Shown: one piece after another, positions 1 through 64,000 of the stretch | Position numbering within the stretch: position 1 is the stretch's first letter | Layout: every line of letters starts with the position of its first letter | Sequence record: OQ939939 | Source of the DNA: Escherichia phage SUT_E1620 | Direction: 5' to 3' (one strand) | Length of the DNA: 64,000 nucleotides | Translations under genes and position numbers: made by a program | Notes under the pieces: model-generated | What the model was told of the DNA's origin: nothing | What the model saw: the letters and a program-made list of their open reading frames with translations, nothing else | Databases searched by the model: none

Positions 1-884
1 CTTCCGTTTCCATGTCTAGCGAAGCATACGAAACTATCTTCTCTACCCGTATTATCCGTGACCTGCAGAAGGAACTGGTAGTTGGTGCACTGTTCGATGA
101 ACTGCCAATGTCCAGCAAAATCCTTACTATGCTCGTTGAACCAGAAGCTGGTCGTGCTACTTGGGTAGATGCTTCCAAATTCGGTACTGACGAAACTGTT
201 GGTGACGAAGTTAAAGGTCAACTGACTGAAATCAGCTTCAAAACTTACAAGCTGGCTGCTAAGTCCTTCATCACTGATGAAACTGAAGAAGATGCAATCT
301 TCTCCCTGCTGCCTCTGCTGCGTAAGCGTCTGATCGAAGCACACGCTGTTTCTATCGAAGAAGCTTTCATGTCCGGTAATGGTACTGGTCAGCCTAAGGG
401 TCTGCTGAAACTGGCTGCTGATGATGGTGCTAAGGTTGTTACCGAAGCTAAAGCTGACGGTTCTGTTCTGGTAACTGCTAAAACTATCTCCAAGCTGCGT
501 CGTAAACTGGGCCGTCACGGTCTGAAACTGAGCAAACTGGTACTGATCGTATCTATGGATGCTTACTACGATCTGCTGGAAGATGAAGAATGGCAGGATG
601 TTGCCCAGGTTGGTAACGATGCTGTTAAACTGCAGGGTCAGGTTGGTCGTATTTACGGTCTGCCGGTTGTAGTTTCTGAGTACTTCCCAGCTAAAGCTGC
701 TTCCGCTGAATTCGCAGTTATTGTTTATAAAGATAACTTCGTAATGCCGCGTCAGCGTGCCGTTACTGTTGAACGTGAGCGCCAAGCTGGCAAACAGCGT
801 GACGCATACTACGTTACTCAGCGTGTTAACCTGCAACGTTACTTCGAAAACGGCGTTGTATCTGGTGCTTACGCTGCATCTTAA
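1..884 (+). CDS. major capsid protein (T5 pb8-like), C-terminal part; 5' end outside window
   Basis: ORF open to window edge; host-optimal codon usage typical of abundant virion proteins; strong terminator directly downstream; sits upstream of neck/tail genes. Confidence 0.55.
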   Translation, partial: SVSMSSEAYETIFSTRIIRDLQKELVVGALFDELPMSSKILTMLVEPEAGRATWVDASKFGTDETVGDEVKGQLTEISFKTYKLAAKSFITDETEEDAIFSLLPLLRKRLIEAHAVSIEEAFMSGNGTGQPKGLLKLAADDGAKVVTEAKADGSVLVTAKTISKLRRKLGRHGLKLSKLVLIVSMDAYYDLLEDEEWQDVAQVGNDAVKLQGQVGRIYGLPVVVSEYFPAKAASAEFAVIVYKDNFVMPRQRAVTVERERQAGKQRDAYYVTQRVNLQRYFENGVVSGAYAAS

Positions 885-903
885 TACAGGCTTTTCAGCC
901 GAT

Positions 904-929
904 AAGGAGAGCTTCGGCTCTCCTTTTTT
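904..929 (+). terminator. intrinsic terminator after capsid gene
   Basis: hairpin AAGGAGAGC-TTCG-GCTCTCCTT followed by T6. Confidence 0.75.
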
Positions 930-943
930 ATTGGGAAAAATAA

Positions 944-1456
944 ATGCAAATCATCACTGTTGAAGATTATAAACTATATGGGAACTTAAAACGTCCTGAT
1001 ATGGAAACTCAGGTTGAGATGATGATTAAAGCTGCCAATACGCTGATTACAAGCCTTCTAGGTATGGATGATGCAGACGCGGTAGATCAATTAATCACCA
1101 CAAAACCTAGCCGTAGGAAATATTTTCTGAGTTCCCCCTCAGCCACATCTATTACAAAGATGACTATTAACGAGAAAGAAATAGACCCGGAACAGTTTAA
1201 ACTGTATCCTGATGGTGTTATTCTTCTTAAGTTTAATCCTCCTGAAGGGTATATGGATGTAGAGTATACTCAAGGTGGTTTCAATCCAACGCCTGAAGAT
1301 CTTAAACTGGCAGCATGTCTGTTAGTAGACCACTGGCATAAGCAAGATTATCGTCAAGCCAAGACTATTGGTGGTGAGACAGTTACGTTTAACAATACTA
1401 AGTCTGGTATTCCAGAGCATATTCGTACAATCATCGAAGTCTACAGGAGAGTATAA
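944..1456 (+). CDS. head completion / head-tail adaptor protein (T5 p144-like)
   Basis: 170 aa; position between capsid and tail genes; size matches T5 synteny. Confidence 0.4.
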   Translation: MQIITVEDYKLYGNLKRPDMETQVEMMIKAANTLITSLLGMDDADAVDQLITTKPSRRKYFLSSPSATSITKMTINEKEIDPEQFKLYPDGVILLKFNPPEGYMDVEYTQGGFNPTPEDLKLAACLLVDHWHKQDYRQAKTIGGETVTFNNTKSGIPEHIRTIIEVYRRV

Positions 1457-2223
1457 TGGCTCTTTCTGATCTAGCTAGACAAATTATTAAAGAGCAGCTA
1501 GATACTGCAGGACGATCTGAGAATAATAAGAATACTGTTGTGTATACAGTTGAGACAGGTTTGAAAGATCCTACAAGAGATGGTACAGTTGCACAGGTAT
1601 CTTTCAAATTCTCAAAACCAGTATCTCAAGACTTATTAAATGTTAGGACAGCATCTATACTGAAGGCTGTTTCTTCTAATTTAGATCTTTCTGGTGATTT
1701 AGGCGCTCTAGAGAATTTAATTCAAGCAACAGCAGGTAAACGTTCTGCTGTTGGTAAAAAACGTTCTACCGGTAGAGTTCAGGTAAACTTTGGAGATCCT
1801 AGAGATACTGAAGATGGCTATTCTGGTGCAGTAACAGGTGCTTCCGGTCGTTTCGTATCGAATAGTAACATGCGTGCTATTCTTGAGATAGTAGCTAAGG
1901 AATACTTAATCAAGGATATGAAAAAAGCAGGGGCACCATTGAAGTTCAGAACTGGTCGCTTTGCTAACTCCTTAAAGATTAAAGACGTTATGCTACGTGA
2001 TGCAGAAACTAGTAAAGGTGCTCCAGAGCTGAATGTGACGTATAACTATATGGTTCGTCCTTACTCTGTGTTCAACCCCGCAGTTTCTACATATCGAAGA
2101 CTTTCTCTACGACCTTACCCTGGCGCTCGAAACCCTCAAAAACTTATTGGGGAAGCAATCGCAAAAGCTGCAAGAGACCTGATTCACTCTAGATATAAAA
2201 TCAAGGTTAATCAAGGAACCTAG
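1456..2223 (+). CDS. neck / tail completion protein (T5 p143-like)
   Basis: 255 aa; start overlaps previous stop (ATGA-type coupling); synteny. Confidence 0.4.
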   Translation: MALSDLARQIIKEQLDTAGRSENNKNTVVYTVETGLKDPTRDGTVAQVSFKFSKPVSQDLLNVRTASILKAVSSNLDLSGDLGALENLIQATAGKRSAVGKKRSTGRVQVNFGDPRDTEDGYSGAVTGASGRFVSNSNMRAILEIVAKEYLIKDMKKAGAPLKFRTGRFANSLKIKDVMLRDAETSKGAPELNVTYNYMVRPYSVFNPAVSTYRRLSLRPYPGARNPQKLIGEAIAKAARDLIHSRYKIKVNQGT

Positions 2224-2226
2224 TAA

Positions 2227-2712
2227 ATGGATCACAGAACAAGTATTGCACAAGCAGTGGTTGACCGAATCGCCACACAAATGGATGGTTCACAACCTGA
2301 CGAGTATTTCAATAACCTTTATGGAAACGTTTCTCGTCAAACTTATAAATTCGAGGAAATCCGAGAATTTCCTTATGTGGCAGTCCATATCGGAACTGAA
2401 ACTGGGCAGTATCTTCCCTCAGGCCAACAGTGGATGTTTTTAGAACTTCCAATCTTCGTGTATGACAAAGAGAAAACAGATATTCAAGAGCAACTTGAAA
2501 AACTCGTAGCTGACATAAAAACCGTCATTGACACAGGTGGAAATTTAGAATATACTGTTAGTAAACCTAATGGATCGACCTTCCCATGTGAGGCAACTGA
2601 TATGAGCATCACCTCAGTAGCTACAGATGAGGGTCTACTGGCCCCATATGGTTTAGCGGAAATAAATGTAACAGTGAGGTATCAGCCACCTCGTAGGGCA
2701 CTTCGCAGATAA
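2227..2712 (+). CDS. tail terminator protein (T5 p142-like)
   Basis: 161 aa; immediately upstream of tail tube gene; synteny. Confidence 0.45.
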   Translation: MDHRTSIAQAVVDRIATQMDGSQPDEYFNNLYGNVSRQTYKFEEIREFPYVAVHIGTETGQYLPSGQQWMFLELPIFVYDKEKTDIQEQLEKLVADIKTVIDTGGNLEYTVSKPNGSTFPCEATDMSITSVATDEGLLAPYGLAEINVTVRYQPPRRALRR

Positions 2713-2738
2713 GTTACAGATTAGGAGAATATAAATAA

Positions 2739-4148
2739 ATGTCTTTACAACTATTACGTAATACTCGAATCTTCGTGTCTACGGTTAAGACTGGTCACGA
2801 TAAGACCAACACGCAAGAGATTCTAGTTCAAGATGATATTTCTTGGGGTCAGGACAGTAACTCAACCGATATTACTGTTAACGAAGCTGGTCCGCGTCCA
2901 ACTCGTGGTTCAAAACGTTTCAACGACTCCCTGAACGCAGCTGAGTGGAGTTTCTCTACTTACATCCTGCCTTACTTAGATAAGACTACTAGTAAGCAGA
3001 TCGTTCCGGACTACATGCTGTGGCATGCTCTTTCTAGTGGTAAGCCTATCAACCTAGATGGTGATACAGGTGCTCACACTAACGAAACTAACTTCATGGT
3101 TAACTTTAAGGATAACGCATACCACGAGCTGGCAATGCTACATATTTACATCCTTACTGATAAAGCATGGAGCTACATCGATTCCTGTCAGATCAACCAG
3201 GCTGAAGTAAACGTTGATATCGAAGATATCGGTCGTGTAACTTGGTCAGGTAATGGTAACCAGCTGATCCCTCTGGACGCTGCTCCCTTTGATCCTGATA
3301 CTGTGGGTATTGATGATGAAACTTACATGACTATCCAGGGTTCTTACATCAAGAACAAACTGACTATCCTCAAAATTAAGGATATGGATACTGGTAAGGC
3401 ATATGACATTCCGATCACTGGTGGTAGCTTTACAATTAACAACAACATCACATATCTGACTCCTAACGTCATGTCCCGTGTTAACATCCCAATCGGTTCA
3501 TTTACTGGTGCATTCGAATTAACTGGTTCTCTGACCGCTTATCTTAACGATAAAGCTCTAGGTTCTATGGATCTGTATAAAGATCTGATTAAGACCCTGA
3601 AGGTAGTTAACCGTTTCGAAATCGCTCTAGTACTTGGCGGTGAATATGATGATGAGCGCCCAGCCGCTGTTCTAGTTGCTAAGCAAGCTCACGTTAACAT
3701 CCCAACTATTGAGACTGACGATGTACTTGGTACTTCTGTAGAGTTCAAAGCAATTCCTACTGATCTGGATACTGGTGATGAAGGTTATCTTGGTTTCTCT
3801 AATAAGTACACCAAAGCTACTATTGCAAATCTGATTGCAACTGGTGACGGTGGTAAAGCAGCTCCAGTAAAAGTAACAGGTATTACTGTTAAATCTGCGG
3901 GTGATGCAACTTCCGTCGAGAATAGTGCAACTCTTCAGATGACTGTAGATGTTTTACCTGCTGAAGCTACTAATAAGGAAGTAACTTGGTCTATTTCCTC
4001 TGGTACTGCTGCCACTATTGATGCAACTTCTGGGTTACTAACCGCTGATGCTTCTAAGACTGGTGCAGTTACTGTGAAAGCTGTAGCTAAAGATGGTTCT
4101 GGTGTAGAAGGTACTAAGAGCATTACAGTTACTGCTTCTGGTGGCTAA
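2739..4148 (+). CDS. tail tube protein pb6 with C-terminal Ig-like (Big_2-type) domain
   Basis: 469 aa; C-terminal Ser/Thr/Ala/Val-rich beta-sandwich-like segment (TWSISSGTAATIDATSG...); SD AGGAG upstream; synteny with T5 pb6. Confidence 0.75.
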   Translation: MSLQLLRNTRIFVSTVKTGHDKTNTQEILVQDDISWGQDSNSTDITVNEAGPRPTRGSKRFNDSLNAAEWSFSTYILPYLDKTTSKQIVPDYMLWHALSSGKPINLDGDTGAHTNETNFMVNFKDNAYHELAMLHIYILTDKAWSYIDSCQINQAEVNVDIEDIGRVTWSGNGNQLIPLDAAPFDPDTVGIDDETYMTIQGSYIKNKLTILKIKDMDTGKAYDIPITGGSFTINNNITYLTPNVMSRVNIPIGSFTGAFELTGSLTAYLNDKALGSMDLYKDLIKTLKVVNRFEIALVLGGEYDDERPAAVLVAKQAHVNIPTIETDDVLGTSVEFKAIPTDLDTGDEGYLGFSNKYTKATIANLIATGDGGKAAPVKVTGITVKSAGDATSVENSATLQMTVDVLPAEATNKEVTWSISSGTAATIDATSGLLTADASKTGAVTVKAVAKDGSGVEGTKSITVTASGG

Positions 4149-4152
4149 TTAA

Positions 4153-5052
4153 ATGTACTACTCTCTAATGAGGGAGTCAAAAGTTATAGTTGAGTACGAT
4201 GGCAGGGCTTATCATTTTGATGCCCTGTCAAATTACGATATCAATACGTCCTATGAGGAATTTAAAACTCTTCGTAGGACTATACATCGTAGAACCAACT
4301 ATGCTGACTCTATTATTAATGCACAAACTCCATCTTCAATATCACTGGCTATAAATTTTAGTAATACCCTTACTGAAGCTAACTTCTTTGAATGGATGGG
4401 CTTTGACCGAGAGGGTAACACATTCTTACTACCACTTTATAGTACAAATATTGAGCCAACAATGTTTAATATATACATAGTTAATAAAGATAATAACTGT
4501 GTATACTTTGAGAATTGCTATGTATCTACTGTAGACTTTTCTCTAGATAAAAGCGTTCCTATCCTAAACGTAGGAATTGAATCTGGTAAGTTCTCTGAGG
4601 TGTCTACTTTTACTCCTGCTGGTTCTATTGTTCAGGGTGAAGTTATGTCATATAGTCCTCCTAGAGTATCTACCAACAGTAATGTTTTACCAGCTCTTTT
4701 ATCCGCTTCTATGTCATTCCAGCAACAATGTTCTTGGAGAGAAGATAAAAGCGTATTTGACATAAACAAAATATATAATAATAAGAGAGCTTATGTTAAT
4801 GAAATGAATGCTTCGGCAACAATTGCATTTTACTACACCAAGCGATTTGCTGGTGATATATTTTATAATATTGAACCCGAAACTGACATACCATTAACCA
4901 TCAGAAATGAACATATTTCGATTGATTTTCCTTCAGCACGTATAACAAAACGCCTACAATTCTCGGATATATACAGAGTTGAATGGGATGTAATCCCTAC
5001 TGCAGACTCTGATCCGGTAAGAATCGACTTCTTTGGAGAAATAAAGAAATGA
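4153..5052 (+). CDS. tail protein p140-like
   Basis: 299 aa; AT-rich codon usage; position after tail tube gene as in T5. Confidence 0.45.
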   Translation: MYYSLMRESKVIVEYDGRAYHFDALSNYDINTSYEEFKTLRRTIHRRTNYADSIINAQTPSSISLAINFSNTLTEANFFEWMGFDREGNTFLLPLYSTNIEPTMFNIYIVNKDNNCVYFENCYVSTVDFSLDKSVPILNVGIESGKFSEVSTFTPAGSIVQGEVMSYSPPRVSTNSNVLPALLSASMSFQQQCSWREDKSVFDINKIYNNKRAYVNEMNASATIAFYYTKRFAGDIFYNIEPETDIPLTIRNEHISIDFPSARITKRLQFSDIYRVEWDVIPTADSDPVRIDFFGEIKK

Positions 5053-5453
5053 TCAATTTAAAAGATATTACCCTTGAAACTCGTACTATTGAGCTGGCTT
5101 ACCCAGGTATGCCTAACTTCAAGCTACAACTGAACTACATGTCTCGTGCTGCATCTAAGCGTGTTATCTCTTCCGCTAAGCGTGACGAGTGGGTTAACGG
5201 TACTATGATTCAGGTTCAGGATGATGATAAGTTTATTGAAGCTTTCGTTGATACTGCAATTGCTGGCTGGACTGGCTTGACGATTGGAGATGTTGAGAAG
5301 CTGATGCTTATCGAAACTGAGGCTGATCCTACTACTGAAGTTCCATTTAGTCGCGATAACGCTATCATGCTTATGCAGAACTCTGCTGCGTTTGATTCTT
5401 GGATCAACCAGACAGTGTTCCACTTAGACACTTTTCGTAGCTCAAAAGCGTAA
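5049..5453 (+). CDS. putative tail assembly chaperone
   Basis: 134 aa; located upstream of tape measure gene; start overlaps previous stop. Confidence 0.35.
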   Translation: MINLKDITLETRTIELAYPGMPNFKLQLNYMSRAASKRVISSAKRDEWVNGTMIQVQDDDKFIEAFVDTAIAGWTGLTIGDVEKLMLIETEADPTTEVPFSRDNAIMLMQNSAAFDSWINQTVFHLDTFRSSKA

Positions 5454-5514
5454 GCAGTTACTAGATGCTGTTGCCGATTTTGCAGATAAATGCATTAAAT
5501 CCTCAGCATCTAAA

Positions 5515-5883
5515 ATGACAAAACAACAATATTTAATGCTTTGTGAGTCTCTAGGTATTGAACCTGATCCTAAGGCAATGCCTGTTGAACTCGAAGATTT
5601 TCCACCTATTGTATCTACTAGTATGAATATTTATAACAGTCTTATTGACTGTTTCATACCAGGTGACTTTCCTATCTTTATAGGAAAAGACAAAAGTGCA
5701 TTAGGTGTTTTATTTGATATCTATGGGATTACTGATCCTATAGAGAAAGAGTTTGTTCTACACATCATCAATATATTTGATTCGAAAGCTGTAGATGCAG
5801 CTCGTAAGAGAGCCGAGAAGCATAGTAAACCTAATGGTCGTACCCCGAACATTAAGCCACATGCTAGATCTCGAGCTCAGTAA
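5515..5883 (+). CDS. putative tail assembly chaperone / hypothetical protein
   Basis: 122 aa; directly upstream of tape measure gene; followed by terminator. Confidence 0.3.
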   Translation: MTKQQYLMLCESLGIEPDPKAMPVELEDFPPIVSTSMNIYNSLIDCFIPGDFPIFIGKDKSALGVLFDIYGITDPIEKEFVLHIINIFDSKAVDAARKRAEKHSKPNGRTPNIKPHARSRAQ

Positions 5884-5919
5884 AAAGTTTCCTCCAATGG
5901 GCGTTCCACGATGAGGCTT

Positions 5920-5950
5920 GGCTCTGGGTGATTTGCCCAGAGCCTTTTTT
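5920..5950 (+). terminator. intrinsic terminator upstream of tape measure gene
   Basis: hairpin GGCTCTGGG-TGATTTG-CCCAGAGCC followed by T6. Confidence 0.7.
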
Positions 5951-5964
5951 ATTGGGAAAAATAA

Positions 5965-8900
5965 ATGACTGATAAGCTAATACGAGAACTACTTATAGAT
6001 GTAAAGCAGAAAGGGGCAACCCGTACTGCAAAATCTATTGAGAACGTTTCCGATGCGTTAGAAAATGCTGCTGCCGCTTCCGAACTGACTAATGAGCAGT
6101 TAGGAAAAATGCCCAAAACTCTTTACTCCATTGAGAGGGCGGCGGATAGAGCAGCTAAAAGTCTAACTAAAATGCAGGCTAGTAGAGGTATGGCTGGTAT
6201 CACTAAATCCATTGAAGGTATTGGTGATAAGCTAGATGATCTTGCCCTTGCTATGATCGAAGTATCTGAGAAGCTAGAGTCTGGATTTACACATGTGGGT
6301 AAATCTGTTAAGGCTATGGGTAACGATGTAGCTGCTGCAACCGAAAAAGTTCAAGATAGATTATATGATACTAACCGAGCACTAGGCAATACTGCTAGAG
6401 GCTTTAACGATACAACTACCTCCGCAGGACGTGCTAGTCGTGCAATTGGTAATACTTCTGGTTCAGCACGTGGTGCTACTCGTGACTTCGCAGCAATGGC
6501 TAAAGTGGGTGGTAGTTTACCTCTTATGTATGCTGCTATCGCGTCTAACGTGTTCGTTCTACAATCTGCATTCGAACAACTTAAGATGGGTGACCAGTTA
6601 AACCGTCTTGAGAAGTTTGGTACTATTGTTGGTACTCAAACAGGTACTCCTGTACAAACTCTAGCTAGATCTCTACAAGAGGCTGCTGGTTATGCAATCT
6701 CCTTCGAAGAAGCAATGAGACAGGCATCCTCTGCTTCTGCATATGGATTCGATGCTAAACAACTTAATAAATTTGGTCTAGTAGCTCGTCGTGCTGCTGC
6801 TGTTCTTGGTGTTGATATGACTGATGCACTTAACCGTGTAATCAAGGGCGTATCTAAACAAGAAATCGAACTTCTGGACGAACTTGGTGTTACTATTCGT
6901 CTTAACGATGCTTACGCAGACTATGTTAAACAGTTAAATGCTGCTAACACAGGTATTACATATAACGTTAATAGTCTCTCTACTTTCCAGAAGCAACAAG
7001 CATATGCTAACGCAGTTATCGCTGAATCTACTAAACGTTTCGGCTATCTTGATGATGTACTTCGTGCAACCCCCTGGGAACAGTTTGCTGCTAATGCTGA
7101 TGCTGCACTGAGAAAGGTTCAACAGGCTGCTGCTAAGTATTTAGGGCCAGTAATTGATTCTATCAACGCAGTGTTCTATACTTCTCAAGCATCTATCTCG
7201 GCCTCTGCTGCTAGAGCACAGGAAGAAACTAACCGCCAGATTGACCCAGCTAACGTTGGTGCTGTAGCTTTAAGTCTTTCCGCTTCTGAGGAAGGATATA
7301 ATAAAGCTCTTGATATGTACAAAGAATCTCTAGAAAAGCGTAATAAGTTAAAAGCTGATCTAGATAAGCGTATGGAACAGGCTGACTTCTTTACTGCAGG
7401 TGCAATTCGTTCTGTGGCTCAAGGTGTTCCGGTAAGTGCTGCGGCTCTTGGTGCTTCGGAGGAAAACAAGAAGTTCGTAGCTGAAACTGCTGCATTAGCT
7501 CTCCAGGTAGAGCGTCTTGATAAGGAAGTAGAGGATTCAACCGATAACTTAGGTGCATGGAAATCTGCATATCAAGCTGCTGGTGCTGCCGCAGCCAAAT
7601 CTAATACAGCATTCCAGAAGCAAATTAACCTACAGAAAGATGCAAATGACCCGGATGCGGTTTATGACTTTAACTCTGCAACTCTGAAAGGATTGACAGA
7701 ACAGCAGAAAGCGTATGACCAAGCTAAGAAAACTGCCAGTGACTTAGCTAACGATATCCAGAACATCGCTCAGAATACTAATACTGCGGCTAAAACTAGT
7801 GCATCCCTATCAGATACGATTAAGACTATTGAGTCTCTTTCTGCGGGTACTGGTAAAAATGCTGATGAGTATGTTAAGAGCCTGAACTTAGGGTATAATA
7901 CTCTTAGTGAGATGAAGACTGCTTCACAAGCTCTTGCTGGTTACGTAAAATTAACTGGTAATGAGACTAAGAATCAGTTAGAAGTTCAGCAGAAGATTGC
8001 AGAAGTATACAACCAGACTAAGGACAAAGAGAAAGCACAGGAAGCTGGTAGACGTCTGGAAATCCAACAGTTAGAAGAACAGGAAGCAGCTCTTAAGCGT
8101 GTCCTAGAAACTAACAAAGGTAACAAAGCAATCGAAGGTGAAATAGCTAAGATTCAGTTAGAACGTATCAAGATTACTAACCAGGGTATGGAAGCTCAGA
8201 AGAAGGTTAAGGACTATACCGATAAGATTCTTGGTGTTGATCGTGAAATTGCTCTCCTGAATAACCGTACTATGACAGATACTCAATATCGTTTAGCTCA
8301 GTTGAACCTTGAACTGACTGTCGAGAAAGAAAAGTATGAATGGTACTCCAAACAGGTTGATAAGCATAAGGAAGCTGAACAATCAAGACGTGCTCAGGCA
8401 CAAATTGAACGTGAAATCTGGAAATTCCGTCAGGATCAGCAAAGGGAAATGGCTGCTGGCAGGGAGGAGGAGCAACAAAGGAAGTTTACCGCAAATCCTT
8501 TAATGGGAGCTGCGGAACGTATCAAGGAGCAAATCCAGCTATTTGAAGACCTTAAGCAAAAAACTTTAGGGAATGCTGCTGCTCAGCTAGAGTATAACAA
8601 AAAACTGGCCGAAACTAGAGCCCAGCTCGCGGCTTTAAGAGTACAGCGCGATGCAGAAATGCAGTCTTCTGTAGGTGCGGCTGTAGGGGCTACGTATACT
8701 CCTACTACTGGATTAACTGGAGAAGATAAAAACTTCGCAGATATGCAGAATAGAATGGCATCCTACGACCAGGCTATTTCTAAGCTGTCTGAGCTGAACT
8801 CCGAAGCAACTGCTGTAGCACAAAGCATGGGTAACCTAACTAACGCTATGATCCAGTTCTCTCAAGGATCTCTGGATACCACTTCTCTAGTAGCGGCGGG

Positions 8901-9645
8901 TATGCAAACTGTATCTTCAATGATTCAGTATAGTGTTGGTCAACAGGTAAGTGCTATTGATGCAGCTATTGCAGCAGAACAGAAACGTGACGGTAAATCT
9001 GAGCAATCCAAAGCTAAGATCAAGAAGTTAGAGGCTGAAAAGCTCAAGATCCAGCAAGATGCAGCTAAGAAGCAAATCATTATCCAGACGGCAGTAGCGG
9101 TGATGCAAGCAGCAACAGCTGTTCCGTACCCATTCTCTATTCCTCTGATGGTTGCGGCTGGTTTAGCAGGTGCTATGGCTCTTGCTCAAGCATCCTCTGC
9201 ATCTGGTATGTCTTCTATTGGGGACTCTGGTGCTGAGACAGCTGGTTACTTAACTCTTGGAGAGCGCCAGAAGAACGTAGACGTTTCTATGTCGGCTAAC
9301 GCAGGTGAGCTTTCTTATATTCGAGGAGATCAAGGGATTGGTAATGCTAACTCTTTCGTACCCCGTGCAGAAGGTGGTAATATGTATCCTGGAGTTAGTT
9401 ACCAGATGGGTGAACATGGTACCGAAGTAATCACTCCTATGGTTCCGATGAAGGCTACTCCTACTGATGAACTCAAAGGATCTTCAAAGGGTACATCGGG
9501 TAGACCTATTGTGCTGAACATCAGTACGATGGATGCGGCTAGCTTCCGAGACTTTGCTTCGAGCAACAGTGCTGCTTTCAGGGATGCCGTAGAACAGGCT
9601 CTTAATGAGAATGGAACCACCCTGAAATCACTTGGTAATTCTTAA
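5965..9645 (+). CDS. tape measure protein (T5 pb2-like)
   Basis: 1226 aa; long Ala/Gln/Lys/Glu-rich coiled-coil segments; hydrophobic segment near C-terminus; size and position match T5 pb2. Confidence 0.85.
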   Translation: MTDKLIRELLIDVKQKGATRTAKSIENVSDALENAAAASELTNEQLGKMPKTLYSIERAADRAAKSLTKMQASRGMAGITKSIEGIGDKLDDLALAMIEVSEKLESGFTHVGKSVKAMGNDVAAATEKVQDRLYDTNRALGNTARGFNDTTTSAGRASRAIGNTSGSARGATRDFAAMAKVGGSLPLMYAAIASNVFVLQSAFEQLKMGDQLNRLEKFGTIVGTQTGTPVQTLARSLQEAAGYAISFEEAMRQASSASAYGFDAKQLNKFGLVARRAAAVLGVDMTDALNRVIKGVSKQEIELLDELGVTIRLNDAYADYVKQLNAANTGITYNVNSLSTFQKQQAYANAVIAESTKRFGYLDDVLRATPWEQFAANADAALRKVQQAAAKYLGPVIDSINAVFYTSQASISASAARAQEETNRQIDPANVGAVALSLSASEEGYNKALDMYKESLEKRNKLKADLDKRMEQADFFTAGAIRSVAQGVPVSAAALGASEENKKFVAETAALALQVERLDKEVEDSTDNLGAWKSAYQAAGAAAAKSNTAFQKQINLQKDANDPDAVYDFNSATLKGLTEQQKAYDQAKKTASDLANDIQNIAQNTNTAAKTSASLSDTIKTIESLSAGTGKNADEYVKSLNLGYNTLSEMKTASQALAGYVKLTGNETKNQLEVQQKIAEVYNQTKDKEKAQEAGRRLEIQQLEEQEAALKRVLETNKGNKAIEGEIAKIQLERIKITNQGMEAQKKVKDYTDKILGVDREIALLNNRTMTDTQYRLAQLNLELTVEKEKYEWYSKQVDKHKEAEQSRRAQAQIEREIWKFRQDQQREMAAGREEEQQRKFTANPLMGAAERIKEQIQLFEDLKQKTLGNAAAQLEYNKKLAETRAQLAALRVQRDAEMQSSVGAAVGATYTPTTGLTGEDKNFADMQNRMASYDQAISKLSELNSEATAVAQSMGNLTNAMIQFSQGSLDTTSLVAAGMQTVSSMIQYSVGQQVSAIDAAIAAEQKRDGKSEQSKAKIKKLEAEKLKIQQDAAKKQIIIQTAVAVMQAATAVPYPFSIPLMVAAGLAGAMALAQASSASGMSSIGDSGAETAGYLTLGERQKNVDVSMSANAGELSYIRGDQGIGNANSFVPRAEGGNMYPGVSYQMGEHGTEVITPMVPMKATPTDELKGSSKGTSGRPIVLNISTMDAASFRDFASSNSAAFRDAVEQALNENGTTLKSLGNS

Positions 9646-9652
9646 TACTGGA

Positions 9653-9679
9653 GGAGGACTTTATGTCCTCCTTTTCTTT
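9653..9679 (+). terminator. intrinsic terminator after tape measure gene
   Basis: hairpin GGAGGAC-TTTAT-GTCCTCC followed by TTTTCTTT. Confidence 0.7.
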
Positions 9680-9698
9680 ATGGAAAAATAAAAATTTC

Positions 9699-9727
9699 TT
9701 GATAAAATTTTCCAATCCTATTATAAT
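9699..9727 (+). promoter_or_regulatory. sigma70-type promoter inside late tail operon (upstream of pb9)
   Basis: TTGATA-17 bp-TATAAT, followed by strong SD. Confidence 0.5.
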
Positions 9728-9753
9728 ATTGTTATTAAGAGGAGAAATTAACT

Positions 9754-10368
9754 ATGAGACTACCAGACCCATACACGAACCCAGAGCTATCAGGGTTAGG
9801 TTTTGAAAGCGTTAACTTAGTAGACAATGACCCTATGATTCGTGATGAATTACCTAATGGTAAAGTTAGGGAGGTTAAGGTGTCTGCTCAATATTGGGGT
9901 ATTAATATCTCTTATCCAGAATTATTCCCAGATGAATTTGCTAAATTAGACTCATTCATTCTAGATTATAAAAGAACAGGTAGCTATATTGATGTGTTAT
10001 TACCACAATATGAAGCTTTCCGAGTTCGTGGTGATACTAGTGCTGTAAATATTCCTGCTGGACAAAAAGGTTCAACAGTTATTATGGACACTAAAGGTAC
10101 ACTTCGTGGACTGCCTAAACCAGGCGATTTATTTAAATTGTCCAACCATCCAAAAGTGTACAAAATCACTTCTATCAACACAGCAGGAAATACTTGGAAT
10201 ATAAGTGTTTATCCTGATCTATTCATTACTACTACGGGTAGTGAGAAACCGGTATTTAATGGTATTCTGTTTAGAACTAAATTAATGAACGGAGACAGTT
10301 TTGGCTCTACGTTAAATAGTAATGGTACATATACTGGTATTTCACTTTCCTTGAGGGAAAGTCTATGA
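9754..10368 (+). CDS. distal tail protein (T5 pb9-like)
   Basis: 204 aa; follows tape measure gene; own promoter and strong SD (AGAGGAGAAATTAACTATG). Confidence 0.6.
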   Translation: MRLPDPYTNPELSGLGFESVNLVDNDPMIRDELPNGKVREVKVSAQYWGINISYPELFPDEFAKLDSFILDYKRTGSYIDVLLPQYEAFRVRGDTSAVNIPAGQKGSTVIMDTKGTLRGLPKPGDLFKLSNHPKVYKITSINTAGNTWNISVYPDLFITTTGSEKPVFNGILFRTKLMNGDSFGSTLNSNGTYTGISLSLRESL

Positions 10369-13214
10369 AGAAAATTCTTGACAGTGCAAGAGAGTATCTA
10401 AGAACCAATAATAAAATAAAAACTGCATGCCTTATTACTCTTGAATTGCCAAGCTCTACTGGATCAAGTTCTGCGTACATTTATCTTACAGACTATTTTA
10501 GGGATGTAATTTATAATGGTATTCTTTACACATCCGGTAAAGTTAAGTCTATAACAACACATAAACAAAATAGAAAACTTTCCATCGGTAGCCTTTCTTT
10601 TACTATAACAGGTACTGCTGAGGATGAAGTATTAAAACTAGTCCAAAATGGTGTATCCTTCCTAGATAGATCCATCTCAATCCATCAAGCGGTTATTGAT
10701 GAAGAAGGTAACATTCTTCCTGTAGATCCAGACACTAATGGTCCTTTACTTTACTTCCGTGGTAAAATCACTGGTGGTGGTATTAAGGACAACATTGGTA
10801 CTTCTGGAGTTAGTACATCTATTATTACATGGAACTGTTCAAACCAATTCTATGACTTTGATAGAGTAAACGGACGTTTCACAGATGATGCTGACCATAG
10901 GGGGCTTGAGATTGTTGCTGGCCAATTAGTTCCCTCTAATGGTGCTAAGCGACCTGAATATCAAGAAGACTACGGGTTCTTCCACGCTAACAAGAGTATC
11001 TCTATTCTTGCTAAGTATCAGGTTCAGGAAGAACGTTATAAGTTACAATCTAAGAAAAAATTATTTGGTCTTTCTAGAAGCTATAGTCTAAAGAAATATT
11101 ATGAGACTGTAACTAAGGAAGTAGATCTTGATTTTAACTTAGCTGCTAAATTCCTGCCAGTAGTATATGGAGTTCAGAAAATTCCTGGAATCCCAGTATT
11201 TGCAGATACTGAACTGCATAATCCTAATATTGTATATGTAGTATACGCTTTCTGTGAGGGTGAGATTGATGGATTTCTAGATTTCTACTTTGGTGATGTA
11301 CCAATGATCTGTATTGATCCTAATGATAGTAAGTCTCGTACTTGCTTTGGTACTAAGAAAGTAGCTGGTGATACCATGCAACGTATTGCTTCTGGTCAAC
11401 CAAGCTCTGAACCTTCTGTTCATGGACAGGAATATAAGTATAATGATGGTAATGGCGATATCCGTATCTGGACTTATCATGGTAAGGCTGATCAATCTGC
11501 CGCTGATGTTCTAGTTAACATTGCAAAAGAGAAAGGTTTCTATCTACAGAACATGAATGAGAATGGACCGGAATACTGGGACTCTCGTTATAAACTGTTA
11601 GATACTGCTTATGCTATTGTTCGCTTTACTATTAATGAAAACAGAACAGAAATTCCAGAAGTTAGCGCTGAAGTTCAAGGTAAGAAGATTAAGATCTATC
11701 ATTCAGATGGTAGAGTAACTGCTGATAAGACTAGCTTAAATGGTATATGGCAAACTCTGGACTACCTAACCTCTGATCGCTACGGTGCTAATATCACTAT
11801 CGATCAGTTCCCACTCCAGCAACTTATTCAAGAAGCAGCTATTTTGGATATCATTGATGAATCCTATCAGGTTTCTTGGCAACCCTATTGGAGATACGTT
11901 GGATGGACTGATGCTGTAGGAGAGAATAGACAAATAGTTCAAATGAACACTATTCTCGATACCTCTGAGTCAGTATTTAAAAACGTGCAGGGATTAATAG
12001 AGTCTTATGGTGGTGCTATCAACAACTTATCTGGTCAATATAGAATAACTGTTGAGAAGTTCTCAAACACCCCATTAGAGATTGACTTCTTAGATACCTA
12101 TGGTGATCTGGAATTGTCAGATACTACTGGTAGAAATAAATTCAACTCAGTACAAGCCTCTATACTAGATCCTGCATTAAGCTGGAAAACTAACTCCATT
12201 ACATTCTTTAACTCTATATTTAAGGAACAAGATAAAGGGTTAGATAAAAAACTTCAACTTTCTTTTGCAAATATCACTAACTACTATACTGCGCGTAGCT
12301 TTGCAGATAGAGAACTGAAAAAGTCTCGTTACTCACGAACTCTTACGTTCTCGTTACCATATCATTTCATAGGTATTGAGCCTAACGATCCGATTGCTTT
12401 TACATATGGTCGTTATGGTTGGGATAAGAAATACTTCCTAGTTGATGAAGTTGAAAACTCTAGAGAAGGTAAGATTAATATTACACTGCAAGAGTATGGT
12501 GAGGATGTATTCATTAACTCCGAGCAGGTTGATAATAGTGGTAACGATATCCCTGATGTTAGTAATAACGTACTGCCTCCTAGAGACTTTATGTACACAC
12601 CAACACCGGGTGGACAAGTAGGATCTATTGGTAAGAATGGTGAGTTATCTTGGCTTCCTAGCTTAACTAATAACGTTGTTTATTACTCCATCGTTCATTC
12701 AGGGCATGCTGATCCTTATATCATACAGCAACTAGAAACTAATCCAAATCTACGAATGATCCAAGAAATTATTGGAGAACCTGCTGGTTTAGCAGTCTTT
12801 GAGATTAGAGCTGTAGATATTAATGGTAGACGAAGTTCTCCTGTAACATTATCGGTAGAACTTAACTCTGCTAAAAACTTAAGCGTCGTTAGTAATTTCA
12901 GGGTTACTAACACAGCTTCAGGAGATGCATCGGAGTTTGTAGGACCAGACGTTAAGTTGGCCTGGGATAGAATTCCAGAAGAAGATATCATTGATGGAAT
13001 CTTCTACACTCTCGAAATCTACGATAACCTAGATCGTTTATTAAGAAGTGTACGAATTGAAGATCAGTATGTCTACGATTATCTACTGATATACAATAAG
13101 GCAGACTATGCTCTTCATAACGAGGATGCTCTAGGTATTAATAGGAAGTTACGCTTCCGTATAAGAGCAGAAGGTGATAATGGCGAGCAATCTGTGGATT
13201 GGGCATCTATTTAA
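10365..13214 (+). CDS. baseplate hub protein (T5 pb3-like)
   Basis: 949 aa; start overlaps pb9 stop; size and synteny with T5 pb3. Confidence 0.7.
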   Translation: MKKILDSAREYLRTNNKIKTACLITLELPSSTGSSSAYIYLTDYFRDVIYNGILYTSGKVKSITTHKQNRKLSIGSLSFTITGTAEDEVLKLVQNGVSFLDRSISIHQAVIDEEGNILPVDPDTNGPLLYFRGKITGGGIKDNIGTSGVSTSIITWNCSNQFYDFDRVNGRFTDDADHRGLEIVAGQLVPSNGAKRPEYQEDYGFFHANKSISILAKYQVQEERYKLQSKKKLFGLSRSYSLKKYYETVTKEVDLDFNLAAKFLPVVYGVQKIPGIPVFADTELHNPNIVYVVYAFCEGEIDGFLDFYFGDVPMICIDPNDSKSRTCFGTKKVAGDTMQRIASGQPSSEPSVHGQEYKYNDGNGDIRIWTYHGKADQSAADVLVNIAKEKGFYLQNMNENGPEYWDSRYKLLDTAYAIVRFTINENRTEIPEVSAEVQGKKIKIYHSDGRVTADKTSLNGIWQTLDYLTSDRYGANITIDQFPLQQLIQEAAILDIIDESYQVSWQPYWRYVGWTDAVGENRQIVQMNTILDTSESVFKNVQGLIESYGGAINNLSGQYRITVEKFSNTPLEIDFLDTYGDLELSDTTGRNKFNSVQASILDPALSWKTNSITFFNSIFKEQDKGLDKKLQLSFANITNYYTARSFADRELKKSRYSRTLTFSLPYHFIGIEPNDPIAFTYGRYGWDKKYFLVDEVENSREGKINITLQEYGEDVFINSEQVDNSGNDIPDVSNNVLPPRDFMYTPTPGGQVGSIGKNGELSWLPSLTNNVVYYSIVHSGHADPYIIQQLETNPNLRMIQEIIGEPAGLAVFEIRAVDINGRRSSPVTLSVELNSAKNLSVVSNFRVTNTASGDASEFVGPDVKLAWDRIPEEDIIDGIFYTLEIYDNLDRLLRSVRIEDQYVYDYLLIYNKADYALHNEDALGINRKLRFRIRAEGDNGEQSVDWASI

Positions 13215-15272
13215 ATGATTTCGAATAATGCACCAGCCAAGATGGTCTTAAATAGTATTATGACTGGATATACTATGGCGTATATCCAGCATTCTATCTA
13301 TACCGACTACGATGTTATCGGTAGATCATTCTGGCTTAAACTTGGCGAAGAAGTGGATAGAAGAGATTTCACTGGAATCGACACTTTCTTTGTTATGATC
13401 AATAACTTAACTCCCTCAACTACCTACCAGGTTCAGGGAGCTTTTTATGACTCAATTATTGACTCAGAACTTTTAAATGCAAAAATTGGTATTAACCTCT
13501 CTAATGAAACTAACTTTAAAACAAAAGAGAAGCCAATAATTGTTGCAGCAAGATCTGAGTCAGAACCTGTGGATGTTGGGGTGGGCGCACCAATAGTTGT
13601 TGTGGAAACAACTGGTGAAGCAAGCTACTGTACTATTGAGTTAAAAAGTACAGCCACTGAAGACAGTCCATGGACTAAATATTATATTGGGGCTTTAGGT
13701 TCTACTATTAAATTTGGTGGAGTTCCTATCGGAGATTATAAGATCAGAATATCTGGTCAAGTAACTATGCCTGATGGTGTTACAGTTGATTCTTCTGGAT
13801 ACTATGAGTTCCCTAATATTCTAACTGTAGCCTATAACTTTGTTCCTCCTACGGCACCTATCGATATTGTTTTTAAAGCTGCACGAATTGCTGATGGTAA
13901 AGAACGATATGATGTTAGAATTGAGTGGGACTGGGAACGTGGTGCTGGTGCTAACGTTCGTGAGTTCTTGGTTACTTATATAAACTCCGAGGAATACGCT
14001 AAAACCGGATGGGCTAAAGCTCAAAAGATAAACGTGGGTGCTGCTAGAGCTGCTACGATTATATCATTCCCATGGAAAGTTGAGTATACTTTTAAGGTAT
14101 CATCAATTGCCTGGGGACCAAATAAGCAAGATATAACAGAATCAGCTCCTGTAACATTTATATTGAATGAAGATACTCCTCTAGACAACAGCTTTGTCAA
14201 TGAGACGGGTATTGATGTTAACTACGCCTTTATTAAGGGCAGCATGAAAGATGGGGAAATCTGGAGACAGACATTCTTAATTGATGCAGCTACTGGTGCT
14301 ATTAACATTGGTCTGCTCGATGAAGAAGGAAAAACACCTATTTCTTTCGACCCTATAAACCGTGTTGTTAACGTTGATGGTAAAGTAATTACTAGAGATA
14401 TTAATGCTGCGAACTTTATCATGACTAACTTATCAGATAAAGATAACCCAGCAATTTATACTCAAGGTAAATCTTGGGGAGATAATAACTCTGGTATTTG
14501 GATGGGTATGGATAATACCTCTGCCAAAGCTAAACTAGACATTGGTAATGCTACACAATGGATACGTTATGATGGTACTACTCTGCGTATTTCTAGTGGT
14601 GTAGTAATTGGAACACCAAATGGTGACGTAGATATTGGAACTGGTTTACAGGGTAAGCAAACAGTATTTGTTTATAAGTTAGCAACATCTTTACCGGCCA
14701 AACCGCTAGAACAAGATTATCCACCTCCTGGTTGGTCAAAAACTCCACCTAACCGTACAGATATGACACAAAATATCTATGCGACTACAGGTACACTTGA
14801 TCCAGTTACTAACAAACTTCTTGAAGGTACTAGCTGGTCTGATGTAGTTCAGTGGAGTGGTACTGAAGGTACTATAGGACATGATGGACAGCGTGGTCCT
14901 GGGATGTACTCCATGGGTATTCCTGGATTAGGTGGTTGGGATGATGGACAGGCTAACGCATTCTTCCAAAATAACTTTGGAAAACCCCCGGTTAAGTATG
15001 ATGTTCTAACACAATTTAACAGTAATGCTCCACAAACAGCATTTACCCGCCAATGGAACGGGGCTGGATGGATTAACCCTGCAATGGTTCTTCATGGAAA
15101 CATGATTGTCAATGGAACTGTAACTGCTGATAAGATTGTGGCAGGAAATGCCTTCTTATCACAAATCGGGGTTAATATAATCTACGATAGAAATGCTGCG
15201 TTATCAGGGAACCCTGAAGCATACTACAAGATGAAGATAGACCTAAATAGTGGGTATATCCATATAAGGTAA
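13215..15272 (+). CDS. tail tip protein (T5 pb4-like)
   Basis: 685 aa; immediately follows pb3; synteny. Confidence 0.6.
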
Positions 15273-15277
15273 TTATA

Positions 15278-15700
15278 ATGAGTACAGAAAACCGAGTTAT
15301 TGATATTGTTGTTGATGAAAAAGTACCTTATGGTCTTATCATGCAATTTATGGATGTTGATGATAGCGTATATCCACCAACAGAAGTTCCTGTTAACTTA
15401 ACCGGATATTCACTCCGAGGAACTATTAAATCTAGCTTAGACGAGAACGCCGAGGTTCTAGCTAACTTTAAAACTCGTGTTATTGATGCTGCTCAAGGTG
15501 CTGCTGCAATTAGTCTTTCTGTTGCAGACGTTACTAATATTGGTGAAAAAGCATCTAAAGAACGTGATAAGTATAACCCAAGACAACGTTTTGCTGGTTA
15601 TTATGATATCCTAATGACTCGTGATGTAATTGGCTCTGAAGTCAGTTCTTTCCGTATTATGGAAGGTAAAGTATACATCAGCGATGGAGTAACTCAATAA
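15278..15700 (+). CDS. collar protein (T5 p132-like)
   Basis: 140 aa; between pb4 and tail-fibre gene as in T5. Confidence 0.5.
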
Positions 15701-18700
15701 TGGCACTTAAAACTAAAATTATTGTACAGCAGATTCTGAACATAGATGACACTACAACTACTGCTAGTAAGTATCCTAAGTATACAGTAGTTTTAGGTAA
15801 TTCTATCAGTTCTATTACTGCTGGTGAACTAACAGCGGCTGTTGAAGCCGCTGCAGAGTCTGCTGCTGCTGCTAAAGATTCTGAAATAGCAGCTAAAGAC
15901 TCTGAAAATAAAGCTAAAGATTCGGAAATTCAAGCGGGTATTCATGCTGGTGCTTCTGAGGCTTCAGCAACCCAGTCTGCTGCTTCTGCTGCTGAATCTG
16001 AAAGACAAGCTAACTTATCTCAAGGTAGTGCGGAAAACTCTGCTGCTTCTGCTTTAGAATCTAAGAATTTTAAAGATGCTTCGGAACTTGCTGCTCAAAA
16101 TGCAGAGCAGAGTAAGATTTTAGCAGAGCAAGCTCAAAGAGCGGCAGAAGCTGCCCAGTCTGGTGCTCAAGCTTCTGAAAATAAAGCATCAGCATTTGCT
16201 ACACAAGCTGCTGCATCTTCAGCTTCCGCAGGAGATTTTGCTGCAGCCGCTAAACAATCTGAATTAAATGCTAAAACTTCTGAAACCAATGCCGCAACAT
16301 CAGAAGTGGAAGCGGAAACCCAAGCTGAAACTGCTACTACTGAGGCAAATCGTGCTAAGGCTGAAGCCGATCGCGCAGCTCAGATTGTAGATAGTAAGTT
16401 AGATAAAGAAGATATATCTGGCTTTATCAAAGTCTACAAGACTAAAGAAGAAGCGGACGCCGACGTTAGTAGCCGCGTACTAGGTGAAAAGATCCTAGTG
16501 TGGAACCAAACTGACTCAAAATATGGATGGTATAAAGTAGCTGGAACTGCTGAGGCTCCAGTATTAGAGTTAGTAGAGACAGAGCAAAAGCTAGTTTCTA
16601 TTAATAACGTTCGTGCAGATGACGCAGGTAACGTACAGATTACTCTTCCTGGTGGTAATCCTTCCTTATGGTTGGGTGAAGTTACTTGGTTCCCTTATGA
16701 CAAAGATTCAGGTGTTGGCTATCCTGGTGTTCTCCCTGCTGATGGCCGCGAAGTCCTTCGTGTAGACTATCCAGATACGTGGGAGGCTATCGAAGCCGGT
16801 CTGATTCCTTCTGTTACTGAAGAACAATGGCAAGCTGGTGCAACTCTCTATTTCTCCACTGGTAATGGTACTACTACTTTCCGTCTACCTGATATGATGC
16901 AGGGGCAGGCATTCCGTGCTGCTGCAAAAGGCGAGGAAAACGCTGGCAATATTAAAGAGCAAATTCCGTACATTACTATGATTAACGGTAAAGCTCCTGC
17001 TGACGATGGTACAATTACTTTAGGTAATGCTGCAGATAAAAACGTATGGAATGGTGTTGATGGTGAGGTATTACTAAGAGGTGCTTTTGGTCTTGGTGGT
17101 ACTGGTTTAATCCTTAATGAACCTGATGCCGTTTCCTTCTTTAAAGCAATGCGTGCTTTTGGTTCTGGATACTATAGAAATGACTCTGAAAGTAACCCAG
17201 TGATTCCTAAGTATTCTGCTGGATTCTACTCCAAAACTGCCGACACTCATACTTTTATCTGTTCTGCTTATGGTAATGGTGTTACTTTCGTAGCTACTAT
17301 AAATGATGCATTATTAGATGGAGAAAATCCTACTGTACATACAAATATTCTTTATGGTACAGCAAATAAACCTGATCTGAATACCGATACTCAAGGAGTT
17401 TTAGGAGTAGAGAAGGGCGGTACTGGTGCTACTACACAGAAAGGTGCTAGACTAAATCTGGATACTCCTGTAGGCAGCAGAGCTATTGGAATGCCTAATA
17501 ACTCTGATGTACTAGCTTTCATGAAATCTTCCGCAGAAAGCGGATATTATTCCTCTGGTAATATAGTTACTGGAGTTCCAGAAACTGCAGGATGGTATAT
17601 GTTCGATCTCCATGTACATGGTAAGAATGCTGCGGGAGAAATGGAGTATGGTAATGTATACTGTACAACAAGTGCTGGTGCTATTTGGTACACCTTAATG
17701 GAGGTTGGTGTATGGCAGCCATGGAGACGTTTGACCACAGAACATGGTATTATTCCTATTACTTCAGGGGGTACTGGTACAAATAATGCAAATGACGCAA
17801 GAATAAATCTAGGTCTTGGTCCTATAAATGCACCTACTTTTAGTGGTATGACTCTTCAGGGTACTAATGAAACTACTTCAGGTATAGCGGTTTTTAGTAA
17901 TAGAAATACGGAAGGGACTCAACTTTCCTATTCTAGAATGTACCATGAAATTCAGAGTGGTGTTGGTAAAACTACTATTCAGACTACAAGAGAGGGCGGG
18001 GCGACTAACTATTTCCAAATTGATGAGTATGGTAATATTGGGAATATTAACTCAATTATTGCATATGGATATATGGGATTAGGTGCTGCTAATGCTATGG
18101 GAAATGCCTCTATTGCGATTGGTGACTCTGACTCTGGGCTAAAATGGAATAGTGATGGTAACATAAGTACCATAGCAGATGGTGTAAAAATAGCCACATG
18201 GACACCTCATGGATTTTATACACATAAAATAATAAGCTCAGATGTTGCTAATACCGAAAGAGGGATGTATGTAAACGGGGTTAGGACTACCGGTGCCTCC
18301 GCTCTTGTAGCTGGGGTTGTAGAAGCTGGATCTCATGTTGGTTGGAGAGATAGAGCTTCAGGTATGCTTGTTGAATTGAATACTAGAGGAGCTGCTGCCA
18401 ATATCTGGAAAGCAACTAGATGGGGTGATCAACATGCTGGTGCATCTGACATCGTTATTTATGATGATGGATCTCCTTATTATAGAACTCTTGTAGGCGG
18501 TGGTGAATTTGGGTTCAATGGCCTTGGACAAGCTACCTGTACTTCTTGGATTAGTACATCTGATATTAGGCTTAAGGCACAGCTAAAAGAGATAGTATCT
18601 GCTAAAGATAAGGTAAAATCCCTACAGGGGTACACTTATTTTAAACGTAATAGTTTGGTTGAAGATGAGCATTCTTTTTATTGTGAAGAGGCAGGATTAA

Positions 18701-18915
18701 TCGCACAGGATGTTCAAACTGTACTACCGGAAGCTGTATATAAAATAGCTAACTCAGATCTTCTCGGTGTTAATTACTCTGGTGTTACCGCATTATTGGC
18801 TAACGCAGTAAAAGAGATGTTGGCGGATGCGGAGGCTCAGGAAGCTCGTATCAGTAATCTAGAGGAAGAACTGGCAGAGTTAAAAGCTCTAGTAGCCACT
18901 CTGGTAAATAAGTAA
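15700..18915 (+). CDS. ltfA: L-shaped tail fibre protein LtfA with C-terminal intramolecular chaperone (S74-type) domain
   Basis: 1071 aa; N-terminal Ala/Ser/Glu-rich helical repeats; GGTGA...AR(L/I)NL motifs; C-terminal TSDIRLK...GLIAQDVQ autoproteolytic chaperone signature. Confidence 0.8.
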   Translation: MALKTKIIVQQILNIDDTTTTASKYPKYTVVLGNSISSITAGELTAAVEAAAESAAAAKDSEIAAKDSENKAKDSEIQAGIHAGASEASATQSAASAAESERQANLSQGSAENSAASALESKNFKDASELAAQNAEQSKILAEQAQRAAEAAQSGAQASENKASAFATQAAASSASAGDFAAAAKQSELNAKTSETNAATSEVEAETQAETATTEANRAKAEADRAAQIVDSKLDKEDISGFIKVYKTKEEADADVSSRVLGEKILVWNQTDSKYGWYKVAGTAEAPVLELVETEQKLVSINNVRADDAGNVQITLPGGNPSLWLGEVTWFPYDKDSGVGYPGVLPADGREVLRVDYPDTWEAIEAGLIPSVTEEQWQAGATLYFSTGNGTTTFRLPDMMQGQAFRAAAKGEENAGNIKEQIPYITMINGKAPADDGTITLGNAADKNVWNGVDGEVLLRGAFGLGGTGLILNEPDAVSFFKAMRAFGSGYYRNDSESNPVIPKYSAGFYSKTADTHTFICSAYGNGVTFVATINDALLDGENPTVHTNILYGTANKPDLNTDTQGVLGVEKGGTGATTQKGARLNLDTPVGSRAIGMPNNSDVLAFMKSSAESGYYSSGNIVTGVPETAGWYMFDLHVHGKNAAGEMEYGNVYCTTSAGAIWYTLMEVGVWQPWRRLTTEHGIIPITSGGTGTNNANDARINLGLGPINAPTFSGMTLQGTNETTSGIAVFSNRNTEGTQLSYSRMYHEIQSGVGKTTIQTTREGGATNYFQIDEYGNIGNINSIIAYGYMGLGAANAMGNASIAIGDSDSGLKWNSDGNISTIADGVKIATWTPHGFYTHKIISSDVANTERGMYVNGVRTTGASALVAGVVEAGSHVGWRDRASGMLVELNTRGAAANIWKATRWGDQHAGASDIVIYDDGSPYYRTLVGGGEFGFNGLGQATCTSWISTSDIRLKAQLKEIVSAKDKVKSLQGYTYFKRNSLVEDEHSFYCEEAGLIAQDVQTVLPEAVYKIANSDLLGVNYSGVTALLANAVKEMLADAEAQEARISNLEEELAELKALVATLVNK

Positions 18916-18929
18916 GAGTATAGGGGAGT

Positions 18930-18953
18930 AATTCTCCCCTATTTACTAAGGAA
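18930..18953 (+). terminator. weak terminator/attenuator between ltfA and ltfB
   Basis: hairpin AGGGGAG-TAAT-TCTCCCCT with weak U tract (ATTTACT). Confidence 0.35.
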
Positions 18954-18958
18954 ATACT

Positions 18959-21253
18959 ATGTCACGTAATTTAATGCCTAAATCTGGCGCAATGGCGCCA
19001 TACATTGTAGTTAATAGAGACGCTGCTGTTGCTGGTGTTTTCTCTATTGACGGAGAAGCTGGCGCTGTTGTACTTACTTCTAAGTACTTACAAATCTCTA
19101 AATATAATTTAGATCAGCAAGCTCTAGCTACTCGTCTTACTGGAATAGATAGCTCTATTCAAAGTAATACTGAAGCTATTGGAAATATTAATACTGCAAT
19201 TGGTAGTATTAATAGTAGTCTAAGTGCCAAAGCGGCTAAGGGTGCTAATAATGATATTACAGAATTAAATGCACTTACTAAGGCTATTACTGTATCTCAA
19301 GGTGGTACAGGTGCTACTTCTCCAGATGGAGCACGTTTAGCACTAGAATTAAATCATCTCACTAAGTCAACAGATGTCTCATATATGGGATCTCCTGATG
19401 GTTCAAAGTTACTTTATATTAGTAATGAGGGGGCTTGGGGAGTTACTGCTGAGGGTGGTGGCACTAACTATGCACTACCTATTACTCAAGGTGGTACAGG
19501 TGCTTTAAGTGCAGCAGAGGCACTAGTTAAGCTAATGGATGGTAAACCATTACCATTAGCTGCAGATGGGCAAGCTCCTTATGATGCTGTAACTGTAAGG
19601 CAACTATCTAATATTTCTGGTGGCGGAAATGCTAGCATGAGTGGAGTTATGAATAACTTCATAGGTGCTGTTGAGTGGTTTAATGGTAACCGTACTAAGC
19701 TACCTGCCGGCTATATACCAGCAGACGGTCAATTAGAAAGCCGTACCGATCCTAAGACTAGGGATCTATGGGCGGCAGTTTCAGGTGGATTATTCGTAAG
19801 TGTTAGTGATACAGAGTGGATAACTAACTCCTACGGTCAGGATTACCAAAAAACAGGGAATAGAGGTGCATATTCTACAGGAGATGGCTCTACTAACTTC
19901 CGTGTACCTGATTTAAACGGCGTTAGAAGAAATGGGGATACTATGGATGGAATTCCTTTTGCAGGATATGATACCCCTTATGCAGCATTCCTTCGTGGTG
20001 ACGGTGGTGGTAGTATTAATGGAGTATTTGCCTCTGGGGCGCTAAATATGAGTGCTGCCCCTAATATAATAGGTAACTTTTCTGTAAGAGTACCAAATAA
20101 CCATGGAATGTACGCTACTGGTATTTTCTCGGGTATAAATCATACAGGATGGCCTGATGCTCCAGATGCTAGTTATTCTGGAGGAAGTGGAACAGCGGAT
20201 TTTGTAGATACTCAGAAGTATGGATATTCTCTAAATGCTGCAGCAGGTAGCCCAGTATATGGAAGAGATGGTACATCAGAGGTACGCCCTACTGCTGTTA
20301 CTGGTCTTTGGATTATCCGTGCTAACGGTTCTTTTAACGCTGCTGGTTCACAGTATCATGTTATTAATGGAGACTCTACACGCCCTGCTGATGGAACTAC
20401 TACTTATGGTGGCTTTGCGTATAGTGACTACAGAATAGGGGAAACAGTTAATCACTCAGCTTTAATAGTAAGTGCCAAAAGATTTGGTAATCCTTATAGT
20501 GTTGCTGTTCTTCAGTCCTATAATGATGAGACAGGGGATCTTGCCAACCTAGAGGTACAATCTAATGGTGTTGTTAACTTACCTACTTCGATTAATAATA
20601 AATCCTGGATACAAGCTTTTGGTGCCAACGGCCTGCATTTAGATGCTGCTACTACTGCTCAAGATCTACATACTATGCCTGGTGGAGGTTGTGGTGTATC
20701 TCAAGCAGAGAGAAATGCTATCGAGTTGAATAATAACCCAGGTGCTGTAGGTTCTGGTGGTTATGTTAACTGGCTGCAAGGATGGTGGTATGACGATAGG
20801 TTCCAGTTCGGTGCTATTCGTAGTGGTTCTACTGTATTGGATGCTGTAGCCTTATCTACATATTCTAATGCATTGGGGTTAAAACAGTGGTTCTTTAGGG
20901 CTAATGATGGTAGGATTGCTTCCACTGCAGGTACTATTGCTATTGAAGGTTCAGATATCAAACTTAAGGAGAATATAGTTAGAGCACCAGAAGGGGCCTT
21001 AGATAGAATAACTAAAATCACCCCTAGAGAGTTTGACTGGAAAGCTGGAGGTAGGCATGATAGAGGATATATTGCTCAGGAATTACGTGATGTAGATCCT
21101 ACCTATGTATATTCATCAACTGTTGGGGAAGGAGAAGAGGTATTAAACGTTAGTACATCTGCTTTGATTTCTGACTTAATAGCTGCTGTTACAACTCTTA
21201 AACAAGAGTTGGATTCTGCCAAATTAGAAATTAAAAAGCTAAAAGCTAAATAA
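18959..21253 (+). CDS. ltfB: second L-shaped tail fibre protein LtfB with C-terminal intramolecular chaperone domain
   Basis: 764 aa; QGGTGA...AR motifs (x2); C-terminal GSDIKLK...GYIAQELRDVD chaperone signature; SD AAGGA upstream. Confidence 0.75.
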   Translation: MSRNLMPKSGAMAPYIVVNRDAAVAGVFSIDGEAGAVVLTSKYLQISKYNLDQQALATRLTGIDSSIQSNTEAIGNINTAIGSINSSLSAKAAKGANNDITELNALTKAITVSQGGTGATSPDGARLALELNHLTKSTDVSYMGSPDGSKLLYISNEGAWGVTAEGGGTNYALPITQGGTGALSAAEALVKLMDGKPLPLAADGQAPYDAVTVRQLSNISGGGNASMSGVMNNFIGAVEWFNGNRTKLPAGYIPADGQLESRTDPKTRDLWAAVSGGLFVSVSDTEWITNSYGQDYQKTGNRGAYSTGDGSTNFRVPDLNGVRRNGDTMDGIPFAGYDTPYAAFLRGDGGGSINGVFASGALNMSAAPNIIGNFSVRVPNNHGMYATGIFSGINHTGWPDAPDASYSGGSGTADFVDTQKYGYSLNAAAGSPVYGRDGTSEVRPTAVTGLWIIRANGSFNAAGSQYHVINGDSTRPADGTTTYGGFAYSDYRIGETVNHSALIVSAKRFGNPYSVAVLQSYNDETGDLANLEVQSNGVVNLPTSINNKSWIQAFGANGLHLDAATTAQDLHTMPGGGCGVSQAERNAIELNNNPGAVGSGGYVNWLQGWWYDDRFQFGAIRSGSTVLDAVALSTYSNALGLKQWFFRANDGRIASTAGTIAIEGSDIKLKENIVRAPEGALDRITKITPREFDWKAGGRHDRGYIAQELRDVDPTYVYSSTVGEGEEVLNVSTSALISDLIAAVTTLKQELDSAKLEIKKLKAK

Positions 21254-21290
21254 AATAAAACCCCAGTGGACAATCCACTGGGGTTTTTTA
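21252..21290. terminator. bidirectional intrinsic terminator at the boundary of convergent late (+) and early (-) units
   Basis: A-rich tract, hairpin CCCCAGTGGA-CAA-TCCACTGGGG, then T6. Confidence 0.8.
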
Positions 21291-21563
21291 TTACTCTTTA
21301 CTGCCTGCGATAATACCTAAGTTATATACGGCAAGCATAGCCCTAAGGGTAGGATCTTGAGACTCAGAACACAGTTTAATAAAACCTTCTTCATCCCATT
21401 GCTCTACATTGCCAAACATATCCACTTTTAATACTACCTTATCAAGGGTAGGGGGTGCTACAATCACATCATAGAAATTCGGGTGTTGATTAACATCAAT
21501 CTCTATTTGATTAGGATCAGCAAAATTATTTACTTCCTGAGCTTCCAAAGCCGCCTTCTCCAC
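21291..21563 (-). CDS. hypothetical protein
   Basis: 90 aa ORF downstream of dut on - strand; annotated start overlaps dut 3' end, so real start is probably internal. Confidence 0.3.
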   Translation of the reverse strand: MEKAALEAQEVNNFADPNQIEIDVNQHPNFYDVIVAPPTLDKVVLKVDMFGNVEQWDEEGFIKLCSESQDPTLRAMLAVYNLGIIAGSKE

Positions 21564-21972
21564 GATTAGTCTCCTCTAGTTCGTCAACGATTTCAAAATG
21601 ATGAGTTGAGTAGTGTGGTAGTACCACTAACTGACAAAGTCTCTCGAAATTCTCCAGAGTTTGCATTTCAGAACCATAGTTATAAAGGTTCATCTTAATA
21701 GTACCACGGTAGTCTGAGTCGATCACTCCTGCGGTGTTTGCGATCATTAGTTTACGCTTACCTAAAGAGCTGCGAGGAACTACCAAACCAAACCAACCTC
21801 GCGGAATTTCCACCGCGACACCGGTGTCAATCATAAGGGATTTGCCTGGTGCAATAGCACGTAAATCTGCCGCAAGGTTAGTACCAAAGAATGCACGCAG
21901 ATCCATACCTGCGGCATCATCAGAACCAATCCTCGGCATGCAATCTGGATGAGTTAGTTTAATTTTAATCAT
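21526..21972 (-). CDS. dut: dUTP diphosphatase
   Basis: 148 aa; dUTPase motifs (AGMDLRA, GVIDSDYRG); coupled to upstream gene via ATGA overlap. Confidence 0.8.
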   Translation of the reverse strand: MIKIKLTHPDCMPRIGSDDAAGMDLRAFFGTNLAADLRAIAPGKSLMIDTGVAVEIPRGWFGLVVPRSSLGKRKLMIANTAGVIDSDYRGTIKMNLYNYGSEMQTLENFERLCQLVVLPHYSTHHFEIVDELEETNRGEGGFGSSGSK

Positions 21973-22844
21973 TGTCCTGCGATCTCCAAAATATCTTTCG
22001 TAAACTTATCTAATACGTCTTGACCCACAGCAGCAATAGCATCTACACAATAGGTCGGTAAATCAACCAGAATCAGATTTCGGAAAAGCAACTCCTCCGA
22101 TGCGTTCAGATTCTGTATATATTTCTGTTTCCCAGGCAGAGGGAGTTGATCAATAATATCCAGAACATTACCAAATTCACGGATAATATTATAACCACGT
22201 TTTGCACCGATGCCTTCAACACCACGGATGTTATCACCAAGATCTCCCATAATTGCTTTCAGAGAGATAAACTGATCTACATCGTCAACGTTATGATGTT
22301 CATACATATCACGAAGATGGTACTCACGACGTGTGGTGAAGGAGAAGCGAGAAACTCGATCAGTTAATAGAGTATCCCAGTCACCATCAGTAGAGATCAG
22401 CCAAACGTGATCATATAAATGACCAATGAGCTTAACAACATAAGCTGCCATATCGTCTGCTTCTACACCACGAATAGTGAAAGTTGGGAATGTGGTTTCA
22501 CACAACTCGAAAGCATCACGAAGATACTCGAAGAACTGTTCATCTAGTGCTTTCTCTTCTTCTGTACGTTGAGCATACTTTTCATCACGGTTGCCCTTAT
22601 AATCAGGAAGGTGCTCTAAACGGAATACAGACTTTCCTTTATCACCGAGAACGATTGTAGTTCTAGCTGAGTAGGATTTTGCGAGAGATTGAATTGTAGA
22701 AACATAACTTGAAGCGAAGGGTTTCTTACTATTATTATGTTTGAAGCGGAAGCCTAAGTTAGTTCCATCAACAATCATTAGGTTGCGACGAGAAGCCAGC
22801 TCAGCTTCTTCCTCTTCAATAAATTTTCCCCAGGATTTACTCAT
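21969..22844 (-). CDS. flap endonuclease / 5'-3' exonuclease (T5 D15)
   Basis: 291 aa; N-terminus MSKSWGKFIEEEE... and acidic metal-binding clusters match the T5 5'-exonuclease family as I recall it. Confidence 0.85.
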   Translation of the reverse strand: MSKSWGKFIEEEEAELASRRNLMIVDGTNLGFRFKHNNSKKPFASSYVSTIQSLAKSYSARTTIVLGDKGKSVFRLEHLPDYKGNRDEKYAQRTEEEKALDEQFFEYLRDAFELCETTFPTFTIRGVEADDMAAYVVKLIGHLYDHVWLISTDGDWDTLLTDRVSRFSFTTRREYHLRDMYEHHNVDDVDQFISLKAIMGDLGDNIRGVEGIGAKRGYNIIREFGNVLDIIDQLPLPGKQKYIQNLNASEELLFRNLILVDLPTYCVDAIAAVGQDVLDKFTKDILEIAGQ

Positions 22845-23326
22845 TATTTAATTAAGTCCTCAACAGATGCGTGATGTAACCACGGTTCGAATAACCCGAT
22901 TACGATTTCTATGTCTTTCTTATTTAACACCATATGGGTACGACTCATTAAGTTGTCGACCATAGGGTCTGAGCTATCCAAAGCAATTAACCACTGTCCT
23001 CTGTCTTTCTTGAATATTAAGGCTGGTTTGGAGTTCATCTGTTCACCTTCACGGGAACACTGCTGCCACCACTTCTCTAGAGTGGATTCACCAACGTTAA
23101 ATAAATTACTTGATATGTTATCATCTTTATACCACTTAACTTCGAAGCAGTATTTACTAATGTGTCCGCTTTGTGGTGGAAGGTAGATGTCACCCTTCAG
23201 TCCATGGCTCTGGCCAAAAGCACCAGAACCTGGAACACGTTCCCACTCAAGACCTGTACGTTCACGTAGTATATCTCTTACCTGATATTCCCCACGTTTA
23301 CCTTTCTCTCTACTATCTACGGCCAT
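22844..23326 (-). CDS. PD-(D/E)xK nuclease-like protein (Holliday-junction-resolvase-like)
   Basis: 160 aa; N-terminal GKRGEYQVRDIL...GSG...GDIYL...FEVKW pattern resembles Hjc-type resolvases. Confidence 0.4.
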   Translation of the reverse strand: MAVDSREKGKRGEYQVRDILRERTGLEWERVPGSGAFGQSHGLKGDIYLPPQSGHISKYCFEVKWYKDDNISSNLFNVGESTLEKWWQQCSREGEQMNSKPALIFKKDRGQWLIALDSSDPMVDNLMSRTHMVLNKKDIEIVIGLFEPWLHHASVEDLIK

Positions 23327-23329
23327 GTT

Positions 23330-25243
23330 TTATTCTAAGTAGGAAAATCCTTCTGCATCTTTTTTAACAGTAATCTTATGGGCTAATGGATGCGTATGCC
23401 CATGAGAAACAATGATAGAATTCAGACTATCTTCCTCATTTAATAATTCAACGAGAGTATCAAGTCCTTTCGTATCAATAAAGCTAATAACTTCGTCAAG
23501 GAACAGAAGATTAATATTAACTTTACTAATAGATGTTAACAGCATTCGAATAGCTAACAGAGTTGCTAGGTTAATTCTACTCTGCTGACCAGTAGAGCAG
23601 TTCTCCATACTGGTACGGTTTCCATCATTGAAGATTACTACTTGTAATTTAGTTTCATCAAGCTCAAATCCAAGTGCGAACTTACCACCAGTCATAATAG
23701 AAAGATATTTATTAATCAATTCCTCAAATACTTTCACACTATGTTCTAGTTTATATCCTACCAGATTTTTCAATGCAGCAATCAGAATATCAAGATCAGC
23801 AACAGCTTCTGATACTCCATCCAGTTTGGACGTTATCTCAGACATTTCTGCCTCAGCTTTTTCAATCTGTTCTAGTTTCGCTTTATACTTTGCATTGGCT
23901 AACTCGACATTTGCATTATGCTCTTTGGCAATTGCAACTTTAGAACGTCCATCAGCGATTTCCTGTTCTAATTGTCGGATTTGCACCTGTAGGATTTGCA
24001 CATTGAGTTCTTCAAAAGAAGCGTCACTCATTGAATTTTTGAACTCGTCTCTAGCTGCTACTGCCTTATCCAAAGCATCCTTAGCTCTAGTATACGCAGT
24101 GTACTCGACTTGTTCTTTCTTCAACTGCTCCAATGTAGCTTCAAGAGATTGTTTCTCTTTGAACAGAGGATCGTATTCTGTTCTAGCCATATCCATTGCT
24201 TTTTGAGCAGCAGTTGTATCAAGATGCGTACCACAAGTAGGACATTCAGTATTTGAAGCCTCTTGCTTAAACTTCTGATAACGTTTCTTGACTTCTCCCG
24301 CACGTGAGGTAACAATCGTTAAGTCACGCGTAACACTTGAGATCTCTTCAGATTGGTCAGTGGGCGCAGGGAAATTTTTGAAAGGCTCGAAAGATTGTTC
24401 GGCAACTTGTACAGCTTTGTCCAAATTACGGAGTTTAGTAATATTAGCCTCTTGTGACTTGGCTAATGCCGCCTTAATTTTCGATTCAGTAAGTTCTTGT
24501 GCTAACGGTTCTTCATCAAATTCTGGAACTTCAACTGGCTCCTGTAAACTTCCGAGATTACCTTTTCCATTGAGGATCTTCGTAATTACGGCCATCTGGC
24601 CTTGCAAGTTACTTAACGTACTTGCCACTTCTTTACGATCAGCCTTAATAGTTTCTGACATCTCTTTATACTGTTCCTGATTGAACAGATTAACAAGAAA
24701 AGCTTTACGTGTTGCATCAGTTGCTTTGAGGAAGTCTAGATTGGAACCAACAGATTGATAGATTAGTTTAGTGAATGTTTGGAAGTCACCACCCATAATC
24801 TCTTCAATCATCTTGTACGTTTGAGTTGCTGTGTGTCCACTGATATCTTCTCCATTCTTAATCAGTGTAACCTTAGCAGTTGATTTAACTACTTTATGCA
24901 ATTCATACTCATCTTCATCTTTCGAGAAGTAAGCATGCATATCATACTCTTTCTTCGGAGAACCCCAAGAGAATAGGGCGTCCTTCTTGATACCACGTGA
25001 GTTCTTGTTATAAAACAATTCCTCAATAACAGTAGCAATAGTGGACTTCCCTAGACCGTTTCCTCCGATTAACTGAGTAACTGGATTCTTATCGAAATGA
25101 ATTACGATATCCTTACCGTAAGACATAACGTTGCTGAATTTTAGTGTCTTAATTATAATCTTTGACATATTTAGCAGCTCTAGCCAAGATTCTATCAATG
25201 TCGTCTTGAGACAGCTTTTCAACTTCACGGAAGTAAAGCTCAA
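23330..25243 (-). CDS. SbcC/Rad50-like recombination ATPase
   Basis: Walker A GGNGLGKST near N-terminus, CPTCG zinc-hook-like motif mid-protein, coiled coil, C-terminal LLFLDEV; true start may be the internal MSKIIIKTLKF about 25 codons in. Confidence 0.75.
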   Translation of the reverse strand: MSFTSVKLKSCLKTTLIESWLELLNMSKIIIKTLKFSNVMSYGKDIVIHFDKNPVTQLIGGNGLGKSTIATVIEELFYNKNSRGIKKDALFSWGSPKKEYDMHAYFSKDEDEYELHKVVKSTAKVTLIKNGEDISGHTATQTYKMIEEIMGGDFQTFTKLIYQSVGSNLDFLKATDATRKAFLVNLFNQEQYKEMSETIKADRKEVASTLSNLQGQMAVITKILNGKGNLGSLQEPVEVPEFDEEPLAQELTESKIKAALAKSQEANITKLRNLDKAVQVAEQSFEPFKNFPAPTDQSEEISSVTRDLTIVTSRAGEVKKRYQKFKQEASNTECPTCGTHLDTTAAQKAMDMARTEYDPLFKEKQSLEATLEQLKKEQVEYTAYTRAKDALDKAVAARDEFKNSMSDASFEELNVQILQVQIRQLEQEIADGRSKVAIAKEHNANVELANAKYKAKLEQIEKAEAEMSEITSKLDGVSEAVADLDILIAALKNLVGYKLEHSVKVFEELINKYLSIMTGGKFALGFELDETKLQVVIFNDGNRTSMENCSTGQQSRINLATLLAIRMLLTSISKVNINLLFLDEVISFIDTKGLDTLVELLNEEDSLNSIIVSHGHTHPLAHKITVKKDAEGFSYLE

Positions 25244-26126
25244 GCTCGCCTAACATATCAAGATCAACAAGATTTAACTTAGCATCTTTAGTAACTCGAT
25301 GGTTAATCTTTTTATCTAAGAGATCAGAATCTTTAATAGACTTTAACTGAACGACGTCACCAGTGACTTCATAAATTACACGGTCATAGTCACTAGGCTC
25401 CATTTCCTCACCAACTCCGATTGTTTTACGAATCAGTTGTGGTAAGTCACCAAGTTCAATCCATTCTACTTTTAATGTGTCGGTATCAATGATAAAACAA
25501 CCATTTGTACCTTTTGTTCGTTCTCTATGGAACGATGTAGTTAATGGAGATCCTGGATAAAGAAGTCTAGTAGAACCAACAGTTTGACTATTAGTATAAG
25601 AATGTAAATCGCCAGCAATTACAGTGTCATAACAGTTATACCTCGTTAGATCAATCTCTGGTTTTACATGTGGAGGGATTTCACCACGAACATGCGTGAA
25701 ACATAGTTTTGATTCAGATGGTTTCCACTTTGGTTTGTGGATTTCATCATAAGGGATAATATCAAATTCAGGAGAACGATATGGTTTAGTAATGACTTCC
25801 CAATTTCCGTTTGTTACTTTATTAATAACTCCTGCATAATGATACAGACATGAAATAGTTTTAGTTAACATTTCATGGTTCCCAGTGAAGATCTTGCCTG
25901 AATGGTCAAGTCTTGACATGAACTGTTCAAGAAGTTCTATTTCTTCCGACGATGGGTCGGCAACATCAAGAATATCACCACCAGCAATATGCAGATCACA
26001 GTTATGATTATGGAATATGTCATTTAACCGTTCTCCTAGCATCAGGAAGCGACGCTTCTGCCATTCCTTTGGAACTTTATCTTGTCCTAATTTGATATGA
26101 TGATCAGCACTAAATAGTATTCTCAT
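25149..26126 (-). CDS. SbcD/Mre11-like nuclease
   Basis: 325 aa; calcineurin-like phosphoesterase motifs (DHH, GNHE); adjacent to SbcC-like gene. Confidence 0.75.
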   Translation of the reverse strand: MRILFSADHHIKLGQDKVPKEWQKRRFLMLGERLNDIFHNHNCDLHIAGGDILDVADPSSEEIELLEQFMSRLDHSGKIFTGNHEMLTKTISCLYHYAGVINKVTNGNWEVITKPYRSPEFDIIPYDEIHKPKWKPSESKLCFTHVRGEIPPHVKPEIDLTRYNCYDTVIAGDLHSYTNSQTVGSTRLLYPGSPLTTSFHRERTKGTNGCFIIDTDTLKVEWIELGDLPQLIRKTIGVGEEMEPSDYDRVIYEVTGDVVQLKSIKDSDLLDKKINHRVTKDAKLNLVDLDMLGELELYFREVEKLSQDDIDRILARAAKYVKDYN

Positions 26127-26129
26127 AAG

Positions 26130-26158
26130 TTAAAAAGAAAGGGAGCCGTAGCTCCCCT
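26130..26158 (-). terminator. intrinsic terminator after SSB-like gene
   Basis: GGGAGC-CGTA-GCTCCC hairpin with U tract on - strand. Confidence 0.6.
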
Positions 26159-26165
26159 TGGTTTA

Positions 26166-26939
26166 TTAGTCGTCCAGATCGCTAGCAGCTTCAGCGTCGA
26201 TGCCTTTCTGAGAACCAGCATCACCACCAGACTTAGCGTCACCGCCGTCTTGCTTCTCACGACCTTCCATGAAGGCGAGAATAGCTTCTTTCTGCTCTTC
26301 ATAGGACGGAACCGGGTAGGTTTCTTCCAGAGAAGGAACTTTTTCGAACTTGATGAACTCACCAGTATCATCACACATAGCTTCACCGAGGATATCAACA
26401 TCAGCGGCGTGCAGTTTAGACTCAGCACTGGTAGGATCTTTCAGTTTCATCTGGAACTGCATTGCTGCGATCTGCTGTACATCGTACTCAGTATCGAAGC
26501 CTTTACCTTTCTTCTCGATAGAAATATCGATATCGAATGGATCTGCCAGTTCAAGCTGCTTCATGATAGACTGGATGCCTTTCAGGATAGTAGCTTTAAC
26601 TTCCATAACTTTCAGTTTGTTATCGGAACGGTCGATAACGAAAGCAATGTAGTTTTTCTTCGGTTTCAGCGGAACACGATTACCATCTTTGTCCAGCTCT
26701 TTCTCGAAGAAGCCCATTTCGTGAATCGGGTCAGCTTTACCGCGAACGAAGCTCTCTTTAGTACGGTTGAAACGCAGACACTCAAACGGAGCTGCATTAC
26801 CATCTTTGTTAGTCAGCCAGTAGACATAACGTGGAAGAACACCAGAAACGATACGAACACGAGTTACACCGTTGTTGAATTTCAGGAAGTCGATTTTATC
26901 GTTAGAACCGCCAGTAGTTTCGCCCCAAGACTTAGCCAT
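26166..26939 (-). CDS. putative ssDNA-binding protein
   Basis: 257 aa; host-like codon usage; strongly acidic C-terminal tail (...AEAASDLDD) typical of SSBs; followed by terminator. Confidence 0.4.
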   Translation of the reverse strand: MAKSWGETTGGSNDKIDFLKFNNGVTRVRIVSGVLPRYVYWLTNKDGNAAPFECLRFNRTKESFVRGKADPIHEMGFFEKELDKDGNRVPLKPKKNYIAFVIDRSDNKLKVMEVKATILKGIQSIMKQLELADPFDIDISIEKKGKGFDTEYDVQQIAAMQFQMKLKDPTSAESKLHAADVDILGEAMCDDTGEFIKFEKVPSLEETYPVPSYEEQKEAILAFMEGREKQDGGDAKSGGDAGSQKGIDAEAASDLDD

Positions 26940-27294
26940 ATTTTATTTCCTCTTTAAAGATTATCTTCGATTTATTGATTGCAATTAGTGGGTTAGTGTC
27001 GATTACAGAACGTGGTATCCATATGGGGACATATTGCATGTCTAAACTCGGATCGTTTGTAAACTTATATTCGGCATAATTTCGTAGACTTAGAATTCCT
27101 AGATATTCTGCCAGTTGTCTATTAGACAATTTGTAAGGGTTATCAACAATAGTTGATTCATTCAAGATGAATGAAGAACCGACCAGTAACTGGTGAGCAT
27201 CAGGCTCTGCAAGCATTCTATTAAATAGCTTGACAATCAGGTCGGAGTTTCCTCTAGCTAAGAGGTAAATTCTCTCGTAATCAAAGAATTTCAT
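26932..27294 (-). CDS. hypothetical protein
   Basis: 120 aa; preceded by two tandem T5-type promoters. Confidence 0.4.
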   Translation of the reverse strand: MKFFDYERIYLLARGNSDLIVKLFNRMLAEPDAHQLLVGSSFILNESTIVDNPYKLSNRQLAEYLGILSLRNYAEYKFTNDPSLDMQYVPIWIPRSVIDTNPLIAINKSKIIFKEEIKYG

Positions 27295-27321
27295 TTTTGT
27301 CTCTCATCAATTTATGTATAT

Positions 27322-27350
27322 ATTATACATTAAATAGGGAGGATTTGACA
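27322..27350 (-). promoter_or_regulatory. promoter for 120-aa gene / SSB-like unit
   Basis: TTGTCA-17-TATAAT on - strand. Confidence 0.5.
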
Positions 27351-27434
27351 AGTACAATTTTTATTTTTCTGCTTCGGACTTTCTTATCAATCCGAAACTT
27401 TCTCTCTCAAATTTATGTGTATATTATACAATAA

Positions 27435-27463
27435 TTATGAGCAGTTGCCAAATGCAATTTTAG
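27435..27463 (-). promoter_or_regulatory. second tandem promoter, overlapping helicase gene 3' end
   Basis: TTGGCA-17-TATAAT followed by CATAAATTTGAGAGAG box. Confidence 0.5.
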
Positions 27464-28787
27464 CTAATTGTACTGCTTTCTCCGGAGTCATAGTAATAGT
27501 TTTCCATGCATTATTGCGATACACGGCCATACGTCCAGAAGCCTGTCTTAAACCAGTACCTCCTTTCATAATTAAATCTACAACAATCGGATCTAGCTTT
27601 CCGTCAACAATACGTTGAACGCGGCCTGCTAACTGTTCTATGAGAGATTCATTATTAATGAGACTTCCCATTATTAAACAAGACAGCTCGTTAAGAGAAA
27701 TACCTTCTGAGAAGATACTCTGAGCTGCTGCAAGCACACAGGGTCCGCCCTCCGCTACATCTTTCTGGATTCTCAATCGGTCATCCAAAGGAGTTGCACC
27801 TATAATCTCATAGGTTGTAACACCACGTTGAGCGAGAGCTTCTAGTATTGTTTGAATTAGTTCTGTTCTATCACTTACAAAGAGAACCTTATGCCCCATA
27901 GACACATATAAATGTGCTAAGTTTATAATAGTTTCCCGATATTCAGGATGATTATACACATCGTTAGCACGTAATGCCCACGGTACGTTCTGGTTTCCTG
28001 ATAATTCTACAGGCACGGAGTACCTATGGATTGTGGGTGGAACAGTATTATTAACCGGAGGACTAAAGATCTTATATCCAAAGAAGTCTTTGAACATAAC
28101 TTGTAGCCCATCTTTACGTTTTAATGTACCTGATAGACCGATCTTGTAGCGAGCACATGAGATCTCTAGGAAATTAGTGAAAGTTGTAGCTACACAGTGG
28201 TGAACTTCATCAACTATAACAGTACCGAATACCTTAGAAAGATTATTCGCATGTTTGTTCACTGTTTGTATATTACTGACCACGATTGGTGGATCAATGT
28301 TATACTTTCCAGAACCTATAATACCCGGCTCGAATCCAAACCATTTACGAACTTCTGCAGCCCACATTTCACGAATGGATGTGTTAGTGCAGATTACCAG
28401 AGTTTTCTGGCCAAACTTATATGCAAGAGCTAGAGCTAGGATAGTTTTACCAAATCCAGGCTTACCATTGATAATACAAGTATCATCGCACTCTTCATAT
28501 ATAGGAAGCTGATCTTCCTCACGTAGCTTGAACTGAGGTTCTGGTATTTCTACCGGAGCTAACGTGCGTTTGTCAACTAATTCGTATTTTACTCCCTTAG
28601 CATCTAGTAAATCTAGACGCGTAATGGGAATCCACTTAATCTCTTTAGCAACAACACCACTATTCTTATACATAATAGGGTATTTACTAGTCATTGTCTC
28701 GATGTGATAAGTGGTTTGTTTACTACAGTAATCCCAGAGTTCATCATCGGGCTTGAAATAGGCTTTATTAGATATAACAACCTTCAT
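27435..28787 (-). CDS. SF2 DNA helicase (T5 D10-like)
   Basis: 450 aa; Walker A GKPGFGKT, DEAH-like VIVDEVHH, C-terminal helicase domain. Confidence 0.7.
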   Translation of the reverse strand: MKVVISNKAYFKPDDELWDYCSKQTTYHIETMTSKYPIMYKNSGVVAKEIKWIPITRLDLLDAKGVKYELVDKRTLAPVEIPEPQFKLREEDQLPIYEECDDTCIINGKPGFGKTILALALAYKFGQKTLVICTNTSIREMWAAEVRKWFGFEPGIIGSGKYNIDPPIVVSNIQTVNKHANNLSKVFGTVIVDEVHHCVATTFTNFLEISCARYKIGLSGTLKRKDGLQVMFKDFFGYKIFSPPVNNTVPPTIHRYSVPVELSGNQNVPWALRANDVYNHPEYRETIINLAHLYVSMGHKVLFVSDRTELIQTILEALAQRGVTTYEIIGATPLDDRLRIQKDVAEGGPCVLAAAQSIFSEGISLNELSCLIMGSLINNESLIEQLAGRVQRIVDGKLDPIVVDLIMKGGTGLRQASGRMAVYRNNAWKTITMTPEKAVQLAKIAFGNCS

Positions 28788-29281
28788 AATTTTATTCTAA
28801 GTCTAGGAATTTCAGGCTCCTCTTGATGGACTTGATAAATAACAGGGCTATTATTTACCAGAATATAGCTTATATAAGCTGGAACATAGGATAGCACGAA
28901 TGGATACGGGACTTTAGCCACATAGCATTGATACTTTCCATTATAAATTCTTGCAGAATGCAGAACTTTAGATGTGCTAACATCATAGAACGTAGTTTTC
29001 TTCCAGTTAATGAGATTTCCATCAGAATCTATGAACTGGCTACGCTTTGACCCAACTAATTGGGACAACATTGATATTCTACCACGAATAGGATAGAGCT
29101 TATAAGGTAATTCTTTCCGCTTCTCAAATAAGGCTAACCTACGTTGAGAGAATGTGCCAGGCAACTCCCTGTTATCTAACACATATTTATTATATCTTGT
29201 TGTAATTATGGAATAATCACCTTCCTGCTCAATTGATACAAACGCCCGTAAAGCATATACGGGCAATTTGAAATCAAGCAC
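28784..29281 (-). CDS. hypothetical protein
   Basis: 165 aa; coupled between polymerase and helicase genes. Confidence 0.35.
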   Translation of the reverse strand: MLDFKLPVYALRAFVSIEQEGDYSIITTRYNKYVLDNRELPGTFSQRRLALFEKRKELPYKLYPIRGRISMLSQLVGSKRSQFIDSDGNLINWKKTTFYDVSTSKVLHSARIYNGKYQCYVAKVPYPFVLSYVPAYISYILVNNSPVIYQVHQEEPEIPRLRIKL

Positions 29282-31841
29282 CTAAAATCCTTTTCACATT
29301 ATCCAGATCTTTACATACAGCAATAAACTTATCATCCTTGTACTTGCTGTGGTCTGGATGCTCTTTATCCATTGCAGCTAACTTCTTATACTCGAAATCT
29401 GCATCGAGTAATACACCCTTAACATAACGAGTATACTCATCATCATCAATACAAGCGATTGATGGGTGCTGTTTCTTCATCTTACCACAAGAGTAGTCAC
29501 GAGAACCACCTTTCTCAGAATCAGAATCAATACCGATTGGGCAGCCAGGGATACTAATACCACGATCCTTCTGGATGTTACGAATCAGAATCTCGTTATA
29601 CTGATCGATCAGATCTTCACGTACAATGGCAACCACGGAGTCGTGAACCAACATGACGATCTTCATCTCTTTTCCTAGACCCAGGGACAGGATTTCTTCA
29701 TCAGCATCAATAGCCCCTAACAGGAGACTATCAGAAGATGCAGACTGAATGATTGCGTTAAATCCAGAACGGATTTCTTCACCCTGAACACCACGATCTT
29801 CGGAATGGATGTTATGCAGACGACGCTTACGACCAAAGTGACTATAGATGAATCCAAAGTTCTTGATCTGATCGTGGCACTTATCAATCCAACGCTTAAG
29901 CTGAGGGAACTGACCGAAGTAAGTTTCGATATAGTCCTTCGCATCTGCAACGGTACATTCAACAAACGGTTCGCCTGTCTTAGCGGCCTGTTCCAGAAGA
30001 GCTTCGTTAACAGAGTGAGCGACTTTAGCTGGGCCAGAACCATACAGAATACCGAAGGTAATTGCCTTAGCAGCCTGACGCAGAGCTGGGAACAACTTCT
30101 TAACATCACGCGGTTCACAGGTCAGTTTAAATACCATGTGTGCGATGTTTGAGTGGAAGTCAGGATATTTATCAGGTTCATTCTTCATGTTGATAAATAC
30201 TTGTTGCATATTTCTGTCACCAGACAGAACAGCAGCATAGTAAACTTCCGCAGTTGTTAAGTCCCATGCAATTACACGATATCCAGGAGGAGCTACTACA
30301 CAACCCTTGATAATAGATTCATCACGTGGTAACTGTTGTAGGTTCAGCTTACCAGAAGAACTCAGACGACCAGAAGTAGTCATATGTTCGTGGAAACCGG
30401 TACGAATACAACCATCTGCATCGATGCTCAGAAGAATCTTCTCAACATATGTAGAGATCAGCTTAGTCAGCTTACGAATCTCTAGCAGAGTTTTAGCAAT
30501 CGGATGCTGAGTAGCCAATTCATTCAGAGCTTCTGCGTTTGTAGAATCTGCACCTGTATCTGTCAGTTTACCAGTTGGAGTCAGACCAACATAATCAAAC
30601 AGAAGAACACGAAGTTGCTTAACAGAGTTCGGGTTAAATGCTTCGTTCTGATCTTTCTCTAGCTGAACGACTTCTGGATAAGTATACAGCTTTTCACGAG
30701 CCTTGTTCAGGTTGTGAGTTAACTGATACTGAGCTTCTTTCAAGCGATCAACAGAAATCGGTACACCTCGATCTTCAACACGTTGAAGGAATACACAACC
30801 AGGCATCAGAACGTCATAGTACAGACTGCAAAGCTTTTCATTCTTCTCAATTTTTGGTAAGAAGAAGTTATGCAGACGCAGAGTAGCATCGGTATCTTTT
30901 GCAGCATATGGCCACATAATATCAAATGGAATCAGATCATAGCTGAAATCCTCTTTTTTGATCTTATGTGCCTTGCAATAATCATCCTTGAACTTATCCA
31001 GTTCAAAGTCGTAATCGCCCATGTCAGTATACTTCATAGCCAGAGATTTCAGGCCGTGGGTACCACGACGTTCATCGAGAACATAGTGTTGTAACATGGT
31101 ATCGTGAAGTCTACGCTCTTTATGTGCTTTCTCGAAGGAAAGTCCTAGATGATAGGAATAAAAGTGCATATCGAACTTCAAGTTATGGAAAACGATCTGA
31201 TGATTCTTGCTATCCAGAATTTTCTGGAGATAATGTACAGCTACTTCGGTGATACTGTCAGAATCAATATAGACACCCTGATACTCTTGGTGAGACATAG
31301 AAACACCAAGTAGATAACCATCACGAGCGTACAGAGCTGAGGTTTCGGAGTCGAATGCGATAGGACCGATAACCATGTTATACACCATCTTGATGTATTC
31401 TTCAGCTTCATCTGGATCAGTAATAGGACGATAATCACCAGCTTTTGCAATCTTCTCACGACCATTAATAATATCGTGAATACTTTCTACAGTTGCATCG
31501 AAAACTGGTTTCATTTCAGGTTTAAAGTGTAACTGAGCTGGACTAATACTTGCAATCCAATTGGCATAGCCGCCATGCTCTACACGTTTACCAGTATAAT
31601 CACCGATACCTTTCTTACCTGCGAAATACAGGAAAGGTTCAGCACCAACTAGTACAACAAAATCGTAATCGTTCGGATCGAACGGGTTATCTGGAGTTCC
31701 GATTGTAATATGCTTTTTCAGCAAACGGCCAGATAACTTCTCGTTACACATATGGAATACATCAACTTCCTCACCATAAAGCTGGAAGTGTTTATCATAA
31801 CGAGTGTTATTTAGAGCTTTATCAACTACTGCAATTTTCAA
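29274..31841 (-). CDS. family A DNA polymerase with 3'-5' exonuclease domain (T5 polymerase-like)
   Basis: 855 aa; exo motif FDSETS; pol motif B RQAAKAITFGILYGSG; motif C VHDS. Confidence 0.85.
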   Translation of the reverse strand: MKIAVVDKALNNTRYDKHFQLYGEEVDVFHMCNEKLSGRLLKKHITIGTPDNPFDPNDYDFVVLVGAEPFLYFAGKKGIGDYTGKRVEHGGYANWIASISPAQLHFKPEMKPVFDATVESIHDIINGREKIAKAGDYRPITDPDEAEEYIKMVYNMVIGPIAFDSETSALYARDGYLLGVSMSHQEYQGVYIDSDSITEVAVHYLQKILDSKNHQIVFHNLKFDMHFYSYHLGLSFEKAHKERRLHDTMLQHYVLDERRGTHGLKSLAMKYTDMGDYDFELDKFKDDYCKAHKIKKEDFSYDLIPFDIMWPYAAKDTDATLRLHNFFLPKIEKNEKLCSLYYDVLMPGCVFLQRVEDRGVPISVDRLKEAQYQLTHNLNKAREKLYTYPEVVQLEKDQNEAFNPNSVKQLRVLLFDYVGLTPTGKLTDTGADSTNAEALNELATQHPIAKTLLEIRKLTKLISTYVEKILLSIDADGCIRTGFHEHMTTSGRLSSSGKLNLQQLPRDESIIKGCVVAPPGYRVIAWDLTTAEVYYAAVLSGDRNMQQVFINMKNEPDKYPDFHSNIAHMVFKLTCEPRDVKKLFPALRQAAKAITFGILYGSGPAKVAHSVNEALLEQAAKTGEPFVECTVADAKDYIETYFGQFPQLKRWIDKCHDQIKNFGFIYSHFGRKRRLHNIHSEDRGVQGEEIRSGFNAIIQSASSDSLLLGAIDADEEILSLGLGKEMKIVMLVHDSVVAIVREDLIDQYNEILIRNIQKDRGISIPGCPIGIDSDSEKGGSRDYSCGKMKKQHPSIACIDDDEYTRYVKGVLLDADFEYKKLAAMDKEHPDHSKYKDDKFIAVCKDLDNVKRILGA

Positions 31842-31902
31842 ATTTAGTCTCCTTTTGGTAAGTAAGTATAACTTCAGTGTTTCTTCTCTAACTTACCAAT
31901 AT

Positions 31903-31911
31903 ATTATACCA
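31903..31911 (-). promoter_or_regulatory. extended -10 promoter upstream of DNA polymerase gene
   Basis: TGGTATAAT on - strand, 60 nt upstream of polymerase start. Confidence 0.35.
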
Positions 31912-32794
31912 AATCTTTGAGCGATTCGGCAACTAAAATTTCAATACGTTGAGCCAACATATCGATCTCTTCTTTATTTAAGTCACCTGGGTCTTTGCCT
32001 TCTGGAAGAAGGAAGTTACCAACTACAGGTGTTAAACGTGTTTTTGTACGAATTAGCTTCGCTAGTGCTTGGGCAGCTTTATTACCAGAGGCATCATTAT
32101 CTAGCAAGATAACAACTACTCTTACTCCAGCAATAATGTAAGGACTGAACTTATCAGCAATGTTATCAGATGTAAACTGATGTGTACCAAAGCAGCAAGA
32201 AGCATAATCCACACCGTTATCTTCTAGATTTAACATATCAAAGATACCTTCAACTAGAACAAGAACTGGTGTATTATATCGTACAGGGAAAATCGGTGGT
32301 GAAACTTGTTTTGGTTTTACTAAGTATTTAGGAGGGGCAGAACTGTTTATAGAACGTCCCAGAAATAGGATATTGCGTCCAACAGCATCTGTTATTGGGA
32401 ATACAATTCTGCCTTCCCAGTCTGCTTGATGTTGGAAAGCAAAATATTTCTTCAAGGTCTTAGAACTGATACCTCGGAAATCACCTTCGAAAAGGTAAGC
32501 AGATTCAGGAATTGCAAGATTCGTAGATCCATTCCTAATCTCTGAAATCTTTTTACGTACTTGTGACAATCTTGGTGACTGTCTGTACTGAGTCTCATTA
32601 AAATAATGGTAAATGCTCGGTATTCCTCTACCGAAGCCACAACTCAAGCAGTGCATAATACCTGATTCAGGATCAATACGCAAACTTGGGTGTTTATCAT
32701 CATGATCTGGATTGAGACAACAGATGAGGATGTCCCCACCTGTGTCTTTGTATTCAATGCCTTTCAGATCAAGTAGTTCTGTTATTCTACTCAT
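31904..32794 (-). CDS. DNA primase (zinc finger + Toprim)
   Basis: 296 aa; CLNPDHDDKHPS...HCLSCG zinc-binding motif; acidic Toprim-like core. Confidence 0.65.
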   Translation of the reverse strand: MSRITELLDLKGIEYKDTGGDILICCLNPDHDDKHPSLRIDPESGIMHCLSCGFGRGIPSIYHYFNETQYRQSPRLSQVRKKISEIRNGSTNLAIPESAYLFEGDFRGISSKTLKKYFAFQHQADWEGRIVFPITDAVGRNILFLGRSINSSAPPKYLVKPKQVSPPIFPVRYNTPVLVLVEGIFDMLNLEDNGVDYASCCFGTHQFTSDNIADKFSPYIIAGVRVVVILLDNDASGNKAAQALAKLIRTKTRLTPVVGNFLLPEGKDPGDLNKEEIDMLAQRIEILVAESLKDLV

Positions 32795-34314
32795 ATATCG
32801 CTGGCCTGTTCACCTGTTGAATTTTCAGCTTTGTCTTTCTTAGCACGTTTAGGTTGAGCTGGTTTATCCTTTTCAATAGGAATAACGAACTCAGCTTCCA
32901 TTTGCGCAATATCTTCCATTGCTAGGTTGGTAGTGTTATCCATTCGTAGAGTTTCCCAGTTCATCTTAGGCATAAACTTCACACTATCAGAGGAACGAGT
33001 CTTAACGAAGTCAAACATAATAGCACCTTGACCGTTATCAGCTTTTGCAGCATTAAGATTAGCAGCCATATCTGCGGAATCAAGAATCCCTTTAGACATA
33101 CGCGTTCTACCATCTTGGTCAATCTGGTAAGGGGCAACACCAGCCACGTTATGTTTCTGGCAGATAGATTTGAAAGATGAACTAACAACCATCTGTTCTT
33201 TCCAGTCATACATATCAATGGTCTTTGAATCTGGAAGTCTTGTTTGGTTAATATAGTCTAGAAGAGCTACAGTAACCTTATCACCATACTTAGCAACTAG
33301 TTTATTTAATTCTACGTCAACCGTCGTAATAGACAGTTCAGGATCGTAAACGATGATCATAGGAGTGTGAAGCTCATAGCCTTCAAGGAGTTTACTTTCC
33401 ATATCATAGAAGTCACTCATTTTAGCCATAGTGTATTGCTTAACGAAGTTATCGAAAAGCTCTTCACCACCATTAAACATCCTAGCCCTAGTTCTGGCTA
33501 ATCTCAACAGAGCAGCACCTTCAAGAGTGTTGTTACGCATTGCTAATGCAGATACTCCAGCTAACATAGCCAGATTACGTCTAAACACTTCGTGCTCTTT
33601 CATCTCAATTGAGAAATATGGAGCAATGTCTCCATTCAAATATTGCTGAACCTGTATGTTTGAACAGATAATGGATTTACCAGTACCACGCCAACCACCA
33701 AGCAGTAACGTTTCTGTGCGAGCTAAACCAATTTGAGCGTCGAACTCATTACAAATACCAAGAGCGATCAAGTTCAGTTTGGTATCTTCTTCTCTCTGGA
33801 AAATACGCATTGTGTCTGCGTTGAATACCTTTCCAGTATTCGTTACTTTCTCTTCTAATTTTAAGTGAAGGGAGGCAACTCGGTTGAGAATTTCTCCCTG
33901 ATCCAGCATTGTTAAATCTTGAAGCACGTCTGTTTCTAGAAGCTTCAGGAATAGATCCTGTGTATATTCGGCTTCTAGGACTTCAAGCGCCTGTTCCATG
34001 CTCACTTCTGGAATTTGAGTGTTAGCTAAGACGACAAGAGCTTGAGAAAGGCGGGCGTTCCTATTGGCCTCAAGCATCAGTGCGTCAATGGACGGCATTG
34101 CGTTATATTTCTTATAATAATTCTGGACGGCTTGGTAAATTGAGGAGAAAGCGTCATTAAAATGATCTTTATGCAGTTTTGAGAATGTTTCCAATGCTAT
34201 TTGCTTCTGTTCAGAAGCGAGAAGCATCTTCAACACTACAGCTTGCACGTTAAACAAGGTCATTCTCCTTTGCACGCTTTCGTGCCTTCTAAATGCAAAA
34301 AGGGGAAGGAGCAT
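32791..34314 (-). CDS. DnaB-like replicative helicase
   Basis: 507 aa; RecA-like core with Walker A GGWRGTGKS; annotated N-terminus overlaps upstream terminator, so the true start is probably an internal Met. Confidence 0.6.
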   Translation of the reverse strand: MLLPLFAFRRHESVQRRMTLFNVQAVVLKMLLASEQKQIALETFSKLHKDHFNDAFSSIYQAVQNYYKKYNAMPSIDALMLEANRNARLSQALVVLANTQIPEVSMEQALEVLEAEYTQDLFLKLLETDVLQDLTMLDQGEILNRVASLHLKLEEKVTNTGKVFNADTMRIFQREEDTKLNLIALGICNEFDAQIGLARTETLLLGGWRGTGKSIICSNIQVQQYLNGDIAPYFSIEMKEHEVFRRNLAMLAGVSALAMRNNTLEGAALLRLARTRARMFNGGEELFDNFVKQYTMAKMSDFYDMESKLLEGYELHTPMIIVYDPELSITTVDVELNKLVAKYGDKVTVALLDYINQTRLPDSKTIDMYDWKEQMVVSSSFKSICQKHNVAGVAPYQIDQDGRTRMSKGILDSADMAANLNAAKADNGQGAIMFDFVKTRSSDSVKFMPKMNWETLRMDNTTNLAMEDIAQMEAEFVIPIEKDKPAQPKRAKKDKAENSTGEQASDI

Positions 34315-34340
34315 AGCCCCCTCCCCTTAGGTTTAATTTA
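34305..34340 (-). terminator. intrinsic terminator after D5-like gene
   Basis: G/C-rich hairpin (AAGGGGAGG...CCTTCCCCTT) followed by T5 on - strand. Confidence 0.55.
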
Positions 34341-34345
34341 CCAGA

Positions 34346-35113
34346 TTATTCAGCAGCCGCAGCTTTTGCATCCAGTTTAGCACGCTTAGCGGCACCATCA
34401 TAGTCCTTAGCAACCAGACCACGACGAGACAGCATAGATTTAACACCGCGCTCAGACTTACCAGTTTTCTCAGCGATCTCAGCAACAGTCATGTTAGCCA
34501 GATCCAGACCTTCTAACAGATCTTCACGAGTTTTAGCACTTGAAGTTTCCTGTACCGGCATAGCAGCGATACGACCTTCACGAAGCAGACTCAGAGCTTT
34601 ACCACGGATCTGCTTAATATTGCGACCGAAGTGAGCAGCGATAGCTTCAATAGTAGCACCAGCAACAACCTGATTAACGAAATCAGTTTCTTCGTCAGGA
34701 GTGAAGGAACGAACAGCAGCAGCTTTTTCGGTTGGCTTAACAGAAGCAGTCATTTCCAGACTCAGGATCTTACCCTGTACCTGCTTAGCACCGAACTGAC
34801 CACCAGCTACAGCAGCAGCGATTTCAGCGTAAGTATACTGACCAGCATGAGCGTTCAGGAAATCAACCAGTTCAGCTTCCTGCTCAGGAGTCCACGGGGA
34901 TTTCTGTACTTCGTTTGCTTTCTGTACTTCGAAACCTTCTTTACGCAGCTTAGAGCCAACAGAGCGAGCGGTAACGTCTTTACCAGTCTCGGTAGCCAGT
35001 TCAGCAGCGATAGCAGCTACTTGTTCTTGAGAGATTACAGCAACACCCAGAGCAGTGGCTTTTGCTTTCAGAGACTCGGTTACACCTTCTACGTTCCAGT
35101 TCAGTTTAGACAT
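34346..35113 (-). CDS. DNA-binding protein with four tandem HTH-like repeats (T5 D5-like)
   Basis: 255 aa; repeated about 38-aa module (xEIAxxxGKxxxxVRxKxLSL); host-like codon usage; terminator downstream. Confidence 0.5.
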   Translation of the reverse strand: MSKLNWNVEGVTESLKAKATALGVAVISQEQVAAIAAELATETGKDVTARSVGSKLRKEGFEVQKANEVQKSPWTPEQEAELVDFLNAHAGQYTYAEIAAAVAGGQFGAKQVQGKILSLEMTASVKPTEKAAAVRSFTPDEETDFVNQVVAGATIEAIAAHFGRNIKQIRGKALSLLREGRIAAMPVQETSSAKTREDLLEGLDLANMTVAEIAEKTGKSERGVKSMLSRRGLVAKDYDGAAKRAKLDAKAAAAE

Positions 35114-35888
35114 TATTATTTTTCTCCAATAGTTCTTTAATCGACAGGATTTCTATCCCATTCGTTTCGGCTTTCTTATAAGATGAGGAAGAACGTTTTG
35201 ATTCATCCTCACAGATTAGGTATTTGACGTCTTTGGTAACGGACTTCTTAACCGTATATCCTAGACTTTCTAAATAGTTTGTTGCATCCGTTCGATTTGC
35301 AAAATCTTGCAAAGATCCGGTAATACAGACCGTGATTCCATTTGGCTGGGCAACTAAATCATCTGTAATGATGATATCAGCTTTAGCACCTCGAATACCA
35401 GTTGAGAATTTCCACGGTAATTCAATAACATCCTTGCCTTGTGGGGAATTTAGCCAGGTTTTGTAATTTTCTCCAGCCTTGCCGTCAGCCTTCACATCGT
35501 GGAAGCTAGTGCAATTTTGGGACAGTTTCTTTGCTGCAACCTCTCCAATAAGAGGAATTCCTAAAGAACCGAGAACCGAACCAAAGTCAATGTCTCCGCG
35601 AACCTTAGTATTTAACTCGCTAATCAACTTAGCGGCAACCTTGCTACCCACAGCTCCGACCAAATCTTCTTCGGTCAGGTAAAACAGTTCTGAGATCTTA
35701 GTCAGTTCCAGCTTCTCAATAGTTTTCGGGCCAAAGCCCTTTAACTTCATTTTTGTGCAGAAGTTCTCGATTAACTTACTTGATTGCGCTGGACAGTTGG
35801 ACTTATTCCTACAGAATAATTGCCCGTTGACAAGATCTAGCTTAGAACCACAAGAGGGACATTGTGTTGGAATTTCGATTTTCATCAA
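35106..35888 (-). CDS. ligB: NAD+-dependent DNA ligase, C-terminal subunit (Zn finger, HhH, BRCT)
   Basis: 260 aa; CPSCGS...C Zn finger, HhH segment, C-terminal BRCT-like (VCITGSL...YLICE). Confidence 0.7.
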   Translation of the reverse strand: MMKIEIPTQCPSCGSKLDLVNGQLFCRNKSNCPAQSSKLIENFCTKMKLKGFGPKTIEKLELTKISELFYLTEEDLVGAVGSKVAAKLISELNTKVRGDIDFGSVLGSLGIPLIGEVAAKKLSQNCTSFHDVKADGKAGENYKTWLNSPQGKDVIELPWKFSTGIRGAKADIIITDDLVAQPNGITVCITGSLQDFANRTDATNYLESLGYTVKKSVTKDVKYLICEDESKRSSSSYKKAETNGIEILSIKELLEKNNNV

Positions 35889-35915
35889 ATTTCTTCCTTA
35901 TCAATTTATATAAAT

Positions 35916-35944
35916 ATTATAGCAAGTATTTAAGCATTTAGCAA
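35916..35944 (-). promoter_or_regulatory. promoter proximal to ligB
   Basis: TTGCTA-17-TATAAT on - strand in ligA-ligB spacer. Confidence 0.55.
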
Positions 35945-36008
35945 CTACAATTTTAACTAACTTTGCTTACCCTCGCCATAACTTTCTATCCCTCAACTGA
36001 ATGATAAT

Positions 36009-36037
36009 AGTATATACCTAAGCGGCGAAAATGTCAA
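36009..36037 (-). promoter_or_regulatory. second promoter in ligA-ligB spacer
   Basis: TTGACA-17-TATACT on - strand. Confidence 0.45.
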
Positions 36038-36087
36038 TAACCACTTTATAATTCCGACACGGTAAACGGGTAGCAAAGGGTTACGAA

Positions 36088-37059
36088 TTAGTCGTATACT
36101 CGCTCTACTATACAAGGGATTACACCACCAGCACGAATCACTCGAATCTGGCAACCGATCTCTAAATCGAGAGCGTTAATATAATCAACGTTATTAAGAG
36201 TTGCTTTAACGATTGTGGCATCATCAATAATCACCGGTTCGAAATAACCAACTGGAGTTACTTTACCAGAAGCCCCTACTTGCCATTCAACTTTAACAAG
36301 TGTGGTAATTTCGCCTTCTTCATCCTCTTTAATAGCAAATGCACCACGAGGAAATTTATTAGTCCAACCTTCACGGAAGAATTTATTGTTGTCGTTAATA
36401 CGAACAACTTTACCGTCCGTCGGAATCCATTTAAAAAAGGAACGAACATTAACAACTGTCAAGAAGTTCTCATTCTCTAGCCAAAGCATATCTTTTAAAT
36501 AGGCTTCTGTAATACCGACTGTTTCCGCTGAACACTGGATACCATATGCAACGAAGATTAAACCACCTTCACCAATACGTTGCATGAAATCATCACTATC
36601 TTTCAGGTTAATAGCACCCGAAGCGTAGTTACGTTTGTTCTCTACTTCTTTAGTAATGAGAACTTCACCAGTGATTTGAGTTGGTACTTTTTGGGAAATA
36701 GTTTTGGGGATGTTTAGCATTTTAACATTATGCGTTACATCATTCCCTAGAATACCGTTACCACGAGTTAACGCTTGAACAAATTCACCATTAATGTATA
36801 ATAGAGAAATCGCACAACCATCTAACTTATCAGTTTCAACCTGACCTAATGGATTAAACGGAGCTTTATCACCACGATCGTAATAGACTTTCTGTAAAGA
36901 ATACATACGATACAAATGAGGAATATCACCTTTCGGCCCGATTTCTTCCTCTAGCGGGAATCTTTTAATCAGACGATCATATTCTTCATCGGAAATAAGA
37001 CTCATTCCCTGGTAGTACGCTTCTTGACAACGTTTGATAAAGTCTTTTACATTATTCAT
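36088..37059 (-). CDS. ligA: NAD+-dependent DNA ligase, N-terminal adenylation/OB subunit
   Basis: 323 aa; adenylation motif KLDG; OB-fold region; separated from ligB by about 200 bp carrying promoters. Confidence 0.75.
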   Translation of the reverse strand: MNNVKDFIKRCQEAYYQGMSLISDEEYDRLIKRFPLEEEIGPKGDIPHLYRMYSLQKVYYDRGDKAPFNPLGQVETDKLDGCAISLLYINGEFVQALTRGNGILGNDVTHNVKMLNIPKTISQKVPTQITGEVLITKEVENKRNYASGAINLKDSDDFMQRIGEGGLIFVAYGIQCSAETVGITEAYLKDMLWLENENFLTVVNVRSFFKWIPTDGKVVRINDNNKFFREGWTNKFPRGAFAIKEDEEGEITTLVKVEWQVGASGKVTPVGYFEPVIIDDATIVKATLNNVDYINALDLEIGCQIRVIRAGGVIPCIVERVYD

Positions 37060-37270
37060 CGTCTGCGATTTCCATTTTGAGTTCTTTGTTATACTGAGCA
37101 GCCATACCAGCTAAATCAGCAGCTTCTTTCAACCACGCATCTTTGTACGCTTTCTGGTTTGGAGTGCCGATACTATCCTGGTAATTGATTCTTGCTATGG
37201 AGAGCAAATTAAGTTTTGCTTGAATCTTTGGAAGTGTTATTGTCATTGCCATAATTGATCCTCTCATCAA
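37052..37270 (-). CDS. hypothetical protein
   Basis: 72 aa; T5-type promoter upstream; overlaps ligA start. Confidence 0.35.
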   Translation of the reverse strand: MMRGSIMAMTITLPKIQAKLNLLSIARINYQDSIGTPNQKAYKDAWLKEAADLAGMAAQYNKELKMEIADDE

Positions 37271-37281
37271 TTTATATAAAT

Positions 37282-37310
37282 ATTATATATGAAAACTGAG
37301 TCGAAAGCAA
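37282..37310 (-). promoter_or_regulatory. T5-type early promoter
   Basis: TTGCTT-17-TATAAT followed by TATAAATTGATGAGAG. Confidence 0.55.
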
Positions 37311-37337
37311 GTACATTTATAAAGAAAAAGCCAAGAA

Positions 37338-37646
37338 CTAGGCATTCTTGGCTTTGAGTTCTTCAGCTCGTTTCTGTACTTCATGCAAGACCTCGGATTC
37401 ACTGAGGATTTGCGTAAAAGCGTAAAATAGCTGTGATGTAGTTTCTAGGGTATAAGGAAAAGAGAAGCCGGATTTCGTTGGAAACCACTCTCCAGTAATA
37501 TCTTGGAGCCAGTAACGAATTCCCATGTATAGATTCCCACGAAATTCAGATACGGTTAGTCTTACTTGTTCCCCCTCCTTCTCCCAAAGCATGATGGACT
37601 GGTCGTCAACGTGTCCTTCATAGTTTTGATTTACCTGATCACTCAT
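37338..37646 (-). CDS. PC4-like ssDNA-binding protein
   Basis: 102 aa; RLTVSEFRGNLYMGIRYW...GEWFPTKSGFSF resembles PC4/YdbC fold signature. Confidence 0.5.
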   Translation of the reverse strand: MSDQVNQNYEGHVDDQSIMLWEKEGEQVRLTVSEFRGNLYMGIRYWLQDITGEWFPTKSGFSFPYTLETTSQLFYAFTQILSESEVLHEVQKRAEELKAKNA

Positions 37647-37664
37647 TTACATATCCCAAATACA

Positions 37665-37686
37665 CAAAAAGCCCCATATAGGGGCT
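37665..37686 (-). terminator. intrinsic terminator after 98-aa gene
   Basis: GCCCC-ATATA-GGGGC hairpin followed by T5 on - strand. Confidence 0.55.
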
Positions 37687-37696
37687 AATTGGTTTC

Positions 37697-37993
37697 TTAT
37701 CGGCCTACTGGAGAAGCACGATCTAACTCTGACTGGAGGCTCGTCACACGGCGAACTTTCGCAACAGGAATGAAACGGAAGCTATCATTAGTACGAGAGA
37801 AAACGAGGATTTCATCTTCTTTCGGCTTACGGATGTGCTCACGTTTAATACGCTCAGCCAGGTATTTATCCTGAGCTGGATCAAATTCCATCGTACCCTG
37901 AAGGTACGTGGTTCCTTTCTGACGAAGTTTTTCGTAATGAAGATAAAACTCACCAAATTTTTCGCATTGAGCAATAATTTCAGCTTTATTCAT
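37697..37993 (-). CDS. hypothetical protein
   Basis: 98 aa; SD AAGGA; intrinsic terminator downstream; overlapping 76-aa alternative-frame ORF rejected. Confidence 0.4.
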   Translation of the reverse strand: MNKAEIIAQCEKFGEFYLHYEKLRQKGTTYLQGTMEFDPAQDKYLAERIKREHIRKPKEDEILVFSRTNDSFRFIPVAKVRRVTSLQSELDRASPVGR

Positions 37994-38029
37994 AACTGTA
38001 TTCCTTGTGTTGGTGGATTTATCTAAGAA

Positions 38030-38440
38030 TTACTTAGTGATAGCTCGGATAGCTTCTGCCAGATGAGCAGCTGCTTTACCGGTCAGCTTGTCGATGATTG
38101 CGTCGTCCAGGAAGTCCGGTGCTAAGCCAGCATCAGAGAATGCAGAGCGAAGATCGGAGTGAGCCTGAGCTTTGGAAGTACGAGAACCACCAGAAGCTTT
38201 TTCTCCAGTAGATACGCTTGATTTAGCAGTAGAGCCAGCAGCTTTCTTGATATACAGACCTGCTTTGGTCAGCTTCATACGGAAACCGTTCGGAGTTACA
38301 CCATTTTCCTGAGCAATTTCGCTAACAATTTCCATGCTAACGCCCGGACGCTCATCTTCTGGGAATTGCTCCATACGAGCAACGTAGTCGGAAGACATTT
38401 TTTCGAACAGTTCATCAGTCCACTGAGTTGGAGTAGTCAT
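38030..38440 (-). CDS. hypothetical protein sharing one HTH-like module with the D5-like protein
   Basis: 136 aa; SEIAQENGVTPNGFRMKLTKAGL resembles the D5-like repeat; own promoter. Confidence 0.4.
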   Translation of the reverse strand: MTTPTQWTDELFEKMSSDYVARMEQFPEDERPGVSMEIVSEIAQENGVTPNGFRMKLTKAGLYIKKAAGSTAKSSVSTGEKASGGSRTSKAQAHSDLRSAFSDAGLAPDFLDDAIIDKLTGKAAAHLAEAIRAITK

Positions 38441-38498
38441 ATTTTTCGATTTCCTTAATTAAGAATTAAACAGAATAGTTCTTTCAAACTATGAGAAT

Positions 38499-38527
38499 AT
38501 TATATCAAGAATTATAGGATTAAGCAA
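38499..38527 (-). promoter_or_regulatory. T5-type early promoter
   Basis: TTGCTT-17-TATAAT on - strand. Confidence 0.55.
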
Positions 38528-38547
38528 CTGAAATTTTTCAGTAACTG

Positions 38548-38802
38548 CTACACATCTAGTTCAACGATCTCCCAATCGTCGGCCAGAGCTTCGTCTAGAG
38601 TTAGCTCAGTGGTTTTCCACGATGCATCGTCTAGCGTGAGTTTAGTGCGTCCATCTTTAGACCACCACCAAGTAAATTCTATGATGTCATTATTATAAAC
38701 ATCTACTTTGATAATAGTGGTAGAATAGGTATTATTTTCCCAGCTATCTCGCTGGAGATATTTTACGTCTCCAGCTTTTAACAGATCAGTTAGTTTACTC
38801 AC
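38548..38802 (-). CDS. hypothetical protein
   Basis: 84 aa; overlaps upstream gene stop. Confidence 0.35.
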   Translation of the reverse strand: MSKLTDLLKAGDVKYLQRDSWENNTYSTTIIKVDVYNNDIIEFTWWWSKDGRTKLTLDDASWKTTELTLDEALADDWEIVELDV

Positions 38803-39499
38803 GGCGTTTTCCTTTCTCTTTATCGAGTTTCAAGGCAGCTTTAACAGCTTCATTAACCAATGTGATAACTTCTTCACGACTCCACTTAAAGCCTAGAGCT
38901 TTAACATCAACTCCCAGCTTTTCCAGATGTTTAACAGAAGCTAATTCGTAGTGCATATAGTGAACGTTCTGTTGTTTACCTTCTGATAACAACCAGACAC
39001 GATAACAACCAACTGGGTTAGTCATTGCTTTCTTGATTTCACCAATACACTGATAGCCAGGAACCCAAACAAGTTCACCAACTTCAAATTCTTCTGCCAT
39101 TGCATCATCAGGAATCAACGGAGGATTCAATGGATCAACAATATCGTTTAAACGAAGCAGAGCACCATAACGTTCCAGAACAGATTTAATCATCGCTACA
39201 GAACGATAGTTACGATCAGCAATTTCTTCAAAAGAATCACCAGAAAGATACTGTTCAATTACGTTTGCAAGCTCAACACCTTCAATCAGTGTTCCACGCT
39301 TCTTCTTTTTCATTTCCGCAACCTGAACCTGACGATCTCTCCATTCTTCAATCATTCGTTCCATAGTTGGGTTAGAAGAAACACCGAGCATTTCACATGC
39401 TGCTTTCTTAGTACCACCATTCTCCAAATGTTCAATAACCTTTTTAAAGGTTTCATCAGGGATTTCATGGATAAGTTTCTTTCTACGAGAACCAGCCAT
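38795..39499 (-). CDS. putative HTH DNA-binding protein
   Basis: 234 aa; N-terminal GTKKAACEMLGVSSNPTMERMIEEW helix-turn-helix-like segment; transcribed from the best T5-consensus promoter in the window. Confidence 0.4.
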   Translation of the reverse strand: MAGSRRKKLIHEIPDETFKKVIEHLENGGTKKAACEMLGVSSNPTMERMIEEWRDRQVQVAEMKKKKRGTLIEGVELANVIEQYLSGDSFEEIADRNYRSVAMIKSVLERYGALLRLNDIVDPLNPPLIPDDAMAEEFEVGELVWVPGYQCIGEIKKAMTNPVGCYRVWLLSEGKQQNVHYMHYELASVKHLEKLGVDVKALGFKWSREEVITLVNEAVKAALKLDKEKGKRRE

Positions 39500-39530
39500 A
39501 TTTAAACTCCTCTCTCAAATTTATGAATCT

Positions 39531-39559
39531 ATTATACAGAAAATTTTTGCATAAAGCAA
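39531..39559 (-). promoter_or_regulatory. T5-type early promoter closely resembling the classic T5 PN25 promoter
   Basis: TTGCTT-17-TATAAT followed by AGATTCATAAATTTGAGAGAGGAGTTT, matching the PN25 initial transcribed region as I recall it. Confidence 0.6.
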
Positions 39560-39567
39560 GAAAATTT

Positions 39568-40026
39568 TTAAACTGGATACAGTTCAGCTTTGAAAGCGGC
39601 TCTAACCTCTATGGCCTCTTCTAGAGAACTGCACTGTTGGTACTTACGAACACCATGCTTCTGCATCAACACACAGTATTTTTCACCGCGCATGTAGATA
39701 TTGGGTTCACCTAACTTATTATCTTTCCGCACGTCTATGTTGTGCATTTGATCAGATCTATTGGAATCTTCTAGGTTCTCAATAAAATTACAGTCTTTTA
39801 TTCTATTCTTGTGGTCTATTTCTTCGGGAATATAGCCCTTATGATATAGAAATACTAGCTGATGCTCTCCCCAATGACGACGTTTGAATCCAATTCTGAT
39901 ATACCCTTTGTGCTTACCGCCAGCAAATTGACCTATTAGTCTCTTCTGTGTGGTTTTCTTCCATTTAAGATGTCCGGTTTCAGGATCATACTCAAAGGCT
40001 TCTCTAACTTCCTCTTGAGTTATCAT
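39568..40026 (-). CDS. HNH homing endonuclease
   Basis: 152 aa; YIRIGFKRRHWGEHQLVFLYHKGYIPEEIDHKNRIKDCN HNH motif; AP2-like C-terminal segment. Confidence 0.65.
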   Translation of the reverse strand: MITQEEVREAFEYDPETGHLKWKKTTQKRLIGQFAGGKHKGYIRIGFKRRHWGEHQLVFLYHKGYIPEEIDHKNRIKDCNFIENLEDSNRSDQMHNIDVRKDNKLGEPNIYMRGEKYCVLMQKHGVRKYQQCSSLEEAIEVRAAFKAELYPV

Positions 40027-40288
40027 TTTCTTTAATAAGTTCCCCTAATTCTCTATAAACTTGGTCGAGTTCAAACCCTATTCGTAAGGATATCCGCACC
40101 TTCCGTTGTTTTAGTAACCAAATAGACACATTTGGGATACCTGCTAACCTCGGAGGAACTACACGACATAGTTTCTCCGCAGTATCGTAAACAGAAGTTT
40201 TACGTTCTTTTATGGGAAACTTCCTTGTTTCCCACTTTTTATTCTTCACTATCATTTCTAGCTCCCAATTCAGCAAGAGCTTCCTCAT
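40004..40288 (-). CDS. hypothetical small protein (doubtful)
   Basis: 94 aa ORF overlapping the 3' end of the large helicase gene and the 5' end of the HNH gene. Confidence 0.2.
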   Translation of the reverse strand: MRKLLLNWELEMIVKNKKWETRKFPIKERKTSVYDTAEKLCRVVPPRLAGIPNVSIWLLKQRKVRISLRIGFELDQVYRELGELIKENDNSRGS

Positions 40289-43151
40289 GCATCTGACGTT
40301 CTTCGTCTGTCATAAACTTAACTGGAATCGGCATACATTCGATCTTACAGTAAGTTCTGTACCAGTCCACAATCTTTTCCGTATCCAGATCTTTACCGAT
40401 ACCCATCATGCCAAGATACATACGAGCATATTTTGGGTTAGCACTCTGACCTGTCTTAAGGAAGAAATCCTTCTTCTTATTCTTAAGAGCTTCGATAAAC
40501 GGTTTGATTGTTACATTTGAACACTTCTTAATATCTTCCCAGAACATGTCGTGCATCTTATGGAAGAATGCAGCTCTATCGTTTGGTTTATCCTTGATAT
40601 ACTGTTCAACGTGTTCCACTGTTACATCTTTAATAGAATCCAGATGATAATAGCGAACCAGAAGTAACTTGGCTTCATAGGCATCTGCATGACGTGGTGC
40701 GCAATATTCAGGAGTTGAGTGCAAAATAGCTTTGATTCGCTCTTCTGTATACTCTTTGCCTGCACCTTCGATAGTCCCCCAGCTTTCACTGAAGATATCA
40801 ATAGTTGCACCTTGATCGAGAAGATAATAACGCAAAGTACTGGTATAGTTTCTAGATTCCAGCTCACGACGGCGTGCGTACAGTTGCTGAGCTAACTCAA
40901 TCCAACCCTCGTCAATATTATATTGCTCGGAACCCGCAGAGAATCCACTCGTAGATTTATCAATAAAATAATAAATGTTCTGAGCACCACGGTCGCGCCT
41001 GATTGCTTGAAAACGCATGTTTGGCGCTTGGTTTGAGGTTCTAGTGATTACGAATACGTTATCAAAATAGTTAAAGTCAACACCACTCGTTACAGATGGA
41101 CTACATAACAAACAATCAATCTGTTGATCAATTAGCTCATTAGTTGTATAATCCAGAATACGTCGGATATCTACATCAGACGTAGAGTTTGAGTGAATTT
41201 CTTTAACTAACGCACCAGTATTACGACGTAATGCCATTCCTTTTTCATTCAGTTCATCCGGTCCACAGTCAGATACTAGGATTGACTTCTCACCCATCTC
41301 TAGAGATGTTTGAAGTGCAACCCAAATACTGGATTCGTCAGGGAATTCATAAGCGTGAGCTTTCGCCAGCATTTTACGGTGATGATTATAGAATGCAACT
41401 GGTTTATCAAAATCAATCAAAGAACCATAGGCTTCAATCGTTTCTGCACTGATATCACCATCAGATAAGATAACAGTTTTAGCAGTAATAAGGATATCAC
41501 GAAGAACCTGAATACATTCACGACGGTTTTTAACAACCGGAGCGAATAACAGATCATTCATTACTGCGTCACATTCATCAATAAAGATCGTATCAATCTG
41601 ACCCACAAAGCTCTTGAACTTATGGATAGAGTGAATAGTTGAAGACATACGATCAATAGCACCACGTTTGAAGTTCAGCATATCAACTGACTTATCATAC
41701 TGGCCAGCACCGAATTTCTTCGCGTTAGAAGATACAAGTGCCCTAGTATTTGTGATTGCAATAAAGTTTCCTGGAAGAACACCTGCATCTAGCCACTTAG
41801 TTACTGCTGTAGTTTTACCCGTACCAAGACTTGCCTTAACAAATGTTAAATGTCCTTTTGGGGGTACAATGTTAATCTTCAGGTATGGAACTTCGGGAGG
41901 TGAATCTGTATCCAGACGTTTTAATGGTACGCCTTTTAAGTTGGGCGGAATCTCACGTTTGGAGTTATTTACAAATGCTTTGAGAGCCTGCTTACGACCG
42001 TTATTAAAGTAATCTTGAATATTACGACTATTATCTTTAGTTGCAATATATTCAGATAAAGCTGGTTTAATCTCACGTTCTAACCACGTAAAGTCAACAC
42101 CATCTTCTAACGCTCTGTGATAAAGTTTTGGGATAATACGCAGGTACACTCCATCCTCAGCTTCTTCTAGCTCGCTGATGGTTTCTTCCACTTTATCAGA
42201 TGCAGCCTTCTTGCCTTTAATTTGGTCAAGTAAGGAGTAGAATTCTTCTTTGAACTCACCTCTAGTTGTTTCAAAGTCAACTAGGTTATTAGGTAGATTC
42301 ACCTTCGAACCCTTAACATACACAAGACGTGGTTTATTCTCCGCTTTAAACGGATCGACTATACCATCATCAAATAGGGGATCTGCAAAATAGTGAAGCT
42401 GAACAGAAGAATAATAAGCTAAGTCAGCAATATCAAAGCCATACTTTTGCTTACTACTGTCATTTATAGATGTAAATAAGAACTTTAACTGTCCCTGCGT
42501 TACCTTGACATTAGATTCTAGCATTAAGTGCATTCGGATACCTGGTTTTAATCCAGCCGAAGACGATGCATGGGCAATAAACCCTGCATCAAGAGGAAAC
42601 ATATCCTCACTAATACTATTCAACATCTTAATAATATGACGTGCCATGCCAACAAGATTAAACTTGTCATAGCCCCCAGTATCTACAATACCATCCACGT
42701 CCATAGCAATAATATGACTAGGATTGGATACGTTAAAGTTTCCTCTGGTACGACGCACATTATCTTTTGGAGCTAAACATTTACCACGAATAGCTACAAT
42801 ATGCGGGTCTTTGGTAAGACGACGCATGATAGGTAACATTTCAGCAAGGTTTTGCGGGTCAAGTTCTTCAAGTACATCAAATTTGAAGGGCATGGAAGCT
42901 GGTTTACCTTCTGGATGCTCTTTAGAGAATCGCTTTGCAAAGGTGTAATCTTCCACTTTGATCTCTTTCCAGATGCCAGTGGCTTTATCTCTGGAAAATC
43001 CTGCGTGACCTTGTAGGATTGAGAACACAACAATACTCCTATGTTGGTTATTCGGATATCTTTCTTTAGGACTATTCAAAAGAATAGAACAACTATTACT
43101 ACCATTTACACAAACATTAATCATCATCAAGCAGTATGAATAAGTTATCAT
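40239..43151 (-). CDS. origin-binding-protein-like SF2 helicase
   Basis: Walker A SLGTGKTT and Walker B IFIDECD; probable true start is a GTG about 41 codons into the track ORF (near 43028), preceded by AGGAG. Confidence 0.55.
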   Translation of the reverse strand: MITYSYCLMMINVCVNGSNSCSILLNSPKERYPNNQHRSIVVFSILQGHAGFSRDKATGIWKEIKVEDYTFAKRFSKEHPEGKPASMPFKFDVLEELDPQNLAEMLPIMRRLTKDPHIVAIRGKCLAPKDNVRRTRGNFNVSNPSHIIAMDVDGIVDTGGYDKFNLVGMARHIIKMLNSISEDMFPLDAGFIAHASSSAGLKPGIRMHLMLESNVKVTQGQLKFLFTSINDSSKQKYGFDIADLAYYSSVQLHYFADPLFDDGIVDPFKAENKPRLVYVKGSKVNLPNNLVDFETTRGEFKEEFYSLLDQIKGKKAASDKVEETISELEEAEDGVYLRIIPKLYHRALEDGVDFTWLEREIKPALSEYIATKDNSRNIQDYFNNGRKQALKAFVNNSKREIPPNLKGVPLKRLDTDSPPEVPYLKINIVPPKGHLTFVKASLGTGKTTAVTKWLDAGVLPGNFIAITNTRALVSSNAKKFGAGQYDKSVDMLNFKRGAIDRMSSTIHSIHKFKSFVGQIDTIFIDECDAVMNDLLFAPVVKNRRECIQVLRDILITAKTVILSDGDISAETIEAYGSLIDFDKPVAFYNHHRKMLAKAHAYEFPDESSIWVALQTSLEMGEKSILVSDCGPDELNEKGMALRRNTGALVKEIHSNSTSDVDIRRILDYTTNELIDQQIDCLLCSPSVTSGVDFNYFDNVFVITRTSNQAPNMRFQAIRRDRGAQNIYYFIDKSTSGFSAGSEQYNIDEGWIELAQQLYARRRELESRNYTSTLRYYLLDQGATIDIFSESWGTIEGAGKEYTEERIKAILHSTPEYCAPRHADAYEAKLLLVRYYHLDSIKDVTVEHVEQYIKDKPNDRAAFFHKMHDMFWEDIKKCSNVTIKPFIEALKNKKKDFFLKTGQSANPKYARMYLGMMGIGKDLDTEKIVDWYRTYCKIECMPIPVKFMTDEERQMHEEALAELGARNDSEE

Positions 43152-43522
43152 ACCTCAGTGCTGCGCTCTCTTAACTCTTATCCAGATCAGAACCTAGGTC
43201 ATTGGCCGCTAAGCCGATTCTGATTGCCCTCACTATCCTATTGGTAGGTGGCTACTGGACGTGTCACCATTCGCTGCTCTTTTCGTTCGCACCCCCATAT
43301 AAAGCTCTGCCTATATAACGAGCTAAATATGCACGGTTTGGATTTACCTTTCCGAATTCAGGGTACGCAGATCACTTAATTGATAATTAACTAATGCAGT
43401 ATAAACACTAGTAATAGTTAAAACAACCCTTAATGGGGCAGCCTAACTGTTCCGTATTGCGGATTGTAAACAAGAAAAATTAGCAAAATCAATTTTTACT
43501 AATGTCTCTCATTTATGGGAAT

Positions 43523-43552
43523 ATTATACTATAAAATAATACTCCCTTGCAA
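43523..43552 (-). promoter_or_regulatory. promoter directed into ORF-free region upstream of origin-binding-helicase-like gene
   Basis: TTGCAA-18-TATAAT on - strand. Confidence 0.45.
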
Positions 43553-43560
43553 ATGAAATT

Positions 43561-44067
43561 TTACTGGATTGATTCCCTACCGTATAATTGACCTCTAAAC
43601 ATCTTGGCCATAGAACATGCAACCTCATAGTTGTCATATGTTCCTTTAACTATACGTTTACGGTTAATAGTAAATACTACTTGCCAATTCTTACTACCAG
43701 AAGGGTAAACATGCATTCCTTTCTTATATTTGATATTTCTTAGATTACCGGATACTGTTTGCTCTCTAAGATTTTCAATACGATCATCACCTTTTATAGT
43801 ATTCACATGATCTACTAAATCAGGTAAGTATCCATGATGCATTAAAAATATTGCTCTATGCCGAAGCATAGTCCTATTCCCTAGAGATATACGATAATAT
43901 CCGTTACCCGTAGAAACACAACATTCTTTCCCTGCATTTCTTCCTGTAGTTCTAAATAACTTACCATCTTCATATCGGAAGTTATCTAAAAGTTCTTGCT
44001 GTGTGAATGACATCCTCACCTCCAATACATATATTATTACATAATCCATCCAAATTGTCAACGACAA
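43561..44067 (-). CDS. HNH homing endonuclease
   Basis: HNH motif (HRAIFLMHHGYLPDLVDHVNTIKGDDRIENL); probable start at internal Met (MSFTQQ, about 44013) preceded by GGAGG. Confidence 0.6.
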   Translation of the reverse strand: MSLTIWMDYVIIYVLEVRMSFTQQELLDNFRYEDGKLFRTTGRNAGKECCVSTGNGYYRISLGNRTMLRHRAIFLMHHGYLPDLVDHVNTIKGDDRIENLREQTVSGNLRNIKYKKGMHVYPSGSKNWQVVFTINRKRIVKGTYDNYEVACSMAKMFRGQLYGRESIQ

Positions 44068-44070
44068 TTT
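44052..44070. promoter_or_regulatory. perfect 19-bp palindrome, candidate protein-binding site
   Basis: AAATTGTC-AAC-GACAATTT in the intergenic region upstream of the HNH gene. Confidence 0.3.
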
Positions 44071-44152
44071 ATTTTGACTGTCAATCGACTGGAAAGATTA
44101 CGTAATAATCCGAGCACTAATAGCCCGGATTACAAATTTCAGCTAATAAAAA

Positions 44153-44548
44153 TCATTCATCATTTAAGCCCGAAACATAAATCCCAACACGATTTAATTG
44201 TTCTTTAGCTTCTGCGAGAATATTTGGAGTGTACTCCCAAATATCATCTTCCACCTGTAAAAGATGGGGCGAACAACCGTCATCAGGCACACGACATATG
44301 GCCAAACCACGTGGATGGAATATAGAGAAGTTTAGGGCAACAATCAAGCCCATGCTGGACAATTCATTCCAGTCAGCTTCCCAACCATCATCTTCATTTT
44401 CGTCCACAAAGACACCTACACTAGGGTCTGTTACAGAAGTAAACGGAAATGTTACACTAACCTTGTCAACCCCCCACCAACGTGCAAGGAGCCCCTCAGC
44501 ACGCTCTACCAAACTAGGATCTATCTGACGCCAAAATACTTGTTCCAT
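44153..44548 (-). CDS. hypothetical protein, paralog A of a tandem pair
   Basis: 131 aa; about 35 percent identity by eye to the adjacent 142-aa ORF (shared W..ELxxMGL..ALN...P...SP...G). Confidence 0.45.
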   Translation of the reverse strand: MEQVFWRQIDPSLVERAEGLLARWWGVDKVSVTFPFTSVTDPSVGVFVDENEDDGWEADWNELSSMGLIVALNFSIFHPRGLAICRVPDDGCSPHLLQVEDDIWEYTPNILAEAKEQLNRVGIYVSGLNDE

Positions 44549-44557
44549 TCTGCCTCC

Positions 44558-44986
44558 TTAAGCAGTTAAACCTGGGATCATATACCCGAAACGACGAAGT
44601 TTCTGAATTCCCTCATTTACTTCCTCGGGCGAATATGACCAGCCCTCACGTTCATTTACCTGGAAAGCAGGAGCTTCACCAGTGCGATAATTTACAATAA
44701 GACGGTGATTTGCAGGCATAAACAGCTTATGGTTCAAGGCAAAAACCAGACCCATTTCATCGAGTTCTTTCCAGTCTACAATCTCTTCTACTCCCTCCCC
44801 TAAATCCACGCTAACTCCAATACACGGAGCTTCCTCTAGCGGGCCTTTAAAGGATAAGAAGATATCGTTATTCTCACACCAAATCTTGAGCAGATTGATG
44901 GTTTCATTATACATACCATTAGGGAGAGAGCGCCAGAAGTTGAGAAGCATAGGATTTACCTCTTTCATGAAAATATTATTGAACAT
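44558..44986 (-). CDS. hypothetical protein, paralog B of a tandem pair
   Basis: 142 aa; homologous to adjacent 131-aa ORF. Confidence 0.45.
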   Translation of the reverse strand: MFNNIFMKEVNPMLLNFWRSLPNGMYNETINLLKIWCENNDIFLSFKGPLEEAPCIGVSVDLGEGVEEIVDWKELDEMGLVFALNHKLFMPANHRLIVNYRTGEAPAFQVNEREGWSYSPEEVNEGIQKLRRFGYMIPGLTA

Positions 44987-44988
44987 GC

Positions 44989-45528
44989 TTATACCTTAAG
45001 TTTCTGAAGAGCCTTACACATTTCAAGATCTGGACTAAATTCCAGCATATAGCTGATAGCATTTAAATCTTGAAGGTTTATTCCAGTCCTACCATTTACA
45101 ATAACAGTAGGAAATTGGTACATCATAGCACCAGCATCATCTAGGACGCACCAATGCTTGAGCTTATGTTTTTCTACGAAACGTAAGACAGAATTACCTC
45201 GAGATAAACCACCTCCAGTAAAATCTGTTGTACCAAGGAAACGATCGATCAAACCGAGCCCGGTCATAATCTGAACGTTCTCCATCTCGTTTCGTACAGA
45301 AAACCATGAAGATACCCCAACAATCATTATTGGAGAAGGTTTAAGGAAGTTCTGAAAAGCCTGGAGTAATGGCTTATAAACCCAATCACTACCAAAGAAT
45401 AGCTTTTCACTATCTGGAGCATGATGGTGAGAGATGCTCGAATTGAGCACCCCATCAATATCCAGGAAAATTATAGGAGTATTACTTATTTCCACCAGTA
45501 GCATCCCACGTCCAGACTTTAACTTCAT
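44989..45528 (-). CDS. HAD-superfamily phosphatase-like protein
   Basis: 179 aa; motif I FLDIDGVLN near N-terminus; probable start at internal Met (MLLVEISN...). Confidence 0.4.
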   Translation of the reverse strand: MKLKSGRGMLLVEISNTPIIFLDIDGVLNSSISHHHAPDSEKLFFGSDWVYKPLLQAFQNFLKPSPIMIVGVSSWFSVRNEMENVQIMTGLGLIDRFLGTTDFTGGGLSRGNSVLRFVEKHKLKHWCVLDDAGAMMYQFPTVIVNGRTGINLQDLNAISYMLEFSPDLEMCKALQKLKV

Positions 45529-45667
45529 CAGTAAAAGGAACTGGAACCTTCAGCTCACCTTTACCCCACATAACAGATAGGAACAGAGAATAAATGGTAA
45601 TCATACCGATTAGGTTGACAAACCATACTAGACCTTTCCAGATACCCTTAAAAATCTTCTTTATCAT
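45482..45667 (-). CDS. small membrane protein
   Basis: 61 aa with one hydrophobic helix (WFVNLIGMITIYSLFLSVMW). Confidence 0.3.
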   Translation of the reverse strand: MIKKIFKGIWKGLVWFVNLIGMITIYSLFLSVMWGKGELKVPVPFTDEVKVWTWDATGGNK

Positions 45668-45879
45668 TCGTTCTCCTCTAGGAACGCTTTATGTTCCGGT
45701 GTGTCGATATAGATTACACAGAAATCATCTGACATATAATCCATTTCCCACAACTCTTCACGATAGCACCATGTTTTATCTGGCCATACAATTATATCAT
45801 CAGGGTGTCTTTTAGGTGATTTGTAAAATCGGGGATCTGATCCCATATCTCCCATTTTACCCTTATTAGGATGCGACAT
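45664..45879 (-). CDS. hypothetical protein
   Basis: 71 aa; coupled to flanking genes by 4-nt overlaps. Confidence 0.3.
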   Translation of the reverse strand: MSHPNKGKMGDMGSDPRFYKSPKRHPDDIIVWPDKTWCYREELWEMDYMSDDFCVIYIDTPEHKAFLEENE

Positions 45880-46708
45880 AAATAGTTCCTTCCATAAAGG
45901 CTTCTACTTGACCAATGAAATGCTTGTTACCAAAAACTTCGGCAGCTCCAGCACGCCATACAGTAACACCACGTTTCTCATACTCAAGCTGTTCGTCATA
46001 ACGAACTTGTGGGTTAACAACCATCATCTTAGTTCCACGACATACAGCAGGAAATAGCTCCCAGTTGAAGTCGATTACTTGGTTGCTACAACCTACTACA
46101 ATAACCATATCATTGCTAGTAAGTGTATCAAACAGGTTAATCTGACCCATATACCACGGAGCCGTCTCACCAAAGAATGTTACGTTTGGTTTTACCCATT
46201 CGTAATCCTCAGGGGCAATCGCAGTATACCCAACATCTTCGATGATTTGGTTGCGACCCTGACGATAGATCACCTCTTTCAAGTACCCGTGAGCGTGAAT
46301 GATTTCATCACGAGGGATACCAGCACGTTCCAGAAGGTCATCAACGTTAGTAGTGAAGTTCTTCACGCTATCCGCACCATAACGCTGGAACCATTCTGCA
46401 ATTCGCAGATGGGCAATGTTAGGCTCAACAGTCTGTAATTCCTGACGACGCATATTGTAGAACTCATGAGTCTTGAGATACAGATCGTTACCATCTTCAT
46501 CAATGCCATGGAAACGAGCACTGAAGTAGTTAGGGTCATCTTCACCACAGAAGCGACGGAAGCCAGCTTCAAAGTTAGGCAAGCTACATACTTCCTCTAG
46601 ATCGTACTCATCCCACAAGGATTTCCCACTAGCAGTATCAGTACGGAAAGCACGAACACCACTATCTACACTCAAACCTGCACCACTAACAACGATTAGT
46701 CTACGCAT
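45866..46708 (-). CDS. Sir2-family (sirtuin-like) NAD+-binding protein lacking the Zn-ribbon
   Basis: 280 aa; sirtuin motifs in order: GAGLSVDSGVRAFR, NIAHLRIAEW, TTNVDDL, HG, FFGE, VVGCS, VVN; no Cys pairs between HG and FGE. Confidence 0.65.
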   Translation of the reverse strand: MRRLIVVSGAGLSVDSGVRAFRTDTASGKSLWDEYDLEEVCSLPNFEAGFRRFCGEDDPNYFSARFHGIDEDGNDLYLKTHEFYNMRRQELQTVEPNIAHLRIAEWFQRYGADSVKNFTTNVDDLLERAGIPRDEIIHAHGYLKEVIYRQGRNQIIEDVGYTAIAPEDYEWVKPNVTFFGETAPWYMGQINLFDTLTSNDMVIVVGCSNQVIDFNWELFPAVCRGTKMMVVNPQVRYDEQLEYEKRGVTVWRAGAAEVFGNKHFIGQVEAFMEGTIYVAS

Positions 46709-46986
46709 TATACGATTCCTTGCTTGAATCCTTCGATGATATTTTGGAGCAGAATTGCTTCTTCTGGGCGAACCTTCTCTTGCTTAATAAGCATATCCAA
46801 ACCAGCAATACAAGTAGCTACCCCAGCATTATATCCAGCATTCCACTGCTCCATGAGCATATTTTCTAAATTACTTTTTAGATTCTGATTCAAGAAGTCC
46901 ATAAAGTTTTTCCTCCAATTCCATAATACGATTTTCGTAAGAAGCACGCAGCTTCTCGATGGACAAAGCACGAACTGTAACTTCAT
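46708..46986 (-). CDS. hypothetical protein
   Basis: 92-aa ORF; probable start at internal Met because the 5' part overlaps the upstream ORF. Confidence 0.3.
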   Translation of the reverse strand: MKLQFVLCPSRSCVLLTKIVLWNWRKNFMDFLNQNLKSNLENMLMEQWNAGYNAGVATCIAGLDMLIKQEKVRPEEAILLQNIIEGFKQGIV

Positions 46987-47089
46987 CTGAATTGATCGCT
47001 AGCTGAGCTAGATCTTCTGTTTCCATACGTCCGTTGTAAATTAAGCGATACTTAAGATGTTTTACGTTTTTCATATTTTCTCCTCTCAA
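46871..47089 (-). CDS. hypothetical protein
   Basis: 72 aa; first gene behind promoter at about 47091-47119; SD GGAGAA. Confidence 0.3.
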   Translation of the reverse strand: MRGENMKNVKHLKYRLIYNGRMETEDLAQLAINSDEVTVRALSIEKLRASYENRIMELEEKLYGLLESESKK

Positions 47090-47090
47090 A

Positions 47091-47119
47091 TTTATGAGAA
47101 TATAATATCAAATAAAAGC
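47091..47119 (-). promoter_or_regulatory. promoter of the Sir2-containing accessory operon
   Basis: TTGCTT-17-TATTAT followed by TCATAAATTTGAGAGGAGAAAATATG. Confidence 0.5.
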
Positions 47120-47139
47120 GATATAAGCAAGTACTTTAT

Positions 47140-47826
47140 TTATTTTTCTACCTTCACACACCCATTATTAATTAAATACTCTTCCGCGACTGTAGCAGAT
47201 ATATCGAAGAATTCAGTACATCCAGCAAATCCTGTATACTTTAACCTATATCCTGAAAAGTATTCATGAGCCTGCTTCTCAATAGCTCTACTTTTAGACT
47301 TGGTACCTATATCTACTGAATAGACACCAAAAATATACAAATCCATTATATTGGAACTTTTAACTATCTCTTTCCTTCGTCTTTCAGGAGAGACACTAAT
47401 TCCTATTTTAGTTCCCATATTACTACACATAATGTATATAAAACCAGGAACACTCCAATCAGTATCACATACAGGACATCCAGAATTCTTATTCTTTACA
47501 TTACCTACTGTAGCTTCCCACGTATGCCCATACTCACATTCAAAAAGGGTTTTAGTAGCATTATTTTTATACTCTCCAATAAGGGTTATACCTCTGCCAC
47601 GTAACTCTTCGTTCACCGAATCTTTGGTAAGCTTTAAAGTACCTGAGCATATTGGACAGCCAGATTTGCTGTTCCTTACATTATTAACCGTAGCTTCCCA
47701 CGTATGACCTATATTACATCTGAACGTACCCTTACTAAGGATTCCTGAATACTCGCTTACTAGCTTAATTCTTCTAGGCTCTAAATCTTTATTGATAGTA
47801 TCTTTATCTAACTTCCTTCGTACCAT
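47140..47826 (-). CDS. T5orf172/GIY-YIG-like putative homing endonuclease with duplicated Zn-binding module
   Basis: 228 aa; two repeats of C.IGHTWEATV.NV.N..SGCP.C; C-terminal GFIYIMC....KIGIS core; sits beside nrdD. Confidence 0.5.
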   Translation of the reverse strand: MVRRKLDKDTINKDLEPRRIKLVSEYSGILSKGTFRCNIGHTWEATVNNVRNSKSGCPICSGTLKLTKDSVNEELRGRGITLIGEYKNNATKTLFECEYGHTWEATVGNVKNKNSGCPVCDTDWSVPGFIYIMCSNMGTKIGISVSPERRRKEIVKSSNIMDLYIFGVYSVDIGTKSKSRAIEKQAHEYFSGYRLKYTGFAGCTEFFDISATVAEEYLINNGCVKVEK

Positions 47827-47843
47827 TTAGTCCTCCTTATACT

Positions 47844-47873
47844 ATTATACACAAATTTTTAGCTCGAAAGCAA
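47844..47873 (-). promoter_or_regulatory. promoter upstream of T5orf172-like endonuclease gene
   Basis: TTGCTT-18-TATAAT on - strand. Confidence 0.4.
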
Positions 47874-47880
47874 ATAAAAT

Positions 47881-47908
47881 AAAAGCCAGGTCGACTAGCA
47901 ACCTGGCT
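47881..47908 (-). terminator. intrinsic terminator after nrdD
   Basis: GCCAGGT-loop-ACCTGGC hairpin followed by TTTTATTTTATTT on - strand. Confidence 0.6.
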
Positions 47909-47914
47909 GATTCA

Positions 47915-49789
47915 TTATTTAGCGCGAATGTCCTGATGTTTCACTCGACCCATAACCTCATGTTGTTTACCTGGGTTAAACGGACGAGCACCTGGATTTC
48001 CAAGATATCCACAAACTCGACGAGTTACCTCAAGAGTCTCAGGATCATGATTGCCACAAATTGGGCATTTGAAACCATCCTCAGAAGCTATAGTTTCACC
48101 CAAGAACCCACATTCCCCACAAGAGTCTACTGGAGTATTAATACCGAAGTAATGAACTTTACTTGCAGCATAGTTAATAACCCATTCCAGTGCATCAGGG
48201 AATCGTTTCATATCCGGTAATTCCACATAGGAAATGCACCCACCAGAAGCAATAGGAGTAAAGTTAGACTCATAATCAAACTTCACATTTGGAGCAACCT
48301 TACGTTCTACATCAAGGTGATGGGAATTAGTGTAATATCCTTTAGCCAGAATATCTTCATGCTCTGGGAAATACTCACGGTCTAGGCGACAGAAGCGATC
48401 ACATAGAGATTCAGATGGTGTAGCATACAGACTATACCCTAATTGAGTCTCTTCCTTCTTCTGATCAGCACGATCACGCATGTATTGTAGCACACGTTGA
48501 ACGAACTTGATACAAGACTCAGACATTGTATCTACATCTTTACCAAACATGAGTTGCAACATTTCGTGGCAGCCAATATATCCTAGGGATACAGAAGCAC
48601 GCTTGTAGAAATGATCAAATACATATTCATCTGGCCCCAGACGTAATCCAAAGGCTCCTGACATATAGAGGATGGGCGCAGCTTTAGCTTGAATGTATTT
48701 TAAGCGATCAACCCTCCACTCCAATGCTTTTAACGCGGTATCCACACGCAGCTCAAGCAGATCGAAGAATAGATCAATATTTCCTTCCGCTTCGATAGCG
48801 ATTCGAGGAAGGTTTACGGAAACAACGCCTAAGTTGTTACGACCAGAAGTTTCACCATCTTCCGCAGCAGCCAGGAATGAACGACAGCCCATAGAGACTT
48901 TGTAGTCCCCCGTAACTTCTACAACCTTATCATAACTGATGTAGTCAGGATACATACGTTCAGCAGTACATTTCATAGCTAACTTCTTGATATCATAGTT
49001 AACATCACCAGGTTTCATGTTTACGCCCTCACGCAAAACAAATACCAGTTTAGGGAAGATAGCTGTACGTTTATTGATACCCAAACCATCCATACGTACT
49101 TCTAGTATTGCTTTCTGTACAAGACGTGCTTCCCAAGAAGTTCCTAGACCAAAACCAAAGGTAATAAACGGACTTTGACCATTAGAGTTGAACATCGTAT
49201 TGATTTCATACTCCAGGCCCTGACAGGCATCGTAAACTTCTTTCTCAGTCATTTCCGTAGCCATTACAGATGCTTTAGCTTCATCCTTAGTCCAACGCTT
49301 TGCAAACGCATGATTCTTATCATAAGACTTACGAACATAAGGAGCCAATACTTCATCTAATCGGTCTACAGAAGTACCCCCATATTGATGTGAACTAACC
49401 TGAGTGATAATCTGAGCTGTGATAGCAGCCGCAGTAGTAATAGAGTTTGGTGTACTGATTTCAGCATTACCAACCTTCATACCATTCTTCAACATATCTT
49501 CCAAAGCAACCAGGCAACAGTTAGTCATACCTAACGCAGCGTAATCAGCATCATGGAAGTGAATATCACCAATCATGTGAGCATTTCGAATCTGGATTGG
49601 CATTTCTTCCAGAATCAGATATTTACTCAATTCCCCTGCAAGCATATCCCTTTGTGTAGGGAAACGTTCTGAGGGCTTATTGGCATTATTAAACAGCAGC
49701 TCTTCATCTGCTGAACCTTCGATAATTTCTTTGCAGTTTCGAATCAAGGACTGCATTCCTTTATACTTTAGTTCTTCATTGCGATTCAT
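47915..49789 (-). CDS. nrdD: anaerobic ribonucleoside-triphosphate reductase (class III)
   Basis: 624 aa; C-terminal glycyl-radical motif RVCGYLG; CPICG Zn site; consensus sigma70 promoter upstream. Confidence 0.85.
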   Translation of the reverse strand: MNRNEELKYKGMQSLIRNCKEIIEGSADEELLFNNANKPSERFPTQRDMLAGELSKYLILEEMPIQIRNAHMIGDIHFHDADYAALGMTNCCLVALEDMLKNGMKVGNAEISTPNSITTAAAITAQIITQVSSHQYGGTSVDRLDEVLAPYVRKSYDKNHAFAKRWTKDEAKASVMATEMTEKEVYDACQGLEYEINTMFNSNGQSPFITFGFGLGTSWEARLVQKAILEVRMDGLGINKRTAIFPKLVFVLREGVNMKPGDVNYDIKKLAMKCTAERMYPDYISYDKVVEVTGDYKVSMGCRSFLAAAEDGETSGRNNLGVVSVNLPRIAIEAEGNIDLFFDLLELRVDTALKALEWRVDRLKYIQAKAAPILYMSGAFGLRLGPDEYVFDHFYKRASVSLGYIGCHEMLQLMFGKDVDTMSESCIKFVQRVLQYMRDRADQKKEETQLGYSLYATPSESLCDRFCRLDREYFPEHEDILAKGYYTNSHHLDVERKVAPNVKFDYESNFTPIASGGCISYVELPDMKRFPDALEWVINYAASKVHYFGINTPVDSCGECGFLGETIASEDGFKCPICGNHDPETLEVTRRVCGYLGNPGARPFNPGKQHEVMGRVKHQDIRAK

Positions 49790-49818
49790 TATACCCTCCT
49801 TCTCTAACTAAGACTACT

Positions 49819-49847
49819 ATTATAACTCATTCGAAGGCGGATGTCAA
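49819..49847 (-). promoter_or_regulatory. consensus sigma70 promoter for nrdD
   Basis: TTGACA-17-TATAAT (both hexamers perfect) then GAAGGAGGG SD. Confidence 0.6.
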
Positions 49848-49898
49848 CAATATTTTACTATAAAGTTCTGTAACATGATCTGAGTCAAAAAATTTTAT

Positions 49899-49927
49899 TT
49901 GCCAACCTCTACTAAAAATAGTATAAT
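49899..49927 (+). promoter_or_regulatory. promoter in divergent nrdD/phoH control region
   Basis: TTGCCA-17-TATAAT. Confidence 0.45.
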
Positions 49928-50039
49928 CACGCATCCGTGTACGCGATATAAAATGATTATCTAGTACCATACATCTCCCAATAAAAGCAAGCAAATTTTT
50001 TATTTAAATGCAATATCATAGGCTTATTTAAAATTGTAG

Positions 50040-50068
50040 TTGCTTTCTCCCGTATATATTGGTATAAT
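50040..50068 (+). promoter_or_regulatory. T5-type promoter for phoH
   Basis: TTGCTT-17-TATAAT. Confidence 0.5.
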
Positions 50069-50141
50069 ATATTTGTAAGTTGATAAACAAGATCTTTTTG
50101 TTGATCCTCTGTTAGCGAAGTACACTATAGGAGTGTTATTT

Positions 50142-50894
50142 ATGGGAAAAGCACGTCAAAAAAGAGAGAACCGCAATGGTTCAAGAAAGCGTGGCAACAA
50201 GTATGAGAGTAACGTAATTCAAGCAGATTTCTCTGGTGATTACGCCAATCCAGTTGCTAAATCCCTAGTTGGTAAAAACCGTGAGCAAAAATCATATATC
50301 AATATGATCAAGAACAACACAGTGACTGTGGGTATTGGTGAACCAGGTACTGGTAAAACCTTTATTCCGTCCGTTCTTGCAGCTCAGGAACTCGTAGACA
50401 TTCACTCAGATATTGAGCAAGTGATCCTCGTGCGTCCGAACGAACCTCTAGGTAAATCTCTTGGTATGCTCCCAGGTGATCTGGCAGAAAAGCTAGAGCC
50501 TTGGTTGGAACCAATAGCCGATGGCATGAAATGGGCAATCGGTGATCACGCCTACAAAGGATATGTCGAACGTCAGAAAATTAAATTCCTGGCTATCGAA
50601 CATGCCCGTGGCCGAACTTTCAACAACTCCTATGTAATTGTCGATGAAGCTCAGAATATCTCCGTTGAAGCAATGATCTGTCTTTTGACTCGTGTAGGAC
50701 AAGATTGTCGTTTAATTATCTGTGGAGATATAGCTCAGAAAGACATCAAGGGTGATTCAGGTCTAGCACTTCTTATGGAAGTCTATGAGAAGTACGAAAA
50801 CTCTCCTTTCTCTATGATCGAACTGATCGACAACGTTCGCTCACCAGAGTCTAAAGCATTCTACGATATCTTTAAGGATATGGGGAAGGTGTAA
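50142..50894 (+). CDS. phoH: PhoH-like ATPase
   Basis: Walker A GEPGTGKTF, Walker B VIVDEAQN; start set at ATG 9 nt after AGGAG (track ORF begins 3 codons earlier at GTG). Confidence 0.8.
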   Translation: MGKARQKRENRNGSRKRGNKYESNVIQADFSGDYANPVAKSLVGKNREQKSYINMIKNNTVTVGIGEPGTGKTFIPSVLAAQELVDIHSDIEQVILVRPNEPLGKSLGMLPGDLAEKLEPWLEPIADGMKWAIGDHAYKGYVERQKIKFLAIEHARGRTFNNSYVIVDEAQNISVEAMICLLTRVGQDCRLIICGDIAQKDIKGDSGLALLMEVYEKYENSPFSMIELIDNVRSPESKAFYDIFKDMGKV

Positions 50895-50895
50895 T

Positions 50896-51138
50896 ATGGG
50901 AAACGTCGTACATCTGCACCGCAAAACTAAGATCCACCGTACTTCATTGAGTGCTGCTAATATGATTACACGTAAGGAAGGGGAAGAAAGTCCTAAGACT
51001 ACCCTAGCGTGGAAAATTGTAGCCTCTAATCCAAATCGGCCTTTCAACTATAATGAACTGAGTACTTCTATAGACATTCTTATGGCTAAGGAAATACGAC
51101 AGAAACTAACTGATATGACCGATAAACTTAAATGGTAA
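50896..51138 (+). CDS. hypothetical protein
   Basis: 80 aa; start overlaps phoH stop; terminator downstream. Confidence 0.35.
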   Translation: MGNVVHLHRKTKIHRTSLSAANMITRKEGEESPKTTLAWKIVASNPNRPFNYNELSTSIDILMAKEIRQKLTDMTDKLKW

Positions 51139-51145
51139 GACAGAC

Positions 51146-51178
51146 GAGCCTGGGTATGAAAATATCCGGGCTCTTTTT
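51146..51178 (+). terminator. intrinsic terminator before nrdA promoter
   Basis: GAGCCTGG-loop-CCGGGCTC hairpin followed by T5. Confidence 0.6.
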
Positions 51179-51194
51179 ATCTGTAAAATTGTAC

Positions 51195-51223
51195 TTGCAA
51201 AATGACTCAAAACAAAGTAGAAT
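51195..51223 (+). promoter_or_regulatory. promoter for nrdA
   Basis: TTGCAA-17-TAGAAT. Confidence 0.5.
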
Positions 51224-51261
51224 ATCTCCTAAATCCTGATAACTACAAAAAGGAAAGCCAA

Positions 51262-53592
51262 ATGAGCCATCGTATAGAAAAAGTAATTAAACGTGACGGT
51301 ACTGTTCAGGACTTTGCTCCTGAAAAACTCAATGATTGGGCTGCATGGGCATGTAAAGATACTGACGTAAGTTGGTCTGCCGTAGTTATGGCTGCCCTGA
51401 AAAATCTACCCAAAGGTGTTGTAGACTCCGATACACTCCAAGATGTGTTAATTAAAGCCGCTGAAGGTCTTATCAAAGACAACCCAGCATATGATACTGT
51501 AGCAAAGGAATTACGTCTTGCGCAGATGCGTAAACGCCTATACGATTCCTTTGAACCTCCTTCTCTGCGTTTCTTCCACGATCATATGGTTCGTGTTGGC
51601 GCCTGGGAAGACATGAGTGCATGGATTAGCGATGATCAGTTTGATGCTCTGAATCAAGTTATTGATCATGATCGCGATCGTTTATTCACCAGTGGTGGGC
51701 TGAAACAGTTCTTCGACAAGTATTCCCGTCGTAATATTGCAACTGGTGAAATTTATGAAACCCCGCAGTTTGCTTACATGGGTATGGCAATGGCGATGTT
51801 ATCTCAACCTAACTGGACAATTCTAGATGCAATCGACCTCTACAATGCAATGTCGCTCCACAAAATCAACGTTCCTACGCCGCCACTGGTTGGCCTGCGC
51901 TCTAGTGACCGTGGATTTGCTAGTTGCTGTCTCGTGGATTCCACTGACACGCTGGATTCAATCGACACAGCCGAGCACATCGTCTTCAAAATGGTCGCAG
52001 CCAGAGCGGGAATCGGGTATCATCTTGAAAGCCGATCAATTGCTGATCCGGTGCGAAATGGGGCATTCCCGCATTCCGGAAAACTGCCATATTATCGACA
52101 CATTGACCGATCAGTAAAAGCTAACACTCAGCAAACCCGTGGCGGTTCTGCTACTGTGTCTTATCCATACTTCGATCCTGAAATCATTCAGTTGATGCAG
52201 GTTAAGCAGCAACGTGCTACAGACGAGAATAAAATCGATAAGATGGATTACTCTCTGAGCTTTAACAACCTTCTATTAAAACGTTACCTGAAAAACGAAG
52301 ATATTACGCTAATGTCCTACTTCTACGCACCAGAAGTTCATGAAGCGTTTTATGGCGAAGATGAGGCTAAGTTTGAAGAAATCTACGTGGCAGCGGAGAA
52401 ACGTGTGGCTTCTCTTACAAAGATCGACCACGAAGGAAAAACAATTCCAGCAGCTCCTAGAATCTCTGCAAAAGAAATCCTAGATACTTGGTTACGTATC
52501 CGTATGGAAACAGGGCGTATGTATGCTCATCACATTGGTGAATCTAACCGTCATGGTAACTTCCTTGACCCGATTCGTATGACCAACCTTTGTGTTGAAA
52601 TTACTCAGCCAACCCGTCCATTCCATCACATTACGGAGCTGTATAAGACCCAAGATCAGTTAGACGATATGCGTCCAGAAGATATTGGTGAAGTATCTCT
52701 GTGTAACTTAGGTGGTGTTGTACTAGGTCGTATGGAATCTCTGGCTGAATGGGAGAAAACTTGCTACATTCTTCTGAAATTCGTTGATACAATCATCGAG
52801 ATTCAGGATTACCCATTCCCAACTATGGAGTACACGGCTAAGAAACGTCGTAACGTTGGTATTGGTCTGATGAACGCAGCAGGTGCAATGGCAGCAGAAG
52901 GTTTGGCTTACGAAGGTGTTGAAGCCCGTAACTGGATTCACCGTGAAGCTGAAAAGCTGTCCTACTTCCTACATAAAGCCTCTGTACGTCTGGCTAAAGA
53001 ACAAGGTGCATGTGACTGGTTTAATCGTACTAAGCCTTCGCAAGGAACTCTGGTAATCGACACGTACAAGAAAACTGTTGATGAACTGGTAACTGTAGGT
53101 CTAGAAATGGATTGGGAATCTCTGCGTGCAGATATTCTGAAATATGGTATGCGCAACTCTGTTCTTACTGCTCAGATGCCAGGTGAAAGTTCCTCTGTAC
53201 TGCTAGGTGTTACTAACTCTATCGAACCGCCCCGTAAGATCGTATCTATCAAGGGTAGTGCAGTGAATAAAGTAATTGCAATTGCTCCAGGTGCAACTGA
53301 TTGGGATACATTAATGAGCTATAAACTGGCTTATGATGTAGATCGTATCGAGTGGATCAAATGGGTAGCAACCATGCAGAAATTCTTCAGCCAGTCTATC
53401 AGTACGAATATGTACTATGACTACACCAAGTTCGAGAATGAAATCATTCCCGGCCCAGTAGTAGTTCGTGACTTTATGACTGCTGTTAAGTACGGTTGGA
53501 AAACTTGGTACTACGCTAACTTCAACACTGAAAATGGTGGTGGAGCTGGTGAAGAAGCAGCAGGTTGTGCATCAGGTGGTTGTAACCTATAA
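51262..53592 (+). CDS. nrdA: ribonucleoside-diphosphate reductase large subunit (class Ia) with ATP cone
   Basis: ATP-cone N-terminus; start set at internal ATG after AAGGAAA because the track start at 51202 lies inside the promoter spacer. Confidence 0.85.
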   Translation: MSHRIEKVIKRDGTVQDFAPEKLNDWAAWACKDTDVSWSAVVMAALKNLPKGVVDSDTLQDVLIKAAEGLIKDNPAYDTVAKELRLAQMRKRLYDSFEPPSLRFFHDHMVRVGAWEDMSAWISDDQFDALNQVIDHDRDRLFTSGGLKQFFDKYSRRNIATGEIYETPQFAYMGMAMAMLSQPNWTILDAIDLYNAMSLHKINVPTPPLVGLRSSDRGFASCCLVDSTDTLDSIDTAEHIVFKMVAARAGIGYHLESRSIADPVRNGAFPHSGKLPYYRHIDRSVKANTQQTRGGSATVSYPYFDPEIIQLMQVKQQRATDENKIDKMDYSLSFNNLLLKRYLKNEDITLMSYFYAPEVHEAFYGEDEAKFEEIYVAAEKRVASLTKIDHEGKTIPAAPRISAKEILDTWLRIRMETGRMYAHHIGESNRHGNFLDPIRMTNLCVEITQPTRPFHHITELYKTQDQLDDMRPEDIGEVSLCNLGGVVLGRMESLAEWEKTCYILLKFVDTIIEIQDYPFPTMEYTAKKRRNVGIGLMNAAGAMAAEGLAYEGVEARNWIHREAEKLSYFLHKASVRLAKEQGACDWFNRTKPSQGTLVIDTYKKTVDELVTVGLEMDWESLRADILKYGMRNSVLTAQMPGESSSVLLGVTNSIEPPRKIVSIKGSAVNKVIAIAPGATDWDTLMSYKLAYDVDRIEWIKWVATMQKFFSQSISTNMYYDYTKFENEIIPGPVVVRDFMTAVKYGWKTWYYANFNTENGGGAGEEAAGCASGGCNL

Positions 53593-53600
53593 TAAAAACA

Positions 53601-53626
53601 AGGAGATCTTCGGGTCTCCTTTTTTC
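53601..53626 (+). terminator. intrinsic terminator after nrdA
   Basis: AGGAGATC-TTCG-GGTCTCCT hairpin followed by T6. Confidence 0.7.
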
Positions 53627-53630
53627 TTTG

Positions 53631-53659
53631 AAATTTTACTTGCTAATCGCTACCAGATT
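53631..53659 (+). promoter_or_regulatory. T5-type promoter for nrdB-frd-thyA
   Basis: TTGCTA-17-TATAAT. Confidence 0.55.
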
Positions 53660-53699
53660 TGCTATAATATTCCTGAAATAGTGAGAAAGAGGAAAATCA

Positions 53700-54845
53700 A
53701 TGACTACTTTACTAAACCTGAATTGGGATCATACTAACGCTGACCTTTTCCTGGGCGATTCTCTTGGTATCGCAGATTACGTTCGTGTAGCACATCCTGA
53801 ACTTGAGCGTCTAGCACTTCTGCAACGTTCTCAATTTTGGACTGAAACTGAAATCAGTCTGGAAGCCGATAAGAAACAATGGCCAAACCTTCCGCGTGAT
53901 ATTCAGGAAATTACTCTCCTGAACTTAGCATGGCAGACCCAAACAGATTCTTTCATTAGCCGTGCTCCTGAAGCAGCTATTATGCCGCTTGTAAGCCGTC
54001 CTGAATTGGAGGGTATGCTCAAGCAGTGGAGCTACTTCGAAGATCTGCACAGCCGTGCGTATAGTAATATTATTCGTAACGTTCTGACTGATCCAGCAGA
54101 ATTTATTGATTCTGTAACTAAAAACCAAGAAGCATTTGCACGTATCGCAGATTCTGTTGAACTGTTTGATGAATTGTATCTGTTAGGTCAGTATTTCCTT
54201 GCAGTACGTAATCATCGTGGTGATAATACTTATCCAGAAACTGAGTTCCCTGAAGTTAAACGTGAAACTCAGGCTAAGCTGTTAGATGCTTACTTTGCAA
54301 TCTACGGTCTGGAAGCAATGCAGTTCTACGCATCCTTTGCATGTACCTTTGCTCTAGCAGAGAACGATATTCTGCAAGGTATTGCTAAGAACCTGCAATT
54401 AATCGCTAAAGATGAAGCTCTACATACTCAAATGTCTAAAGCTATCATCCAGATTATGTTCCAGCAGTTTGATAAAGATCTGGTAGACGAAGCATTAGCT
54501 AAAGCACCAGCACAACTCCTAAAAACTCTGAAAACTGAGATTGAATGGGGCCACTTTATCTTTAAAGGCCGCAGTCTGATTGGTTTGAACGCAGAATTGC
54601 TTGAAGAATACCTTTACTTTGTAGGACGTAACGCATTTATGCACATTGGTGTAGAATGGCCAAACCACTTACCTGTAATTACTAAGAATCCGATTCCGTG
54701 GATCATGAACTGGTTGGATACTACTTCTCTACAACCTGCTCCGCAAGAGATTCAGATTGGTGCAGCCTACCGCGTAGGTCAAGTCACAGAAACCTCTGCT
54801 GATACTCTGAAAGATCTTGGCAACGAATTTGAGGGTATGTTCTAA
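53700..54845 (+). CDS. nrdB: ribonucleoside-diphosphate reductase small subunit
   Basis: 381 aa; ferritin-like di-iron ligands (E..H pairs); own promoter. Confidence 0.85.
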   Translation: MTTLLNLNWDHTNADLFLGDSLGIADYVRVAHPELERLALLQRSQFWTETEISLEADKKQWPNLPRDIQEITLLNLAWQTQTDSFISRAPEAAIMPLVSRPELEGMLKQWSYFEDLHSRAYSNIIRNVLTDPAEFIDSVTKNQEAFARIADSVELFDELYLLGQYFLAVRNHRGDNTYPETEFPEVKRETQAKLLDAYFAIYGLEAMQFYASFACTFALAENDILQGIAKNLQLIAKDEALHTQMSKAIIQIMFQQFDKDLVDEALAKAPAQLLKTLKTEIEWGHFIFKGRSLIGLNAELLEEYLYFVGRNAFMHIGVEWPNHLPVITKNPIPWIMNWLDTTSLQPAPQEIQIGAAYRVGQVTETSADTLKDLGNEFEGMF

Positions 54846-55375
54846 TGATAGCAGCAATCTATGCAACTGGGCCGAATGGGGAGTTCGGCCTCAATGGTAA
54901 ACTCCCTTGGGGTTCTTTCAAAGAAGAACTAAATACTTTTTATGCTACTTTGGATTCTCTAGCACCTGATAATATTATTGTAGGAGCAGGAACTTGGTTA
55001 GCCTTCCCTGAGACTCTGCAAAAAAGAATACTAGGAGATTCTGACCTATTTATTTATGCAAATAGACCACTACCTAACTCTGTAGGATCAGCTACACGCA
55101 TAAGCAACATTGGATACCGTCTGCCTGATTTTCTCAAGGAAGAGGTAACTGTAGTATTAGGGGGAGCAACTCTGCTTCTTGAAATGTATGTCAAAAATCA
55201 TCTAGATATGGCGTATATCTCTACTATTACTTCAGCCACACCATTATCTGCTGATGTACATCTACATCATCATATTACTTTAACTAATTCAATGGCAACT
55301 AGAATGGACTATGTGGCAGGACAGAATGCAGATAAAACGCTTTCATTCTTACAAGAATTGGTGATATTTAAATGA
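54845..55375 (+). CDS. frd: dihydrofolate reductase
   Basis: 176 aa; N-terminal [21 protein letters not shown]; coupled to nrdB and thyA. Confidence 0.7.
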
Positions 55376-56226
55376 AGCAATATATTGAAACTGGAAAACG
55401 TATTCTTGAAGAGGGTGTATGGGTAACGAATCCTAGAACAGGGGTTCGTTGCCTAACCATTATTGATGCAGACTTTACCTTTAACGTAGGAGCAGGAGAA
55501 CTGCCGCTAGTAACTACTCGTAAAGCATTTGCTAAACAAGCAATAATGGAAATGATCGGATATCTCCGTGGGTACGACTCAGCAGCACAATTCCGCGCTA
55601 TTGGTGTTAATACATGGAATGCTAATGCAAATGAAAATATTGCTTGGCTAGGTAATCCATTCCGTAAAGGCGAGGATGATATGGGACGAGTCTATGGTGT
55701 TCAAGGACGTCATTGGACTAATTCTGATGGTATGGTATTTGATCAGTTAGCCAAAGTCTATCATAATTTGAAAAGAGGGATTGACGATCGTGGAGAAATT
55801 TTAACTTTTTGGAACCCTGGGGAATTTCGTAAAGGATGCCTACGTCCGTGTATGCATACCCATCAATTCTCTATTTTAGGTGATACACTATACCTAAACT
55901 CTTTCCAGAGGTCTAATGATTTCTTGCTGGGCCAAGTATTTAATATGGTGCAATGCTATGCACTTCTAGCTATTATGGCACAGATTACAGGTCTTAAGCC
56001 AGGTATTGCTCGTCAAAAGATTATTAATCTTCATATCTATGAAGATCAGTATAATGTTCTGATGGAGCACAAGCAATTCGATCGTGAACCTTTTGCATCT
56101 CCTACTTTAGAAATCAATCCAAATATTAGAACTTTGGATGATGTATTAACGTGGGTAAGTAAGGATGATTTTACTGTTCGTGGCTATGAACACCATCCTG
56201 CTATTGCATATCCATTTACGGTGTAA
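55372..56226 (+). CDS. thyA: thymidylate synthase
   Basis: 284 aa; catalytic Cys in [10 protein letters not shown]; TS fold motifs. Confidence 0.8.
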
Positions 56227-56229
56227 CAT

Positions 56230-56583
56230 ATGTTAATTATACTATTATTTGTCATATTCTTTCTAAAACATTTTATGGCCGATTATCCACTCCAAACACC
56301 ATATATGCTAGGAAAGACGCATAAAATAGGGTGGAAACTTCCATTATTAACCCATTCGCTAGTACATGCTGGATTAACATTTGCAATTCTAATCCTATTC
56401 ACATCACCAGGAATGTCTATAGCTTTAGCTATTATGGAATTAATTCTACACTTTATTATAGATTATTGGAAAGCACAACGCTGCAAATACGCTATAAGCG
56501 ATGCTAAGTTTTGGATAGCTTTAGGATTTGATCAGTTACTGCATTATCTGACATACGCCCTAATAATCTTGATTATAATCTAA
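56230..56583 (+). CDS. small integral membrane protein
   Basis: 117 aa; three to four hydrophobic helices; terminator downstream. Confidence 0.45.
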   Translation: MLIILLFVIFFLKHFMADYPLQTPYMLGKTHKIGWKLPLLTHSLVHAGLTFAILILFTSPGMSIALAIMELILHFIIDYWKAQRCKYAISDAKFWIALGFDQLLHYLTYALIILIII

Positions 56584-56588
56584 TTCAA

Positions 56589-56613
56589 ATAGCCCTTCGG
56601 GGCTATTATATTT
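56589..56613 (+). terminator. intrinsic terminator after membrane-protein gene
   Basis: ATAGCCC-TTCG-GGGCTAT hairpin followed by TATATTT. Confidence 0.55.
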
Positions 56614-56632
56614 AAATTTCATTTGCTTACTG

Positions 56633-56661
56633 AGTGAAATTCAAATATAATATACTTCTAA
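56633..56661 (+). promoter_or_regulatory. T5-type promoter for HslV-like gene
   Basis: TTGCTT-17-TATAAT. Confidence 0.5.
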
Positions 56662-56681
56662 TTTGACAGAAGGATTTAATA

Positions 56682-57260
56682 ATGACAGCCATAGTAGCAT
56701 TTAAATATAAAGATAAAGTATACTTAGCTGGTGATCGTATGGGTTCTAATGGCTATACGAAACTGCTGGTTAAAAATCCGAAAGTATTCAAAATCTCTGA
56801 TGATTTGTACTTCGGATACACTAGTTCCTTCTACATGGGACAATTACTAGAGCATAGCTTTACTGTACCACCACGTTTAGCAGATATTTCCGATGATAAA
56901 TATTTATATACGGAAATAGTACCTAAATTACGTGATATGTTTAACCAGAAAGATTTTGGCGAAAAGAAAAATGAAAAATATGCTGAACCTAATCTGGGAC
57001 AATTTATTATGCTCTACAAAGGAAGAATCTTTATTTTCCAATCTAATGCTTCTATTCTAGAAGTTGAACATGCCGGTGTAGGCTGTGGAGGAGAAGATGT
57101 ACTTTCCAGTATTCGTACAGGTTTAGCTATTGCGGATTGTCGAGCCACAGATTTAGATGTAGATGATATATTTGAAATCATTGATCTGGCTTTTACGCAT
57201 TGTGCAGATTATATGTGTGGTGTATCTTCTCAACATGATGTTTTAGTAATTGGAGAATAA
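56682..57260 (+). CDS. HslV/proteasome-beta-like Ntn-hydrolase protein
   Basis: 192 aa; Thr at position 2 (MTAIVAF...VYLAGD) and later GVGCGGE align by eye with HslV TTIVSV...VIAGD and GSGG. Confidence 0.5.
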   Translation: MTAIVAFKYKDKVYLAGDRMGSNGYTKLLVKNPKVFKISDDLYFGYTSSFYMGQLLEHSFTVPPRLADISDDKYLYTEIVPKLRDMFNQKDFGEKKNEKYAEPNLGQFIMLYKGRIFIFQSNASILEVEHAGVGCGGEDVLSSIRTGLAIADCRATDLDVDDIFEIIDLAFTHCADYMCGVSSQHDVLVIGE

Positions 57261-57262
57261 AT

Positions 57263-57532
57263 ATGTCTATTCTTTTATCTGCTTTAGAAGCAAAACAAAA
57301 TACTATTGCTAGCATTAAAAAGGAAGTAATTGACCTAGAATCACTTATTGCCGTAGAGATTGACAAAGCTATTAAAGATAAAGAATTTAATTGTCACATC
57401 CAGGGATTAACTGAATACTCAGAAAACGCTAGAAATAGCGTCATGCAAAAACTTAGCAAACTAGGTTATGTTGTAGAAGCTAAGTATGAACAGCGTGAAG
57501 GTTTTTGGCTTGAAATTGATTGGAGCAAATAA
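57263..57532 (+). CDS. hypothetical protein
   Basis: 89 aa; coupled between HslV-like and RNase H genes. Confidence 0.4.
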   Translation: MSILLSALEAKQNTIASIKKEVIDLESLIAVEIDKAIKDKEFNCHIQGLTEYSENARNSVMQKLSKLGYVVEAKYEQREGFWLEIDWSK

Positions 57533-58008
57533 TGTCGGTTTTCCACATATATACAGATGGTGCATGTAAAGGCAATCCTGGTTTAGGTGCGTGGGGATTC
57601 GTTGTCTATAATGATAATGATGATCGTATTGGCTCTAAATCTGGCTTCAGCCCTAAAACTACTAATAACGAAATGGAACTTACTGCAATTGTAGAAGTTC
57701 TTCGTTGGTCTACTAAGAAAGATAATCGTCCAGTAATTATCTACACTGATTCTGCTTACTGCAAAAATGGTATGGAAAGCTGGATGTGGTCTTGGCAGAA
57801 GAAAGGCTGGAAGAAGGGAGATGGTGAAACTCCTCTTAATCTAGAACTCTGGCAAGAAGCATTTAAACTAACTCAACAGTATATTAACTTCCATGATACC
57901 AATCCAACCTTTGTTAAGGTTAAAGGTCACTCAGGTATTCGTGGTAATGAAGAAGTTGATGCTCTATGCAATACTGTAATTACTGAGCAAGAACTTGCTG
58001 AGATGTAA
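57520..58008 (+). CDS. rnhA: ribonuclease H
   Basis: 162 aa; RNase HI motifs (YTDGACKGNPG, TNNEMEL, YTDS, C-terminal D). Confidence 0.8.
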   Translation: MEQIMSVFHIYTDGACKGNPGLGAWGFVVYNDNDDRIGSKSGFSPKTTNNEMELTAIVEVLRWSTKKDNRPVIIYTDSAYCKNGMESWMWSWQKKGWKKGDGETPLNLELWQEAFKLTQQYINFHDTNPTFVKVKGHSGIRGNEEVDALCNTVITEQELAEM

Positions 58009-58028
58009 TAAATAATTTAAAAATTCAC

Positions 58029-58057
58029 TTGCTTAAAGCCCTCGAATTTAGTATAAT
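58029..58057 (+). promoter_or_regulatory. T5-type early promoter
   Basis: TTGCTT-17-TATAAT. Confidence 0.55.
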
Positions 58058-58084
58058 ATTCGTATTGAAAGTGAGGAGGGCTTT

Positions 58085-58363
58085 ATGCGAATTTACAACT
58101 CAAATTCATTAGGATTTAAACCTTTGAGAAAACGCGCACAATCTCCGCGTCAGATCAGAAAGGCAAATATTGGTGAGCCAGAAACTAGGCTTCCACCACC
58201 TCCGGAGCAGCGTCTAGTTTATCTAGATGAAGAATTAGCCGAAAGGGAACGCAAAGCTCAAGAAGAAATTGAGCGCAAGAAACTGTGTACTGCTCCTGCA
58301 TATAACAAGGGTGGTTATCAGTACGTTTCCAGTGAGGAACAAGCTAAGATGATCGGCAGATAA
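58085..58363 (+). CDS. hypothetical protein
   Basis: 92 aa; own promoter and SD (GAGGAGGG). Confidence 0.4.
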   Translation: MRIYNSNSLGFKPLRKRAQSPRQIRKANIGEPETRLPPPPEQRLVYLDEELAERERKAQEEIERKKLCTAPAYNKGGYQYVSSEEQAKMIGR

Positions 58364-58379
58364 TTTTTAAAAAATTCAT

Positions 58380-58408
58380 TTGCTAAACGCTTCAAAATTT
58401 CGTATAAT
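58380..58408 (+). promoter_or_regulatory. T5-type early promoter
   Basis: TTGCTA-17-TATAAT followed by CTCATAAATTGATCAACAAAAAGGAAAACAA leader. Confidence 0.55.
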
Positions 58409-58446
58409 ATATCTCATAAATTGATCAACAAAAAGGAAAACAAATA

Positions 58447-58962
58447 ATGGCTAAGCAGAAAAACGCAAAAACTCAGGCAGCTCCGGCAGTTAAAACTTTC
58501 GCTCAGACCGAAGCCAATCGTAAGGCTCGTCTGGAACGTCATCTGCGTAAGCATCCTACTGATGCTCAGGCTCAGACTGCCCTGAAGTCTGCGGCTCCGG
58601 TTCGCCAGAAGCCGAAGGCCAAGAACTCTACTCGCGCAACTGCTAAGCAGGTTGTGTTCATCAAGGGTGAAGGTCATAAGTCTGTACCGGTAACTCTGAG
58701 CTTTAACGGCGGTGCTGAGATGTTCGCCCGCAACGGTATGGCTCTGAAAGACTACGAAAAAGCAGTCAATCAGAAGCGTAAGCCAATGGCTGACGTAATG
58801 CGTGAATCCCGTGGACAGTTTGGCTCCGTTAAACCGAATATCTTCGGTGTAGAGTACAGCCGTGACAACGTTCGCGCTCTGTGCTATGGTATCGGTATTA
58901 AGTTTACTGGTGCTTCTGATCGTAAATCCGCTAAACCTGCTCGTAAGCGTAAAGCGAAGTAA
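58447..58962 (+). CDS. basic Lys/Ala-rich protein, possible nucleic-acid binding
   Basis: 171 aa; highly basic termini; host-optimal codon usage; terminator hairpin with GAAA loop downstream. Confidence 0.4.
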   Translation: MAKQKNAKTQAAPAVKTFAQTEANRKARLERHLRKHPTDAQAQTALKSAAPVRQKPKAKNSTRATAKQVVFIKGEGHKSVPVTLSFNGGAEMFARNGMALKDYEKAVNQKRKPMADVMRESRGQFGSVKPNIFGVEYSRDNVRALCYGIGIKFTGASDRKSAKPARKRKAK

Positions 58963-58968
58963 TGATTG

Positions 58969-58990
58969 ATGGGGCGAAAGCCCCATATAT
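58969..58990 (+). terminator. terminator-like hairpin with GAAA tetraloop
   Basis: ATGGGGC-GAAA-GCCCCAT followed by AT-rich tract; a similar GGC-GAAA-GCC hairpin near 59248-59262. Confidence 0.4.
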
Positions 58991-59023
58991 TAACTCTTTC
59001 TCTGACTAATTAAGGATATTTTT

Positions 59024-59239
59024 ATGTTCTCTAAGAAACCACGTTCCGTTACTGAAATCGTTGCTTCCTTTACCACTATTACTGATGAACTTCAAGCTCG
59101 TATTGAAGCTGACCAGAAAACTGCTGCTGATATTCAGAAACAGCAAGAAGAACTCGCTCTGAAACTGGCTGAAACCAATAAGAGTGAAAAATCTGCTCAA
59201 ACTATTAAGGAAAATATCCTTAAACTGCTGGGCAAGTAA
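59024..59239 (+). CDS. hypothetical protein
   Basis: 71 aa, helical, host-like codon usage. Confidence 0.4.
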   Translation: MFSKKPRSVTEIVASFTTITDELQARIEADQKTAADIQKQQEELALKLAETNKSEKSAQTIKENILKLLGK

Positions 59240-59280
59240 TTTAAATCAGGGGGCGAAAGCCACTCTTATTTGGAGAAACT

Positions 59281-59493
59281 ATGCGTAACTTCGTTGCAAA
59301 GAATGATTTTAACCGTGCTAGCACTCACAAGTCTGCTAGAGACTACACTCGTCTTTCTAAACATGAGCTTCTAGAAGAAATCATGGAAGAAAACTGGGAT
59401 GTTAGTGAAAATGGAACAGACCTGTTTGAAGAAGAGGAACTTCCTCTGAAAGACCCCAAACAGTGGGAGTCTATTAAAGAGACAGCTCTTTAA
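59281..59493 (+). CDS. hypothetical protein
   Basis: 70 aa. Confidence 0.4.
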   Translation: MRNFVAKNDFNRASTHKSARDYTRLSKHELLEEIMEENWDVSENGTDLFEEEELPLKDPKQWESIKETAL

Positions 59494-59523
59494 TAGTTTT
59501 CTACAACAATAAAGGACATAATT

Positions 59524-60225
59524 ATGAAATTCAAGCCCTTTGGTATGCTGGACATTGAATCTCTAGGTACTCCAGGAAATTGCGGTACTACTCATATTGC
59601 AATGCCTTCTTTCGCTTTTGTAGCGATGCACGGAATTGATAAAGATCCTGATCTGGTATTCGTTACTCTAGACGTTCAAGATCAGCTTAATGCGGGTGCT
59701 AAGGTAACTGCCTCTACTATTGCATTCTGGATGGATCAAGCTAAAAACAGTCCATCTGCGCTCCATATTATGGAGGCTCTAAATGGTCGTAATCCTAAAC
59801 TGATTGCCTTCCGTGATGGTAAGCATCACTGCACTAATGACGTAGGCTCTAATTATGCTGCCTTCTCTATGGCTCAGAACATTATGGAATTGTCTCTAGG
59901 AGATAATGCTCTGTATTACGGCAATGGCCCAGAGTTTGATATGACAATCTACTCTGCAAATACGTTCCATGCCGGAACCAATGAAGAAATAGTTCCGTGG
60001 AAATTCTGGAACTTAGGTAACGTTCGATCTTTCCGTAATCAGTGGATGCAAGCTGGTTATAGCTATAAAGATCTAGAAGCCGAAGGTGCTAGCTGGGCAA
60101 AAGCTAAAATGGAAAAAATGGACACCATTCGTTATGGAATCTACCCTGTGAAGCATGATCCAGCATTCGATGCTTTAGTTGAAAGTTATTGTGTAGCCGT
60201 CATGATCGAAAAAATCAAAATTTGA
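59524..60225 (+). CDS. putative DEDDh-family 3'-5' exonuclease
   Basis: 233 aa; N-terminal MLDIESLG (Exo I D-x-E) and C-terminal HDPAFDA (Exo III H-x4-D). Confidence 0.45.
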   Translation: MKFKPFGMLDIESLGTPGNCGTTHIAMPSFAFVAMHGIDKDPDLVFVTLDVQDQLNAGAKVTASTIAFWMDQAKNSPSALHIMEALNGRNPKLIAFRDGKHHCTNDVGSNYAAFSMAQNIMELSLGDNALYYGNGPEFDMTIYSANTFHAGTNEEIVPWKFWNLGNVRSFRNQWMQAGYSYKDLEAEGASWAKAKMEKMDTIRYGIYPVKHDPAFDALVESYCVAVMIEKIKI

Positions 60226-60226
60226 T

Positions 60227-60255
60227 TTGCTTTCAGCTCCAAAATTCTGTATAAT
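60227..60255 (+). promoter_or_regulatory. T5-type early promoter
   Basis: TTGCTTTCAG...-17-TATAAT followed by TTCATAAATTTGAGAGAACAACAAAAGGAAAACAA leader. Confidence 0.55.
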
Positions 60256-60295
60256 ATATTCATAAATTTGAGAGAACAACAAAAGGAAAACAATT

Positions 60296-60478
60296 ATGCC
60301 AGTATCTAAAAACGTCCGTAAAAATGGTAAAGTAGCAAAACGTAACCTGGGTCTACGTCGTATGGCTGAACGTCAGTCCGGCATCCAGAAAATCTTTAAC
60401 GTACTGAATCGCGCCAATCCGAATATTGATAACAGTTCTGATACTGTTCTGCGCACTCTGCTCGCAATCGGTCTGTAA
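60296..60478 (+). CDS. small basic protein
   Basis: 60 aa; stop codon sits in the loop of a terminator hairpin. Confidence 0.35.
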   Translation: MPVSKNVRKNGKVAKRNLGLRRMAERQSGIQKIFNVLNRANPNIDNSSDTVLRTLLAIGL

Positions 60479-60489
60479 TAGACCGTTTT
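60468..60489 (+). terminator. intrinsic terminator overlapping stop codon of 60-aa gene
   Basis: CGGTCT-GTAAT-AGACCG hairpin followed by T5. Confidence 0.6.
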
Positions 60490-60529
60490 TAAAACAAATT
60501 CAAATCTCAAACTTCATATAAGGAAGCAA

Positions 60530-61171
60530 ATGATGACTACTCGTATCTCTAAAACTCGTGCTCTGGCAACTATCAAGTCTCTGGAAGCTAAAATCCGTAA
60601 AGCTACTGAACAACAGCTTTTGATTGCTGTTGGTGAAGGTAAAGACAAGAATCAAGTTGTCGTTGGTGCTGCAATCGAAGTAGATGCTCTGTCTACTCGT
60701 ATTAAAACTGATTTCCAGTCTCTGCTGGATATGATGACCCAGCGTGATCATCTGAAAGCAGCGCTGATCAAGAGCAATGCTGAAACTGTTGTAGAGATCG
60801 GTTCCCGCTCTATGACTGTTGCGGAAGCAATCGAAGCTAAGCGTTCTATGGAACTCAAAGCTCAGTTGCTGGCTAACATGCGTAAGCAGTTCCATGCTGC
60901 TACTGTTAAGTTTAACACTCAGAAGGCTCAGTTTGATGCCAAGTATGAGCGTTTGCAGGATACCATGGCTACCCGCGATAAGAAGACTTCCGAGGATGAA
61001 GTTAAGATGCAGCTTAACCTGCTGGAACTCAAGAACACTCCGTTCCTGATCGATCCGCTGGAGCTGGAAAAGCTGATCAAGCAACACGACGAAGAATACC
61101 AGGACTTTGCAACCAACGTTGACTTTGTTCTGTCTGAGTCCAACGCCTCTACTTTTATCGAAGTAGAGTAA
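60530..61171 (+). CDS. hypothetical coiled-coil protein
   Basis: 213 aa; host-like codon usage. Confidence 0.45.
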   Translation: MMTTRISKTRALATIKSLEAKIRKATEQQLLIAVGEGKDKNQVVVGAAIEVDALSTRIKTDFQSLLDMMTQRDHLKAALIKSNAETVVEIGSRSMTVAEAIEAKRSMELKAQLLANMRKQFHAATVKFNTQKAQFDAKYERLQDTMATRDKKTSEDEVKMQLNLLELKNTPFLIDPLELEKLIKQHDEEYQDFATNVDFVLSESNASTFIEVE

Positions 61172-61180
61172 TAATTTAAA

Positions 61181-61198
61181 AGACTAGTAAATCGGTAG
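61181..61198 (+). repeat. left arm of 17-bp inverted repeat bounding an ORF-free element
   Basis: AGACTAGTAAATCGGTA; reverse complement of right arm is AGACTAGTAAACCGATA (15/17). Confidence 0.6.
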
Positions 61199-61520
61199 AC
61201 GAAAGCCCAAGCATCTTACCTCGCAGCAGCGGTTGAAATACGAGGTTAAATAAGACCGCTGACCATACTATAAGGTATAATCTATTGGAGATTATGTTTA
61301 TTACATCAGACATTTAATCTGACACGTAAAAACAAAAGGTCGTTGGTAGTACCAACACAACTTCAAAGATCAACGCTCAAGTATGAAAGCTGAAAAGTTA
61401 AAAGCACTCAAACTTCTAACCTTCTAAAGCTAAAAGATGCAAAGTATTCGTTGATGATTCAAACCCTAGATCAAAGGTACATGGCTCATAAGATATGGCC
61501 TGTGGCGCCTCTAGGCTGTT

Positions 61521-61537
61521 TATCGGTTTACTAGTCT
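61521..61537 (+). repeat. right arm of 17-bp inverted repeat
   Basis: TATCGGTTTACTAGTCT. Confidence 0.6.
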
Positions 61538-61555
61538 CTCAATTTAAAAATGTAT

Positions 61556-61584
61556 TTGCTAATTAGTTTAGTTTTCTGTATAAT
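61556..61584 (+). promoter_or_regulatory. T5-type early promoter
   Basis: TTGCTA-17-TATAAT. Confidence 0.55.
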
Positions 61585-61614
61585 ATATTTTTAAATTGAT
61601 GAGACGAGGCTCCT

Positions 61615-61932
61615 ATGACTTTACATATTTTGTTTGATGATGTACGTGACTTAAATGGAATGGATATCATCATCAGAAACCCTGATGTAGCGTACGAAAT
61701 GCTCTATCAGTTACAACTCCAGGGTAATTATCTTTATTTAGATAATGACATGGGTAGTAAAGTAGAAGGCCACCATTTGTTAAGTCGTATCCTAGAAGAT
61801 AAAGATTTGTACCCTAAAAAGGTGGTTTTAGTCACCAGCAATTCTGTTGCTGCAGAAAATATGCGCCAACAGTTAAAAACAGCTGGTTATCAAGAAAACC
61901 CCAATCGTATTGAGTACGATTGGCAGGAGTAA
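61615..61932 (+). CDS. hypothetical protein with receiver-domain-like pattern
   Basis: 105 aa; ILFDDVRD ... YLDNDMG ... VVLVTSNS ... K pattern loosely resembles CheY-like receiver fold; own promoter. Confidence 0.3.
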   Translation: MTLHILFDDVRDLNGMDIIIRNPDVAYEMLYQLQLQGNYLYLDNDMGSKVEGHHLLSRILEDKDLYPKKVVLVTSNSVAAENMRQQLKTAGYQENPNRIEYDWQE

Positions 61933-61936
61933 ATAA

Positions 61937-62461
61937 ATGGAAATAACCCAGGAAAACCTATTATCCTTATTTCACTACAATAGTGAGGAAGGTAGATTGT
62001 ACTGGAAAGCTAATCCCAATAAAGCCCCTGCATGGAATGCCAAATGGGCGGATAAGCCTGCTGGGGCTAAAGATGGGAAATCAATAGTAGTGTCCATTGA
62101 TAATAAATCATACAGACACCATAGATTAGTATTTTTATATCATAAAGGATACTTACCAGTACAAGTTGATCATAAAGATAGGACTAGGCATGACACTAAT
62201 CCTTTCTGCGATAAAATAGAAAATCTCAGAGACGCCACTCATTCACAAAATAATGCTAATAAAGATATTGGGAAGGCCAATACTTCTGGCTATAAAAATG
62301 TGTATAAAACACATCAAGGGTGGAGGGTTATTGTAAAGAAAGATAAAAAGCCTATAGAGGGCGGAACCTTTCTTAGTCTAAAAGAAGCGGTAGATGTAGC
62401 AAATGATTTAAGGTTTGACCTATTCGGTGAATTTGCACTATACCAGCCGTATAAGGAGTGA
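61937..62461 (+). CDS. HNH homing endonuclease with AP2-like domain
   Basis: 174 aa; SYRHHRLVFLYHKGYLPVQVDHKDRTRHDTN HNH motif; C-terminal YKNVYKTHQGWRV AP2-like. Confidence 0.65.
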   Translation: MEITQENLLSLFHYNSEEGRLYWKANPNKAPAWNAKWADKPAGAKDGKSIVVSIDNKSYRHHRLVFLYHKGYLPVQVDHKDRTRHDTNPFCDKIENLRDATHSQNNANKDIGKANTSGYKNVYKTHQGWRVIVKKDKKPIEGGTFLSLKEAVDVANDLRFDLFGEFALYQPYKE

Positions 62462-62465
62462 TACT

Positions 62466-62915
62466 ATGTTGAAAGTATTACTCCTGCTGGCCACTACTAT
62501 AAGTAGCTTACCTGCTTATGCCACACATGATGCTAAAGAGATAGACTGTATTGCAAAAAACATCTATTTTGAGAGTCGTGGTGAGGGCACTAAAGGAATG
62601 ATCGCAGTTGCACAGGTTACTAAAAACCGTGTTAACTCTGGTACTTTTCCTGATTCTTACTGTAAAGTAGTATATCAGTCTAACCAGTTCTCTTGGGTGG
62701 CCAAGAGACCAAAAGTTGATAAAACCGATGAGGCTTGGCAAGTTGCTAAGAATTTAGCTAGAGTGATATACTACGTTGATTTACCACAAGATCCAACACA
62801 TGGAGCGTTATACTTCCATAGTGGTAAAGATAAACCGTACTGGACAAAGAAGTTTAAGAAAACAACGAAGATTCAAGGCCATACGTTCTACAAGCCTGTG
62901 GTTAAGAAAACTTAA
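62466..62915 (+). CDS. secreted SleB-family cell-wall hydrolase
   Basis: signal peptide MLKVLLLLATTISSLPAYA; CIAKNIYFESRGEG...VAQVTKNR...YCKVVYQSNQFSW signature; start set at ATG after AGGAGTG (track ORF begins 17 codons earlier). Confidence 0.6.
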   Translation: MLKVLLLLATTISSLPAYATHDAKEIDCIAKNIYFESRGEGTKGMIAVAQVTKNRVNSGTFPDSYCKVVYQSNQFSWVAKRPKVDKTDEAWQVAKNLARVIYYVDLPQDPTHGALYFHSGKDKPYWTKKFKKTTKIQGHTFYKPVVKKT

Positions 62916-62924
62916 AAATTCGAT

Positions 62925-62953
62925 TGCTTAAAGCCTTAAATTTCTGTATAATA
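62925..62953 (+). promoter_or_regulatory. T5-type early promoter
   Basis: TTGCTT-17-TATAAT followed by TTCATAAATTAATGAGAGG. Confidence 0.55.
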
Positions 62954-62984
62954 CTTTCATAAATTAATGAGAGGAAGCGAAATA

Positions 62985-63155
62985 TGAAATCAGTTGTAAT
63001 TATTGGTGTTAATACTCGTGGTATCCGTACTACGAAAACAGTTAAAACTACTAACGTTGCTGAAATTACTACAAACCCTAAGAAGTTTGATTTCGCTAAA
63101 GTCTCGGCAGTTATGACAGAACAATCTTTTAACCAAGCACTGGGAATTAAATAAT
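62985..63155 (+). CDS. small hypothetical protein (about 56 aa), absent from ORF track
   Basis: ATG preceded by GAGAGGAAG and a T5-type promoter; below the 60-aa track cutoff; coordinates approximate. Confidence 0.3.
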
Positions 63156-63597
63156 GGAAGAGAATATTCTAGATGTTTTGCGTAGGGCTTTGCAGGAATC
63201 TAAGGTTGATGGTTCTGATAAAGAAGTAGCTAAAAGCTACCAGACCATAATCGGAGATCTTCAGCGTGTTGATAAAGACTTCATTACTTCTGAACAGTTT
63301 GTATCTTATCTAAAAGCTCAACTGAAAAGCATTAATCAGACGAAAGCTAAACTTCACGGTCAAGACCTTGATAATTATAGCTTGCAGTCTGCTCAGTATG
63401 AGTATATACTGAACAAATGGCTACAACAGTATCTGCCGCCTCAGTTATCTGATTCTGAGATTCGCAAATACTTTGCAGAATTAGTTAAGTTGAACCCTGG
63501 GATTACAAAAGGTATGCTGATGAAAGCGATTAAGGAAGAGTTTCCTGGTCGTTACGACGGTGGCATTGCTGCTCAGGTTGCTGGCGAATTTAATTAA
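63154..63597 (+). CDS. GatB/YqeY-domain protein
   Basis: 147 aa; C-terminal GITKGMLMKAIKEEFPGRYDGGIAAQVAGEF resembles YqeY/GatB C-terminal domain. Confidence 0.45.
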   Translation: MEENILDVLRRALQESKVDGSDKEVAKSYQTIIGDLQRVDKDFITSEQFVSYLKAQLKSINQTKAKLHGQDLDNYSLQSAQYEYILNKWLQQYLPPQLSDSEIRKYFAELVKLNPGITKGMLMKAIKEEFPGRYDGGIAAQVAGEFN

Positions 63598-63605
63598 AAA
63601 TTGAT

Positions 63606-63634
63606 TTGCTAAACGCCTCAAAATTCTGTATAAT
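63606..63634 (+). promoter_or_regulatory. T5-type early promoter directed into an ORF-free region
   Basis: TTGCTA-17-TATAAT followed by AGATTCATAAATTAGAG. Confidence 0.55.
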
Positions 63635-63889
63635 AGATTCATAAATTAGAGAACAGCGAGCCGATTACGCTGAGTGAGTTTAGTGATTCCTACTAGGATA
63701 GCTATTCCACTGAATAGAGTCGGTGAGTTGGAGACTAGTAAGTACTCTGAGAGAGGCTACGAGCTAACGCTTATTGCTATTGATAGGGAACTGAAAATCT
63801 GCGGAAAACTCGGGAGCTGTCCCGAAATCTCGTAAACTCTTCTCTAGTTTATGTTAGTGGGGTGTCGAACTGACTTATGTGATAACACT

Positions 63890-63961
63890 GCCGTCCTAGT
63901 ATAAACGGTAATATCAAACCGTAACTGGTGGAAGATGCAGGTTCGAATCCTGCGGTCGGAA
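63890..63961 (+). ncRNA. tRNA-like element (canonical T-arm, incomplete cloverleaf)
   Basis: GCAGG-TTCGAAT-CCTGC T-arm, U8-like and GG D-loop-like positions; acceptor pairs only 5 of 7; no canonical anticodon arm found by hand. Confidence 0.25.
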
Positions 63962-64000
63962 AGAATCAGATAACTCGGGCTTATACCGGATAAGCATTCG

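What the first reader, a model, noticed from the sequence alone, without database searches (positions are those of the whole stretch)
59524..60225. Putative DEDDh 3'-5' exonuclease among early genes
It has an N-terminal MLDIESLG (D-x-E) and a C-terminal HDPAFDA (H-x4-D). A standalone DEDDh exonuclease not fused to the polymerase could process RNA, or degrade host DNA or small nucleotide signals; phage nucleases of other folds are known to degrade defence second messengers, so this is worth testing.
Basis: inference. Interest (0 to 1): 0.45.

Follow-up and report, generated by a model that had tools for sequence, protein, structure and literature searches.

The report
T5-type DexA-like 3'-5' exonuclease gene
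The ORF is a real, standalone DEDDh 3'-5' exonuclease of a T5-like phage, a distant relative of phage T4 exonuclease A (DexA), so it is an ordinary member of a known family, though it has a conserved small partner gene and a conserved RNA hairpin just upstream.

Summary
ORF 59524-60225 (+) encodes 233 aa. D10/E12, D139 and H211/D216 are invariant in 25 homologues that go down to about 37% identity. The window is an Epseptimavirus (T5-like), and the gene is the orthologue of T5.087. Public records call it "exonuclease" or, from an old weak InterPro match, "metallopeptidase".

The most likely function is a Mg2+-dependent 3'-5' exonuclease acting on ssDNA or oligonucleotides, used in nucleotide salvage, recombination or homing. 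This is inferred, not shown. The idea that it degrades cyclic second messengers has no support, and such molecules lack the free 3' end this chemistry needs.

Two new details emerged. The 70-aa DUF7230 gene immediately upstream is always adjacent, and it is fused to the exonuclease in Klebsiella T5-like phages. A 19-bp RNA hairpin at the gene junction (59463-59504) shows strong covariation across Demerecviridae.

Overall this is a known kind of enzyme and interest is low to moderate.

The parts
59524..60225 (+). Exonuclease gene (233 aa plus stop). It is the orthologue of T5.087 and a DexA-family DEDDh 3'-5' exonuclease.
59545..59568 (+). Exo I motif MLDIESLG, with catalytic D10 (59551-59553) and E12 (59557-59559).
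   Evidence: D10 and E12 are invariant in A1. They align with DexA D7/E9.
59917..59952 (+). Exo II motif YGNGPEFDMTIY, with catalytic D139 (59938-59940).
   Evidence: G133, N134, G135, F138 and D139 are invariant. D139 aligns with DexA D119.
60154..60174 (+). Exo III motif HDPAFDA (H-x4-D), with H211 (60154-60156) and D216 (60169-60171).
   Evidence: H211 and D216 are invariant. They sit at the start of the last helix of the model (H213-231). MAFFT aligns them with DexA H190/D195.
59511..59516 (+). Shine-Dalgarno-like AAAGGA, 7 nt upstream of the exonuclease ATG.
   Evidence: Read directly from the sequence. An AAGGA-type site is kept at the same place in relatives.
59463..59504 (+). Conserved RNA hairpin at the junction between the DUF7230 gene and the exonuclease gene. 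The inner 11-bp stem is 59471-59496 and the outer 8-bp stem is rich in G.U pairs. It contains the tandem stops TAA-TAG of the upstream ORF.
   Evidence: Fold energy is -19.5 kcal/mol with z -4.2. On 11 distinct sequences 95.6% of cells pair, against 41-50% in slid controls. Seven of 19 pairs change on both sides. G.U pairs at two positions are nearly invariant. The covariance model scores 69.6 bits on the + strand and 24.2 on the - strand, and there is a single copy in the window. There is no Rfam family.
59281..59493 (+). DUF7230 small gene (70 aa; T5.088 orthologue). It has a highly conserved basic N-terminal motif MRNFVAKNDFNRASTHKSxRDYTR and an acidic tail. It is always directly upstream of the exonuclease and is fused to it in some relatives.
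   Evidence: Pfam PF23876 at 27.7 bits and phrog_4586. Adjacency was seen in all 9 metagenomic contigs examined, and T5 and Kamaji have the same layout. Fusion proteins of 324-334 aa are P0015, P0020, P0021, P0026 and Klebsiella phage Roth49.
58447..58962 (+). DUF7022 gene (171 aa; T5.089 orthologue), the first conserved gene of the same block.
   Evidence: PF22887 at E 1.5e-79. It is conserved upstream in 8 of the 9 contigs; in the ninth, L045, the contig ends before that position.
58380..58408 (+). Sigma-70-like promoter candidate (TTGCTA-17-TATAAT, 10/12) upstream of the DUF7022 gene. It probably drives the block that ends with the exonuclease.
   Evidence: Pattern scan (the number of sites is not above chance). 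It corresponds in position to the promoter 'P-H 207' annotated upstream of T5.089 in the T5 record.

Best explanation
The gene encodes a standalone, two-metal-ion DEDDh (DnaQ-like) 3'-5' exonuclease of the DexA / Rv2179c-like family (PF16473). It is the T5-lineage counterpart of T4 exonuclease A.

Shown here:
- all five catalytic residues are intact and invariant;
- the fold is DEDDh, and T4 DexA is the nearest solved structure;
- the gene is universally conserved in Demerecviridae, inside the nucleotide-metabolism and replication block of the early region.

Inferred:
- Like DexA, it removes nucleotides from free 3' ends of single-stranded DNA and short oligonucleotides.
- It would feed dNMPs into the phage nucleotide pool and/or resect 3' ends during recombination and homing-endonuclease-initiated repair. 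T5-like genomes are full of HNH homing endonucleases.
- The DUF7230 protein encoded just upstream is fused to the nuclease in some phages and is predicted to be mostly disordered. It is inferred to be a partner, either an adaptor or a regulator.
- A conserved RNA hairpin between the two cistrons probably sets their relative expression, as a processing, stability or protein-binding site.
Against: No biochemical or genetic data exist for the T5-type protein; literature searches found nothing.

From my own knowledge: in T5, host DNA is destroyed by pre-early functions before this early-region gene would be expressed, and host nucleotides are largely not reused. A DexA-style scavenging role is therefore less obvious than in T4.

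The AF2 model of the fused form gives no confident contact between the DUF7230 part and the nuclease.
Confidence: 0.6

Rival explanations
1. It is mainly an RNA exonuclease or oligoribonuclease (Rv2179c/Orn/REXO2-like). It would clear short RNAs such as RNase H-released primer fragments, nanoRNAs or host mRNA debris.
Against: The best sequence grouping (PHROG 255) and the best structural match are with DexA, which is a DNA enzyme. Sugar specificity in DEDDh enzymes cannot be read from the fold.
Confidence: 0.2
2. It is an anti-defence enzyme. It would destroy nucleotide-based immune molecules: linear or 3'-ended species such as retron msDNA or linearised oligoadenylates, or, cyclic oligonucleotide messengers.
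Against: There are no PADLOC hits, and no paper in the searchable library reports a phage DEDDh anti-defence enzyme. From established knowledge of the class, DEDDh enzymes need a free 3'-OH end, which cyclic messengers lack. The known anti-signal phage nucleases (Acb1, Apyc1, AcrIII-1) have other folds. The gene is core to all T5-like phages and sits among metabolism genes, not in a variable accessory island.
Confidence: 0.07
3. It is a metallopeptidase, as most GenBank records for T5-like phages call it.
For: The label 'metallopeptidase' or 'putative metallopeptidase' is on most of the listed orthologues. It traces to a note in the T5 record, 'match to InterPro family IPR000834'. From my own knowledge, IPR000834 is the M14 carboxypeptidase family.
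Against: A Pfam scan at E up to 1 returns only PF16473 and no peptidase family. The fold and all invariant residues are those of a DEDDh nuclease. RefSeq curators have already renamed it 'exonuclease'.
Confidence: 0.01
4. It is a trans-acting proofreading subunit for the phage replisome, analogous to Pol III epsilon.
Against: The T5-type family A polymerase in the same window already has a complete 3'-5' exonuclease domain (PF01612, E 1e-37). The nearest relative, DexA, is not a replisome subunit.
Confidence: 0.04

Closest known systems
Phage T4 exonuclease A (DexA; PDB 8KEL/8KEN; PMC12153337)
Mycobacterium tuberculosis Rv2179c (PDB 4HEC), founder of Pfam PF16473
   Different: Rv2179c is shorter (155 aa in the crystal). 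It is a bacterial protein described as an exoribonuclease. The Pfam match here covers only residues 8-179 and misses the C-terminal H-x4-D helix.
Oligoribonuclease / REXO2, RNase T, ERI1, Pol III epsilon, TREX1 (classical DEDDh enzymes)
   Different: Sequence identity is 7-13%. No sequence-level hit was found in PDB searches. They have different accessory elements and partners.
T7-type RNase III processing hairpins and intercistronic stabiliser hairpins (for the junction hairpin only)
   Same: It is an intercistronic hairpin of about 19-20 bp in an early phage operon. It is conserved by covariation rather than by sequence.
   Different: Cleavage has not been mapped. It does not match any Rfam family. 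In most unfused relatives the closing TAG of the inner stem is the upstream ORF's stop codon. The hairpin persists inside the open reading frame where the two genes are fused.

Membership tests
DEDDh (DnaQ-like) 3'-5' exonuclease superfamily | Exo I motif D-x-E | tested here: met
   D10 and E12 are invariant in 25 sequences and align with DexA D7/E9.
DEDDh (DnaQ-like) 3'-5' exonuclease superfamily | Exo II motif with a conserved Asp | tested here: met
   D139 in GNGPEFD is invariant and aligns with DexA D119.
DEDDh (DnaQ-like) 3'-5' exonuclease superfamily | Exo III motif H-x4-D (His, not Tyr) | tested here: met
   H211 and D216 are invariant. The nearby Y207 is not conserved, so this is not a DEDDy arrangement.
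DEDDh (DnaQ-like) 3'-5' exonuclease superfamily | RNase H-like alpha/beta fold | tested here: met
DEDDh (DnaQ-like) 3'-5' exonuclease superfamily | Metal-dependent 3'-5' exonuclease activity | not testable with these tools
   This needs enzyme assays.
DexA / Rv2179c-like family (PF16473; PHROG 255) | Profile match above the curated threshold | tested here: met
   PF16473 scores 32.2 bits against a cut-off of 27. phrog_255 matches at E 2.5e-52. T4 DexA itself scores 79.9 bits on PF16473 and E 3.6e-91 on phrog_255.
DexA / Rv2179c-like family (PF16473; PHROG 255) | Closest solved structure is a family member | tested here: met
DexA / Rv2179c-like family (PF16473; PHROG 255) | ssDNA/oligonucleotide preference and a role in nucleotide scavenging or homing | not testable with these tools
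   This is known for T4 DexA only (PMC12153337).
DexA / Rv2179c-like family (PF16473; PHROG 255) | Dimer/tetramer assembly and 5hmC-recognising residues (DexA W152, D169) | tested here: inconclusive
   MAFFT places W162 and D183 opposite DexA W152 and D169. W162 is invariant in the T5 clade. Oligomeric state was not modelled.
M14 metallopeptidase (legacy annotation) | Match to a peptidase M14 profile, or a zinc-binding HxxE...H motif | tested here: not met
   A Pfam scan at E up to 1 returns PF16473 only. The fold is DEDDh.
Phage nucleases that degrade immune second messengers (Acb1, Apyc1, AcrIII-1) | 2H phosphoesterase, MBL or ring-nuclease fold; activity on cyclic nucleotides | tested here: not met
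   The fold is DEDDh, so the fold criterion is not met. Activity on cyclic nucleotides could not be tested here.
Intrinsic (rho-independent) terminator (for the junction hairpin) | G+C-rich stem directly followed by a U-run | tested here: inconclusive
   The scan flags it: 11 pairs, only 3 of them G-C, followed by TTTTCT. However, the U-rich tract is itself paired in the outer stem. In relatives L006 and L008 it is replaced by ACCUCUAC and in L007 by AUCUCUAU. My1 has a canonical U5 tail.

The most novel reading that the evidence does not exclude
The exonuclease does not act alone. It would be part of a three-piece module conserved throughout Demerecviridae, made of three parts:

- a short disordered protein (DUF7230) whose invariant basic N-terminal motif docks onto a host or phage target;
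- the DEDDh nuclease that it delivers, covalently fused in Klebsiella phages;
- a covarying RNA hairpin between the cistrons that tunes their ratio, as an RNase III or protein-binding site.

On this reading the nuclease has a targeted job rather than bulk nucleotide salvage. Examples would be destroying a specific 3'-ended nucleic acid such as retron msDNA, primer-like or signalling oligonucleotides, or host RNA 3' ends.
Probability: 0.1. Interest if true: 0.6.

Novelty: new member of a known kind. Interest (0 to 1): 0.25.

Why it matters
The main value is corrective. Among the listed orthologues in T5-like phage records, 'metallopeptidase' is the commonest label, yet the protein is a DexA-family 3'-5' exonuclease.

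T5 is a classic model and T5-like phages are widely used in therapy and biocontrol collections. Knowing that all of them carry a DexA-type nuclease completes the list of T5 nucleases, alongside D15, the D12/D13 SbcCD-like pair, the polymerase exonuclease domain and RNase H. It also gives a candidate for 3'-end resection during recombination and homing.

Two smaller points can be tested directly and appear to be undescribed. One is the conserved DUF7230 partner, which is fused to the nuclease in one lineage. The other is a covariation-supported RNA hairpin at the gene junction.

Tried and rejected
- **Direct PDB sequence searches.** The single-sequence search gave only spurious summed hits to designed armadillo repeats. 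The profile search gave nothing. Only fold comparison found the relatives.
- **NCBIfam and PADLOC.** No hits.
- **Stop-codon readthrough or gene-60-style translational bypass to make a fusion protein.** Rejected as unsupported. The window has tandem stops TAA-TAG. In T5 the two ORFs are in different frames. I saw no consistent take-off/landing codon pair on inspecting.
- **T4 dexA.1/dexA.2 as DUF7230 equivalents.** No similarity.
- **AF2 of the natural fusion (P0020).** This was meant to show whether DUF7230 docks on the nuclease. The N-terminal part came out disordered (pLDDT below 50 for residues 1-17 and 60-82), so there is no information on an interface.
- **The hairpin as a repeated regulatory element.** A covariance-model search found a single convincing copy in the 64-kb window. 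There is no Rfam family.
- **Literature.** Searches for T5.087, T5p085, T5p086 and DUF7230, and for Rv2179c with phage, found nothing relevant. No T5 transcriptome paper was found.
- **ArfA-like resemblance of the DUF7230 motif.** I considered this from memory. It is not supported by the Pfam scan.

Full report
**1. What is there**

The window carries an ATG-to-TAA ORF at 59524-60225 on the + strand, encoding 233 aa. No competing long ORF lies on the other strand. An AAAGGA Shine-Dalgarno-like site sits 7 nt upstream of the ATG.

**2. Which genome**

The 5-kb neighbourhood is 99.2% identical to Salmonella phages SE3, SE7 and S132 (Demerecviridae, Epseptimavirus). It matches 445 phage records, essentially all T5-like.

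The protein is found in 549 phage records. Identity is 84-100% across Epseptimavirus and Tequintavirus, about 39% in Klebsiella T5-like phages, and 25-37% in more distant phages.

In phage T5 the orthologue is T5.087 (YP_006915.1). That note is the likely source of the 'metallopeptidase' label, which most listed orthologues still carry. From my own knowledge, IPR000834 is the M14 carboxypeptidase family.

The gene order is nrdA, nrdB, frd, thy, small ORFs, rnh, small ORFs, DUF7022, DUF7230, exonuclease. It is the same as in T5 and S132. This supports 'among early genes'.

**3. Family and fold**

- Pfam gives one family only, PF16473 (Rv2179c-like 3'-5' exoribonuclease domain), at 32.2 bits against a cut-off of 27.
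- PHROGs gives phrog_255 'exonuclease' at E 2.5e-52.
- T4 DexA (NC_000866, 8225-8908) belongs to the same two families: PF16473 at 79.9 bits and phrog_255 at E 3.6e-91.
- A profile of 25 homologues aligns with DexA over the Exo I-Exo II region (hhalign E 6e-5, probability 65%).
- In that 25-sequence alignment, with identities down to about 37%, D10, E12, D139, H211 and D216 are invariant. So are G15, P17, G133-N134-G135, F138, W162 and R168.
- A MAFFT alignment that includes DexA keeps all five catalytic columns.
- AlphaFold2 with this alignment gives a confident model (pLDDT 88.9, pTM 0.90).
- Foldseek against the PDB was weak. Sequence-only PDB searches failed.
- Foldseek against viral models returns many standalone phage exonucleases, including one annotated DexA.
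- The phage family A polymerase in the same window (29274-31841, - strand) has its own PF01612 exonuclease domain. This enzyme is therefore a separate activity.

The fold is DnaQ-like.

**4. Most likely function**

The only characterised close relative is T4 DexA. It is a 3'-5' DNA exonuclease that prefers ssDNA over dsDNA. It supplies mononucleotides from host DNA and contributes to 3' resection in intron homing (PMC12153337).

By homology, the T5-type protein most likely removes nucleotides from free 3' ends of ssDNA and oligonucleotides. Two things fit this: its position next to nucleotide-metabolism genes, and the abundance of HNH homing endonucleases in these genomes. One lies at 61937-62461, and others sit directly next to the gene in relatives. 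The gene could therefore serve salvage, recombination or homing.

From my own knowledge, T5 destroys host DNA with pre-early functions and does not rely heavily on host nucleotides. This weakens a pure scavenging role.

The suggestion that it degrades cyclic second messengers has no support. PADLOC gives no hit, and no paper in the searchable library reports a phage DEDDh anti-defence enzyme. It is also mechanistically unlikely, because DEDDh enzymes act on a free 3'-OH end. Linear 3'-ended targets remain possible but are untested.

**5. A conserved partner gene**

The 70-aa ORF directly upstream (59281-59493) matches DUF7230 (PF23876, 27.7 bits; phrog_4586). A DUF7230-type small ORF sits 19-26 nt upstream of the exonuclease gene in all nine metagenomic contigs examined. 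T5 and Serratia phage Kamaji have the same layout. DUF7022 usually lies further upstream.

In Klebsiella T5-like phages (Roth49, L036, L037) and in metagenomic proteins P0015, P0020, P0021 and P0026, the two are one ORF of 324-334 aa.

DUF7230 proteins share an almost invariant N-terminal motif, M-R-N-F-V-A-K-N-D-F-N-R-A-S-T-H-K-S-x-R-D-Y-T-R. It is followed by a variable acidic tail.

A profile search of 1.84 billion representative proteins found 61 clusters. Nearly all are proteins of 36-94 aa, and the exonuclease fusion is the only convincing multidomain form.

An AF2 model of a natural fusion keeps the nuclease domain confident. It leaves the DUF7230 part mostly disordered: pLDDT is below 50 for residues 1-17 and 60-82, with one helix at 27-43. 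This suggests a linear binding motif rather than a folded domain, and gives no evidence of docking on the nuclease. A functional link is inferred from adjacency plus fusion. Its nature is unknown.

**6. A conserved RNA hairpin at the junction**

The last codons and tandem stops (TAA-TAG) of the DUF7230 ORF lie in a perfect 11-bp inverted repeat: CTATTAAAGAG-ACAG-CTCTTTAATAG, 59471-59496. An 8-bp outer stem extends it to 59463-59504. The fold energy is -19.5 kcal/mol, z -4.2.

Divergent relatives keep the hairpin through compensatory changes. On 11 distinct sequences:

- 95.6% of cells pair, against 41-50% when the partner is slid by 1-3 columns.
- 7 of 19 pairs change on both sides (23 cells; 0 of 500 shuffles reach this).
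- One pair shows all four Watson-Crick types.
- Two G.U pairs are nearly invariant.

The G.U pairs point to an RNA structure on the coding strand. So does the asymmetry of the covariance-model score, 69.6 bits on the sense strand against 24.2 on the antisense strand.

The element is single-copy in the window and matches no Rfam family.

The TAG that closes the inner stem is the upstream stop codon in most unfused relatives. In L007 and L043 it is read in another frame. In the fused Klebsiella genes a shortened hairpin persists inside the ORF, followed by an internal AAAGGA-ATG. The hairpin is therefore selected for itself, not for the stop codon.

A canonical U-run after the stem is not conserved. 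A processing, stability or protein-binding role therefore seems more likely than a simple terminator. This was not tested.

**7. Comparison with the known, and novelty**

The protein meets every testable defining feature of the DEDDh superfamily and of the PF16473/DexA family. It fails the test for the legacy metallopeptidase label. It is a divergent, uncharacterised branch of a known family, and some public records already annotate it as an exonuclease.

No paper on T5.087, T5p085 or DUF7230 was found in the searchable library.

**8. Verdict**

- Observation: confirmed.
- Interpretation as a standalone DEDDh exonuclease: supported.
- Anti-defence speculation: unsupported.
- Interest: low to moderate (0.25). 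The DUF7230 fusion and the covarying junction hairpin are the only unexpected elements.

Noticed in passing
window 59463-59504 (+): A 19-bp RNA hairpin spans the end of the DUF7230 ORF, 7 nt before the Shine-Dalgarno site of the exonuclease gene. It shows strong covariation across Demerecviridae, has no Rfam family, and occurs once in the window.
   Followed up: yes
window 59281-59493 (+); L004 2728-3732; P0015, P0020, P0021, P0026: The small DUF7230 protein has an almost invariant basic N-terminal motif and an acidic tail. It is always encoded directly upstream of the exonuclease and is fused to it in Klebsiella T5-like phages. It is predicted to be largely disordered.
   Followed up: partly
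window 61615-61932 (+): This 105-aa ORF matches PF20274 cREC_REC ('cyclic-phosphate processing receiver domain', E 1.9e-12). It is the orthologue of T5.084 and is syntenic in most relatives (L006, L007, L041, L044, L046). It might bear on nucleotide-signal or RNA-end processing.
   Followed up: no
window 60530-61171 (+) and neighbouring genes; records listed: Several legacy annotations in this early-region block look wrong. The exonuclease is called 'metallopeptidase'. A 213-aa ORF with no Pfam match is called 'tail fiber protein'. A small ORF near phoH is called 'tail length tape measure protein'.
   Followed up: partly
L003 3226-3909 (T4 dexA), compared with window 60154-60171: T4 DexA has two overlapping H-x4-D motifs, H186...D191 and H190...D195. 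The published figure legend labels H186/D191 as catalytic. The residues invariant in the T5 clade (H211/D216) align by MAFFT with DexA H190/D195. The same legend also lists 'E12', where the D-x-E glutamate is E9.
   Followed up: partly
L007 6329-6565; L043 762-956: Relatives carry small ORFs in the same gene block that match PF21825 'Sequestin'. No equivalent was looked for in the window.
   Followed up: no
P0076 (60 aa, metagenomic): This looks like a chimera of the DUF7230 N-terminal motif joined to the C-terminal tail of the DUF7022 protein (...YGVGIKFTGKANKPR...). It could be a real deletion variant or an assembly artefact.
   Followed up: no
P0104 (908 aa): A large repeat protein matches the DUF7230 profile six times through a repeated 'IDFNKAPTHD' motif. 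This is probably a chance or convergent resemblance.
   Followed up: no
window 61937-62461 (+); L042 2178-2633; L045 1244-1549: HNH_3 (and NUMOD4) homing-endonuclease ORFs are inserted at variable positions next to the exonuclease gene in different T5-like phages. This fits a recombination-active region.
   Followed up: no
window 27643-27681: A weak second match to the hairpin covariance model (15.5-16.8 bits, E 0.06-0.14). It is an AT-rich inverted repeat and probably a chance match.
   Followed up: no

What the first reader, a model, noticed from the sequence alone, without database searches (positions are those of the whole stretch)
61181..61537. About 357-bp ORF-free element bounded by a 17-bp inverted repeat with G-U-compatible substitutions
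AGACTAGTAAATCGGTA (61181-61197) and TATCGGTTTACTAGTCT (61521-61537) are inverted repeats. The two differing positions are both transitions that would give G-U wobble pairs in a + strand RNA but A-C mismatches in the - strand, so a + strand transcript could close a perfect 17-bp helix. The interior has no ORF of 60 aa or more, is GC-richer than its flanks, and contains a perfect palindrome GTTGGTA-G-TACCAAC (about 61342-61356) and a pseudoknot-capable segment. It lies between a gene 3' end and the next promoter. Hypotheses are a structured non-coding RNA, a miniature inverted-repeat mobile element, or an origin-like element. The core GACTAGTAA recurs at about 63743 inside another ORF-free region.
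Basis: seen in the sequence. Interest (0 to 1): 0.65.

Follow-up and report, generated by a model that had tools for sequence, protein, structure and literature searches.

The report
Undescribed structured RNA with partner protein
The ORF-free stretch is a real, roughly 357-nt double-pseudoknotted RNA that always sits just downstream of one uncharacterised protein gene, and the same gene-plus-RNA pair occurs in very diverse large phages and in many Bacillota chromosomes but matches no Rfam family and nothing in the papers I could search.

Summary
The inverted repeat is real and longer than reported: 21 bp (61181-61201 / 61517-61537) with four G-U pairs on the + strand. It closes a structured RNA.

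The same architecture follows every homolog of the upstream 213-aa gene (T5.085, PHROG 1491, mislabelled 'tail fiber') in 88 phage and 77 bacterial loci:
- a closing helix P1 whose sequence differs between lineages but still pairs (covariation 0.825 vs 0.237 in shuffles; 68 G-U vs 13 A-C);
- an H-type pseudoknot at a fixed distance from P1;
- a variable insert, which in one case holds a whole tRNA;
- 8-12 heptad repeats (about GUUCAAAG);
- a conserved 3' domain;
- a second, long-range pseudoknot (0 of 5000 permutations reach the observed energy).

A covariance model built without T5-like sequences finds 61459-61518 as the only significant hit in the window (E = 6e-6). Between this phage and T5 the RNA is more conserved (95.8%) than the adjacent gene (88.0%). 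Rfam 15 matches nothing, and the protein has no Pfam or NCBIfam family.

The MITE and origin readings are rejected, and the third copy of AGACTAGTAA is coincidental. Function is unknown. My best inference is a stable RNA acting with its upstream protein, possibly linked to tRNA or translation.

The parts
60530..61171 (+). Partner gene: 213-aa all-helical protein (T5.085 homolog, PHROG 1491, annotated 'tail fiber protein'). It always lies immediately upstream of the RNA.
   Evidence: No Pfam or NCBIfam family. The only structural relative is 3kdq, of unknown function.
61181..61537 (+). The whole structured RNA (357 nt), from the outer end of P1 to the outer end of P1.
61181..61201 (+). P1, 5' strand (21 nt). 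It ends with the family-wide CG followed by A.
61205..61209 (+). PK2 5' strand (J5, GCCCA). The family-level pairing is solid, but the exact pairs in this copy are tentative.
61218..61261 (+). PK1, an H-type pseudoknot: S1 61218-61223 with 61241-61246; S2 61227-61234 with 61254-61261.
61262..61358 (+). Variable insert with lineage-specific hairpins (61306-61322, and the palindrome 61342-61356).
   Evidence: 0.216 variable sites per nt against 0.09 or less elsewhere; compensatory 61310 A>C with 61318 T>G
61359..61459 (+). A-rich tract with a 7-nt period (units such as UUCAAAG, UGAAAGC, UAAAAGC).
61460..61516 (+). Conserved 3' domain: CAAACC motif, P3 helix 61465-61470 with 61510-61515, internal hairpin 61479-61486 with 61497-61503 (loop CAUAAGAUAU 61487-61496), and PK2 3' strand at about 61501-61506.
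61517..61537 (+). P1, 3' strand (21 nt). It begins UG right after the conserved GGC.
61556..61584 (+). Boundary only: promoter of the next transcription unit (cREC_REC gene 61615-61932).

Best explanation
Window 61181-61537 (+) is the T5-like representative of a widespread and, as far as I can tell, undescribed family of 230-400-nt structured RNAs.

Shown:
- The RNA folds so that its two ends form a long closing helix (P1).
- Just inside P1, a 6-9-nt strand (J5) pairs with a strand near the 3' end (J3). This pairing crosses the helix P3 of the 3' domain and so forms a second pseudoknot (PK2).
- An H-type pseudoknot (PK1) sits 16-22 nt after P1.
- Between these come a freely variable insert and a tract of 8-12 A-rich heptads.
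- The RNA gene is on the same strand as, and 0-90 nt downstream of (about 700-830 nt in two divergent contigs), a conserved 205-215-aa helical protein gene. The linkage holds in both directions.

Inferred:
- The RNA is transcribed with the protein gene, or in some phages from its own promoter. It is the 3'-terminal part of that unit: a terminator or tRNA genes follow in most lineages, and the next promoter follows in T5-like phages.
- It is released as a stable RNA. RNase P would cut where a tRNA follows, and RNase III might cut at the 21-bp P1 in T5-like phages.
- It works together with the upstream protein as a ribonucleoprotein. The double-pseudoknotted core would be the folded body and the heptad tract a multi-site platform read once per 7 nt.
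- The target process is unknown. The tRNA-island context in phages points towards tRNA or translation.
For: Structure:
- P1: 86.6% of cells paired vs 55.5% in shuffles; covariation 0.825 vs 0.237; slid registers 0.09-0.25; 12 of 14 pairs change on both sides.
- P3: no broken pairs in 35 sequences; 98.4% paired in an independent set.
- PK2: cognate -7.43 vs non-cognate -3.77 kcal/mol; 0 of 5000 permutations reach the observed mean.
- PK1: constant position with a different S2 sequence in almost every lineage.

Strand: 68 G-U vs 13 A-C in P1. Profile hits number 91 on the + strand and 0 on the - strand.

Membership: a covariance model built without T5-like sequences hits 61459-61518 at E = 6e-6, and the next best hit in 64 kb scores 14.9 bits.

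Selection: RNA 95.8% vs gene 88.0% nt identity to T5; substitutions are concentrated in the variable insert and are compensatory in stems.

Linkage:
- The RNA is present downstream of the gene in effectively all 88 phage and 77 bacterial loci.
- In a scan that started from the RNA, every genuine hit with enough upstream DNA had the gene.

Transcription signals: intrinsic terminators or tRNA genes directly follow the RNA. L216 has its own promoter between the gene and the RNA.

Heptads: autocorrelation 0.46, 0.42 and 0.38 at lags 7, 14 and 21 vs about 0.21 off phase.
Against: - I found no transcript data for any member; the literature searches gave nothing usable, and phage K's abundant lncRNAs are unrelated.
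- Physical association of RNA and protein is inferred only from strict genetic linkage.
- The protein is mildly acidic (median pI 5.9) with only about six conserved basic residues, which is not typical of an RNA-coating protein.
- P1 is 21 bp only in T5-like and rV5-like phages and 11-17 bp elsewhere, so RNase III processing cannot be general.
- In the T5-like copy the PK2 pairing is interrupted and overlaps the internal hairpin.
- MFE z-scores are similar on both strands (-5.9 and -5.1), so folding energy alone does not decide the strand.
Confidence: 0.6

Rival explanations
1. RNA-only machine. The RNA acts by itself, for example as a homo-oligomeric assembly like ROOL or GOLLD, or as a decoy or sponge whose heptads titrate a host factor. 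The upstream protein would only help its folding, stability or expression.
For: It occupies the same niche as ROOL and GOLLD: phage-encoded, near tRNA islands, multiple pseudoknots, a variable linker that can hold a tRNA, and unknown function. The protein is not basic. L216 transcribes the RNA from its own promoter.
Against: The linkage to the gene is strict in both directions across phages and bacteria, which ROOL and GOLLD lack (no protein partner is known, PMC12286853). At 230-400 nt the RNA is much smaller than those cage-forming RNAs.
Confidence: 0.13
2. Cis-acting 3' element of the upstream mRNA. It would be a structured 3' UTR that stabilises, processes or autoregulates the 213-aa gene's message, with the protein binding its own heptads, and would have no role in trans.
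For: It always lies 3' of the same gene, usually within 0-90 nt, and is often followed by a terminator. A terminator-like hairpin upstream of the gene (60469-60485) suggests a compact unit.
Against: Two pseudoknots, about 60 nt of near-invariant sequence and 230-400 nt are far more than known 3' stabilisers need. The RNA is more conserved than the gene it would serve. It has its own promoter in L216. Two contigs (L076, L078) have the RNA about 700-830 nt downstream of the gene.
Confidence: 0.12
3. Conflict module: a toxin-antitoxin-like, abortive-infection or anti-defence pair in which the repeat-bearing RNA neutralises or is sensed by the protein, analogous in logic to type III toxin-antitoxin systems.
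For: It is a free-standing two-gene cassette with its own terminator, scattered among unrelated chromosomal genes in Bacillota and also carried by lytic phages. The RNA contains short direct repeats. T5's tRNA region is known to hold anti-defence genes (10.1101/2023.03.15.532788).
Against: The gene order, repeat length (7 nt, not 34-45) and protein fold (helical, no nuclease domain) do not fit type III systems. In SP15 the module (ORF83) lies outside the mapped anti-defence fragments ORF71-75. It is present in what looks like most Lysinibacillus species sampled, which suggests a housekeeping role rather than a patchy one.
Confidence: 0.08
4. A highly divergent member of a universal RNA family, such as tmRNA or RNase P RNA.
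For: It has a long end-to-end helix followed by 'CG|AAA...' and an H-type pseudoknot, which resembles the P2/PK1 region of tmRNA (E. coli tmRNA sequence recalled from memory). Its size and tRNA context recall RNase P RNA.
Against: There is no tRNA-like domain and no tag reading frame. ARAGORN finds no tmRNA. No Rfam tmRNA or RNase P model scores even at E up to 10. The helix topology differs from RNase P P4/P2.
Confidence: 0.03
5. A DNA-level element: either a miniature inverted-repeat transposable element or a replication origin with iterons.
For: Terminal inverted repeat; short A-rich direct repeats; ORF-free.
Against: Single copy per genome and fixed synteny. The arms covary rather than being conserved, and their mismatches are G-U on one strand only. 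Pseudoknot covariation has no meaning for duplex DNA. The period is 7 nt, not a helical repeat.
Confidence: 0.02
6. The region encodes one or more unannotated small proteins.
For: A few GenBank records call short 'hypothetical proteins' in the gap. A 61-aa ORF was called over the Paenibacillus copy.
Against: The longest ORFs in 51 family members have medians of 31 aa (+) and 34 aa (-), with no conserved frame. Conservation follows base-pairing, not codons.
Confidence: 0.02

Closest known systems
ROOL and GOLLD RNAs (large ornate phage/prophage RNAs; Rfam families; cryo-EM in PMC12286853)
   Same: Encoded by phages, often in or next to tRNA islands. Multiple pseudoknots. A poorly conserved internal linker that sometimes contains a tRNA (here L052). 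Function unknown.
   Different: No sequence or structure match to the Rfam models. Two to three times smaller. Obligately linked to one protein gene. Has a 7-nt periodic tract. Also free-standing in non-prophage chromosomal contexts of Bacillota.
tmRNA (P2 helix plus PK1 region)
   Same: A long helix made by the 5' and 3' parts of the molecule, immediately followed on the 5' side by 'CG AAA...' and an H-type pseudoknot. The T5-like copy even reads ACG|AAAGCCCAAGCAU against E. coli GCG|AAACCCAAGGAGCAU (the latter from memory).
   Different: No acceptor or T-arm tRNA-like domain, no tag ORF, no PK2-PK4 ring. Not detected by ARAGORN or Rfam. The sequence resemblance is confined to the T5-like lineage.
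TRAP and HutP RNA targets (own knowledge: 11 G/UAG triplets with 2-3-nt spacers for TRAP; NAG triplets with 4-nt spacers, a 7-nt register, for HutP)
   Same: A run of purine triplets (AAG) at a fixed short spacing. Here the period is 7 nt, the same register as HutP sites. This is the pattern expected for an oligomeric protein that reads one triplet per protomer.
   Different: The partner protein has neither the TRAP nor the HutP fold. The tract is part of a large folded RNA, not a leader. No binding has been shown.
Bacterial Y RNA / Rsr and other stable-RNA-plus-protein modules
   Same: The ends pair into a long stem. An internal module can be tRNA-like. The RNA is encoded next to its protein partner. 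It sits in an RNA-metabolism neighbourhood in T5-like phages (exoribonuclease, cREC).
   Different: No Ro60/TROVE protein nearby. Three times larger. No Rfam Y RNA match.
T5 'rnaX' (misc_RNA T5s08, 'stable RNA with unknown functions', NC_005859 40848-41566)
   Same: An ORF-free, promoter-driven region about 2 kb downstream in the same early/tRNA region. It shows that T5 makes stable non-tRNA RNAs.
   Different: It shares no hallmark of this family. The shared 10-mer is absent from T5's rnaX.

Membership tests
The family defined here (phrog_1491-associated RNA) | 3' domain (AAAYCC, P3 helix, internal hairpin, GGCUG) recognised by a covariance model built without T5-like sequences | tested here: met
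   61459-61518 (+), 28.8 bits, E = 6e-6, the only significant hit in the window
The family defined here (phrog_1491-associated RNA) | Closing helix P1 with the junction CG|A ... GC|UG, PK1 16-22 nt after P1, and a heptad tract upstream of the 3' domain | tested here: met
The family defined here (phrog_1491-associated RNA) | Located downstream of, and on the same strand as, a phrog_1491 protein gene | tested here: met
   stop codon at 61171, P1 starts at 61181
tmRNA | tRNA-like domain (acceptor stem plus T arm) and a tag reading frame with a resume codon | tested here: not met
   ARAGORN finds no tmRNA. No Rfam tmRNA-clan hit at E up to 10.
ROOL / GOLLD | Match to the Rfam covariance models | tested here: not met
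   window; 20 phage loci; 14 bacterial loci
ROOL / GOLLD | Homo-oligomeric nanocage formation | not testable with these tools
   needs cryo-EM or DLS
MITE | Several copies per genome and presence/absence polymorphism between close relatives | tested here: not met
   478 places in 478 records; 437 records cover at least 80% of the query; always in the same syntenic slot
MITE | Terminal inverted repeats conserved in sequence, as a transposase-binding site would be | tested here: not met
   the arms differ in nearly every lineage while pairing is kept
Replication origin / iteron element | Strand-symmetric DNA signals | tested here: not met
   68 G-U vs 13 A-C; pseudoknot covariation
Type III toxin-antitoxin | Tandem 34-45-nt RNA repeats upstream of an endoribonuclease toxin gene | tested here: not met
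   repeats are 7 nt and lie downstream of the gene; the protein is a helical bundle with no nuclease relative
Retron msr-msd | Flanking inverted repeats next to a reverse transcriptase gene | tested here: not met
   no RT among the neighbours
RNase III processing stem (as around rRNAs or in T7 early RNA) | About 20 bp or more of near-continuous dsRNA formed by the flanks of the released RNA | tested here: inconclusive
   P1 is 21 bp here and 19-21 bp in rV5-like phages but 11-17 bp in many other members. Cleavage was not tested.

The most novel reading that the evidence does not exclude
This is a new class of ornate RNA that forms an obligate ribonucleoprotein with a new protein family. The pair is conserved from T5 to Bacillus, Lactococcus, Vibrio and Pseudomonas phages and is resident in Bacillota chromosomes. 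Its heptad tract would be read by an oligomer of the partner protein, and its function would touch tRNA or translation. That would make it an unrecognised, widespread cellular and viral RNP comparable in standing to Y RNA/Rsr or OLE/Oap.
Probability: 0.4. Interest if true: 0.9.

Novelty: categorically new. Interest (0 to 1): 0.82.

Why it matters
T5 is one of the classic phages, yet this 357-nt gap is unannotated in its reference record. The adjacent gene is propagated through databases as 'tail fiber protein' although it lies among T5's replication, nucleotide-metabolism and tRNA genes.

Very few large structured RNA classes are known (RNase P RNA, tmRNA, OLE, GOLLD, ROOL, raiA, HEARO). If this is a new class with a dedicated partner protein, it would add one that is unusually tractable. 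It occurs in T5, in Salmonella and E. coli phages, and in culturable Lysinibacillus, Brevibacillus and Bacillus paralicheniformis. It is small enough for SHAPE and cryo-EM, and it comes with an obvious partner to pull down.

It would also make an old question directly testable: what do large phages carry in their tRNA islands besides tRNAs? In addition, it would correct a mis-annotation present in hundreds of phage genomes.

Tried and rejected
- Rfam at gathering and at E up to 10 on the window, 20 phage loci and 14 bacterial loci: nothing at the element.
- ARAGORN tRNA/tmRNA scan of the window: none.
- Folding energy as a strand test: uninformative (z = -5.9 vs -5.1).
- Link to T5 rnaX and the third AGACTAGTAA copy: rejected.
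- Rad, the retron anti-defence protein of T5-like phages: a different gene (ORF75, 189-aa TOPRIM). Our gene is ORF83, outside the mapped fragments.
- Phage K lnc001 and lnc002 as possible expressed homologs: no protein, no motifs, no 7-nt period.
- RNAalifold on the 3' domain recovered only P3. The internal hairpin and PK2 had to be found by eye and then tested.
- The sequence-only nhmmer profile was too insensitive, so I used the covariance model.
- My first closing-helix finder was too strict and reported 'no helix' in Solibacillus and Brevibacillus loci that do carry the RNA.
- Literature searches for T5 stable RNAs or transcriptomes found nothing usable.
- A September 2026 preprint on ncRNA-protein coevolution mining could not be read, so prior description there cannot be excluded.

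Full report
**1. The observation**

On the + strand the two non-Watson-Crick positions are U-G and G-U; on the - strand they would be A-C. The helix continues inward to 21 uninterrupted pairs with four G-U pairs: 61181-61201 with 61517-61537.

The interior has no ORF of 60 aa or more; the longest is 45 aa on the - strand. The element lies between the stop codon of a 213-aa ORF (61171) and a consensus promoter at 61556-61584. In the T5 reference record the equivalent 363-bp gap (43142-43504) carries no feature.

Three details need correction. Only the two end domains are GC-rich, at 0.46-0.47, against 0.387 overall and 0.452 for the upstream gene. The palindrome at 61342-61356 is perfect in only 3 of 22 distinct T5-like sequences. 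The recurring core is at 63732-63741.

**2. What it is**

The window is a T5-like Epseptimavirus; it is 100% identical to phage SE19 over the element. The element is single-copy and present at 92-100% identity in about 440 Markadamsvirinae genomes.

Weak blastn hits in Pseudomonas phage phiPsa397, a 145-kb Klebsiella phage and 'Salmonella phage 41' all fell just downstream of homologs of the 213-aa protein. I therefore collected loci around that protein:
- annotated phages of Vequintavirinae, Otagovirus, Mccorquodalevirinae, Ermolyevavirinae, Herelleviridae and Audreyjarvisvirus;
- 80 IMG/VR contigs;
- 80 bacterial genomes.

In every case the gene is followed by an unannotated gap of roughly 350-1060 nt, and the gaps share one architecture.

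**3. The architecture and the tests**

(a) P1 is a closing helix of 11-21 bp. Its sequence differs in nearly every lineage. It always ends ...CG|A on the 5' side and begins GC|UG... on the 3' side. On 39 distinct junction-anchored helices, 86.6% of cells pair against 55.5% in shuffles. Covariation is 0.825 against 0.237, and slid registers give 0.09-0.25. The arms were chosen by pairing, which inflates the percentage paired. The junction anchor, however, is defined by sequence, and a 14-bp helix at that exact spot has a chance probability of about 3e-4 per locus by my estimate.

(b) Strand. Excluding the invariant innermost G-U, P1 contains 68 G-U against 13 A-C. The functional strand is therefore +, and the molecule is RNA.

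(c) PK1 is an H-type pseudoknot whose first stem starts 16-22 nt after P1 in 35 of 40 distinct RNAs. The second stem differs each time, for example CAGCGG/CCGCUG here, UUAGCCAC/GUGGCUAA, UGCUGGCA/UGCCAGCA and UGAUAGUU/AACUAUCA.

(d) Next comes a variable insert with lineage-specific hairpins. In one contig it holds a complete tRNA-Thr.

(e) A tract with a 7-nt period follows. Autocorrelation is 0.46, 0.42 and 0.38 at lags 7, 14 and 21, against about 0.21 off phase, measured on the fixed 110 nt upstream of the 3' domain.

(f) The 3' domain reads AAAYCC, P3 helix, internal hairpin with a conserved loop, GGC. P3 has no broken pair in 35 sequences. In an independent set it is 98.4% paired.

(g) PK2. 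The 6-9 nt right after P1 pair with the strand just 5' of the P3 3' strand, crossing P3. Cognate duplexes average -7.43 kcal/mol and non-cognate ones -3.77. None of 5000 permutations reach the observed mean, and the cognate partner often ranks first of 44.

**4. Membership of the window's copy**

A covariance model of the 3' domain was built from 25 sequences, none of them T5-like, rV5-like or Pectobacterium-phage. With filters off it finds 61459-61518 (+) at 28.8 bits, E = 6e-6. The runner-up in the whole 64 kb, on either strand, scores 14.9 bits.

Within the T5-like clade, substitutions are concentrated in the variable insert: 0.216 per nt against 0.09 or less elsewhere, and none in J5. Substitutions in stems are compensatory: 61182 G>A with 61536 C>T, and 61310 A>C with 61318 T>G. 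Between this phage and T5 the RNA is 95.8% identical while the adjacent gene is 88.0% identical.

**5. Linkage to the protein**

Starting from the protein, a 3'-domain match or the manually recognised architecture lies downstream on the + strand in effectively all 88 phage and 77 bacterial loci. There are no - strand hits.

Starting from the RNA, I scanned IMG/VR with an RNA-only signature and obtained 80 loci. Of these, 53 are chance matches with neither helix nor gene. All 17 with a genuine P1 and junction and enough upstream DNA have the gene upstream, and 5 more have the gene plus a bulged helix. None has the RNA without the gene; the one junction-bearing helix without a detected gene (L164) is cut off 426 nt upstream.

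The protein is about 210 aa. AlphaFold models it confidently (pLDDT 90) as long helical hairpins with small beta elements. It has no Pfam or NCBIfam family. Its only relative of known structure is 3kdq, an uncharacterised Corynebacterium protein. The 'tail fiber' label (PHROG 1491) is not credible for a gene that sits among T5's replication, nucleotide-metabolism and tRNA genes. The family is mildly acidic, with conserved basic residues in its N-terminal half.

**6. Context**

In phages the module sits in or beside tRNA islands. tRNA genes lie on the same strand within 2.5 kb in about 30 of 49 loci, and directly after the RNA in about 17. Elsewhere an intrinsic terminator follows the RNA. One contig has a sigma-70-type promoter between the gene and the RNA.

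In T5-like phages the neighbours include an Rv2179c-like 3'-5' exoribonuclease, a cREC receiver-domain protein and YqeY. Some relatives carry a homing endonuclease inserted exactly after the P1 3' arm, leaving the RNA intact.

In Lysinibacillus and B. paralicheniformis the cassette lies among ordinary chromosomal genes with no prophage signature. At least 183 bacterial species have the gene.

**7. How it most likely works**

The fold, the strand, the family and the linkage are shown. The rest is inferred.

The RNA is the 3' part of the gene's transcription unit and is probably released as a stable species. RNase P would cut where a tRNA follows. RNase III could cut at the 21-bp P1 of T5-like phages, although P1 is shorter elsewhere. 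The strict two-way linkage is best explained by the RNA and protein acting together.

The AAG-N4 heptads resemble the registers read by oligomeric RNA-binding proteins such as HutP and TRAP (own knowledge), which suggests one protomer per heptad. The protein's acidity is a caveat.

The process served is unknown. The tRNA-island context suggests tRNA or translation. The rival explanations (an RNA-only assembly, a cis-acting 3' element, a conflict module) are not excluded.

**8. Comparison with known systems and novelty**

No Rfam 15 family matches at any threshold tried. The closest analogues are:
- ROOL and GOLLD, which share the niche but have no homology and no known protein partner;
- the P2/PK1 part of tmRNA, which shows a local resemblance only;
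- Y RNA/Rsr-type modules.

T5's annotated 'rnaX' and phage K's lncRNAs are unrelated. The anti-retron gene rad is a different gene.

I found no description of this RNA in the searchable literature. One possibly relevant 2026 preprint could not be read. I therefore rate it as a new class, with the caveat that prior description outside the searched library cannot be excluded.

**9. Verdict**

The element turns out to be much more than a local curiosity: it is one half of an ancient, widespread gene-plus-RNA module of unknown function.

Noticed in passing
window 63890-63961 (+): A tRNA-like sequence scores exactly at Rfam's tRNA threshold (29.3 bits) but is not called by ARAGORN. It lies in the 5' part of the homolog of T5 'rnaX' (a 719-nt 'stable RNA with unknown functions').
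   Followed up: partly
window 63640-63830 (+): About 190 nt lie between the P16-17-type promoter and the rnaX homolog. T5 lacks this segment. It contains the third copy of AGACTAGTAA (63732-63741) and a 53-aa GTG ORF.
   Followed up: partly
window 61937-62461 (+): An HNH_3 homing-endonuclease ORF sits between the cREC gene and the cell-wall hydrolase. It is absent from T5 and HMD-P2. Phages falkor, bastian and 1586 instead carry a homing endonuclease inserted exactly after the RNA's P1 3' arm.
   Followed up: partly
window 59524-60225, 61615-61932, 63154-63597 (+): Neighbouring genes relate to RNA metabolism: an Rv2179c-like 3'-5' exoribonuclease, a cREC_REC 'cyclic-phosphate processing receiver' protein, and a YqeY-like protein.
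   Followed up: no
window 60469-60485 (+): A terminator-like hairpin plus T-run lies between the 60-aa ORF and the 213-aa partner gene, so the gene and RNA may depend on read-through or on an unrecognised promoter.
   Followed up: no
L052 3229-3305; L005 3174, L006 3128, L008 3514: A complete tRNA-Thr(UGU) is embedded in the variable insert of one family member. The same tRNA species starts a few nt after the RNA in three rV5-like or Klebsiella-phage-like members.
   Followed up: partly
L219 5019-5147: A 'skipping-rope' sRNA (RF02924, 54 bits) lies right after the module in Paenibacillus xylaniclasticus. That genome carries two copies of the module (L219 and L224).
   Followed up: no
L080 912-1188: A group I intron (RF00028, 64.8 bits) lies upstream of the module in a metagenomic phage contig.
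   Followed up: no
L076 3817-3886; L078 3951-4021: In two divergent contigs the RNA's 3' domain lies about 700-830 nt downstream of the gene rather than about 300 nt, which suggests an insertion between the gene and the RNA or a much larger variable region.
   Followed up: no
L215 15073-16630: About 6 kb from the Paenibacillus chromosomal copy lie RlaP and Hen1-type methyltransferase genes (an RNA-repair system). This may be coincidental.
   Followed up: no

What the first reader, a model, noticed from the sequence alone, without database searches (positions are those of the whole stretch)
61937..62915. Secreted SleB-like cell-wall hydrolase in the early region, coupled to an HNH endonuclease
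The hydrolase has a cleavable-looking signal peptide (MLKVLLLLATTISSLPAYA) and SleB-family motifs, so it is exported to the periplasm independently of a holin. It sits in the early region far from any lysis cassette and immediately downstream of, and overlapping, a homing-endonuclease gene, suggesting cargo mobilised with the endonuclease. It could aid DNA entry, superinfection exclusion or lysis from without rather than end-of-cycle lysis.
Basis: partly seen in the sequence, partly recalled or inferred. Interest (0 to 1): 0.45.

Follow-up and report, generated by a model that had tools for sequence, protein, structure and literature searches.

The report
T5-like phage secreted hydrolase, HNH insertion
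This is the already-annotated, exported SleB-type cell-wall hydrolase found in T5-like phages; the neighbouring HNH gene is a rare selfish insertion that brought a new upstream gene copy and a new signal peptide, not the hydrolase itself.

Summary
The window is a T5-like phage (Epseptimavirus, about 99% identical to Salmonella phage S132 and E. coli phage Ace). The sequence features are real. An intact HNH_3 gene lies at 61937-62461. A 149-aa Hydrolase_2 (SleB/CwlJ-fold) protein lies at 62466-62915, with a typical cleavable signal peptide and the catalytic Glu. The claimed overlap is not real: the hydrolase starts at ATG 62466, four bases after the HNH stop, behind an AAGGAG ribosome-binding site.

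The hydrolase is not cargo of the endonuclease. It matches in all 441 related phage records, whereas the HNH is in only 13. In phages without the HNH the hydrolase follows a cREC_REC-domain gene directly. The HNH start codon now occupies the hydrolase's old start site.

What travels with the HNH is a roughly 980-bp block (about 61600-62580). It holds a deeply divergent cREC allele, the HNH, a new ribosome-binding site and the first 38 or so hydrolase codons, including a different signal peptide. The block is 99.4-100% identical in phages whose flanks differ by up to 10%, as expected for homing with co-conversion.

The hydrolase's role is inferred: an early, Sec-exported, holin-independent accessory peptidoglycan-cleaving enzyme. 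The gene is known and annotated but uncharacterised. Interest is low to moderate.

The parts
61556..61584 (+). Sigma-70-type early promoter (TTGCTA, 17 nt, TATAAT) of the cREC, HNH and hydrolase operon. It is part of a promoter module repeated in the region.
   Evidence: 10 of 12 consensus matches. Similar modules lie at about 60208-60278, 62906-62987 and 63592-63655. Function is inferred from the consensus only.
61615..61932 (+). cREC_REC-domain gene (105 aa). This is the divergent allele found only in the HNH-carrying haplotype.
   Evidence: PF20274 E=1.9e-12. It is 100% or 99.6% identical in the same 13 records that hold the HNH, and at most about 58% aa identical to every other allele in the phage records and in 5.8 billion proteins. 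Ordinary alleles differ by only about 8% aa between T5 and Seafire.
61886..61936 (+). A 45-50-nt island conserved (94%) between HNH-plus and HNH-minus alleles. It covers the cREC 3' end, the GGAG ribosome-binding site and the stop codon, and contains the hairpin 61901-61923. It forms the left edge of the HNH insertion.
   Evidence: The hairpin shows no convincing covariation.
61937..62461 (+). Free-standing HNH_3 homing endonuclease gene (174 aa). Its ATG occupies the position of the hydrolase ATG in HNH-less phages.
   Evidence: Present in 13 of 441 related records, all at least 99% identical and all at this locus. Its paralogues elsewhere are at most 49% identical. Junction alignment.
62454..62459 (+). 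AAGGAG ribosome-binding site for the hydrolase, supplied by the 3' end of the HNH gene.
   Evidence: Read directly from the sequence. It lies 6 nt upstream of ATG 62466.
62466..62522 (+). Signal-peptide coding segment (MLKVLLLLATTISSLPAYA), an allele unique to the HNH haplotype.
   Evidence: Only 37% aa and 49% nt identical to the Seafire signal peptide MKAALLLIAALTYSFNSHA, which has the same length and the same cleavage position. At least 99% identical copies occur in exactly 13 records.
62466..62915 (+). Hydrolase_2 (SleB/CwlJ-fold) secreted peptidoglycan hydrolase precursor, 149 aa. The predicted mature protein is residues 20-149, the catalytic Glu is E36, and the conserved Cys pair is C28 and C66.
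   Evidence: dN/dS is about 0.10 against T5.
61600..62580 (+). The co-inherited block: cREC variant, HNH, new ribosome-binding site and the first 38 or so hydrolase codons. On both sides the sequence is about 97-100% identical per 30-nt window to HNH-less Seafire.
   Evidence: Sliding identity. The block is 99.4-100% identical among five HNH-plus phages whose flanks are 90-98.6% (left) and 98.0-98.5% (right) identical to the window. HNH-less Seafire and INF11 have closer flanks, at 98.8-99.2% and 99.7-99.8%.

Best explanation
Two separate things sit side by side in an early operon of a T5-like phage.

(1) The hydrolase. Gene 62466-62915 is the conserved SleB/CwlJ-fold (Hydrolase_2) peptidoglycan hydrolase of the T5 group.
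- It is transcribed from a sigma-70-type early promoter and translated from its own ribosome-binding site.
- It is exported by the Sec pathway and cleaved after Ala19.
- It probably folds in the periplasm with a C28-C66 disulfide.
- By analogy with SleB, it most likely cuts glycan strands as a lytic transglycosylase, using Glu36.
- It needs no holin. It most likely acts as an accessory wall-weakening or wall-remodelling enzyme alongside the holin, M15-endolysin and spanin cassette encoded over 20 kb away.

(2) The HNH gene. Gene 61937-62461 is a sporadic free-standing homing endonuclease.
- It has landed exactly on the hydrolase's start codon and taken over that translation start.
- It supplies a new ribosome-binding site, a new start codon and a new signal peptide for the hydrolase.
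- It spreads between co-infecting phages by cleavage and recombinational repair.
- Its immediate flanks (a whole divergent cREC allele and 38 or so hydrolase codons) are too different to recombine, so the ~980-bp block always moves as one piece.

Shown here: the domains, the fold, the conserved residues, the distribution, the junctions and the mosaic boundaries. Inferred: export, enzymatic chemistry, time of expression, biological role and endonuclease activity.
For: Hydrolase identity:
- PF07486 E=4e-26.
- The only PDB relatives by sequence and by fold are SleB catalytic domains (model pLDDT 93.4).
- E36 aligns with the Glu of the SleB 'ESRGE' motif, which by recalled literature holds the catalytic Glu. 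It is kept in 111 of 112 homologues.

Export:
- 102 of 108 full-length homologues pass a crude test for the n/h/c layout of a signal peptide.
- Two signal-peptide alleles only 37% identical keep the same length and an Ala at -1.
- C28 is kept in 109 of the 112 homologues and C66 in all 112; both are invariant in the 56-sequence alignment. Bacillus SleB has Leu and Ser at those positions.
- One homologue is a chromosomal gene of a bacterium, in a housekeeping context.

Core gene under selection:
- The locus is present in 441 records.
- dN/dS is about 0.10 against T5.

Location:
- The gene lies in the early region with promoter.
- The lysis cassette is about 21-24 kb away.

HNH as a homing element:
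- Intact HNH_3 domain, present in 13 of 441 records.
- The same 13 records hold the variant cREC, as shown by the record lists. The variant hydrolase 5' end also occurs in exactly 13 records, though that list was not fully printed.
- The insertion sits at the hydrolase ATG.
- The block is nearly identical across different flanking backgrounds.
- No intermediate cREC allele exists in 5.8 billion proteins.
- The HNH-less junction sequence is absent from the window.
- The same operon carries other HNH insertions in other phages.
Against: - No signal-peptide predictor could be run and no experiment exists.
- Spore SleB needs muramic delta-lactam, which E. coli and Salmonella walls lack, so the substrate and bond cleaved are unknown.
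- The protein scores far below the SleB equivalog cut-off (50.8 against 236.5 bits).
- An enzyme secreted early and active on the wall might be expected to lyse cells prematurely. A Vequintavirinae homologue was reported as toxic in E. coli (PMC7344957).
- No knockout, expression-timing or fitness data for the T5 gene were found.
- HNH activity and its target site are untested. The mosaic pattern could also arise from ordinary module exchange.
Confidence: 0.7

Rival explanations
1. One reading: the hydrolase is cargo carried and mobilised by the homing endonuclease.
For: The two genes are adjacent, separated by only 4 nt, and the hydrolase's ribosome-binding site lies inside the HNH gene. The first 38 or so codons of the hydrolase do move with the HNH.
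Against: The locus holding the hydrolase gene matches in all 441 related records, and the HNH in only 13. HNH-less phages, including T5, have the hydrolase at the same site. From codon 40 onward the gene is 99.4% identical to that of HNH-less Seafire.
Confidence: 0.03
2. The mosaic block is ordinary module exchange between T5-like phages. On this view the HNH is a passive or inactive passenger rather than the driver.
For: T5-like genomes are mosaic. The block boundaries coincide with the points where homology resumes, which any recombination would produce. Endonuclease activity was not tested.
Against: The HNH_3 domain is intact and the ORF is full length. The block is nearly identical (99.4-100%) across flanks that differ by up to 10%, which implies recent spread. 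The variant cREC and the variant leader are never seen without the HNH. The operon has attracted at least three independent HNH insertions.
Confidence: 0.2
3. The hydrolase is a membrane-tethered signal-anchor-release (SAR) endolysin, or the phage's main endolysin, held inactive until the holin fires.
For: RefSeq and PHROG label it 'endolysin'. Sec-dependent endolysins exist. A homologue in Certrevirus phages sits next to a candidate holin (PMC7344957).
Against: The hydrophobic core is only 12 residues, is Leu-rich rather than Gly/Ala-rich, and is followed by P-A-Y-A with a -3/-1 cleavage motif. These phages carry a canonical holin plus M15 endolysin plus spanin cassette elsewhere. No holin-like gene is adjacent.
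Confidence: 0.1
4. The secreted enzyme has a non-lytic role, for example remodelling the wall to exclude superinfecting phages, to support cell enlargement, or to counter an envelope-linked defence.
For: It is predicted to be expressed early and sits apart from the lysis genes. It is strongly conserved. In another unclassified phage a homologue also sits among early nucleotide-metabolism genes.
Against: No direct evidence of any kind. T5-like phages already block their receptor with Llp (annotation; PMC9586334).
Confidence: 0.2
5. The protein helps DNA entry or acts from the virion (lysis from without).
For: None beyond its muralytic fold.
Against: The gene lies more than 40 kb from the pre-early genes, so by the known T5 two-step injection it is expressed only after genome entry. 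A Sec signal peptide is incompatible with cytoplasmic virion assembly. The limited AKFV33 virion proteomics lists only four structural proteins and does not include it.
Confidence: 0.02

Closest known systems
Bacillus spore cortex-lytic enzyme SleB (catalytic domain, PDB 4F55 and 4FET) and CwlJ
   Same: Same Pfam family (Hydrolase_2) and the same fold (TM 0.78-0.80, rmsd 2.3-2.6 A, 30-32% identity). The Glu of the ESRGE motif is conserved.
   Different: It lacks the N-terminal peptidoglycan-binding domain. It scores far below the SleB equivalog cut-off. It has a Cys pair that SleB lacks. It works in a host without spores or muramic delta-lactam, so its substrate specificity must differ.
SleB-like 'cell wall hydrolase' genes of other Gram-negative phages (T5, AKFV33 ORF81, Vequintavirinae CB7_83 and CR3_087, Pakpunavirus and others)
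   Same: These are single-domain Hydrolase_2 proteins with an N-terminal signal peptide, encoded apart from the main lysis genes (PMC3326045, PMC7344957, PMC11180984). The window protein is 100% identical to GenBank entries of S132 and Ace.
   Different: Only the signal peptide allele differs, and it is linked to the HNH. In Certrevirus a candidate holin overlaps the gene, which is not the case here.
Sec-exported and SAR endolysins (fOg44 Lys44, P1 Lyz, phage 21 R21; named from memory)
   Same: Export of a muralytic enzyme by the host Sec system without a holin pore.
   Different: This protein has a short, Leu-rich signal peptide with an A-x-A site and is therefore probably cleaved, not a membrane anchor. 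It also coexists with a canonical holin and endolysin pair.
Free-standing phage homing endonucleases (T4 MobE and SegB; the T5 HNH nickases are recalled from memory and were not checked)
   Same: An HNH gene inserted between conserved genes without breaking them. It has a sporadic distribution, co-conversion of flanking markers, and a diverged flank that removes the presumed target (PMC2790892, PMC2330249, PMC2988022).
   Different: The co-inherited flanks are unusually divergent: a whole gene at 56% aa identity and a recoded signal peptide. The element has also taken over the downstream gene's translation start and supplies a replacement.

Membership tests
Hydrolase_2 / SleB-CwlJ cell wall hydrolase family (PF07486) | Profile match above the curated cut-off | tested here: met
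   91.9 bits against a cut-off of 27, full profile 1-100
Hydrolase_2 / SleB-CwlJ cell wall hydrolase family (PF07486) | SleB catalytic-domain fold | tested here: met
   AF2 model with pLDDT 93.4. Its only significant PDB matches are 4FET and 4F55, with TM 0.70-0.80 on target length
Hydrolase_2 / SleB-CwlJ cell wall hydrolase family (PF07486) | Catalytic Glu in the (Y/F)-x-E-(S/A)-R-G-E motif | tested here: met
   E36 aligns with the SleB motif. It is present in 111 of 112 homologues and invariant in A3
Spore SleB proper (TIGR02869 equivalog) | Equivalog score and the N-terminal PG-binding domain | tested here: not met
   50.8 bits against a cut-off of 236.5, and only model positions 83-201 are matched. 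It is therefore not an orthologue of spore SleB
Spore SleB proper (TIGR02869 equivalog) | Lytic transglycosylase activity dependent on muramic delta-lactam | not testable with these tools
   Needs muropeptide analysis of digested sacculi
Sec (signal peptidase I) secreted protein | Tripartite signal peptide: basic n-region, 7-15 residue hydrophobic core, small residues at -3 and -1 | tested here: met
   M-L-K / VLLLLATTISSL / P-A-Y-A|T by inspection. A crude rule is met by 102 of 108 homologues. No trained predictor was available
Sec (signal peptidase I) secreted protein | Demonstrated export and cleavage | not testable with these tools
   Needs PhoA fusion or N-terminal sequencing
SAR (signal-anchor-release) endolysin | Long, weakly hydrophobic Gly/Ala-rich N-terminal membrane segment with no cleavage site | tested here: not met
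   The core is 12 residues, Leu-rich and without Gly, and is followed by an A-Y-A site
Canonical lysis-cassette endolysin | Encoded next to holin and spanin genes | tested here: not met
   In S132 the hydrolase lies at 68.2 kb, whereas the holin and endolysin lie at 91.7-92.8 kb and the spanin at 89.5 kb
Free-standing HNH homing endonuclease | HNH nuclease domain, intact ORF | tested here: met
   PF13392 at 35.1 bits against a cut-off of 24.8; PHROG 99 E=4e-49
Free-standing HNH homing endonuclease | Sporadic presence at one locus between conserved genes, which remain intact | tested here: met
   13 of 441 records, always between cREC and the hydrolase, with both neighbours intact
Free-standing HNH homing endonuclease | Co-conversion of flanks and horizontal spread | tested here: met
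   The block is 99.4-100% identical in backgrounds whose flanks are 90-98.6% identical. Flanks of HNH-less phages are closer to the window
Free-standing HNH homing endonuclease | Site-specific cleavage of the element-free allele | not testable with these tools
   Needs in vitro cleavage or a co-infection cross

The most novel reading that the evidence does not exclude
The homing target may be the start of the hydrolase gene itself, meaning its translation start and signal-peptide codons. On this reading the HNH element survives there because it carries a ready-made replacement (ribosome-binding site, ATG and a recoded but functional signal peptide) together with a deeply divergent cREC allele from an unsampled phage lineage. 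It would be a natural example of a selfish endonuclease exploiting the sequence tolerance of signal peptides. Separately, the conserved early-secreted hydrolase may have a non-lytic role in the infected cell envelope.
Probability: 0.25. Interest if true: 0.5.

Novelty: already known. Interest (0 to 1): 0.27.

Why it matters
The main value is corrective. The hydrolase is a core gene of T5-like phages, not something delivered by the endonuclease.

It also matters for annotation. Databases label the gene 'endolysin', 'spore cortex-lytic enzyme precursor' or 'hypothetical protein', although these phages have a separate holin and endolysin cassette and the function of this gene has never been tested.

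Two modest points of interest remain. First, a conserved, early, Sec-exported wall hydrolase in a model phage family has no known role, and a knockout in T5 would test it easily. Second, the ~980-bp HNH block is a clean natural example of homing with co-conversion. It swaps a whole upstream gene and a signal peptide without breaking the operon, and it predicts where the endonuclease should cut.

Tried and rejected
- Overlap of the two genes: rejected. The TTG 62415 start is only the first possible start codon in the ORF listing, and the ATG at 62466 has the ribosome-binding site and matches the near-identical homologues.
- Donor lineage of the divergent block: not found. A scan of IMG/VR with the HNH protein gave only one distant relative at 34% identity. 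A search of 5.8 billion proteins with the variant cREC gave nothing between 99% and 58% identity.
- Hairpin 61901-61923 as a conserved regulatory RNA: six-sequence consensus folding gave no covariation term and several broken pairs. It may simply follow from the NPNRIEYDW codons, so it was left as a passing note.
- Experimental data on the T5 gene: the CRISPRi-ART paper and its 49 supplementary files have no entry under 'cell wall hydrolase', 'SleB' or similar terms. The HIDEN-SEQ main text had no hits for T5-like phages, cell wall hydrolase or endolysin. Proteomics papers on T5-like phages do not mention the gene in virions.
- A functional link between cREC and the hydrolase: the adjacency holds in T5-group phages but not in a Klebsiella T5-like phage or in other phage families, so it was not pursued.
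- A tRNA at the window end: ARAGORN calls none in 63500-64000.
- A second Hydrolase_2 copy in the window: none found.

Full report
**What the window is**

Region 61400-63700 is 98.6-99% identical to Epseptimavirus phages of the T5 group (Demerecviridae, Markadamsvirinae). Examples are Salmonella phage S132, E. coli phage vB_EcoS_Ace and Salmonella phage falkor, and 441 phage records match in all.

The S132 annotation was mapped onto the window.
- The window runs from the late tail genes through the replication genes into the early nucleotide-metabolism block (nrd, frd, thyA, RNase H).
- It ends at the edge of the tRNA cluster.
- The finding lies in that early block.

**The observation**

ORF 61937-62461 encodes a 174-aa protein with an HNH_3 domain. 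The Pfam match is PF13392 at 35.1 bits against a cut-off of 24.8, and PHROG 99 'HNH endonuclease' matches at E=4e-49.

The next gene encodes a 149-aa Hydrolase_2 protein (PF07486, E=4.3e-26, complete profile).
- Its only relatives among solved structures are the catalytic domains of Bacillus SleB, 4F55 and 4FET.
- An AlphaFold2 model built on 56 homologues (pLDDT 93.4) also matches only those structures, with TM 0.70-0.80 on target length and rmsd 2.3-3.0 A.
- Glu36 aligns with the Glu of the SleB ESRGE motif. It is present in 111 of 112 homologues.

The claimed overlap with the HNH gene is not real.
- The listed ORF start, TTG 62415, is only the first possible start codon after a stop.
- The real start is ATG 62466, 4 nt after the HNH stop codon. 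It is preceded by AAGGAG at 62454-62459.
- Every annotated relative uses this ATG.

**Signal peptide**

No trained predictor was available, so this rests on inspection and comparison.
- MLK / VLLLLATTISSL / PAYA|T has the classical basic, hydrophobic and A-x-A layout.
- The 12-residue Leu-rich core is too short, and of the wrong composition, for a signal-anchor-release (SAR) membrane segment.
- Of 108 full-length homologues from phages and metagenomes, 102 pass a crude tripartite rule.
- The common T5-group allele, MKAALLLIAALTYSFNSHA|T, is only 37% identical to the one here. It nevertheless has the same length and the same Ala at -1, which points to selection for export rather than for sequence.
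- C28 is kept in 109 of the 112 homologues and C66 in all 112; both are invariant in the 56-sequence alignment. They are Leu and Ser in Bacillus SleB. This fits a periplasmic disulfide, but that is an inference.
- One homologue, P0105, is an ordinary chromosomal gene of a bacterium. The family is therefore not restricted to spores or phages.

**Relation to the lysis genes**

In S132 the hydrolase lies at 68.2 kb. The holin and the M15-type endolysin lie at 91.7-92.8 kb, and a spanin lies at 89.5 kb, beyond the tRNA cluster. That position corresponds to sequence outside this window.

The literature already notes this 'second endolysin far from the holin' in Salmonella T5-like phages (PMC11180984) and a 'cell wall hydrolase SleB' in the early region of AKFV33 (PMC3326045). 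A signal peptide on the homologue of Vequintavirinae phage CB7, reported as toxic in E. coli, is also described (PMC7344957). I found no experiment on the T5-group gene.

**Is the hydrolase cargo of the endonuclease? No.**

- The HNH gene occurs in only 13 of the 441 records, always at this locus and always at least 99% identical. The locus that includes the hydrolase matches in all of them.
- In HNH-less phages (Seafire, INF11, TrudiGerster, T5) the hydrolase ATG follows the stop codon of the upstream cREC_REC-domain gene by 5-8 nt. It uses a GGAG inside that gene's 3' end.
- In the window the HNH ATG sits in that very position, as ...GGAGTAAATAA-ATG. The hydrolase has been moved 529 nt downstream, behind a new ribosome-binding site.

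**What does move with the HNH**

Against HNH-less Seafire the window is about 97-100% identical per 30-nt window up to about 61590 and again from about 62580. Between those points lie four things.
- A cREC allele with only 50-60% nt and 56% aa identity.
- A 45-nt conserved island.
- The HNH gene.
- The first 38 or so hydrolase codons. The signal peptide is 49% nt identical. Codons 20-39 are 68% nt but 80% aa identical, with synonymous sites saturated.

The variant cREC occurs, at 99.6% or more, in the same 13 records that hold the HNH. The variant hydrolase 5' end also occurs in exactly 13 records, although that list was not fully printed. No intermediate cREC allele exists even among 5.8 billion proteins, where identity drops from 99% to at most 58%. 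Ordinary cREC alleles differ by only 8% aa between T5 and Seafire.

Among five HNH-plus phages the block is 99.4-100% identical to the window.
- Their left flanks are 90.0-98.6% identical to the window and their right flanks 98.0-98.5%.
- The HNH-less phages Seafire and INF11 have closer flanks, at 98.8-99.2% and 99.7-99.8%.

The block is therefore younger than its surroundings and moves between backgrounds. This is the expected footprint of a free-standing homing endonuclease with co-conversion (T4 mobE and segB; PMC2790892, PMC2330249). The flanks next to the HNH are too divergent to recombine, so crossovers can resolve only where homology resumes. That explains why the block is always inherited whole.

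Two further observations fit this picture. The junction sequence of HNH-less alleles is absent from the window, consistent with self-immunity. The same small operon carries other HNH insertions elsewhere: one fused in frame to cREC in JLBYU43, and one upstream of the promoter in falkor.

Endonuclease activity and its target were not tested. Plain module exchange therefore remains a rival, at about 0.2.

**How the hydrolase most likely works (inference)**

- It is transcribed from the TTGCTA-17-TATAAT promoter at 61556-61584 together with cREC and, in this phage, the HNH.
- It is exported by Sec, cleaved after A19, and acts in the periplasm as a SleB-type glycan-strand-cleaving enzyme using Glu36.
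- It needs no holin.
- Purifying selection (dN/dS about 0.10 against T5) shows that the gene matters to the phage.
- Its role is most simply that of an accessory wall-weakening or wall-remodelling enzyme. A non-lytic role is not excluded.
- A role in DNA entry is excluded. The gene lies more than 40 kb from the pre-early genes, so by the known T5 two-step injection it is expressed only after the whole genome has entered. An exported protein also cannot be built into virions.

**Comparison and novelty**

The protein is a member of Hydrolase_2 by profile, fold and catalytic residue. It is not an orthologue of spore SleB, because it has no PG-binding domain and scores 50.8 against the 236.5-bit equivalog cut-off. 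It does not meet the features of a SAR endolysin or of a cassette endolysin.

The exact protein is already in GenBank, under the names 'endolysin' and 'spore cortex-lytic enzyme precursor'. The object is therefore already known.

The description of the HNH block here is a modest addition of a known kind. It covers the element taking over the hydrolase's translation start, supplying a recoded signal peptide, and carrying a deeply divergent upstream gene. Overall interest is low to moderate.

Noticed in passing
window 60208-60278, 61543-61609, 62906-62987, 63592-63655: A promoter-containing module of about 55-75 nt is repeated before successive early operons (76-84% alike). The copies at 61543-61609 and 63592-63655 contain TTGCTA-17-TATAAT, typical of strong T5 early promoters.
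   Followed up: partly
window 39577-40023 (-) and 43576-44013 (-): Two further HNH paralogues lie here, 31-32% aa identical to the one at 61937. The S132 annotation also shows a homing endonuclease between nrdA and nrdB. Related genomes hold up to nine such copies.
   Followed up: partly
L011 685-1506 (Escherichia phage JLBYU43); L003 3148-3660 (falkor, equivalent to window ~61535): The cREC-hydrolase operon is a hotspot for HNH insertions. In JLBYU43 an HNH_3 domain is fused in frame to the N-terminus of cREC_REC (273 aa). In falkor another HNH_3 gene sits just upstream of the operon promoter.
   Followed up: partly
window 61901-61923: A perfect 9-bp hairpin, CCAATCGTA-TTGAG-TACGATTGG, lies in the last codons of cREC, just before the ribosome-binding site. 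It sits inside a 45-nt island that stays 94% conserved although the rest of the gene is about 55% identical. Six sequences gave no convincing covariation.
   Followed up: partly
window 61615-61932: The upstream gene is a cREC_REC 'cyclic-phosphate processing receiver' domain protein (PF20274). It is conserved in about 449 phage records and has no known function. GenBank calls it 'hypothetical' or, wrongly, 'HNH endonuclease'.
   Followed up: partly
window 63154-63597: This is a YqeY-like protein (25.4 bits, just below the Pfam cut-off of 27; PHROG 1460 'tRNA amidotransferase'). It is named inconsistently in GenBank as 'recombination related exonuclease', 'carbon-nitrogen ligase' or 'YqeY domain protein'.
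   Followed up: no
window 63930-63960: There is a tRNA T-arm-like sequence (GGTTCGAATCC) near the window end, but ARAGORN calls no tRNA in 63500-64000. Relatives annotate an odd 'tRNA-Sec(TCA)' or 'tRNA-OTHER' nearby.
   Followed up: partly
L016 3305-3748, L017 6001-6444; L018 6001-6624: A 45%-identical Hydrolase_2 homologue sits among early and nucleotide-metabolism genes of another, unclassified phage. Another homologue is a stand-alone chromosomal gene next to formate dehydrogenase and malic enzyme genes in a bacterium.
   Followed up: partly
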